A stretch of 62,652 nt of DNA, counting the filler, from Stramenopiles sp. TOSAG23-2 (taxonomy: Eukaryota), in assembly GCA_900128395.1 (NCBI GenBank). It is 30 parts of 30 records of this genome, joined end to end, with 100 filler letters (N's around TTAATTAATTAA, not from the genome) between each part and the next. Parts side by side here need not be neighbours in the genome. Positions count along the whole stretch, not along the records: positions 46,128 to 48,108 come from LT652146.1; 29 more parts are not named here. One strand, 5' to 3'. Positions 1-62,652 of the stretch are shown here, piece after piece. The notes below the pieces were generated by a model. It ran no database searches, was not told the DNA's origin, and worked only from the letters and a program-made list of their open reading frames with translations. Each line of letters starts with the position of its first letter. Within the stretch, counting starts at the first letter, position 1. The position numbers and the translations under genes were made by a program.

Positions 1-102
1 CAAGAGATCATTGCACTTTTACGTTCAAAAGGTGGAAAAGCAAATTGTCATGATGAAAATGGTATAAATGTAGGAGCAGGTAATGGTGATTTAAATCATT
101 GA
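1..102 (+). CDS. 3' end of upstream copy of the tandem ankyrin-repeat gene (partial)
   Basis: 1-102 is identical to 1286-1387 (QEIIALLRSKGGKANCHDENGINVGAGNGDLNH*). Confidence 0.8.
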   Translation, partial: QEIIALLRSKGGKANCHDENGINVGAGNGDLNH

Positions 103-433
103 ACAAGAGAGAAGGGGAAGTGGGAAAGAAAGACATCAGACTTGTAAACCATATTATCAATTATACATTTTGAATTTTTAAACTCTTTTTTACTCTAAAT
201 GTTTCCCCACTCTCCACTCTCCATCACCAACAAGGTCTCTCTTTTCATCTCCCAGGTGTTGTTGTTTTCCGTCTAAATTGTTGGGCCGTAAAAGTGTTGG
301 TCTTTTTACATTCAATTAATAATGATAATACATACATACATACATACATATATATACATAATATACCAATATATATATATATATACAATATATATAAATA
401 AATAGATAACGTTAAATATATATATATATCATC

Positions 434-1387
434 ATGGCATCAGCAGTTACTAATACAACAACACCGGCTAAGAGACTAAAACAAACAACGATTGAAGCGT
501 TGGAAGAAGAACATGCAGAACCAATTCAAATTGGTATATTAGTTTTACCAGCTGGAATAGAATCTGCTTGCGGGATCTTGTTAAATATATTACAATATTT
601 AAATATTAAAACATTATGTAATGTGAAACGATCATCTTTAATACAACAATGTAGGAAACGATTTGGATCAAATGATTTTGAACGTGTACGTGATATAGCC
701 TTGAGTCTAAGTTATGAAGGTAGAAGAAGTATCAATGAGATACTACTAACACATCCAGCGAAAAGACTTTATTTATTAATTGAAAGATATCAAAGGGAGT
801 TTCCACCTGTTCAGTTTTGGACTGGTGAGCAGCGAGTACCAACACCTATCGTATGTGCATGTCAACACGGACGTATGAATGATGTAGAACTATTTATGAG
901 TCTTCATCCTTTTCACAAGTATATTACTAATCGTGATGTAAATGACTACAGAGATGATATGACATTGAAAGATATGGTAAGTCAAGTCTGTAGAACTAGT
1001 GATGGTTATGAATCTACACCTTTAATGATAGCTGCATACGGCGAACATTTCCAACTAGTTAAATATTTGATTGAACAAGGTGAAGCTGATCCTAATATTG
1101 CACTTAGTGATGGATGGAATGCATTACATTATGCAGCATATTATAACAGAACGACTACTGAGTTGATTGAGTTGTTATTAACTAATATGCCTCTTAATAG
1201 CATTAATAAGAAGGTCACGTGGGGGTACTATGTGGGAGAGACTCCCCTGGACTCTGCATATAAATATAATCGCAGTCCACTTCGCCAAGAGATCATTGCA
1301 CTTTTACGTTCAAAAGGTGGAAAAGCAAATTGTCATGATGAAAATGGTATAAATGTAGGAGCAGGTAATGGTGATTTAAATCATTGA
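434..1387 (+). CDS. Ankyrin-repeat protein with F-box-like N-terminal segment
   Basis: Ankyrin motifs TPIVCACQHG, TPLMIAAYGEHFQLVKYLIEQGEADPN, NALHYAAYYN and ETPLDSAY. The N-terminal GILLNILQYLNIKTLC resembles an F-box (weak). Confidence 0.85.
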   Translation: MASAVTNTTTPAKRLKQTTIEALEEEHAEPIQIGILVLPAGIESACGILLNILQYLNIKTLCNVKRSSLIQQCRKRFGSNDFERVRDIALSLSYEGRRSINEILLTHPAKRLYLLIERYQREFPPVQFWTGEQRVPTPIVCACQHGRMNDVELFMSLHPFHKYITNRDVNDYRDDMTLKDMVSQVCRTSDGYESTPLMIAAYGEHFQLVKYLIEQGEADPNIALSDGWNALHYAAYYNRTTTELIELLLTNMPLNSINKKVTWGYYVGETPLDSAYKYNRSPLRQEIIALLRSKGGKANCHDENGINVGAGNGDLNH

Positions 1388-1718
1388 ACAAGAGAGAAGG
1401 GGAAGTGGGAAAGAAAGACATCAGACTTGTAAACCATATTATCAATTATACATTTTGAATTTTTAAACTCTTTTTTACTCTAAATGTTTCCCCACTCTCC
1501 ACTCTCCATCACCAACAAGGTCTCTCTTTTCATCTCCCAGGTGTTGTTGTTTTCCGTCTAAATTGTTGGGCCGTAAAAGTGTTGGTCTTTTTACATTCAA
1601 TTAATAATGATAATACATACATACATACATACATATATATACATAATATACCAATATATATATATATATACAATATATATAAATAAATAGATAACGTTAA
1701 ATATATATATATATCATC

Positions 1719-2011
1719 ATGGCATCAGCAGTTACTAATACAACAACACCGGCTAAGAGACTAAAACAAACAACGATTGAAGCGTTGGAAGAAGAACATG
1801 CAGAACCAATTCAAATTGGTATATTAGTTTTACCAGCTGGAATAGAATCTGCTTGCGGGATCTTGTTAAATATATTACAATATTTAAATATTAAATCATT
1901 ATGTAATGTAAAACGATCTTCTTTAATACAGCAATGTAGAAAAGCATTTGGATCAAATGATTTTGAACGTATACGTGATATAGCATTGAGTCTAAGTTAT
2001 GAAGGTAGAAG
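1719..2011 (+). CDS. Third tandem copy of the ankyrin-repeat gene (5' part only, cut by contig end)
   Basis: Same N-terminus as 434..1387, with substitutions (TLC>SLC, KRF>KAF, ERV>ERI). Confidence 0.8.
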
Positions 2012-2111
2012 NNNNNNNNNNNNNNNNNNNNNNNNNNNNNNNNNNNNNNNNNNNNTTAATTAATTAANNNNNNNNNNNNNNNNNNNNNNNNNNNNNNNNN
2101 NNNNNNNNNNN
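2012..2111. other. Artificial contig spacer (44 N + TTAATTAATTAA + 44 N); first of 29
   Basis: Identical 100-bp spacers start at 2012, 4121, 6230, 8339, 10444, 12545, 14644, 16743, 18841, 20939, 23037, 25134, 27230, 29325, 31420, 33513, 35605, 37694, 39779, 41863, 43947, 46028, 48109, 50188, 52267, 54346, 56424, 58501 and 60577. The 12-mer gives stops in all six frames, and contig lengths never increase along the window. Confidence 0.98.
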
Positions 2112-2112
2112 T

Positions 2113-2638
2113 TGGGCAAGAAAACTTGGACCTAATTATTTCAACGACAGGAGACAAAAAATGTTAGATTTAATGGGTAAAAATTCAGGTTTTTTAAACT
2201 TAGAAAAATAGTATTAATAATAATAATAGTAATAACAATGTCTCTTTAACCAAAAAAACATCGATTAGCGATGTTATCCACGAAGGGTATTTGTGGAAAA
2301 AAGGTGGTGGCACTTCCATGTTTGGCAAGAAAAATTGGAAGAAACGATGGTTTGCATTACATACGGATTTAAAATTGTCGTATTATGATGATGAGAATGA
2401 AAATCATTTAAAAGGGGTTATTCATATTCATGGTGCTAGATTAAGGGTCACAGCAAATACTGGTAAAATTGGATCCCATCACCAAAAACACACCATTATA
2501 ATTACACAAAAACCACCTCAACCACCTCGTCCATATGAAGTTGTAGCGGAAACTCCTGAACGTCATGAGAAATGGCTTGAAGTTTTAAATGTAGCTATTC
2601 GTGCAAAAAAACCGGAAGTTGTGTTAGAGTCTGTGTAA
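2113..2638 (+). CDS. PH-domain protein, C-terminal part (5' truncated; probable +1 A homopolymer frameshift near 2203-2207)
   Basis: IHEGYLWKKGG..KNWKKRWFAL..LSYY..LKGVIHI..EKWLEVL is a canonical PH domain. The upstream frame WARKLGPNYFNDRRQKMLDLMGKNSGFLNLE joins it if one A is removed from GAAAAAT. Confidence 0.8.
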
Positions 2639-2878
2639 AGTATGAAACGAATACTCGTATCTAAAAGAGAGAGAGAAAGAGGGGGAATTTTTGTCTAAAA
2701 AAATATTTTATGGTGTAACTTTTATTTCTTGTTGTTGTATGATAAAATGCTTGATCTTATAAAAAATACTTTCGTCTTTCTATCATTAATATCATACACA
2801 CACACATCACATAAACTTTAAACTTTTAAAAATTATATAGATATTACTAATATATCAACTGTATGCAACAAGAAAAAA

Positions 2879-3797
2879 TCACAAGGTAGCATTTGTATGC
2901 CCTAAATCAACTACAATTTCAGTCCCTGTCATAAACGAACTTGCTTCACTACAAAGTCTGCCATTATTTAAAACAAAAGATAATTGGGAAATAATTAATG
3001 TGTGTGTATAATTATGATTCATAATAATGTTAGAGATCATCTATATTTAACGAGAGAAAAAAAAAAAGAACTTACAATAACATTGGTCCATCTAATTCTG
3101 ATAATTGTCCTAAGCGTTTTGGTGGTATTCGTGATAAATATGCTTTACCAGGTGGTGAATTGAAAAATTCAGTATTCATTTCCGTTTCAAAATATCCTGG
3201 ACAAATAGAATTGATTCTAATATTATTTCTTCCTAATTCAGCTGCCATTGTTTTTGACATATGTAACAAACCAGCCTTTGCAGCACCGTAATTCACTTGA
3301 CTAGTACCAACTCTTAAACCTAAAATACTGGCAACATTCACTACTTGTCCTGGTATTTTATCTCGAACCATACGTTTACAAGCTTCTTGGGAGACAAAAA
3401 AGGCACCACGTAAATTAGTATTGAGTAATCCATCCCAATCATCTTCTTCTAGTTCCAATGATAATTTTGGATTTGCAATACCAGCATTATTTATCAAACA
3501 GTTAATTGTTGTACCAATTTGCGACTCTGCTTCATTAAAAGCTAATGAAATGGATTTACGGTCCGTGACATCCAATGATACAGTTATGATTTTACAGGAA
3601 GGATATTTAGTTGAGATTTCTGATTGCACTTTATCCAATTTTTCTTTTCTTCTTGCAGCCAATACAATATTTGGCGCGCCTGCACTTGCCATTAAATATG
3701 CAAAATGTTTGCCTAGACCTGACGATCCGCCGGTGATTAAGATATTTTTCTTTGTTAAATTAAAGATATTTGATAATACATTTGCTGATGATGACAT
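2879..3797 (-). CDS. Short-chain dehydrogenase/reductase (FabG-like); exons 3797-3076 and 2957-2879
   Basis: TGGSSGLG, NNAG and YGAAK motifs. A GTAAG..CAG intron at 3075-2958 (118 bp) restores the typical C-terminus LLCSEASSFMTGTEIVVDLGHTNATL*. Confidence 0.92.
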
Positions 3798-4600
3798 TTT
3801 AACTATTATATAAATATATATTTTTTTTAAATTGTACAATAATTTTTTCTGTAATATTTATTATATATTATATATTATATATTATATTACGTATTTATTA
3901 TATTTAGTATATTACTATATTCGTACAGATTGTCTTTGCAACCGTTTGTATAATATTTATATATATATATACAGATATAGATAGATATATATTGGTCGGA
4001 CTTATAGTCAAAAAAATAAAGAAAAAAGAAAAGGTTTAGTCTATTATAAAAATATTTTCTTTTTTAGAGTGTTTTTTTAATTGTGAGGTGTGACGAATTT
4101 AAATTGTACAAAACAACTGANNNNNNNNNNNNNNNNNNNNNNNNNNNNNNNNNNNNNNNNNNNNTTAATTAATTAANNNNNNNNNNNNNNNNNNNNNNNN
4201 NNNNNNNNNNNNNNNNNNNNAACTCCATGCTTCTTATTTGTTTGTGATTCTTTCTTTCTTATCCATATATATATAATATATATATATATATATAAATATT
4301 CTGTTATTACTTTTGTTTCAATTTCTATTGGGGATATTTACTGTATTCTTTATTATATAATAAGGTGCATGGTGGCATTCATTTATTATTACACGAAGTT
4401 CGTACTATTTTATTAATAATACTTTTATTCTCTTCGTATATAATTTGTAAATAATAGTCCTATAAGAATATTATAATATATATTAATAATTATAGACGAC
4501 TATATTTATTGTTCTAATTATTTTGTTGGTATGTAGTAATTATTATTATTATAGTGCATTACTGTAAATACCGTATTGGGGTTCAAAATGGTGGTCCCTT

Positions 4601-4696
4601 GTATTCACCTGCTATATATGCATTACAAGATAGACATACCATTGTATATGTTTGATAGAATATATTATAGCATTTAGTATATAGTATAAGTATGAA
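4601..4696 (+). repeat. Dispersed ~95-bp repeat (GTATTCACCTGCTATATA..ACAAGATAGACATACCATTGTA..TGTTTGATAGA)
   Basis: Related copies at 8545-8648 and 8683-8778; the core occurs inverted at ~26617-26637 and ~26696-26716. Confidence 0.75.
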
Positions 4697-4875
4697 GTTG
4701 CCAATATACTACTATATAATAATAATAGGCATAAATAATAATAATAAATTATTGTTCTATAAGATAAAGAAGAATGATTTATAGCTATCATATGTATATG
4801 TATATGGGGATTACAATAACAGACAAAAGAAAATAAGAACAATATTAGCCGTCATTAGTTAAAAGAAGATCGATC

Positions 4876-5548
4876 ATGCAGCCAACATGGCCAGGTGTTG
4901 ATATGATAACACCAAATGGCACAATCGATCCATTACGAGTGGTCAATTTATTTAAATACTCATATGCAATTAATGCACCTGCAGGATTTGGTATTATCAT
5001 TCATAATACAATTAGAACAGCACAAATTGGGAGTTGTATTGGTGTATTAGCTGGATTGACGCAGAGCAGGACCATCCCTAATCTTGGCGTATATGCAAGC
5101 CATGGTGGGCGTATAGGCGGTTTACTAGGGTTGTCCTTAGTTTTAGGCAAAACGATTATTGATGAATCTATGAATCCATTTGGTATAGATGAAATGTCGA
5201 GAAAGTTAAAAGAAAATTCAGCAGATGAAAAAATGACTTTAACAACTTTGACATTTAGTATGTAAGTAATATACAAAAAATGGGAAAAAAAAATCAAAAT
5301 TAACTCGTTGTATTAATTACTTCAATTATCTAACAATCTATCTCTTTATCTGTATACATTTATAAACAAACAAATACAGGTTAGGTGCTGGTGCTGCATA
5401 TTCAGGTCGGAAAATGGGTGCATTAGAGGGAGGTTTCCTTGGTATTGCTGGTGGGACATTGTTTTATTTTGTTGGTGAATATATGAAAGAAGTTATTGAT
5501 CGGGAGGTACAAAAAGGTCGTGAAGAACGTCGACAGAAACAACGATAA
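4876..5548 (+). CDS. Hypothetical glycine-rich membrane protein; exons 4876-5261 and 5380-5548
   Basis: A GTAAGT..ACAG intron at 5262-5379 (118 bp) gives a 184-aa protein with GxxxG hydrophobic segments (IGSCIGVLAG, IGGLLGLSLVLG, LEGGFLGIAGGTLFY). Confidence 0.7.
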
Positions 5549-5748
5549 ATTATCAACAATATGTATATATATATATAATATAATATAGGCGTCTCATGTC
5601 AATATCACATAGTATGCTTTCGTACAGGGTCATTTTATGCGCTCGTGTCAATTTTATTACGTCATACGAAGTATGATAAATAACACACTTCGAGATATGC
5701 ACACACTAATGAGATATCATATGAAATTTTTTGTTTGTGTTTTTTCAT

Positions 5749-6229
5749 TTAAAAATCATAATCATCATCATCTTCCTCGCTATCATCATCCCATGAATCA
5801 TCCTCACTATTGTCTTCCACATTAAATTCAACACGTTTATCCCATATATATCCTTCATCTCCAGGTTTCAAACTGTTTTTCACAAAATCTACTTTCATAG
5901 CATCTTTCGCCGCTTGTAGTTCTTCATGCGAAACTTTATTTAAATCCACCGTACCATCAATTGCTATTTTAATTGCTGGTTTATCACCTTCTGTTTTTGC
6001 TGCTAAAGGTGACGTGCTTTGTTTCAATTCTGGTAAATCTCTACTAGCCTTTTTGCTATCCGTTGTATCAATAGATAATTTCTTCATATTTGCATTGTCT
6101 TCCAATGCTATGTCATCATCTTCTTCAAAATCATCTTCAAAATCATCATCAAAATCTTCATCATCGTATTCCTCAATATCATCATCTTTATTATTGTTGT
6201 TGGTTTTTTTTGGTGAAATTGCTCTTGTA
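5749..6229 (-). CDS. CEP19: CEP19-like centrosomal/ciliary protein, C-terminal part (5' truncated)
   Basis: DLNKVSHEELQAAKDAMKVDFVKNSLKPGDEGYIWDKRVEF followed by an acidic tail matches the CEP19 C-terminal motif (DLNKL..EL...K..M...F.KN......F.YD...EF). Confidence 0.75.
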
Positions 6230-6548
6230 NNNNNNNNNNNNNNNNNNNNNNNNNNNNNNNNNNNNNNNNNNNNTTAATTAATTAANNNNNNNNNNNNNNN
6301 NNNNNNNNNNNNNNNNNNNNNNNNNNNNNTGTATAAATCCTTTGTAAACGTTTCAACTTCACTTTCTATTTTTGCTATTTTACTGATATGTACATATAAT
6401 ATATATATAATAAAAAGATATTATGTACAATTATTATTATAGAATATAAGTATATATATAACTATCTATCTATAATAGTTTGAAGCATAAATTCAATAAA
6501 AAGTAATCAATCTTGCATCTTAAGTCTCGTATATATATATCAAATTAA

Positions 6549-6582
<34 letters not shown>

Positions 6583-7027
6583 GTGTACACATATTTTTGG
6601 ATCTCCTTTGGGAATGTGTGTAAGTTTGTGCACTACGACTATTCTAATTTGCAACATTTCCCTATTTGCAGTTTCTTTAGGCACCTTAATGTCTTTTTAA
6701 GGCTATTTGCAAACTATGATCATGTTTGTAATGATATCTACCTGCTATAGTCATGCTATTTTATCATAATATACTTGATAGACTATACATTTTGATTGCT
6801 AGTGATTGCTATTTTATCATACTATACTTGATAGACTATACATTTTAATTGGATAGTATGAAATGAGGTTAAAAATTCAATCATTTTTGCGGAAATATTA
6901 GTGTCATATGAAGCGATCGAAATTTGGGCTGCACGCGGCTACTATGTAAATAGCACACTGGAAAAAGGAATAAAAATCTAAAAATCTAAAACCTCGTTTT
7001 TTTTGAAAACCCCGTCCTGAATCTTAC

Positions 7028-8030
7028 GAGCGCTGTTTCTGGAATTTATCAGATTTTTAATGCTCTATCTATGCTATTTAATGCTGTGTCCATCCTAAAT
7101 TTCAGGTAGGTAAAGATTAATTAACTTCTGTAACTAGTCTTTTTTCCTATCAAAATGTTGTTAAGTAGGTGAGAGCGCTGTTTCTGGAATTTATCAGATT
7201 TTTAATGCTCTATCTATGCTATTTAATCCTGTGTCCATCCTAAATTTCAGGTAGGTAAAGATTAATTAACTTCTGTAACTAGTCTTTTTTCCTATCAAAA
7301 TGTTGTTAAGTAGGGTTTTCTGGATTTGAATAAAATCCAGAAACAGCGCTCGTATGCATGGTGCAAATTAAGACAGGGGACGGATGGAAGAAATCGTTAT
7401 TACGGTTGTTATTAATTGCACACATATTTTGACAAATATCATATATATAATACAAATTACAAATCTGATGTGCGTGCATCTATAGATACATATATACTAC
7501 ACTATGAGTATATAAATATATATACATTCTTATCTACACACACAGAGAGAGAGACAGAGAAAGATTGCATGGTGTATTACGTAGAAGCTAGATAGATAGA
7601 TACAAAGAAACATTAAACCCCGTACAAAAAATCTTATCTGCATACACACACACACACACACACACACAGACAGAGAGAGATTGCATGGTGTATTACGTAG
7701 AAGCTAGATAGATAGATACAAAGAAACATTAAATCTGTTAAGTAGGGTTTTCTGGATTTGAATAAAATCCAGAAACAGCGCTCGTATGCATGGTGCAAAT
7801 TAAGACAGGGGACGGATGGAAGAAATCGTTATTACGGTTGTTATTAATTGCACACATATTTTGACAAATATCATATATATAATACAAATTACAAATCTGA
7901 TGTGCGTGCATCTATAGATACATATATACTACACTATGAGACATAGAGAGAGACAGAGAGAGATTGCATGGTGTATTACGTAGAAGCTAGATAGATAGAT
8001 ACAAAGAAACATTAACCCCGTACAAAAAAA
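7028..8030. repeat. Non-coding repeat region with nested direct and inverted repeats
   Basis: A ~145-bp unit at 7028 and 7173; a ~430-bp duplication (7305 vs 7736); GAGCGCTGTTTCTGGA inverted as TCCAGAAACAGCGCTC at ~7336 and ~7768; (CA)n/(GA)n blocks. Confidence 0.8.
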
Positions 8031-8438
8031 AAGTTGTTTTTCGAACTTGAACAAAAACAATATGTCAACCGCTAAAGATGATGAAGTAAACCAGGAGGAG
8101 GATGAAGAAATTGAGGAACAGTCGGGTAATGAAGAAGAAGAAGAAGAAGAAGAAGAAGGTGAAGAGGAAAATGACGAGGGGATTCTAAAATGATATAGTA
8201 CTGTATATGATATCATATCATATATGATATTATAATTTTCAAATAATTTGAATATCATAATAAAAATATTTTTTGAAATCATCTATCCTGTATTACAAGA
8301 GAGTATTTAAATCTTACTTGGGAATGGAAATCCCCCTGNNNNNNNNNNNNNNNNNNNNNNNNNNNNNNNNNNNNNNNNNNNNTTAATTAATTAANNNNNN
8401 NNNNNNNNNNNNNNNNNNNNNNNNNNNNNNNNNNNNNN

Positions 8439-8471
<33 letters not shown>

Positions 8472-9064
8472 CTTGGTTTAATTCTTCTTTTTTTATTATT
8501 TTTGGGTCGCTTTTTAACTACTAATAAAAAAAACCTGGTCCACAGTATTCACCTGCTATATATACAATGGATATAGCATACAAGATAGACATACCATTGT
8601 AAATGTTTGATAGAGTTTATTTAATATTTAGTATATAATAAGTACGAANNNNNNNNNNNNNNNNNNNNNNNNNNNNNNNNNNCTGCTATATATACAATGG
8701 ATATAGCATACAAGATAGACATACCATTGTAAATGTTTGATAGAATATATTATAATATTTAGTATATAATAAGTACGAAACCAAATAAATATAATCTAGT
8801 AATACCATTACCATGCTATGTAGTATATCAGGTTTTTGAACCACATAGGTATAGATCTATAATTTCCCATTCAAGTATAAATTATGTGTCATCATTTGAT
8901 AGCCAAGATCTTTCTTCCGGATATTACAAAAGCAACATCACTTTTGTTGTAAATCTCCAAAATCATTTCCAAATTTTCTATTATTTATACAAAAGTCCGC
9001 TTAAAAATATTTATGTAATATCTAGATTTCAAATTGTACGCAATACTTTTATCTTTTTTAAATT

Positions 9065-10012
9065 TTACTCACACATGAGATAATTCCTAATACTACCAAA
9101 AAGAATTGTTTCTCGATATATATTTCCAGTAGCAAATATCATTAATTCCATTTTCTTATCTTTAAACATTGTATATACAGCAGATATACTAAAAAGTAAA
9201 ACTTGAAGAAAAATGGATCGTTGTATTGAACGTTTCATGATTGTATACTCTTCACCTTGTATGGTGTAATGAAATAAAACTACTCCTTTATTCCAATTTC
9301 CGAATGTATTTCCGTAAATGCAATTCATATTTAAAAATGTAAATAAACTTCCAACAATAATCACAAAGAAACGACTTTTTAATTTTACTGCATCAATAAA
9401 TAAAAAAACATTTATTAGTACCATATATATAAATCCCATGATTGGTGATAATGAGTTCATTGGTCGTCCAATCTCAATAATCCAATTTAAAATTGTTAAT
9501 AGAATAATAACAACCACATTTGTTTCTTGTAACAATCGTTTTATAATTACTAATGACACATTTTTATAATATAATATTACAGCAAATATTATTGCAAGAA
9601 CAGCAAATATAATCGCTGCAATACGTAATCCAACATTTGTTCCACCAGCAAGAATATAACATAAAATTCCAAGGAAAGTAAAAATTCCTACCCCACGTTG
9701 CCCCCATTTTACACGCCAATCCAGCCGATCATCCATTTCAACATCTTCACCTAATAATCTCATACTTTTACGTCGTACCGTATTATTATGATATATTTCT
9801 GCCCAAGAATTTCGACGTGGTGTATTCTTACGATTATCTTTTGGTATAGATTCTAACTCCACATCAACGTTCGTAACTGTACTTGCCTTTTTTTTTTCCT
9901 TCATAGTTTTGTGTGTAGTATCATCATTCTTGTTCTGTTTGTAATTTTGTTCGAATAATTTAAGTTTGTTTATCAGTTCATTATATTCCTCACGTGTTGG
10001 TGGATACCCCAT
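9065..10012 (-). CDS. Hypothetical multi-pass membrane protein
   Basis: 315-aa ORF with about 6 hydrophobic helices after a hydrophilic N-terminus; family not recognised. Confidence 0.7.
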   Translation of the reverse strand: MGYPPTREEYNELINKLKLFEQNYKQNKNDDTTHKTMKEKKKASTVTNVDVELESIPKDNRKNTPRRNSWAEIYHNNTVRRKSMRLLGEDVEMDDRLDWRVKWGQRGVGIFTFLGILCYILAGGTNVGLRIAAIIFAVLAIIFAVILYYKNVSLVIIKRLLQETNVVVIILLTILNWIIEIGRPMNSLSPIMGFIYMVLINVFLFIDAVKLKSRFFVIIVGSLFTFLNMNCIYGNTFGNWNKGVVLFHYTIQGEEYTIMKRSIQRSIFLQVLLFSISAVYTMFKDKKMELMIFATGNIYRETILFGSIRNYLMCE

Positions 10013-10787
10013 CTTCGCCTACGTATTACCAACTTGTAGAATCATATATCTTCTGTTATCATGCTTCATCTATATTTACATCATCTATTAAATGTATCTA
10101 TTATAATATCTATATCTGTTATTGCCACCGTTTTTCCGTGCTGCTGTTGTTTATTGAGCTTTATTATTATTGGGTTAAATTATTAAGGTAATCCAGGCAC
10201 AATAATATGTTAAAATGGGCGAAATGAGTATTTTCTGATATTCTAATTTCCCATTCAAGTATAAATTAAGTGTCATTTGATAGCCAAGACCTTACTTCCA
10301 GGATTCAGGATTCCAGATTTAATTCAAAAATTCTCTGAAAAAGCTTACAGAGAGTATATATATATTACAAAAGCCTTCATATGATGTCCGTTTTCCATCA
10401 GCTATTATGAGTAGTTGATACTATCTATTTACCTTCATTGGTANNNNNNNNNNNNNNNNNNNNNNNNNNNNNNNNNNNNNNNNNNNNTTAATTAATTAAN
10501 NNNNNNNNNNNNNNNNNNNNNNNNNNNNNNNNNNNNNNNNNNNCTTGTTAGTGATCAATTATTTCTATATAAATCACGTCCCAATTTTCCATCCATTTTC
10601 AATGCTATACACCTGCTAATTAATAGCATTGACACAGCAAGGGATACAAGCGTCAAAATGTTTCATATTGTGTAAGAATTATAGTACTTATGAATGTAGA
10701 ATATTGACCATAATTAATACACTTATTGTCCTCGTCTTTAGATACACATATATATATGACATAATGACATAATATATTATATTACAA

Positions 10788-10873
10788 TAATCTACAAACC
10801 GATAAAAGTCATACCTGTGTACATACCAATCTACAAACTAATAAAATCATAGCTGTATACCAATCTACAAACC
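10788..10873 (+). repeat. Three imperfect copies of (ACC)AATCTACAAAC upstream of the zinc-knuckle gene
   Basis: AATCTACAAAC at ~10789, ~10828 and ~10862. Confidence 0.6.
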
Positions 10874-11023
10874 AACCAGATTATAAACAATAACATCATA
10901 TACAATATTTTCAAAATTTTATACATTTAAGATCACCATATATTAATATCGGTATATATATATATATACATACATTACTGAGGATATAAATACACACAAT
11001 CATATATCACATCATATTATAAT

Positions 11024-33622: not shown

Positions 33623-35602
33623 TTACTTCTTTTTACCAGTCCTACTACGCATTCTTTTAGGTTTATTACCTTGTGTATATCTTTCCTTGGTGCTTCTTGA
33701 CCATGCAAATACAGCACCAGATGATGATTTTGAAGTATTCATATTTCCATCTTCATCTGCATTATATTTACCTTCAAATGCTGGTTCAACTTTAATACTC
33801 GTTATGCCAGTACTTGCGCTTTTTTTTATATTTCCTTTCTTCTTTTTTTGTCTATTACTATTGCGATTTCTGCTATTATTACTTTTTTTCTCTCGTACTT
33901 TGACATTTTTTATTCTACCATCATCTAATGAGGGTGAATGTTTTTTCCTATTTTTATAACTACTACTATCTTCGTTATCATTATCATTATTTTTATTATT
34001 ATCAGGAGGACTCCTTGGTGTATTATTATTATTATTATCACTCTCCTTTTCGATTTCAATTTTTAATTTTGCATCTTCAACCAATTTATCAATAATTTCT
34101 TTTTCAACAATCGTATCAACTTCTGATTTTGCAATTTTGATAACAGTTTCAATTTGACGTGGCGATACGGGTTTTAAAATTGCACGTAAGCTTGTTGGTT
34201 GGCGAGATGATTTATTTGGTGATTTTTTTTTACGTCCTCGCTTCATTGGAGTAGTATCAGTAGTAGTAGTAGTAGTAGTAGTAACGCTTGTATTGCTATC
34301 GACAGGTATAATCGGTGCAGTTTTCAACGCTTCAAGTGCACTTTCAATCTGTTCCAATTTAACTTTTTTCATACGTTTACGTCTCATATCGGCCAATACA
34401 TCATTTGATTTTAAAGATTCTTCCCGTTTTGTTTTTTCAGCATTTACATTTTGCGGATCAACTAATATATACGTACCACGGCGTTCATCAAATACAAGTC
34501 CAGTCGGTGCAGCATGTTCTCTGGAACCTTGATGATTTAATAACCGTGTTTCTAATTCAACAAGTTCTTCTTCTTCCGATTCAACAGGGCAATATGCATT
34601 TGGTTCAATATGTACTGGTTGCTTTGTTAAATTTTCAACTACCGTCTCTTCCAATTTAGCAGTATCATTTCCTAATTCCATATTTACTTCATTTTTAATA
34701 TCATCCATCATATCTTGCATGATATTTGCAACTCGTTGTTCCTCATCCTCCGTTAATAAAACTTGGCGTCCTAATACAGCACTTCGTTTATTAATCTCAT
34801 CAACACGTGAAGTCACAATAGCTTCTCCATCAGCACTTGTTGTTATGTCATCATTTTTAACAACTACATTGTCATCAAAAGATATTTTTTCCCCACCCCA
34901 TCGTGATTTTAATTTTTCAATCTCATCTTCTTTGCCTTTTAATTTATTTTTACTCTCCAAATATTTCAATTCGGCTTCTTCCAATTTTGCATCTAATTTT
35001 TGAATGCGTTCTAAACCATTTTCCATCATACGTTTCATTTTTCGTTGTTCCTCCTCATTTGGATGTTCTAATACTTGGGAAGAAATAAATTTTCTCCAAC
35101 CAGCTTCCCGTTTTGCATCTTTTTCAACATCTGAATCAAAATTTTCAGGGAATTCGACCAACCTTTCTCCATCTTCCCCTGTACGTCCACGCACTTCGTT
35201 TACATAGGCTTCAAGTTCAGCACGTAAACTTGCTTGTGTATCATTAACAACATTTAAACGTTCTTCAATTTTGGTTAAACCGTTAGTAGTATTTTTGACA
35301 CTTGTCTGTTCTTCATCTTTAACCGTTACTGATTTTGGTGGAATTGGTGAAGGTGCCACAGGTACACCTGTAAGAAATGTATCATCTTTCTTTATCGTAT
35401 CATCCTCACATAAATTATCTTTTGTATTTTCATCATCATTATCCATATATTTTTGTTCATAATTTTTTTTCACATTGTTGTTATCCATATTTCTTTGTTT
35501 TTTCTTTGATAGTGCATGATCCTTATTATGATTGCTAGACAACGAGGACATATCCTTATTGTTCACCACTTTCAAAATGGTTCTCCCTGGATTGTTCGTG
35601 CT
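33623..35602 (-). CDS. Coiled-coil protein, FSIP1-like (possibly 5' truncated)
   Basis: GLERIQKLDAKL, LLTEDEEQRVANIM, ELVELETRL and LADMRRKR..LEQIESAL resemble FSIP1-family blocks (from recall). Confidence 0.6.
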   Translation of the reverse strand, partial: STNNPGRTILKVVNNKDMSSLSSNHNKDHALSKKKQRNMDNNNVKKNYEQKYMDNDDENTKDNLCEDDTIKKDDTFLTGVPVAPSPIPPKSVTVKDEEQTSVKNTTNGLTKIEERLNVVNDTQASLRAELEAYVNEVRGRTGEDGERLVEFPENFDSDVEKDAKREAGWRKFISSQVLEHPNEEEQRKMKRMMENGLERIQKLDAKLEEAELKYLESKNKLKGKEDEIEKLKSRWGGEKISFDDNVVVKNDDITTSADGEAIVTSRVDEINKRSAVLGRQVLLTEDEEQRVANIMQDMMDDIKNEVNMELGNDTAKLEETVVENLTKQPVHIEPNAYCPVESEEEELVELETRLLNHQGSREHAAPTGLVFDERRGTYILVDPQNVNAEKTKREESLKSNDVLADMRRKRMKKVKLEQIESALEALKTAPIIPVDSNTSVTTTTTTTTDTTPMKRGRKKKSPNKSSRQPTSLRAILKPVSPRQIETVIKIAKSEVDTIVEKEIIDKLVEDAKLKIEIEKESDNNNNNTPRSPPDNNKNNDNDNEDSSSYKNRKKHSPSLDDGRIKNVKVREKKSNNSRNRNSNRQKKKKGNIKKSASTGITSIKVEPAFEGKYNADEDGNMNTSKSSSGAVFAWSRSTKERYTQGNKPKRMRSRTGKKK

Positions 35603-36747
35603 TGNNNNNNNNNNNNNNNNNNNNNNNNNNNNNNNNNNNNNNNNNNNNTTAATTAATTAANNNNNNNNNNNNNNNNNNNNNNNNNNNNNNNNNNNNNNNN
35701 NNNNATTCTTCTTTTCTTCTTCATCTCAGAACGAAAATCCATAAATATAATCGGTTTTAAGAATGGTGCTGCTAAATATCCGGATTTTTTTTAATTTTTT
35801 TCGCAGGACGAGATTCTGTTTGAAGATTCGAAATATTATCTTCTGCAAGGAAAGATTTAATGTATGCATATATATAGCAGTAGCACAGGGCATTCGAAAT
35901 ATTATCCTTCATAAGTTATTAGAGGCAGCATGCAATACTATTATATTAAAAAACCATAACAAAAAGGAGTTAGAGTTGAAGTTAATATTTTTGAAACTGA
36001 AAAAAAAGCAGTTTAAAAAGGAAGTTTGAAGAGGTAAAAGTACGATATTTTACTAACTACATTTATAGATGATTGCTTTTCATAGTTTAATAAGACTGAT
36101 TAAAAAATAAAAATAATAATATGGTACTATTTCGTGAGAAAGACTTTTTTTGTACTAGAAATGTTTTGTTTCAAATAGGAAGAGGAAATATCCTGAACCA
36201 AAGCGTCAGACCTGGGCAATAGTAGTCACATCAGCGTTACAGCGTCACAGCGTCACAGCGTCGTTAAAATTATTTTCTTACAATACTTTCTGGCTTTATT
36301 ATTTCTTAGCTGGTGAGACTATGCTGGTATGTTAATGTGCTAAAGCGCTAAAGCACACTATTTTTATATTTCTTTTGTCTTATATTATTATAGATTATAG
36401 ATAGTACTAATCTAGGTCCTAGACTTTTCTAAGATAGTACTATACTAGACTATATACACTTTCTTCTGTGGTAACATATAACATATATATAAAACAGATT
36501 TTATTTGCAGAATACAATTTTATAATTTACACAGAATTCATACTTAATCATTTCAATACCTACTTTTAGTTTAACCAACATATCATCTATCATTAACATT
36601 TTATTTTATTGCATATTGTAAGAAAATAGAAAATAGAAAACGCTTCTAAATTTTATCAATACAATTATTGAACAAATTGAACTACACTAGCAGCAAACAA
36701 AATAAAAGACATACTATACAGTTAATTTACAAAAAATAAAATTAAAT

Positions 36748-37693
36748 ATGCTTCAGCAAACGCTATTGTTAACAAGACAAATGATCTTTTTAACAACGTT
36801 AATATTAATATTTATAAATAGTGCGTGTTGCACAAATTGGAATTGTAATCCATCAGGAACGCTTACTCCAGAGACTAAGGGCACTTTTAATGTATCTAGG
36901 GACTGTCAACTTACTGCCGCGGTAACAGTTGACGGAAATTTAACACTAACAGGAAACAAGAGTGATGGTACATTATCAGTTGTAACTGCAGCCGCTGCAG
37001 CCGGAGGCAAAAGACATTTTCAGAACTCAATAGATGCGACGTTAACATTAACAAAATTAAAACTCATAGGTGGAAGGGCGGAAAATGTCATGGATGACCC
37101 AAACACCAATTATATTGATGCTGGAATTGGAGGCTCGATATTGATGTTTGGTGCAAGTGCAGCTTTAACCATCGATAATTGCGTCTTTGAAAATAATTAT
37201 GCGCTTGCTGGAGGGGCTATATTTTATTATGCTACAAATACTGAAGGAGCGTGTAGTGATATTGGCGTTGGTTCGAAAAGTGAATGTTTAACAGACGGCA
37301 CATGTTCAGACGGCACTGTGGAAAAATCAGCTTGTTTGTCGAAAGGCGAAACTTGGACTTATGCAAACACTTGGAGTACCAACAATGGCGAAAGTAATTG
37401 TGGGTCGGTAACGATTACAAATTCAAAATTTAAATCGAATAAAGCCACAATTCCAGCTGGAGTAGAAACCAATTACGTATTAGTTTCATCAGTTAGCACT
37501 ACGCTAGTAATTGATTTTGGTACTGGCGGTGCGATGTATATTGGAAGTACTCATGATTTAGCTAGCGGCGGAGGTGGTGCAAATGCTAATACAATTAGTG
37601 TAACAAATTCATTATTCGAATCAAATGAAGTTACGGTATCAGGGGGCGCAGCCTATATAGTACAAGCACAATTATTATCAGGGAAGAGCGTAA
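36748..37693 (+). CDS. Secreted parallel beta-helix / Pmp-like repeat protein (3' truncated)
   Basis: Signal peptide; repeated GG(A/S)(I/M/A) and FxxN motifs (CVFENN, SKFKSN, SLFESN); a Cys-rich insert. Confidence 0.78.
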
Positions 37694-38119
37694 NNNNNNN
37701 NNNNNNNNNNNNNNNNNNNNNNNNNNNNNNNNNNNNNTTAATTAATTAANNNNNNNNNNNNNNNNNNNNNNNNNNNNNNNNNNNNNNNNNNNNATAGGTA
37801 CTTAGTATACAAAAATATCGGGAATATCAAGGGATACCCCCTATTAATGTTAAGGTATTTTCCCAAATCATACGGATCTTAACAGCGGTGGGTCATATTC
37901 GTAATTTGGTATTTGGTACTCGTAATTAATCATCGTTGATGAGAAGCAGAGGAAAGAGGTCGCACAAAATAATTAAAATAATTTTTATTAAATCACAAAT
38001 GAATCGTAACAAAAGATAATATCATATACCTTCATGCCCCTTGCTGACACACGACAATAAAACACCCATATTTCTATATAATATTTTATCTCTCACGCCC
38101 CCCATGTTATTTTTTCAAA

Positions 38120-39181
38120 TCAATCTTCTTGATTCAAAGTTGTTGCTTTTATAGTAGATTTTCGTTTAACAACTGCACGATCAACTGCTCTTGCTGCAGC
38201 TTTTAATAATGGGGAATGATGTTTATGGTAGTTTTTATAATTATTTCTACGTTTTGATGGCGTTCGTCGATATGGTGATTTATTTGGTGTTTTCTTTGGT
38301 GTTGTATTGGTACTATTGTTGTTGTGATTATTATTGAAATTATTTCGTTCTGGTGTTCTTGGCGGTAATGACATGGTATTATTATTATTATTATTAGAAT
38401 TTTCAACTGTTGATCCTCTTAACCGTAATGGTGACATAGATGATGCATGTGAAACATTGTTTAAATTTCTTCTATTTGAATCATATCCATTGCTTTTTGG
38501 ACTTTCCATTTCTGCATCGGAATCCACTTCATCCACTATACTTAAAGATGATTCCCTGTTTTTTATATTTTGCATTGTTAATTTTGATTCTTGGTCCAAT
38601 CCTGAAAAAGAAGAAGTAGTAGCGGTATCAACAATATTGTGTTTTTTACCCCGTTCGAAATTCTTATTATACCTATTCAAATGTTCTGTTGAGTATCTCC
38701 ATCTTGTATCAAAGCCCCCAAGAACTATTGATAATAAAAGTGAAGACCAAAAATTTCTATTACGCCCCGTTTTGACTTTATTAATAGCAGAAGGCGATGT
38801 GGTGTATAGCAAGATTTGTAATACTACAAATGAATATAAGACACTAACATAGTGAATAGAACCATCATGAAAAAATTTATCAATCCAAGATGCATTTTTA
38901 TCTATTGCAATATTTGGTTTAGCAAATATACGACAACCTATTGACAATACCATACTACCAGCAATTTGAAGTATATTTTGAGAAGTAATATGTGCCTCGC
39001 TGGACATGAAATTTTGAATAGTCGATACTAAAGCTCGAATAAGACCAGCTATGAAATTGGAATATAGTGAATTTAACGTCAAGCCATTTTCTCTTATGAA
39101 TATATTATTATTATTTATATTATTCATTTGTTTATTCTCATTATTATTTTCTTTCTCTTGATAAGATGAAGCAGCGGACAT
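38120..39181 (-). CDS. Hypothetical membrane protein with disordered Ser/Asn/Pro C-terminus
   Basis: ~353-aa ORF from ATG 39181 with 2-3 hydrophobic segments. Confidence 0.6.
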   Translation of the reverse strand: MSAASSYQEKENNNENKQMNNINNNNIFIRENGLTLNSLYSNFIAGLIRALVSTIQNFMSSEAHITSQNILQIAGSMVLSIGCRIFAKPNIAIDKNASWIDKFFHDGSIHYVSVLYSFVVLQILLYTTSPSAINKVKTGRNRNFWSSLLLSIVLGGFDTRWRYSTEHLNRYNKNFERGKKHNIVDTATTSSFSGLDQESKLTMQNIKNRESSLSIVDEVDSDAEMESPKSNGYDSNRRNLNNVSHASSMSPLRLRGSTVENSNNNNNNTMSLPPRTPERNNFNNNHNNNSTNTTPKKTPNKSPYRRTPSKRRNNYKNYHKHHSPLLKAAARAVDRAVVKRKSTIKATTLNQED

Positions 39182-39878
39182 GTTTGACAACGGGGGTTCG
39201 TATTTTCTTCGTTTTCAAAAAAAAAAAAGAATGCGATGAAATGAAACAGAGGAGAAATTTGAATATTTTGTCTATGTGTCATATACGCAGCGCAGCACAC
39301 ACAGAGTCACACTCACCTCTTTTCACATTTTCAACCTCTCTGTTTTACTTCTTCTTTCATTATTTTTTTTTTCATTGCAAGTGCCATTCGCATCATTATT
39401 ATTTTTTTTTTTTTATACAAAGTTATCCTAATGCTATTCCCTTGTATACTAGTTTAAGGGACGTTTATATAATATATAACTATAATATTGTAATAATTTC
39501 ATTACAATTTAAATTGTAATATTTACTGTAACCTTAAACTTGTAATAAACCTGATGAATAAACTATTTTTGTATTTATACTTGATAGACTATAAATGTTG
39601 ATAGAAAAGTATGAAATGAAGTTAAAAATACGAAGTTTTGGTGTTTTGGTTTGAGGTGTGGATAGGATATTGTAGTTGGTAGTATATAAATATATATTAT
39701 TAGTATGTGTGTATAAACATCCATTTCACTTGTTGATACCCGTTTGATCCATCTTTTTTATATTGTTGTATAGCTTTTNNNNNNNNNNNNNNNNNNNNNN
39801 NNNNNNNNNNNNNNNNNNNNNNTTAATTAATTAANNNNNNNNNNNNNNNNNNNNNNNNNNNNNNNNNNNNNNNNNNNN

Positions 39879-41862
39879 TATAGCACTGGTGATAACTCCA
39901 ATTTATTGCTAAATTCTACAGCACTACACTATGCTACTTTATCTGGAGGCGCACCGCCTTCCATTTTGAACTACGTCAGCCTATTTGAAACTGGAAGCCA
40001 TCCAAACGCCTACTTCTTGTTTAGATATTATGATACGAAAATAAAGAGAGGGAGAGTAAACATCACATTGGGTGTAGATGCATATGATTACTCCTCCATA
40101 ATATTTATGGCAGGATCTTCCTCGCATGGATTTTCCGATGCTATGTTGAGCGTGCCAAAGATACATGCAATGAAAACATTAACAGGCATGGACTACACAT
40201 GCACTGAATTAACATCCGTAAAATGCAACGATTTCGGGGACCAATCAAGAATACCGATTAAATCGTATGAGCTTGGACCTTTCGACTACCGACCTTATGA
40301 ATATCACATCATAAGAAAATGTTCTGAAACGAATAACATACTCCCGCAAATATCTGAATTTCAATTTAGTACATCGATCCAAACCCCATATGATAAAAAG
40401 TATTTGAACGATGAAATTACGACTGATAACTCTAAAGCCATAACGTGTGGAACAATACGACCGAATGCACATATTACTTTATCGAACATAATCGATACCG
40501 TCACTAGCATCTCTCATCCGTTGAACCAGGCTGACACAAGAAGCCAAATATGTTTGACTGAAAATATTCCTGGAAATTCGTGGGTCTATGTCAATACATG
40601 TGGTGATCGATTGACAAATCCAGGTATGATGCATTTTGAAATAGACCTTTTGGAAATACGTGCGGTTTGTGACATCACTTTGTCTTGGCTGTATCGAAAT
40701 GAACCAGGTGGATATCAAATGTTTGTTGCAGATAATTATGGTGATTGGGAAAATATTGATTTCCAAACTAATAGAGGCTGTTCTCATTTTAGCCTTCATG
40801 GATATGTATCCCAAACCGTATCGAAATTAAAAGCATGTAAAGGAATCAGGTATATTCGTTTTGAAGCATCTATTGATACACATGATGGAAACTGCTGGAA
40901 TTATTGGAAATATTTAACTGAAATCCAAATAGATGGTTTCATTATGAGCCCTGTGTCTCGCCTCATGTCCAGAGCTGTGCCACACGAATCATGTACGATT
41001 AATATCACTAGTGTAAGTAGAATTTGCAACGCTAATGGACGGACTAGCGGCGTTGAAACTCGATATTCATCCACTTGCCGCAGCATAAATGCAGCGTATG
41101 CTATTACTGCGCCAGACCACACGAGAGAAAATGCGCCAAGTTCTTTATCAACCTATGAAGCTACTGTATTGAATTCGAACCGTGTATTGACGTGGTACCT
41201 GCAACCAAATCCCAGCTATAGCAACAAGCCAACAGACTACCAACATCTTCACAAAAGTAATGATAATAATAATGTATTCAACGAGATTTACAGTCACTTT
41301 AACAAATCATTTGGACAAACAGCAGCAACGATACAGTTTTTAAATTCTATCGATGGGTATGCACCGATTTTATCAGTCATTGGAGGAAGCGAGGATGCGG
41401 ATTTCCTTGCTTTTAGTGAAACGACGTCAAAATATGGAATGAATTGGGAAAATGTGTTAATAAGCGATCCAGATATGCTTACAGGCAATTATTGTACTTG
41501 CAGTTTCTTCATGATAGATGTGAATAGACTATGTCCTAATGCAAGTAGTCCATCTAATGAAACAATCGTTCGTGCAAAATATTTAAACGAGTGTGAAGAG
41601 TCTATAGATTTTGTCAGCATTATAAGCATAAGTAGTGCAGATATTACTGAAACTATTGCTTACATTAAAGAACAATATCTTGACTCAGCATCTCAAACTT
41701 GGCCGTCAATCGACAGCGATTTTTTACAAATTCCTATTAATAGCATTATATTTTATGGTAATATATCAAACAGCGAGGAAAAAATTGTTGATGTAATGGT
41801 TTCAAACGAGCATATCGATTCTAATGAAAACAACACCCTACTGCTTCTATTGAGCCCGTCAA
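39879..41862 (+). CDS. Internal fragment of a large, probably extracellular protein with a discoidin/F5-8C-like beta domain
   Basis: Frame open across the whole contig; FEIDLLEIRAVCDITLSW..YQMFVADNYGDW..IRYIRFE..LTEIQIDG. Confidence 0.65.
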
Positions 41863-42089
41863 NNNNNNNNNNNNNNNNNNNNNNNNNNNNNNNNNNNNNN
41901 NNNNNNTTAATTAATTAANNNNNNNNNNNNNNNNNNNNNNNNNNNNNNNNNNNNNNNNNNNNTGAAAATGATGAAATTGGATGAAAAATATGCGCGATGT
42001 AATGGTATGTAGTGTTACGTGCATAAAACAATTAATATACTATGGTATATTATTATATATTTTTTATATATTTATATAAAATAATAAAA

Positions 42090-42182
42090 TTACAACTCTT
42101 GTGAAGGTGGTGAACTACCTTTTGGACCCCCAAATTCATCCAAACTGATAAATCCATCTTTATTGTCTTCGTTCACAAATAA
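42090..42182 (-). pseudogene. Orphan EF-hand C-terminal fragment resembling ER FKBP-type proteins
   Basis: Translates LFVNEDNKDGFISLDEFGGPKGSSPPSQEL*. It is preceded by TAG, and no upstream coding partner is visible. Confidence 0.45.
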
Positions 42183-42669
42183 CTAAGCAAAAGATTCACA
42201 CAAGATAACATTTCGTTCTTTCTAGCATAATCGATTACAGAATCTCCAAAATTAGTTCTAGATTTTACAGATAATCCACATATTAAAAATGTTGCTGGAA
42301 CACGAAGCAACTACAGAAATAATAATCAACCAAGAAGACAATCATGGTAATACCCCACTAGATTATGTATACGAGATAAATCACAGTTACATAAAAGACA
42401 AATTAATCCATTTATTTGTTGATTATGGAGGCATAACAAAGCATAAACATGAATATACAATATTTTAAAAAAAAATATAAAATAATTCTCTTCTTTATAA
42501 TTTAAAGAAAATATATATGGTGTGTACATATTAAAAATACGCGTATAAATATATGAGTAAGAGAACATTTTATATACATGTGTGACCTAAATATTTTGAT
42601 GTGAAAAAAAATTAAAAAAATTTTAGAATACGGCTCGTAATATTAATATTGATAAACATTTGTGTGCTT

Positions 42670-43946
42670 TCATTCTAGTACTTTCCTTTTCTGCAATTCT
42701 ACCGGATCTAACATATTTAAATCTCTCAGGTGTTGAGCAATCGATATTTTTTCAAAATCATCTGTTCCTTCTTGTAAATTTTTGACTAGAAATGGTTTCC
42801 TGCTTTTTGAATAGCTTTCGATCTCTTTTAACAACGTAAATAACTCAGGGCGGAATGTATGATTTTCACCGTCATATTCAACAACAACACGTTCACTTAT
42901 GCCTTTTATAAATGGCAATACTTTCACACCTTCTCTTACTAAACATAATTGATTTAAATCAAATGAACATTTTAAACCTTTTGGATACATACCACTAACT
43001 GCCTTTAACAATCTGTGATGTTCATCGTCAATTTTCTTTTTTAATTTTACTAATTCTTTCGCTCCATTGCCAATTTTTAAATTTGCATTTATCCATTTGC
43101 CTGTGTATATCATGATGTAATATAAAGTGTTAGATGATCTATCTATTATATATGTCAAGTTTAAAATACCGTATGATATAGTAGGAATAGATAAAGTAGC
43201 TAGCTGTAATACATACGTAATTTTTCTTTGATTCTCTTCGTCGCATCGCGATTTCTTTTCTTCTTTGATTTTCTCCATTTACGCTTCGCACGATAAAAAG
43301 CATCGACCCACCTGTCTTGTATATCACATTTTCGCTTTTTTTTATTTGCCTTTTCTGCTGCATTTCCATCGTCATCGGAAGTATTATTTTTACACAGAAC
43401 TTCTCTCAATACATGATATTGCTTCTTTCTCGATGGTATATCAATCCAATTTAATGGTGTTGAATATCGAAACTCCAAATCCAACTCTTGCAATTCTTTC
43501 CATGGTGGTAATCCAATTTTTTTTCCAGAACCACCTTTTGGCAATGCTTTTTCAAAGAAATTTCCCCATTTAAAGAAAAAAGAATTTAAAATACGTACCG
43601 TTAAATGCATCGATCCCGTTCTGTTAGTAGTCACAGCACTATGAATAAAACCACGTGGTGCGTATAATATATCACCTTGTTTTAACAATACTGTATGTTG
43701 TGGTTTCCCAGTATCTGTTTCTGTCAATGGTTTCCCAGTAATTTTACCCAATTCTTGCTTCCGTGTCGGCAATTTAACTGGATTGTTATATATATGCCAT
43801 AGTTTTTCGCCAGCCATTTGTAAAATGAAAAAGTCATGCTGATCAGTATGGGGAAAAAAGCCTTGTGAACCTCGTGGGGTTAAATAAACATTTACACGAA
43901 ACGGAAATCCAAAATCACTTTCCAATGAATCAACTAATTTACCTAA
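42670..43946 (-). CDS. JmjC ribosomal-oxygenase family protein (RIOX1/NO66/YcfD-like); exons <43946-43217 and 43100-42670
   Basis: NVYLTPRGSQGFFPHTDQHDFFILQMAGEKLW, LKQGDILYAPRGFIH and SMHLT. A GTATGT..ACAG intron at 43216-43101 (116 bp) joins KLR-KWINANL. Confidence 0.88.
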
Positions 43947-44046
43947 NNNNNNNNNNNNNNNNNNNNNNNNNNNNNNNNNNNNNNNNNNNNTTAATTAATT
44001 AANNNNNNNNNNNNNNNNNNNNNNNNNNNNNNNNNNNNNNNNNNNN

Positions 44047-46027
44047 GGTACACAGGACTGGTTATTCGTAATGAACAAATAACCAGTGCTGTGTAGGCGC
44101 AACACTTTTATGGATAAGGTAATATTTTATTGTGTGATTTAGATTACAAATTATTATACTTCAATAGCTATGATATTTTCCTACCGAATTCCGTATTAAC
44201 AGGTGCACACAGGACTGGTTATTNNNNNNNNNNNNNNNNNNNNNNNNNNNNNNNNNNNNNNNNNNNNNNNNNNNNNNNNNNNNTCCTACCGACTTCCGGA
44301 TTAACAGGTACACAGGACTGGTTATTCGTAATGAACAAATAACCAGTGCTGTGTAGGCGCACCACTTTTATGGATAATGGACCCGATTAGGTAATGTTTT
44401 GATAGATGCACAGATGTAAATAAAAAATCTAAGGATGTGGGCAATAAATCGTCACAACATTGCGACGATGGAGAGTGAGGCAACCTGTGCAGCTGTGCAG
44501 CCTGTGCAGTGCTAATAAATTATTATTATTTCATGATGATGATGATGCTGGTAGTACACATTTATGGATACATGTATAGTTATATTTATTCTATTTATGG
44601 ATACTCATTAACATTTTGGATTATAAATATCCGGATACAGAGTATTTTGATACAGATATATATTATATTATATATTATCCAGAAAACAACAATTTTCAGG
44701 CTATCCATACAACGCAAACAGGCATATATACAGGCATTCCCGTGTTCGTTTCACATATATATATATATATATACAGAGTATTTTGCTAGATGTAGTAATA
44801 ATGATGATGATGAAGAACAACAAAACGGTAGTAATAATGCAAAACGTAAAGACATGGAACCACCAGTATCATTACGTTCATCTAAACGTTTACGAATGTA
44901 GTAATAATGATGATGATGAAGAACAACAAAACGGTAGTAATAATGCAAAACGTAAAGACATGGAACCACCAGTATCATTACGTTCATCTAAACGTTTACG
45001 AAAAACAAACAATGGTGTTCTTTTATAAGGAATTGATAAAGAGGATAATATTAGGTTAAAAAATGAAACATATATTTATGATCATTATTTCCTGCGCGGT
45101 AACGATCCACATATTATAAAAAGCAGGAACACAAGAAAGAAAGAGTTTATATCAATTATCACACAATGAAAGACGGAAGAGATATAGGATGTAAGAGATG
45201 GTGGGGGGGTGGTTGCGTAGTTGCGCTTACCAGCTTACCTTTTAAGAAAAAAATTTAAAATTACAGTGTTCTATGGCATGCTCTGGGTTTTAACGGCACC
45301 TTGTTCCTTATTGAGTAAAAAATTAAAAATTTAAAATTATTAAAAATTAAAAATACACATTTTATATCATTATTATTACGAGATTACGAGTATTATCATA
45401 TGGCTCAAATCGACAAAGATTTCCCCAGGTGCTGTGTAGGCGTAACTAAAATAAGCTAATTTTACGAAATTAAAAATTTAAAATTATTAAAAATTAAAAA
45501 TACACATTTTATATCATTATTATTACGAGATTACGAGTATTATCATATGGCTCAAATCGACAAAGATTTCCCCAGGTGCTGTGTAGGCGTAACTAAAATA
45601 AGCTAATTTTACGTAATGATATATAGATGCTAAATTTAAGCGCATGGGCTCTTCGTCTTCCATTCTTGGTCAATTTCAGGTCCTCCAATGCTTTGTTATA
45701 ATCTCCGAACCTAGAAGGATCTAGGAGCTGACCTTCGACCCCGGAAATCGACTTATCTCACTTTATGAGATTTGACAATTTCCAGATCGAAAAATTGAAA
45801 ATAAAAATGTTTTTACTTGCCTTGGTGTTGAAAAAAATAAAAAAAAATAAATAATTGCTTCATGTTTGGTCAATAACGTGTATCTCTGCAAGTTATTGGC
45901 AGCTAATTTTACGTAATGATATATAGATGCTAAATTTAAGCGCATGGGCTCTTCCTCTTCCATTCTTGGTCAATTTCAGGTCCTCCAATGCTTTGTTATA
46001 ATCTCCGAACCTAGAAGGATCTAGGAG
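44047..46027. repeat. Repeat-rich non-coding contig
   Basis: Direct repeats 44047/44307, 44790/44896 (106 bp), 45320/45467 (147 bp) and 45601/45901; GTGCTGTGTAGGCG four times. Confidence 0.8.
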
Positions 46028-46129
46028 NNNNNNNNNNNNNNNNNNNNNNNNNNNNNNNNNNNNNNNNNNNNTTAATTAATTAANNNNNNNNNNNNNNNNN
46101 NNNNNNNNNNNNNNNNNNNNNNNNNNNGG

Positions 46130-46639
46130 GTGGCAAGGAAATTGAGTTGGAAAGAAGTGAATACTATACTATCAAAAGCAAAAGGAAATACCAAATTGTT
46201 GGTATATCTGTTGTTTTTTCTTGGACTTCGCGTATCGGAGGCATTGAAATTGAAGAAAAAAGATATACGATATGGTGACAGATTGGTAACATCTGTCGTA
46301 GGAAAAGGCAACAAACCCAGAGATGTTCGTGCAGGGAAGGCAACATCGATATTTATATGGAATGTCATTAAAGGTTTACAGGATGAAGATTATTTGTTTC
46401 CATCTCGTAATGGGAAACATCTTTCTAGATGGTGGGCACAAAAAAAGTTGAAGAAATTGAATTCGAGAATATCACCTCATTGGTTGAGGCATGCATTCTG
46501 TTCATTAAGTATTCAAAATGGGTGTGATATTGGCACGGTGAGTATTGCAATGGGTCACAGTGATTTGGCAACCACGAGGGCGTATTGTCATGCAGCGGAG
46601 AAACCTGCAAGTGAGTATTTGGAGGAGTGTAGTATCTAA
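46130..46639 (+). CDS. Tyrosine recombinase (XerC/D / phage-integrase type) catalytic domain, 5' truncated
   Basis: Complete R-K-H-R-H-Y set: GLRVSEA, GKGNKPR, YLFPS, SPHWLRHAF, MGHSDLATTRAY. Confidence 0.93.
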   Translation: MARKLSWKEVNTILSKAKGNTKLLVYLLFFLGLRVSEALKLKKKDIRYGDRLVTSVVGKGNKPRDVRAGKATSIFIWNVIKGLQDEDYLFPSRNGKHLSRWWAQKKLKKLNSRISPHWLRHAFCSLSIQNGCDIGTVSIAMGHSDLATTRAYCHAAEKPASEYLEECSI

Positions 46640-46737
46640 TTTTATTATTAAATTATGTGTTTAAGTATTATTTAATACTCATCACAAAATAAAACATTTT
46701 TATGACCCCTATACGAATATTTTTTTAAAATTTTTTT

Positions 46738-48108
46738 TTAATAATAGGGACTCCATCCCGGATATATAAGTGCCAAATTTTCAGTATCAGTTGCCTCATT
46801 TATCAAAACATTAACATGACCTTCTATTCCCATTAAATTACCGTTATGGAATCCATTGAGCTTCTCTTTAATACGATTGATGGCTCTTTCTGCTTCTTTA
46901 TTTTTATTCATGGAAGATTGATCTATGTCTCTACGTCGACTACGCGTGACAGCATTTACATCATTTTCCATTATGTCGGTAAAATTGTTGTTGATTTCAA
47001 CGTTTGTACCTCCATTTCCCTCATTATTCTGTTCTGAATCATCGTCTTCCCTCATTTGATTACGTTGTTGCCACCGTTCCGCAGCATTTTTCCAATTACT
47101 TAATGGATTGTGGACAAACGCGTCAAAAATAAATAACAAAGCATCGTCATTGTTCCTTAAAACTCTCATAGTTTCTTCGCAAGATCGTTGAAAAACTCCT
47201 TCGTAGCCTAAAACTCCCATTCCATCAACAAAATCTCTAGTTAAACGGAATGGAACTTTTTCCGGCGTTGCCAATTGTTTTCCACCTTCAAATAATATAC
47301 CAAAATCTATATGAATCACTTCATATGTTTCTTTATCAATTAAAATATTCGATACGTGTCGATCACCTAATCCAATAATGTATCCAACTATGCTATTCAC
47401 TGCAACGCTTCTTGTAAACGCCAATCTATTTTTATACCAACGTTGGCTTTCCGGGCATCGGACAACCATCTCGTCATACATACAAGGCTTAAACTTCTGA
47501 CAAATCTCCTTGAATAACTTAATTCTATGTGCCGGCTTTTTCTTTGAAGACAATGCGTCCCTCAACATGATGCTGACTTTACTAGCTGACAAGTCATTTG
47601 GTCTTAAACGNNNNNNNNNNNNNNNNNNNNNNNNNNNNNNNNNNNNNNNNNNNNAACGTGCATGGGCAGTTAAAAGGAACTCTCCAATTGGTTTCGTCTT
47701 TTTACCAGCCAGTTCTATTACCCCTACATTACTAGACAATGGCGCAATGTTATATGTTCGCATATTTAATCTCCTGTCACGACATTTATGATCTTTGCGC
47801 AATAAAGAATTTACCACGGAAAATACTTGCTCTACCACCTCGTCTCCACGCATATCATCCCCAGCCTTCACAATTTGAGTATATGCTTTGCCATTTCCAT
47901 CAAAACATGTAATTAATTTAGGGCGACTAAGACCATTTAAAACAGTGAAATTGTTATCGATTTGACATAATTTCGGCAAATCTTTATCAGCTACAGCAGC
48001 AGTTCCTTTCCCACCAGTCCAAATAGCTACTAATCCTTGTTTCAAGTCTGCCGCGTTAATACAAGAATTCCAACTTTCCACTACTCCCCCAAAGTCTTTG
48101 TATACTGA
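46738..48108 (-). CDS. ATM: ATM/Tel1-like PIKK kinase, kinase + FATC domains (5' truncated; internal N gap 47611-47654)
   Basis: QIVKAGDDMRGD..QVF, TRSVAVNSIVGYIIGLGDRHVSNILID, HIDFG, PEKVPFRLTRD and FATC IEGHVNVLINEATDTENLALIYPGWSPYY. Confidence 0.88.
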   Translation of the reverse strand, partial: SVYKDFGGVVESWNSCINAADLKQGLVAIWTGGKGTAAVADKDLPKLCQIDNNFTVLNGLSRPKLITCFDGNGKAYTQIVKAGDDMRGDEVVEQVFSVVNSLLRKDHKCRDRRLNMRTYNIAPLSSNVGVIELAGKKTKPIGEFLLTAHARXXXXXXXXXXXXXXXRLRPNDLSASKVSIMLRDALSSKKKPAHRIKLFKEICQKFKPCMYDEMVVRCPESQRWYKNRLAFTRSVAVNSIVGYIIGLGDRHVSNILIDKETYEVIHIDFGILFEGGKQLATPEKVPFRLTRDFVDGMGVLGYEGVFQRSCEETMRVLRNNDDALLFIFDAFVHNPLSNWKNAAERWQQRNQMREDDDSEQNNEGNGGTNVEINNNFTDIMENDVNAVTRSRRRDIDQSSMNKNKEAERAINRIKEKLNGFHNGNLMGIEGHVNVLINEATDTENLALIYPGWSPYY

Positions 48109-48208
48109 NNNNNNNNNNNNNNNNNNNNNNNNNNNNNNNNNNNNNNNNNNNNTTAATTAATTAANNNNNNNNNNNNNNNNNNNNNNNNNNNNNNNNNNNN
48201 NNNNNNNN

Positions 48209-49411
48209 GGTGGTAGTAATAAAAGAAAATATGGTGTTGATAATAATAGTAATATTGAATTTTACCCATCTATTGTTGTAGATAATAATAAAGACGCTTT
48301 AGCAACAGCACAGGAAAATTTAGACAAAATGACCATGGTGGAAAACTTCAAAATTGAAAAAACAGAGAAAGAAAATGATGAAGTTATTAAATTAATAAAG
48401 AAATGTATTGCATCAAAGTATGGAGGTGGACTTATAGTAGATGGCTCCCCATGCCAAGCATTGAGTGCTGCAAATGCAAAACGTAAAAGAAATGATGATA
48501 GAAATTCATTATACATAGCTGGTGGAAAAATTGGTTTGATTGGTGATATATATATTAAAGAAAACTCACCGGAAGTTTTAGCACCTGATGAAAATGGTAA
48601 TTTTTTTGCACAAGAACTGGGGCAATTGTTTGAACAAGCAGGTTATCAAATTGGTATTTTTATTTTGTCTGGACCATTCTTTGGCATCCCACAAACACGT
48701 AATCGTGCCTTTTTTTTGGCAATAAAAAGTGGAAGAAGTTTTCCCACATCAATTAAAAATACACACACTGTACTTGAAAGAAATGGAAGAAAATGGAAAC
48801 CATCCTTTTTAAAAATGAATAAGGAATTCAGGGCTAATTGCAATGGTTTAAATGAGTGGAATTTACGACATCCTGTTGATGGTACAAAACAACTGCTGGG
48901 ACCTGTCACTGTATATGATAAATTAGCAAAATATTTAGACCAACCATTGCAAATAAAAAATGCACATTTTGTAAAAAATTCTCACAAGGCATCAACAATC
49001 AATGCACATGCAGACAATAATAATAACAATGATAGTCAAAATGTGAAAAGAAAACAAGATAATACATTACAAAAAGAATATTACGCGCCAACTATTTTAG
49101 CATCTGGTCCAAAATCAGCTGGAACAGGTGAGACTGGTGGGTCCATGTGGCATTTTCGTCATAATAGAACACCCACAATACGCGAAGCTGCAACGTTGAT
49201 GGGTTTCGAAGACGACTTTAATTTTTGTGTGTCACGGGATAGCAATACAGTTGGTACTACTGCAGAATTTGATGCATATTGGAGAATGATGGGAAATGCA
49301 GTTATACCACCAATTGCAAAAGCTATTTCTAGTGAAATTTTAACATCATTGCACAACGATCAAAATATTGAGGAGGAATTAAAGGAAAAATTAGTAGAAT
49401 TGAGAAATTAA
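48209..49411 (+). CDS. C5 cytosine DNA methyltransferase (motifs II-X; 5' truncated)
   Basis: VVDNNKDAL (II), GSPCQALSAAN (IV, catalytic PC), ENSP (VI), FGIPQTRNRAF (VIII), RTPTIREAATLMGF (IX) and MGNAVIPPIAKAI (X). Confidence 0.9.
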   Translation, partial: GGSNKRKYGVDNNSNIEFYPSIVVDNNKDALATAQENLDKMTMVENFKIEKTEKENDEVIKLIKKCIASKYGGGLIVDGSPCQALSAANAKRKRNDDRNSLYIAGGKIGLIGDIYIKENSPEVLAPDENGNFFAQELGQLFEQAGYQIGIFILSGPFFGIPQTRNRAFFLAIKSGRSFPTSIKNTHTVLERNGRKWKPSFLKMNKEFRANCNGLNEWNLRHPVDGTKQLLGPVTVYDKLAKYLDQPLQIKNAHFVKNSHKASTINAHADNNNNNDSQNVKRKQDNTLQKEYYAPTILASGPKSAGTGETGGSMWHFRHNRTPTIREAATLMGFEDDFNFCVSRDSNTVGTTAEFDAYWRMMGNAVIPPIAKAISSEILTSLHNDQNIEEELKEKLVELRN

Positions 49412-49593
49412 AAAAGTTTATATTGAGAGATATTTTTTTTATAATAGTGTTAATATATACGAGTATATATTCGTCATACGAATGCTTCATTATATTTTTT
49501 TACGAACCCATATTTTTTACGAACGACGTGTTTAATTTATAATACCATACGAAGTACGTAGTATATCACATCATACAACATGTGTTGTGATTA

Positions 49594-50103
49594 TTATATC
49601 ACTCTTGCAACTGAATCTATAAAATGCAACAATTTACTATGCAATGGACTTTTATTCTTCCACGCTTTTCTTTGATTATCATTAATTGCCATCCCTTTAA
49701 CTATGAACGTAACTAATTCTTCAATTTCTAATAAATTATCACCGTTTTTATCAATGTATGCTAAAAATCGTTCACATTCTGGTAATAACAATTTTTTCTT
49801 CGATATTGTTTCTACCAAATGTTTAAATTCTAACGCATTTAAGAATCCATCAGCATCTAAATCATAATTCGACCATTCATCTTTGAAAAATTCTCTAGCA
49901 CGTTCTTCCGCATCTTCGTTTGTAGCTGGCGCTCTTTTTCTTCTTGCCTTCGCTCTATCCTTTCGCGTAAGCTCTTCATTCCTTAGCCGAAGAGCTTCTT
50001 CTGCTGCTTTTTCTCGCTCTTTTTTTTTATTTTCTTCCTCTTCTTTTCGTTTTTGTTCTTCCTCCGCTTTTTTCAATTCAAACTCTTTTTTCATACGTTT
50101 TTC
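49594..50103 (-). CDS. Coiled-coil + EF-hand pair protein, C-terminal part
   Basis: DLDADGFLNALEF and DKNGDNLLEIEEL loops after an E/K-rich coil. Confidence 0.8.
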   Translation of the reverse strand, partial: EKRMKKEFELKKAEEEQKRKEEEENKKKEREKAAEEALRLRNEELTRKDRAKARRKRAPATNEDAEERAREFFKDEWSNYDLDADGFLNALEFKHLVETISKKKLLLPECERFLAYIDKNGDNLLEIEELVTFIVKGMAINDNQRKAWKNKSPLHSKLLHFIDSVARVI

Positions 50104-50187
50104 ATCAACGCTGATAGAAGGAAAAAATTTAATCTTACTATTATTGTCATAATCAACACCATATTTTCTTTTATTACTACCACCACT
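50104..50187 (-). repeat. Diverged second copy of the methyltransferase segment at the opposite contig end
   Basis: The reverse strand reads SGGSNKRKYGVDYDNNSKIKFFPSISVD versus GGSNKRKYGVDNNSNIEFYPSIVVD at 48209 onward; 33 bp are identical (48209-48241 vs 50184-50152). Confidence 0.8.
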
Positions 50188-50287
50188 NNNNNNNNNNNNN
50201 NNNNNNNNNNNNNNNNNNNNNNNNNNNNNNNTTAATTAATTAANNNNNNNNNNNNNNNNNNNNNNNNNNNNNNNNNNNNNNNNNNNN

Positions 50288-50384
50288 CGCGTTGACGGCG
50301 TGTTGATAAGTTAGTATCAATATTCGTTTCACTAATATTCTTGCTATTACTATTATTGTCCATATTATCAGTAACACTTGCCAT
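50288..50384 (-). CDS. N-terminus of a hypothetical protein (truncated)
   Basis: AAAAAATG context; MASVTDNMDNNSNSKNISETNIDTNLSTRRQR stays open to the contig end. Confidence 0.4.
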
Positions 50385-50968
50385 TTTTTAAGAAGATGTG
50401 ATGGTGAATTCTTTTTTTATATTTTAATTTTATTGCTATTATTTAAACTAGTTCTCTTGATTTATGTCTTTTAAAATTGAAGCAATTAAAAAATCTGTTA
50501 ACTTTATAATTATTTGCTTGTCTATATTTGTTGTATAATTTTGTGTTTTGTATTTTTGTTTGATTTACAATATATGATAGACGACTAATTTCACTAGTAC
50601 AGTAATAATAGTAACAACATAGAAGATATGGGTTGAAAAATACGCATAGATATAGATACTGTTGTGGCATACTGGCATAATAAATCACAGGCATAGCGAA
50701 AGTTTATATTTATAACGTTAATATTTTACTGGTTAATAATTATACTAGTAGACTACTGCAAAAATTCCTATCATCAAAATTCTCTGCTTCCCTCTCCCAC
50801 ACTCTCCCACTTACTTTAATAACTTGTAATACACACACGTTTTTGCTTGATATAGGTTGAATGTTGATGCAAAATGCACCGCCGTTATTGATAATTCTTA
50901 CATAGATGTTTTGATTTTATTTTTATATTTTCTATTTTCTCTGTATAGTCTATACGTGTTGTTTCTAT

Positions 50969-51613
50969 TTATACTGCATCACTATTTTCACTATTATCAA
51001 TTACACTATCTTCATCTGTTTTCTCTGTTTTTACTTTACGGGAATCATGATATGATGGGACGCGTAGACATGCATGAGCTAATGAAAATACAGAGCCAAA
51101 CGTCAAAACCATATAAAAAATTTCTCCTAATAAAACGAACCCAACTATAGCACTAACACATATTAACAATATATATAAATGTTTTTGTGTAATTTTCGTC
51201 CCATTAATGCTAGGGGCTCTTAATGTTGGGAAAATATTTACGACAAAATACCACATACCACCTAACGCAAATGCCATAAATAAATTATACACGTCCGAAA
51301 CTATTCCATAGACCGTAAGTATGCTATATACCATGACATAGTTGGTTACGAAATATGAAATGTTTCTAATAACTCTAGGTCTCAATTGTTCCCCGGTCGG
51401 TATATTAAATGCTGGAATCTGTACGCCGCCATCTTCTTTTTGTGGTGCAGTAGCAAAATCTTCCCATGAACGCAATGTGCCTCTCCAATCATGTTGCTGT
51501 ATCGTGGAATAATATTTTGTTGCAAACTCTGGTACGTTTAGATTGTTTAAACGTGAACGTAACGTGTCTGACATTGATGCTGTTATATTTCTGTTGGAAT
51601 TCAACGAGGCCAT
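50969..51613 (-). CDS. PRA1 (prenylated Rab acceptor) family protein
   Basis: LRSWEDF..F.IP..RVIRNISYFVTNY, two hydrophobic hairpins and HACLR. Confidence 0.88.
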   Translation of the reverse strand: MASLNSNRNITASMSDTLRSRLNNLNVPEFATKYYSTIQQHDWRGTLRSWEDFATAPQKEDGGVQIPAFNIPTGEQLRPRVIRNISYFVTNYVMVYSILTVYGIVSDVYNLFMAFALGGMWYFVVNIFPTLRAPSINGTKITQKHLYILLICVSAIVGFVLLGEIFYMVLTFGSVFSLAHACLRVPSYHDSRKVKTEKTDEDSVIDNSENSDAV

Positions 51614-52366
51614 CAGTGTGTATTTATAATCATATATGTATATATATCATTTATTTAATATTTCAATTATTGTGAGGATTATTATTATAATAGATATACA
51701 AAGTCTACATATATGTGGAATAATATGTGATAAGTTCGTCGATATAAAATATAAAAATAATAAATTTACTATTATTATTATATATAATAATACATGGACG
51801 AGGAGCTACTCATAATATCTTACCTGCTCATACTTTTTTAAAAATATACTAAGTATATATATTTGTATACTAAGATTACAATTTGATTTGATATAATTAT
51901 TAGTATACAAATTTATATACTTAATATATTTTTAAAAAAGCATGAACGATTTTAGATTTGCATTTCAGATAATACTCCTTGGAAAAACGCATCAAAATTC
52001 AATATCATTGCCCGGATTGCCAGATTGCCAGATTGCCAGATTGCAATTAGTGCTACCTGGTATTATCTAATACCTGCCTGGATATAGTGAGACGTTGGTT
52101 AGCAAAGTTTTGAGTGAATATGGTCGTCTAATAATAAAAATAATATATATATATATATATATATCTTGAAATACTGTAGAAACCACACAAGAAAACATAC
52201 ATTTATACATGTACCCATTCATATTTAAAGAGACGGATATCATATGTATTCAAATATGTTTCAAATNNNNNNNNNNNNNNNNNNNNNNNNNNNNNNNNNN
52301 NNNNNNNNNNTTAATTAATTAANNNNNNNNNNNNNNNNNNNNNNNNNNNNNNNNNNNNNNNNNNNN

Positions 52367-53771
52367 TACCACGCTCTGCATTACTTTCTGTCAATGCTTG
52401 TTGCAATCGATCGTTACGCGCGTTTTCTTTTTCAATGGTTTGCTTAGCGTCGAATAATGCAGTGTCTAACTCTCTGTTTTTATGAGTCAAGGACTCTAAA
52501 TCTGCTATACGTTGTAAATGTGCTTGCTCCGCTTGGTTCGCATTCATTTCTGCAAGTTGTTGGGCGTTTAACGCATCATCTCTAGCATTTATTGCTTCTT
52601 CGTTTGCTTGCTTTAACCCATCCATTTCCTCTTGCATGCTTGTTATTGTTGCGTTTAAATTTTTAATCTCTGCCTCAAATTCACCACATTGCTCTTGAGT
52701 AGCGTTTAACGCATCATCTCTAGCATTTATTGCTTCTTCGTTTGCTTGCTTTAACCCATCCATTTCCTCTTGCATGCTTGTTATTGTTGCGTTTAAATTT
52801 TTAATCTCTGCCTCAAATTCACCACATTGTTCTTGAGTACGTTTTAAATCTTCCCTAACTTTTTTCAATTCATTATTACGATCCGCTAAATTTTCATTCA
52901 TACGCACACTTTCATCACGTAATGTATTCTTTGTATCTGTTAAACTTTGCTCTGTAACTTTCAGTGTAGATTCGACCTGAGCTAAATCCTCTTCTGCTTT
53001 ACGGGCATTTTTATTTGCTGCAACTTGTTCTTCTATGGAACGTTGCAGTTCCGCCGCTTGCTTCGCCTTTTGTGTCTCTGCAAGTGCTTGTTGTTCTGAT
53101 ATATAATTTTTCAGTTGTTCGTATGCTTTGTCGCGTTTTGTCAATTTTGCTTGCAATTGCAATAAATTTTCTGCAGTTTCCTCTGCTTCAGCACGATATT
53201 TCTCTTCCATATCCCTAAATGAACGATTGAGTTGCGACATTTGATCATCAACACTCAAGCTCATGGATGGCACATCTTCACCTGCATTAGCTCGTAAAAA
53301 TTGAGTTTCCATCTCCAAAAAATATATTTGTTGCTGTAAATTGTGAACATAATCTTTCCCCACCTTACCCATAGGTTTAGCACCACTCGGACGGCTAGAG
53401 CCCCCTGGTGCTGCATGAATCTGACCGCTTGGTCTTGGTGGTAGAACTGAACGTGGAGTTGGTGTCGGTAAAGCTGGTGCACCACGTCTACCTGCTACTG
53501 CACCTCCTCGTCCTCTACCTCTACGTGCTTGTTCATGTGCTCTCCGCTTTTGAGTGCGTTTATTTCTTGCTTGTGAATTTGGTGAAGTTACTGGAATTCT
53601 CATCTCCACCCTTCCTCTATTAACAGGCGGTTGATTATGACGTGTAACTCTTGCATTTGTACCGGATCTTGCTTGTGAATTTGGTGAAGTTACTGGAATT
53701 CTCATCTCCACCCTTCCTCTATTAACAGGCGGTTGATTATGACGTGTAACTCTTGCATTTGTACCGGACAT
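52367..53771 (-). CDS. Long coiled-coil protein (3' truncated) with two in-frame exact duplications
   Basis: Basic disordered N-terminus, YVHNLQQQIYFLEME and a heptad-rich region; duplications of 102 bp (~53565/53667) and 138 bp (~52564/52702). Confidence 0.75.
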
Positions 53772-54446
53772 GTTTTTTCTTTAAATAATATACTCTTTCT
53801 TTGTCTGTCCCCTTTCACTTGCAGGTTGTATGTATATGTATTTCCATATGAACATATGTAATATTTGTAAATAATTAAATATTTTCTATTTTTTGTTTTT
53901 ATATATTATAGTTAGAATATAGTATAATAGTATCTATCATATTTTTATTATTATTTTTTTTTTCTCAAATTTCAAAAAATACAACAACAACATTTTTTTT
54001 TAACTGCCAATTGCAATTATTTTTAGGAAAAATTACCAGATTTTATTTACCGGTTTTAGACGACTACCTGCTATAGACTAGCTAGCTCTAGCTACTGTAC
54101 ACACCACTGACGCCGACCACATTATTATTACACATCACACCTTCGACATCTACTTCCAAATTATATAAAATATATAATAATTTATTATATTATACAGAAT
54201 TCACTAACAATTTGTTTCAAATGTACATTATATATAATATGTAATATAAAAGAGTGGAAGAAAATCTCTTATAAAATAGATTTGTTCACTTAATTAGAGG
54301 AGCACGTTTATGTGCACACGTATACAGACATAAAATATAGAAGGANNNNNNNNNNNNNNNNNNNNNNNNNNNNNNNNNNNNNNNNNNNNTTAATTAATTA
54401 ANNNNNNNNNNNNNNNNNNNNNNNNNNNNNNNNNNNNNNNNNNNNA

Positions 54447-55601
54447 CATAACTTAAATAAAAGAGTATTAAGCTTACAGATTCCTATTGTCATACAAGAT
54501 GGAGAAATTTATTTGCTGCACGCAAACCATGCTTTATCTGCAAAGAGTGGCAATGAAACAAAGAGAGATAAAGCCTATATACACAAATGGCTTATGACCA
54601 TGATTGATACTTTACATTCAGTATCTCTTGCAATAAGACTGCCAAATGCATATTTTATATTGGATGCTTCCGACTATCCAATGGGTGTGTTACGTACAAC
54701 AACCCCGAATATTTTAAGATTTTCCGCTTCTGGTGACATTAAACAATGGAATATACCAGTTCCGAGTGGACAATTTAATAGGAATTATCAAAAGTTTTTT
54801 GAAACATGGTCGCGTCATAATGTATATAAAAATATGTACCATTTTCAACAACCTATAATTCCATTCGAGAAACGCAAGACTAGAGGTGTGTGGCGTGGTT
54901 CATACGCGTGCCATGATTCTCAAGACTGTTCATCATGTTCAAGAGTTGCGGCTGTGAGGGCTTCGTTAAACAACCCAACAATTCTAAGTGCCAGATTTAT
55001 TGATGATTTTACAAATCTGGAGACGCGTCAAGATGGGTGCAGAAAACAACATTTTAAAGATTATAAGATAAATCTAATGAATAATTCTGGACCAATGAAT
55101 GCTTTAACTATGGATCAATTTTCAACATATAAATTTGTAGTTGCATTAAAAGGAACTAGTTATAATCATATATGTAAATATTTGTATTTACTAAATTCCA
55201 TCGTTTTAAAGGAACATAATCATCGATATCATGAATATTTTGATTCAAGCACACAAGACTGGGTGCACCATATTCCATTTCACTGCCATGAGTTTGATCA
55301 ATGTGATTTAATAAAACTTATACGTTCAGCGCAACAAGCAGAAAAGAACAAGACATTTCCTATAACCTGGCACTCTATTGCAAATGAGGGGTTTAAATGG
55401 GCACGCATACATTTGCACCCGATTGGACATGCTTGCTATTGGTATAGTTTGCTATTAAGAACACAAGCATTATTAACTAACGATGGTTTTAATGAAACAA
55501 TAGAAAAACGGACATTTTCTACGACGTTTTTAAAAATTAATGGTATAAAAGTTGTCAATTTTGAGACACTGCTTGAATATTTCGAACCAATTAATCTCTG
55601 A
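54447..55601 (+). CDS. Glycosyltransferase family 90 (CAP10/POGLUT-like), 5' truncated
   Basis: PFEKRKTRGVWRGS, YKFVVALKGTSY, NSIVLK..YHEYF..WVHHIP, IANEG..WA and CYWYSLL. Confidence 0.85.
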   Translation, partial: HNLNKRVLSLQIPIVIQDGEIYLLHANHALSAKSGNETKRDKAYIHKWLMTMIDTLHSVSLAIRLPNAYFILDASDYPMGVLRTTTPNILRFSASGDIKQWNIPVPSGQFNRNYQKFFETWSRHNVYKNMYHFQQPIIPFEKRKTRGVWRGSYACHDSQDCSSCSRVAAVRASLNNPTILSARFIDDFTNLETRQDGCRKQHFKDYKINLMNNSGPMNALTMDQFSTYKFVVALKGTSYNHICKYLYLLNSIVLKEHNHRYHEYFDSSTQDWVHHIPFHCHEFDQCDLIKLIRSAQQAEKNKTFPITWHSIANEGFKWARIHLHPIGHACYWYSLLLRTQALLTNDGFNETIEKRTFSTTFLKINGIKVVNFETLLEYFEPINL

Positions 55602-56879
55602 AGATGGTTCATTGAGTTTGCTATTAAGAACACAATCATTGTTGACTAACGATGGTTTTAATGAAACAATAGAAAAAGGACATTTTTTCCGACATTTTTC
55701 GTATAGTATTTTTATCGCTGCTTGCTATAATATCGGAAAACATTTTAGTCGTGTATTTTAATTTCGGCAAAGAAAAGAGACAGTTTTGATAGGGGATACT
55801 CCCCATAAACAGTAGTTGCAATACTCTATCTACACGTTTTCCCCTATCAAAAACACCGTTTAAGGATTCTACCAACTCATGTTCGTCTAGCATGGTAATA
55901 GCACCTGATGCACACAGCACTGGTTTCCTCCGAAAAAAAAGTAGCATAGGTGTTTAGTTCAGAAAGTTGTTCATAAGCGCACCACATTTTTTATCTCGTT
56001 TCCCACAGCCCAGTCCAGGCCTTAGGGCAGGCCCAGCAGGCAGTATTCATTCAACTACTTCTTTTCCAAGAATTTTCCTGGGGCTATGCTATTCCCTGCT
56101 CAGCCTGCTATATATAGACTATATATATATCCCTTGATAGTTTGTCTGTTAATATTTCTACGTATAGGATATTTATTGTATTTAACACTACAATCAAGTA
56201 CAGCAACATCGATCTAAACTATTTATTAACTTCATATATACAAGTTAAAGACGACGACTAAATGAATAATGAACAGATTAAAAATAGTCGCAACAAGATA
56301 AAAGTAAAACAAACAAAGAACAATAGTATATTTAATAAAAGTATTTACATATACTTTGATTTAAATTTTAGTTGATTATTTGTGTAAAGTGTACTAACGT
56401 TTTTTTGGTATATATTTATATCANNNNNNNNNNNNNNNNNNNNNNNNNNNNNNNNNNNNNNNNNNNNTTAATTAATTAANNNNNNNNNNNNNNNNNNNNN
56501 NNNNNNNNNNNNNNNNNNNNNNNAAAAAGAAAAGAATATGAAACGTACCAAATGGGATAATGGCGTTGCTTTTTTTCAGTTTCAATAAAATAATTTATAT
56601 TTTTATATATATATTATATATATTTAGTTTTTAAAGTTGATACCTCGTACGTGTAATACGTCCTCGTATTTTTTTTAAACTTTTAACGATGCCATATCAT
56701 TAAATAAATTTATATATCGTATCATAGTTATGATATAATATTTGATAAATATCATACTTTTTGTATGTCCATATTAACATTAGTATTCATAAATTGTTTT
56801 TGACATTTTCAATGACAAATGTTTCAACAAATAAGCTTTAAGCGACTATCCGATCAAAAGCAACCTGTCCAAAAAAAAA

Positions 56880-57806
56880 CTACATGTTACGGTTGGTTGT
56901 TGTATTCTCATCATTAATGTTAAGTACAATCAAATCGTTTAACGTTTCACCAGCTCTTAATTCTTTGTTTGGGGTATGCTTCAGATCATACGTATCCCCT
57001 AAAATTCGAGTACAACCAATCCTTTGAAGCTTGATACATGCTACCTTTGCATGTCTCACTTTATGTCTGCATTCGTTTGCACCTATCAAGTCAATGAATG
57101 TAGTGTACGCTAGATCGAGTGGAGTACCTGCGAAACCAGGACAAACTGCATTTTTTTTGGGAGAGTTACGAATATAATTCAAAAAGATTTTAAATATAAG
57201 GAATTGGTTATTCGTTTTGCAATTATGGACTATTGCATGCAAAATACTGATTTCTATGAACCCGTTGCCAGGCAACTGATACGATACCAAGTTAAGCTTA
57301 CATAGAACGGTCGTATTCATTAAATATTTACTATTGTTTTGCATTTCCAATGATATTAGATATTGCACTATATGGTTCTTCCCGTTTAATATAGCTCCCA
57401 TCAAAGCAGATGGTAATAAGTTGCCTTGTTTATCAAGCCCTTCTTTGTGTACCACACAATTAAGAAACTGGTCATACGTTAACGTTAAATTGTACAAAGA
57501 TTTTAATGCCTTCAGACACCCTTCACTACAAACAACAACAAATGGCGTACTATTTGGAAACGTATAACGTATTCTCATTTTTAACAGTTCGTACGCTATA
57601 ACACGCCTCCGGGTGTATGCGTCCTTTATACTCTGTAAGATGTTTTTGCATTTCCTTGCTTTAAACGACTGATGTACCACGCCCGTTTGTATAAATAAAT
57701 GAAAAGCTTTTACATCTAAGTAATAAAATAATACTTCGTCAAATAAATCTTCCGGTAGTTTTTCGAACAGAGTTTGGGAATAAACTAACTCTGTAGGTAT
57801 ATTCAT
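56880..57806 (-). CDS. Divergent F-box-like + ankyrin-like protein
   Basis: LFEKLPEDLFDEVLFYYL (F-box-like); FPNSTPFVVVCSEG, SALMGAILNGKNHIVQYLI, SILHAIV and TPLDLAY are colinear with 434..1387. Confidence 0.7.
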   Translation of the reverse strand: MNIPTELVYSQTLFEKLPEDLFDEVLFYYLDVKAFHLFIQTGVVHQSFKARKCKNILQSIKDAYTRRRVIAYELLKMRIRYTFPNSTPFVVVCSEGCLKALKSLYNLTLTYDQFLNCVVHKEGLDKQGNLLPSALMGAILNGKNHIVQYLISLEMQNNSKYLMNTTVLCKLNLVSYQLPGNGFIEISILHAIVHNCKTNNQFLIFKIFLNYIRNSPKKNAVCPGFAGTPLDLAYTTFIDLIGANECRHKVRHAKVACIKLQRIGCTRILGDTYDLKHTPNKELRAGETLNDLIVLNINDENTTTNRNM

Positions 57807-58787
57807 ACCTTTTTGTTAAATACTATATACACACGTAAAATATGATGATAAAGTACAAATATGCTAATTGTAAAATATAGAAAACAAACTAATACATTTT
57901 AACAAGGGACTTATTTGTTGCACCGAAGAAATCAAGAATCCAATATATATAATATTTTATTATATGTATGCACAAAAAGTGTATGTTGCAAACTTCTGTG
58001 GGTGCTGTTTTTTATACCAGTTTTAGCAACTTTATAACTTTATTATTACAACAGTTGTGACTTATAGGTTAAGGTTTTGGAGAAATCTTGGAACTTAAAG
58101 GAAAAAGGATACCAGTAGCTATACAGGTAAGCCAGTAAGGAAAAAGAAAAAAGAAGCTATATAATATTAATACCTTAACCTTGGAGAGCTAGACTAATAC
58201 TAGTTATAGTACTATATGTTTTATAGTTTTGGCTGAATAGAAATCCTCCTGGAACCTGGAACAACCAGAGAGAACAACCACACAAAAAAGTCAGAAGTGT
58301 TCTATATAATAACAACAGGTACACAGCACTACATACTTTGCCGCGAAGCGAAGCTTCCGTAACCAACAAAGAAAAACACAGAAAAAAACACATACATACC
58401 ATAAGATACGGGGTAAATACGAAATACGTATCTATATTGATATATATATATATATATATATACATATAAAAGAATATTAAAAACATAGAACATTTTAATT
58501 NNNNNNNNNNNNNNNNNNNNNNNNNNNNNNNNNNNNNNNNNNNNTTAATTAATTAANNNNNNNNNNNNNNNNNNNNNNNNNNNNNNNNNNNNNNNNNNNN
58601 TCATATATATATATATATATATATATTAAATAGAAATAAAATAAGTTTAAATTATATTATCGTGAGTGTATGAATGTTTGTATATAATATGTATATGGAA
58701 ATTATAAGTATAAAAAATATAGAAGCAGATATATTATGAGGATAGTTCGATTGGCAGTTGCCGTATTTCTAGTTATAGATGCATATA

Positions 58788-58821
<34 letters not shown>

Positions 58822-59445
58822 CATATATATATACATATATGTTTATGTACGTATTTGTATAATATGTATATTTATTAGTCTATATATCTATTATTGTTAA
58901 CAACTTTTGTACAAGTATTATTGTATAGTATAGTATATACTATAATACTGTCTGCATGTGATGCTGCATTTAAAAAAATGCTGCTGCCAAAATGCCAAAA
59001 TTTGGATATAGGCACCTCGTTATCGTATTACTATGAACCTTAAAAATCACACACTGTACGAAAATATACAAAGCTATTATCAACTAATGTCCTCGTAAAA
59101 TATACCATTTTAAGGTATATGATTGTATAATATACCTATCACAATATACTACTAAGTACATCAGTAATCCAAAATCGCCATCATTTTTAGAAAATGTATC
59201 TCCTCTCCCAGCAACCAGCAAAAAAAAATAAGCTATAATATATTCTAATTCTCGTCGGAAGAATATTTGCACATTTGCATTTTTATAAAACTAATGGAAT
59301 TGGTTAGACGGATAGGATGTGAGATACATATCTTCACACAAAATTAATCATAAAATCAATTACACAAAAAAATAGATAGGAAATAAAATAGAGTAAAGTA
59401 TTGTTACCTTTAAATATATATATATATATAATACACACGCAAGAC

Positions 59446-60390
59446 ATGAATACCACAGCGATCCCGGAATGGTTTGCAAATGCTATATCACAATCAAGAA
59501 CATCACATTATTTACATTATGAAAATTTGAAAGTAGTACATTATGTAAAATATTCACCGGAGAAACATTCAACAAATAAACCATCCATTATATGGGTCCA
59601 TGGTGGCTTTGCGCATGCTCACTGGTGGGATTTTTTTGCACCTTTTTTCGTAGAAAATTTTAACTGTTTTGCTATTGATCTTCGTGGATGCGGGAATAGC
59701 ACTCACCAAGATGAATATAGTTACCGCGAGTTTTCATCAGATATTATTGATCTTTGTAAAAATGAAAAATTAATAAATAATAACAAATTATATCTGATTG
59801 GTCATAGTATGGGTGCGTCAATTTGCATGCAATGTGGTGAAGACTATGGAGAGTATATTAATGGCATGATATTATTAGATGGTGTTATTGCTCCACCTGG
59901 ATTATATGGTGCGCCTCCACCAACAAATCCAAAAATATATTATTATAAGACAAAGGAAGAATTAACGAATCGTTTCCAATTGAGACCACCACAAAAAAAA
60001 TGTAAAAATCAATTTATTATAGATTATGTGAAAGACCATTCAGTTAAGTTTGTTGAAGGTAAAGGTTGGACATGGAAATTCGATAAGGAATGTGTGCAAA
60101 AAAATGTTACTCGTGGTAGCAATGAATATCAAGCATATCGTTTAGCAAGAATCAAAAAGAATGTTAAAGTGTATGCAGTATATGGAGAACATAGTTTTTT
60201 CTATCAAGATGTACGTAAATTAAATTTTTTAAATGAACAAATGGCAGAACAACATCAAACAATTCCAGTTAAAATTTATAATGCTGAACATCATATTATG
60301 GCAGATGAACCTTTGCAAACTATTGCATGCATTGAAACAATTATCAATAATTGGGAATTTGATTCGATCAAGTATAATGCAAAGCTGTGA
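59446..60390 (+). CDS. Alpha/beta-fold hydrolase, bacterial-like
   Basis: VHGGFAHAHWW, DLRGCGNS, GHSMG nucleophile elbow, WTWKFD and AEHHIMADEP; ATG at 59446. Confidence 0.9.
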   Translation: MNTTAIPEWFANAISQSRTSHYLHYENLKVVHYVKYSPEKHSTNKPSIIWVHGGFAHAHWWDFFAPFFVENFNCFAIDLRGCGNSTHQDEYSYREFSSDIIDLCKNEKLINNNKLYLIGHSMGASICMQCGEDYGEYINGMILLDGVIAPPGLYGAPPPTNPKIYYYKTKEELTNRFQLRPPQKKCKNQFIIDYVKDHSVKFVEGKGWTWKFDKECVQKNVTRGSNEYQAYRLARIKKNVKVYAVYGEHSFFYQDVRKLNFLNEQMAEQHQTIPVKIYNAEHHIMADEPLQTIACIETIINNWEFDSIKYNAKL

Positions 60391-61078
60391 GTTACAGTGT
60401 GTGTGTGTGTGTGTCTGAAAGAGAGAGCGAGATTTTGGGTGCGTAGAAATTTTTTTAAATTATCTCTCTGGGTGTTAACTGAATTTAATTAGATCAGAGG
60501 GTTTTTTTTTTTTGTCAAAGAGAGATATAAAAACATATTTTTTTACGCCGTATAAAATATTAAAAAAATGCGTAAANNNNNNNNNNNNNNNNNNNNNNNN
60601 NNNNNNNNNNNNNNNNNNNNTTAATTAATTAANNNNNNNNNNNNNNNNNNNNNNNNNNNNNNNNNNNNNNNNNNNNATATGTAATATATATTAAACGTTA
60701 TTGTATATATACAAATGTAACACTGGTATTATATATTGTATACAGTCGTCTATATCGAAAATTAACACCAATTTACACACGTAATGGTTATTGTCGATAC
60801 TATGATAAAGTACTAAGTATTCAATATCTCACTGACCCGCTCAATACGGCCAAGAAGAATGTTATATGGAATCGATCGATGCGAGTTTTAGATATAAAAT
60901 ATCAATATGTATATCTATTTTACTATATTATATATTATCTCTCTCTTTCTTTATCTTTCAGTCGAACTATATATATATATATTATAATGTATTACTATTG
61001 AAAAAATAGTCCACAATTGTGCATAAAATTTGCAAATCTTTTTGTAATAAAATTGAATTTATAGAGTAATGTTAAGGT

Positions 61079-61274
61079 ATATTGAAATATCGCAATGGTC
61101 GTACTTTGGCGTTCCGATTGCGTATGGAATACATTGTTGTGATGATGATGTACTGTGTCAAGTTATATAGACATATATATGTCTATATAAGACTAATCAG
61201 TACATCATCATCACAACAATGTATTCCATACGCAATCGGAACGCCAAAGTACGACCATTGCGATATTTCAATAT
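61079..61274. repeat. Perfect 77-bp inverted repeat with a 42-bp loop containing a 28-bp palindrome
   Basis: 61079-61155 is the reverse complement of 61198-61274; the loop includes TTATATAGACATATATATGTCTATATAA. Confidence 0.9.
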
Positions 61275-62012
61275 TGATGATGTACTGTGTCAAGTTATAT
61301 AGACATATATATGTCTATATAAGACTAATGCTGTGTGGGTGCTACGCACCCAATGATACGGCAGTTCTAATTTGAAAGGAGTGCTGTGTGGCTGCTACAC
61401 ATACAATGATATTACCTGTTAGAAAAATACATGGACACAGCATCACTTGAAAAACAACTTGATGCGAAAAATATGAGGTACGAAAAGTTGAACTTTCCGT
61501 CACTGGTGTTATTTTGACTAAGTTGATTTTATCAGATACGAAGACTTTTATACTTATATGTACATTTACTGTACTAATCTCAAAAAAATAAGAGATTTTG
61601 TGGGAAAAACATAGATTAATATATATAAATCCAAAATTTTGACAATAGAAATGATCTTTTTTTTGAGAATCTGTTTGTAATTTTGCATCTGTATTACATT
61701 TGTATAATATAATGTATAATAATATACACTAAAAACCTTAAAATGGGAAATTATGAGATAAGTGCCTCATAATTGGGTCAAATGGGAAAATATGCTGTTT
61801 TGAGGAAGAATTTAGATATTTTATCCGTATTTTTATCATTGTTTTCTGTATGAAAATACGCCTAGTTTTTCATTTAATGTACTCGATTCTTTTGAATTTA
61901 TCACGGTTTATTCCACATTTCTCATACAATTGGCAATTCAGAAATCTAAAACGATAACATCACACAGCACTAACTAATTCGTAAAATCTACAATTGGTAT
62001 ATCATTGCATAT

Positions 62013-62172
62013 AACCCTAATTCTATCTTTTTTATATAGACATATATATGTCTATATAACTTTGTAAAAGTGAACATCCAAAACTAGGATGGAATTAGCA
62101 TTGCTGGATGAAACTAATCATCCGCTTATATAGACATATATATGTCTATATAAGAAAGATAGAATTAGGGTT
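62013..62172. repeat. Inverted repeat whose arms each contain the same 28-bp palindrome
   Basis: AACCCTAATTCTATCTTT + palindrome (62032-62059), then palindrome (62126-62153) + GAAAGATAGAATTAGGGTT. Confidence 0.85.
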
Positions 62173-62282
62173 AAATTAGCACCACATATCATTACGCAGG
62201 TGTACATTACTCGATACTTTTTCTTCCTAATTGGTGGCAGTAAAAAGAGTCTTTATTTGAGGTATTCCGTGTCTATATAAGA

Positions 62283-62559
62283 GAATCGAGTCTGAAAAAG
62301 TGGTATTCCATGTCTATATAGCGGGATGATGATTATTAAAATTAGCACTGTCATAGCATTCGTATAGCCTTAATATTATTTATACCATTTTTTTTTGCTA
62401 AGGACAAAATTCTAATTCATGAATCGAGTCTGAAAAAGTGGTATTCCATGTCTATATAGCGGGATGATGATTATTAAAATTAGCACTGTCATAGCATTCG
62501 TATAGCCTTAATATTATTTATACCATTTTTTTTTGCTAAGGACAAAATTCTAATTCATG
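62283..62559 (+). repeat. 138-bp tandem duplication
   Basis: GAATCGAGTCTGAAAAAG starts at 62283 and again at 62421. Confidence 0.85.
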
Positions 62560-62652
62560 CCTATTATCAAACTGGACCTGTTTTTAACTTTCAAATACTC
62601 TCGAAACATCTCGGGCCATTTCGCCTATGAAAGTTAAGTCTAACTTTCTGTA

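Follow-up and report, generated by a model that had tools for sequence, protein, structure and literature searches.

A new eukaryotic Xer-like tyrosine recombinase (YR) is supported by the analysis of a 62,652-nucleotide stretch of DNA from Stramenopiles sp. TOSAG23-2 (GCA_900128395.1), hereafter called the window. It is tentatively assigned to an undescribed family of compact recombinases expressed in MAST-4-type stramenopiles, which may represent either a new minimal transposon class or a recombinase for DNA rearrangement. No description of such a family, including any tyrosine recombinase in MAST-4, was found in the titles and abstracts examined, and a protein atlas search with the recombinase returned generic recombinase clusters only. 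To our knowledge, eukaryotes have a small number of tyrosine recombinases, nearly all of which belong to recognised elements: DIRS/Ngaro, Cryptons, Starships, Tec elements, FLP plasmids or viral integrases. A bacterial Xer-type enzyme that is intact, expressed and conserved in abundant uncultured ocean grazers would be new.

The Recombinase Gene in the Window

The window consists of 30 unlinked pieces of ~2 kb, ordered by falling length from 2011 to 1976 bp and separated by 29 linkers, each made of N44, 12 bases and N44 and carrying stops in six frames; the 12-mer given in Table 1 lies at 46072-46083. As the fragments of the window are unlinked, any neighbour-based finding that crosses a linker is void. 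The recombinase and the ATM-like kinase beside it are confined to a single piece, which begins inside the recombinase gene, so that the window DNA upstream of 46128 is an unrelated piece. That preceding piece contains exact tandem duplications of 147 nt and 106 nt.

Table 1. Features of the recombinase-bearing piece and its borders (window coordinates).
Feature	Position	Strand	Basis
Artificial linker N44 + TTAATTAATTAA + N44, separating the previous unlinked piece	46028..46127	.	Window-wide linker pattern
Assembly piece, 1981 bp; scaffold of 46128-47610 and 47655-48108	46128..48108	.	
YR gene, 3' part, catalytic domain; residues 99-267 of 267	46128..46639	+	ORF 46130-46639, homologue alignment
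Span with catalytic codons R-K-H-R-H-Y	46229..46585	+	Invariant in alignments A1 and A4
AT-rich spacer, 98 bp, 15% GC, between two convergent stop codons	46640..46737	.	
ATM/Tel1-type kinase, C-terminal 456 codons, PI3_PI4_kinase and FATC	46738..48108	-	Domains; best match ATM
N44 scaffold gap within kinase; no residues lost per P0115 (100% identical)	47611..47654	.	
Artificial linker before next unlinked piece	48109..48208	.	

The recombinase ORF ends with TAA at 46637-46639 and lacks its 5' part, which falls outside the piece. The back two-thirds of the gene are present, and the description of the recombinase as intact in the sequence-only reading has to be given up, since the first codon on the piece corresponds to residue 99 in a protein of 267 aa. 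The XerC/D-like catalytic domain with a complete R-K-H-R-H-Y set, claimed in the same reading, is confirmed. Its codons were located (R 46229-31, K 46313-15, H 46478-80, R 46487-89, H 46556-58, Y 46583-85) and all six residues align to the catalytic positions of XerD, which we take to be R148/K172/H244/R247/H270/Y279. The fragment matches PF00589 (Pfam) with 87 bits at a cutoff of 27.1, and the full-length relative P0001 with 87.2 bits. The full catalytic set is invariant in 13/13 aligned family members (A1), and none of R132, H215, R218, H219, H241 and Y250 varies across the 43 rows of alignment A4. The gene was also described as free of introns, in agreement with an uninterrupted visible part and with full-length relatives that are single ORFs.

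An AlphaFold model of the recombinase (pLDDT 89.2) displays the two-domain recombinase fold, with IntI4, XerD, XerH and XerA as top Foldseek matches and a Foldseek probability of 1.00 against these four as well as Cre and lambda Int. A sequence search against solved structures found XerD (1a0p) at E 5.6e-20. The proposal that a eukaryotic genome here carries a tyrosine recombinase of prokaryotic (XerC/D/A-like) type is supported.

A Recombinase Family of Marine Protists

Fifteen of 28 homology matches are 62-97% identical, after which identity drops to 37%. The family delimited by this drop is tight (65-96% identity) and is present in marine assemblies, and one member (P0074) is named 'Stramenopile-MAST_4' by one source. 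Full-length members of 266-267 aa combine a SAM-like N-terminal domain (PF02899) with the catalytic domain PF00589; they begin directly in the SAM-like domain and have no N-terminal extension for organelle targeting. The family is monophyletic with subclades in a quick tree (SH-aLRT 99, SH-aLRT being the only support measure). Intermediate relatives of ~260 aa and 35-42% identity come from other marine plankton DNA, and a further homology search returned no named member of this group.

Among prokaryotes, phages, plasmids and viruses, none of the relatives found exceeds 37% identity to the family. A pattern search of 185,579 prokaryote genomes gave 19 matches with no family relative among them, a wider alignment reached 32% for the best full-length match, and phages and plasmids reached at most 33%. 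The intermediate group of ~260 aa is likewise absent from the prokaryote and virus collections.

The dN/dS ratio is 0.17 between the window copy and the copy in the relative contig L001 (dS 0.45), 0.10 between L001 and L002 and 0.07 between L003 and L004, and dS between subclades is saturated. The family is under purifying selection (dN/dS 0.07-0.17). Base composition follows the host: GC3 of the window recombinase is 0.35 versus 0.17-0.34 in 11 other ORFs of the window, while it reaches 0.55-0.60 in L003 and L004, whose upstream flanks are richer in GC. Frameshifted or truncated variants occur (P0064, P0069, P0089), which may reflect gene-calling or sequencing errors. The window contains one YR copy, and the two eukprot proteomes seen have one family member each.

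Presence in RNA Libraries

Of 20 public runs containing the stretch, six are RNA. Two RNA runs from two studies (X3, oligo-dT; X17, poly(A)) cover both ORFs, and the spacer at 46640-46737 has no RNA cover among the pieces listed for the runs examined; missing cover was not taken as evidence on linkage or 3' ends. RNA libraries can contain DNA, and this 98-bp spacer is the sole internal control. One X17 contig extends past 46130 by 259 nt on the upstream side, and translation by eye of the final 30 letters in this overhang gives IKVPRAQKCR, which matches residues 89-98 of P0001. The recombinase sequence is found in poly(A)/oligo-dT RNA libraries from related uncultured ocean protists.

The Kinase Neighbour and the Junction

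The sequence-only reading put the end of the recombinase at 46639, with an AT-rich spacer of 98 bp between it and the stop of an ATM-like kinase running in the convergent direction. The coordinates, the spacer composition and both kinase domains bear this out. The kinase stop codon occupies 46738-46740 and the ORF is open to the end of the piece. Its closest match is ATM (6k9k, E 1.6e-63), in an alignment reaching the extreme C-terminus of the protein.

The putative placement of the recombinase just 3' of ATM depends on a single 1.5-kb assembly piece. In Logan contigs of four public runs, no listed piece spans 46659-46709, and the short AT-rich matches around 46710-46766 in run X1 differ in their loose ends and have the appearance of low-complexity hits. 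DNA run X5 holds a 1875-nt contig that is 99.8% identical over the kinase and departs from the window at the stop codon, the 58 nt beyond being unlike the window spacer. Sequencing depth in X5 is similar for the two genes (3-8.5 for recombinase contigs, 6.4 for the kinase contig); recombinase bins are deeper than kinase bins in X3 and X1, where depths are summed over contigs of several organisms. The adjacency may be an assembly join, and the position beside ATM is probably incidental.

These observations bear on the explanation that the finding as a whole is an assembly artefact, either because the recombinase and ATM halves of 46128-47610 were misjoined or because the recombinase came from prey, a symbiont or a contaminant. 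The lack of a bridge between the two genes among the listed DNA contigs and the departure of the X5 contig at the stop codon are consistent with it, as are the duplication artefacts in neighbouring pieces and in L001 and the origin of the piece in a bin of unplaced ~2-kb fragments. Nevertheless, we consider this explanation improbable. A prokaryotic source is unlikely given the absence of the family from the prokaryote genomes and its presence in poly(A)/oligo-dT RNA, and against a contaminant stand the embedding of the L001 copy in eukaryotic genes and a composition matching that of the window genes. A chimera within one genome is possible and would leave the identity of the gene unaffected.

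Genomic Context in Relatives

The 14-kb contig L001 carries a recombinase copy 85% identical to that of the window, with 10 kb upstream and 3 kb downstream. Its neighbours are cellular genes, namely EIF3I-like WD40, HYPK-UBA, TMEM65+GAF, ATG22/MFS and Peptidase_S74. DNA similarity to the window ends at the stop codon of the recombinase, 3' of which lies another gene and not ATM. L001 also contains a 590-bp inverted self-duplication at the contig ends and an 814-bp exact direct duplication, and the differing 3' neighbours between lineages may be assembly artefacts. Upstream, synteny with L004 is too weak to be used (one L004 ORF against a 590-aa ORF of L001, E 0.011 over 30 residues).

In the sequence-only reading the recombinase could border an endogenous Polinton-like virus (PLV) or virophage, with virus-type neighbours and att-like repeats to be looked for; a giant virus was considered here as well. 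None of the genes for capsid, A32 ATPase, pPolB, helicase or RT occurs in L001 within 10 kb upstream and 3 kb downstream of the recombinase, and IMG/VR, searched with family-specific patterns, holds no family member (best match 32% identical). This view, extended to a nuclear plasmid, draws some credit from relatives on long contigs (P0089, 216 kb; P0069, 31 kb; P0383, 81 kb), from a giant-virus MAG contig (L241) with a 30%-identical recombinase, and from a pair of 48-bp inverted repeats that brackets ~1.04 kb just 3' of the gene in L001. A search of the window for the 48-bp motif, tolerating up to 3 mismatches, gave 0 matches. With cellular neighbours in L001 as well, a viral or plasmid origin is regarded as very improbable.

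Recombination sites were also searched for. No direct or inverted repeats of at least 20 nt occur in 46128-47610. A 38-bp tandem repeat, located upstream in L001, is confined to L001 and L002 (2 of 149 loci searched). The 13-nt direct repeat that flanks the L001 recombinase has an estimated chance occurrence of ~0.1-0.2, and L003 and L004 have just an 11-nt word in common upstream. The flanks of L001, L003 and L004 share no conserved palindrome and only weak motifs, and no tRNA or Rfam match that could act as an att-type anchor was found in L001-L004.

Mobile Unit or Host Gene

The reading that we prefer, with somewhat less than even confidence, is that of a real and expressed nuclear gene of an AT-rich, MAST-4-kind stramenopile, encoding an ancient, prokaryote-derived Xer-type recombinase that serves a low-copy mobile unit. 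The gene would have been acquired long ago from a prokaryote or a prokaryotic mobile element and retained in the protist lineage since. By analogy with XerA, XerH, XerS and Cre, the recombinase may bind paired inverted arms around a short spacer; it would assemble as a tetramer, and strand exchange would proceed by way of a 3'-phosphotyrosine link at Tyr250 and a Holliday junction. Its proposed role is in a short, low-copy, recombinase-only DNA unit, which would excise as a circle and re-insert elsewhere. Such a unit would be Crypton-like by mechanism and not by ancestry. Mobility of this kind would explain the differing flanks between close lineages.

Counted in favour of a mobile unit are the 3' neighbour of the L001 copy, which is not ATM, the X5 kinase flank unlike that of the window, and the frameshifted or truncated variants. 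The very low copy number usual for Cryptons, as given in PMC3212892, was also counted. As for direct signs of mobility, the sequences examined gave neither an additional copy within a single genome nor defined termini, and a target duplication or circle junction was not found in them either.

The alternative is a domesticated host gene, that is, a single-copy, vertically inherited Xer-like recombinase acting on the protist's own DNA, possibly to resolve or invert a specific nuclear or extrachromosomal segment or in a DNA-binding-only role. We judge it rather unlikely on balance, and a mobile recombinase-only unit is favoured over it. Strong purifying selection and host-like composition fit domestication equally, and both a low-copy element and a single-copy host gene would be compatible with the similar depth in X5 and with each eukprot proteome contributing one of the members examined. 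Saturated dS between subclades, the monophyly of the family, invariant catalytic residues and presence in poly(A) RNA libraries are likewise in keeping with domestication. It is countered by the unlike 3' neighbours of lineages just dS 0.45 apart, the X5 kinase flank and the frameshifted variants; moreover, L001, L003 and L004 have no conserved candidate substrate site in common, and the protein lacks an N-terminal extension able to target an organelle. Of the options offered in the sequence-only reading, a new YR-type DNA element and a domesticated recombinase are both still alive, while the viral edge is not supported.

If the preferred mobile unit exists, it would define a new class of minimal, recombinase-only transposons in eukaryotes, without relation to Crypton, DIRS or Starship elements. 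If the enzyme instead acts in rearrangement, it would be a site-specific recombinase of the nucleus that was taken up for the programmed rearrangement of DNA. The outcome would be either a new kind of mobile DNA in eukaryotes or a rare instance in which a site-specific recombinase of prokaryotes has entered nuclear service. Being self-contained at 267 aa, the protein is easy to test, and practical use is possible if a short target site is defined.

Comparison With Known Recombinase Systems

By its architecture, the recombinase is supported as lying outside the usual eukaryotic YR groups. Membership in DIRS/Ngaro was rejected, as RT and RNase H are absent from the eight neighbouring ORFs of L001 and from the window piece. 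Integrases of virophages, PLVs and giant viruses are likewise tyrosine recombinases in protist-associated DNA; the family differs from them in the lack of viral genes near the L001 copy and in its distance from IMG/VR sequences.

Cryptons resemble the proposed unit in life style. According to PMC3212892, CryptonS of oomycetes and diatoms are recombinase-only units in stramenopile nuclear genomes without terminal inverted repeats, and circle excision followed by re-integration has been proposed for Cryptons. The defining features of Cryptons include presence in multiple copies with terminal direct repeats of 4-6 bp at their borders (5-6 bp, TATGG, for the Cryptons compared here), and they have as protein marks a DUF3504-like recombinase, GCR1_C or a conserved CryptonS C-terminal region (PMC3212892). 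In contrast, the protein here is Xer-type with a PF02899 N-terminal domain; PF00589 and PF02899 are the sole matches, and neither DUF3504 nor GCR1_C matches the window fragment or P0001. Since the protein ends 17 residues past the catalytic Tyr, it is also without the conserved CryptonS C-terminal region, and Crypton membership by architecture was rejected.

The integron integrase IntI4 (PDB 2a3v) is the top Foldseek match (E 8e-10, TMq 0.71). Assignment to this class, judged by the TIGR02249 cutoff and the IntI-specific extra segment, was discarded: P0001 scores 91.4 bits against a TIGR02249 cutoff of 265, in a match limited to its N-terminal half (profile positions 15-164 of 315), and neither attI nor a cassette array was seen near the recombinase.

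Among Xer proteins, P0001 stays below all four NCBIfam cutoffs (XerD 133.4/329.6, XerC 130.3/335.15, XerA 128.8/220, XerS 46.3/267), and an equivalog of the Xer chromosome-dimer resolvases was thereby rejected. Archaeal XerA (PDB 4a8e, 5hxy; NF040815), the best NCBIfam match of the window fragment, is also a single short recombinase of similar size, with residues 5-255 of P0001 on positions 4-256 of 263; the family differs from it in its score below the equivalog cutoff and in host domain, and no dif-like site was identified in the flanks of L001, L003 and L004. A dif-type site consists of two ~11-bp inverted arms around a 6-8-bp spacer. Compared with XerD/XerC (PDB 1a0p; TIGR02225, TIGR02224), the family is ~26-30% identical, ~25-30 residues shorter and housed in a eukaryotic nucleus, with no paired second recombinase, dif site or FtsK context seen around it. 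It shares with them the SAM-like N-terminal domain joined to the catalytic domain, the fold and all catalytic residues, and residues 10-259 of P0001 align end to end with positions 9-280 of 290 in the XerD profile.

Recombinase and kinase genes in the window

A tyrosine recombinase gene and a kinase gene converge within one piece of the window (46128-48108). The sequence-only reading had described a XerC/D-like catalytic domain with a complete R-K-H-R-H-Y set, ending close to the stop of a convergent ATM-like gene, and this is seen in the sequence (see table). The six catalytic residues line up with their E. coli XerD counterparts. The convergent ORF carries PI3_PI4_kinase and FATC domains; among solved structures ATM scores highest (E 1.6e-63, aligned at its far C-terminal end), with Tel1, ATR, SMG1 and mTOR below it, and its named relatives are ATM proteins of 38-45% identity. 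The recombinase had also been called intact, which does not hold, as the piece sets in only at residue 99 of the 267 aa that make up the protein. One contig from X17, a poly(A) RNA run, extends 259 nt upstream of 46130, and in its last 30 letters this overhang encodes IKVPRAQKCR, a perfect match to residues 89-98 of the full-length family member P0001. Thus, the N-terminal part does occur in nature, and its loss here reflects a limit of the assembly.

Coordinates of features in the window and in metagenome contigs L001-L004, which carry copies of the recombinase family
Feature	Sequence	Position	Strand	Detail
Tyrosine recombinase catalytic domain ORF	window	46130-46639	+	PF00589, 87 bits vs cutoff 27.1
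Catalytic codons	window	R 46229, K 46313, H 46478, R 46487, H 46556, Y 46583	+	six of six present
Spacer between convergent stop codons	window	recombinase stop ends 46639; kinase stop 46738-46740		98 bp, 15% GC
Extra N44 run	window	47611-47654		inside the recombinase-kinase piece
Exact tandem duplications, preceding piece	window	45320-45613; 44790-45001		147 nt x2; 106 nt x2
Repeat, preceding piece	window	45601-45727 vs 45901-46027		127 nt, 99%
C-5 cytosine DNA methyltransferase ORF, next piece	window	48329-49411	+	PF00145, 92 bits
Coiled-coil ORF	window	52311-53771	-	two internal exact repeats, ~34 and ~45 residues
Inverted copy of WD40 gene, both contig ends	L001	1-589 vs 12952-13541		590 bp, 99.7%
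Exact direct duplication	L001	1263-2076 vs 2691-3504		814 bp
38-bp tandem unit	L001; L002	9849-9962; 313-385		x3; x2
48-bp inverted repeat	L001	10811-10858 and 11898-11945		92%
11-nt word TGGCCCGACAC	L003; L004	28-38; 437-447
Neighbour genes	L001			EIF3I-like WD40, YbjQ-like, HYPK-UBA, TMEM65+GAF, ATG22/MFS transporter, 590-aa ORF without Pfam match, Peptidase_S74-domain protein

Build of the window

Unplaced contigs are commonly strung together via a linker with stops in all six frames, and the window has the same look. Its 62,652 bases contain 61 N runs, 58 of which pair into 29 doublets of 44 N with 12 bases between (TTAATTAATTAA at 46072-46083), and the 30 pieces between linkers, computed from N-run positions, become steadily shorter, starting at 2011 bp and ending at 1976 bp. 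The window is not one genomic stretch, its 30 pieces have no linkage among them, and any reading that treats features on either side of a linker as neighbours is invalid. Since the recombinase and kinase occupy exactly one piece, the DNA upstream of 46128 is an unrelated fragment. This piece is itself interrupted by the extra N run, so that contiguous DNA links recombinase and kinase over 46128-47610 (1483 bp). In P0115, a database protein 100% identical to the last 290 residues of the kinase, the flanks of this run abut with zero residues missing.

Repeats in the preceding piece resemble satellite-like repeats or artefacts of assembly, and those of the coiled-coil ORF are either a tandem duplication within the gene or another assembly duplication. 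In the next piece, the PF00145 match of the methyltransferase begins at profile position 63 of 324; the S-adenosylmethionine-binding part at its N-terminus is either absent or beyond the limits of the 1979-bp piece.

A marine recombinase family

The word-indexed search gave 28 matches among 73 candidates, 15 of them at 62-97% identity and the next at 37%. Full-length members are 266-267 aa long, open straight with a SAM-like domain (PF02899) at the N-terminus and stop 17 residues past the catalytic tyrosine; longer database versions are upstream read-through only. Seven clusters (61, 52, 15, 17, 7, 34 and 11 members) come nearly all from marine assemblies, and two members from a eukaryote proteome collection, one labelled 'Stramenopile-MAST_4' by its source. 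At E <= 0.001, an exhaustive HMMER search across 1.84 billion representatives yielded 48,098 recombinases; at E <= 1e-30 it left only 17, among them family fragments and about seven proteins of 259-276 aa with 35-42% identity. These ~260-aa intermediates (P0235, P0237, P0238, P0239, P0241, P0245, P0247) come from marine data, have start, length and C-terminal end in common with the family, and find relatives of at most 32% identity when prokaryote genomes and IMG/VR are scanned.

A quick tree was built from 43 rows: 10 family members, 7 intermediates, 3 bacterial-type matches from the word-indexed search and 23 single-domain, full-length representatives, picked by eye from the 150 listed of the HMMER search, leaving out fragments and proteins above ~300 aa. 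By SH-aLRT support only, the family forms one branch (99), and family, intermediates and one more row (P0290) together form one branch (97), with the remaining 25 rows outside it. The enzyme family is very well known, and the protein adds a new branch to it. The setting is the unusual part: nuclear genomes of uncultured marine stramenopiles house a compact Xer-type recombinase and apparently express it; its deeper relatives in marine data likewise have no home among the prokaryotes and viruses of the collections searched. No description of the family was found in literature on tyrosine recombinases and MAST-4, and wider (supplements and subscription journals outside scope).

A eukaryotic host

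The recombinase is a eukaryotic gene, neither contaminant nor virus, given the prokaryote and virus searches, the neighbours in L001, base composition and RNA evidence. Across 185,579 prokaryote species (one genome each), family-specific peptide patterns gave 19 matches and no relative, and wider alignment to these genomes gave 70 relatives, the best full-length match at 32%. Two IMG/VR scans yielded 89 and 37 relatives, with full-length identity reaching 32% at best, and phage and plasmid records reach at most 33% identity. Among 80 metagenome loci kept, four belong to the family (70-85% identity) and the remaining 76 do not exceed 35%.

The sequence-only reading had proposed, as one option, the edge of an endogenous PLV or virophage. 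This finds no support in L001, where a copy 85% identical to the recombinase is flanked, over 10 kb on its upstream and 3 kb on its downstream side, by cellular genes in AT-rich DNA with asparagine-rich inserts, and no gene for a capsid, packaging ATPase, polymerase, helicase or reverse transcriptase. That the gene belongs to a virus or plasmid is very improbable. The base composition matches the host: the recombinase has GC 0.39 and GC3 0.35, beside GC3 0.17-0.34 in 11 other window ORFs. The L003 and L004 copies have GC3 0.55-0.60 and GC-richer upstream flanks.

The stretch is contained in 20 of 24 listed public runs (6 of the 20 RNA) from 12 studies, and two DNA and two RNA runs were examined at contig level. 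In X17 and the oligo-dT run X3, from different studies, contigs cover both ORFs and none covers the spacer. RNA libraries may carry DNA, so this cover is good, not final, evidence of transcription.

Adjacency to ATM

No DNA contig among those listed from the examined runs bridges the two genes. In DNA run X5 the recombinase contig ends at 46658, and the 1875-nt kinase contig, with 2 differences in 874 nt from the window, continues for 58 nt past the kinase stop unlike the window spacer. This mismatch could reflect a chimera in the window, an insertion that is polymorphic, or a spacer that is rich in homopolymers and changes fast. In L001 a different gene lies downstream of the recombinase, and DNA similarity to the window stops at the stop codon. 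The L001 duplications could be chimeric or fold-back assembly or real segmental duplication; together with those of the window's preceding piece, they are artefact-like. For these reasons the adjacency is not taken as established, and the tail-to-tail arrangement is treated as a candidate that is in any case not conserved. An artefact or contaminant is an unlikely reading overall, and a chimera makes up most of what probability it has.

Several repeats were observed near the gene in relatives. The 38-bp unit, ~40 bp upstream of the start codon in L001 and L002 (98.6% identical to each other), may act as a promoter element or as a binding site; it did not turn up in L003 or L004. The L001 inverted repeat surrounds ~1.04 kb of AT-rich, ORF-poor DNA beginning 13 bp past the recombinase stop, and could represent an invertible segment or a small element with inverted repeats; its motif is absent from the window. 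The 11-nt word lies ~100-125 nt upstream of the start in the otherwise unalignable GC-rich leader of L003 and L004, two GC-richer lineages.

Selection and role

No catalytic residue varies in any of the 13 aligned members. dN/dS is 0.17 between window and L001 (dS 0.45), 0.16 between window and L002, 0.10 between L001 and L002 and 0.07 between L003 and L004; dS is saturated among deeper subclades. An AlphaFold model from the 43-row alignment has a mean pLDDT of 89.2, and its top Foldseek matches are IntI4, XerD, XerH, Brujita integrase and XerA (each probability 1.00). The recombinase is predicted to be functional.

Most eukaryotic tyrosine recombinases are selfish. For this reason, and because flanks diverge between lineages separated by a dS of just 0.45, the flank in X5 does not match that in the window and frameshifted variants exist (P0064, P0069, P0089), a short, low-copy, recombinase-only mobile unit is tentatively favoured. 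A domesticated single-copy host gene appears less probable; purifying selection, host-like base composition, equal depth of recombinase and kinase in X5 and one member per proteome fit it equally well.

Comparison with known systems

Further grounds for a mobile unit come from Cryptons, the closest analogue in mechanism, which are typically very low in copy, without inverted repeats and present in stramenopiles too (PMC3212892). By architecture a Crypton is ruled out, the recombinase having no DUF3504 or GCR1_C match, no C-terminal region and a Xer-type N domain. By analogy with its enzyme family, and with fair confidence, the protein would carry out site-specific strand exchange as a tetramer via a 3'-phosphotyrosine and a Holliday junction, the mechanism of Cre and of Xer systems that use a single protein. 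Alignments of P0001 to the XerD, XerC and XerA models run end to end (133, 130 and 129 bits), with scores far below the curated cutoffs (330, 335 and 220), indicating a protein that is Xer-like in build and stands outside these orthologous groups.
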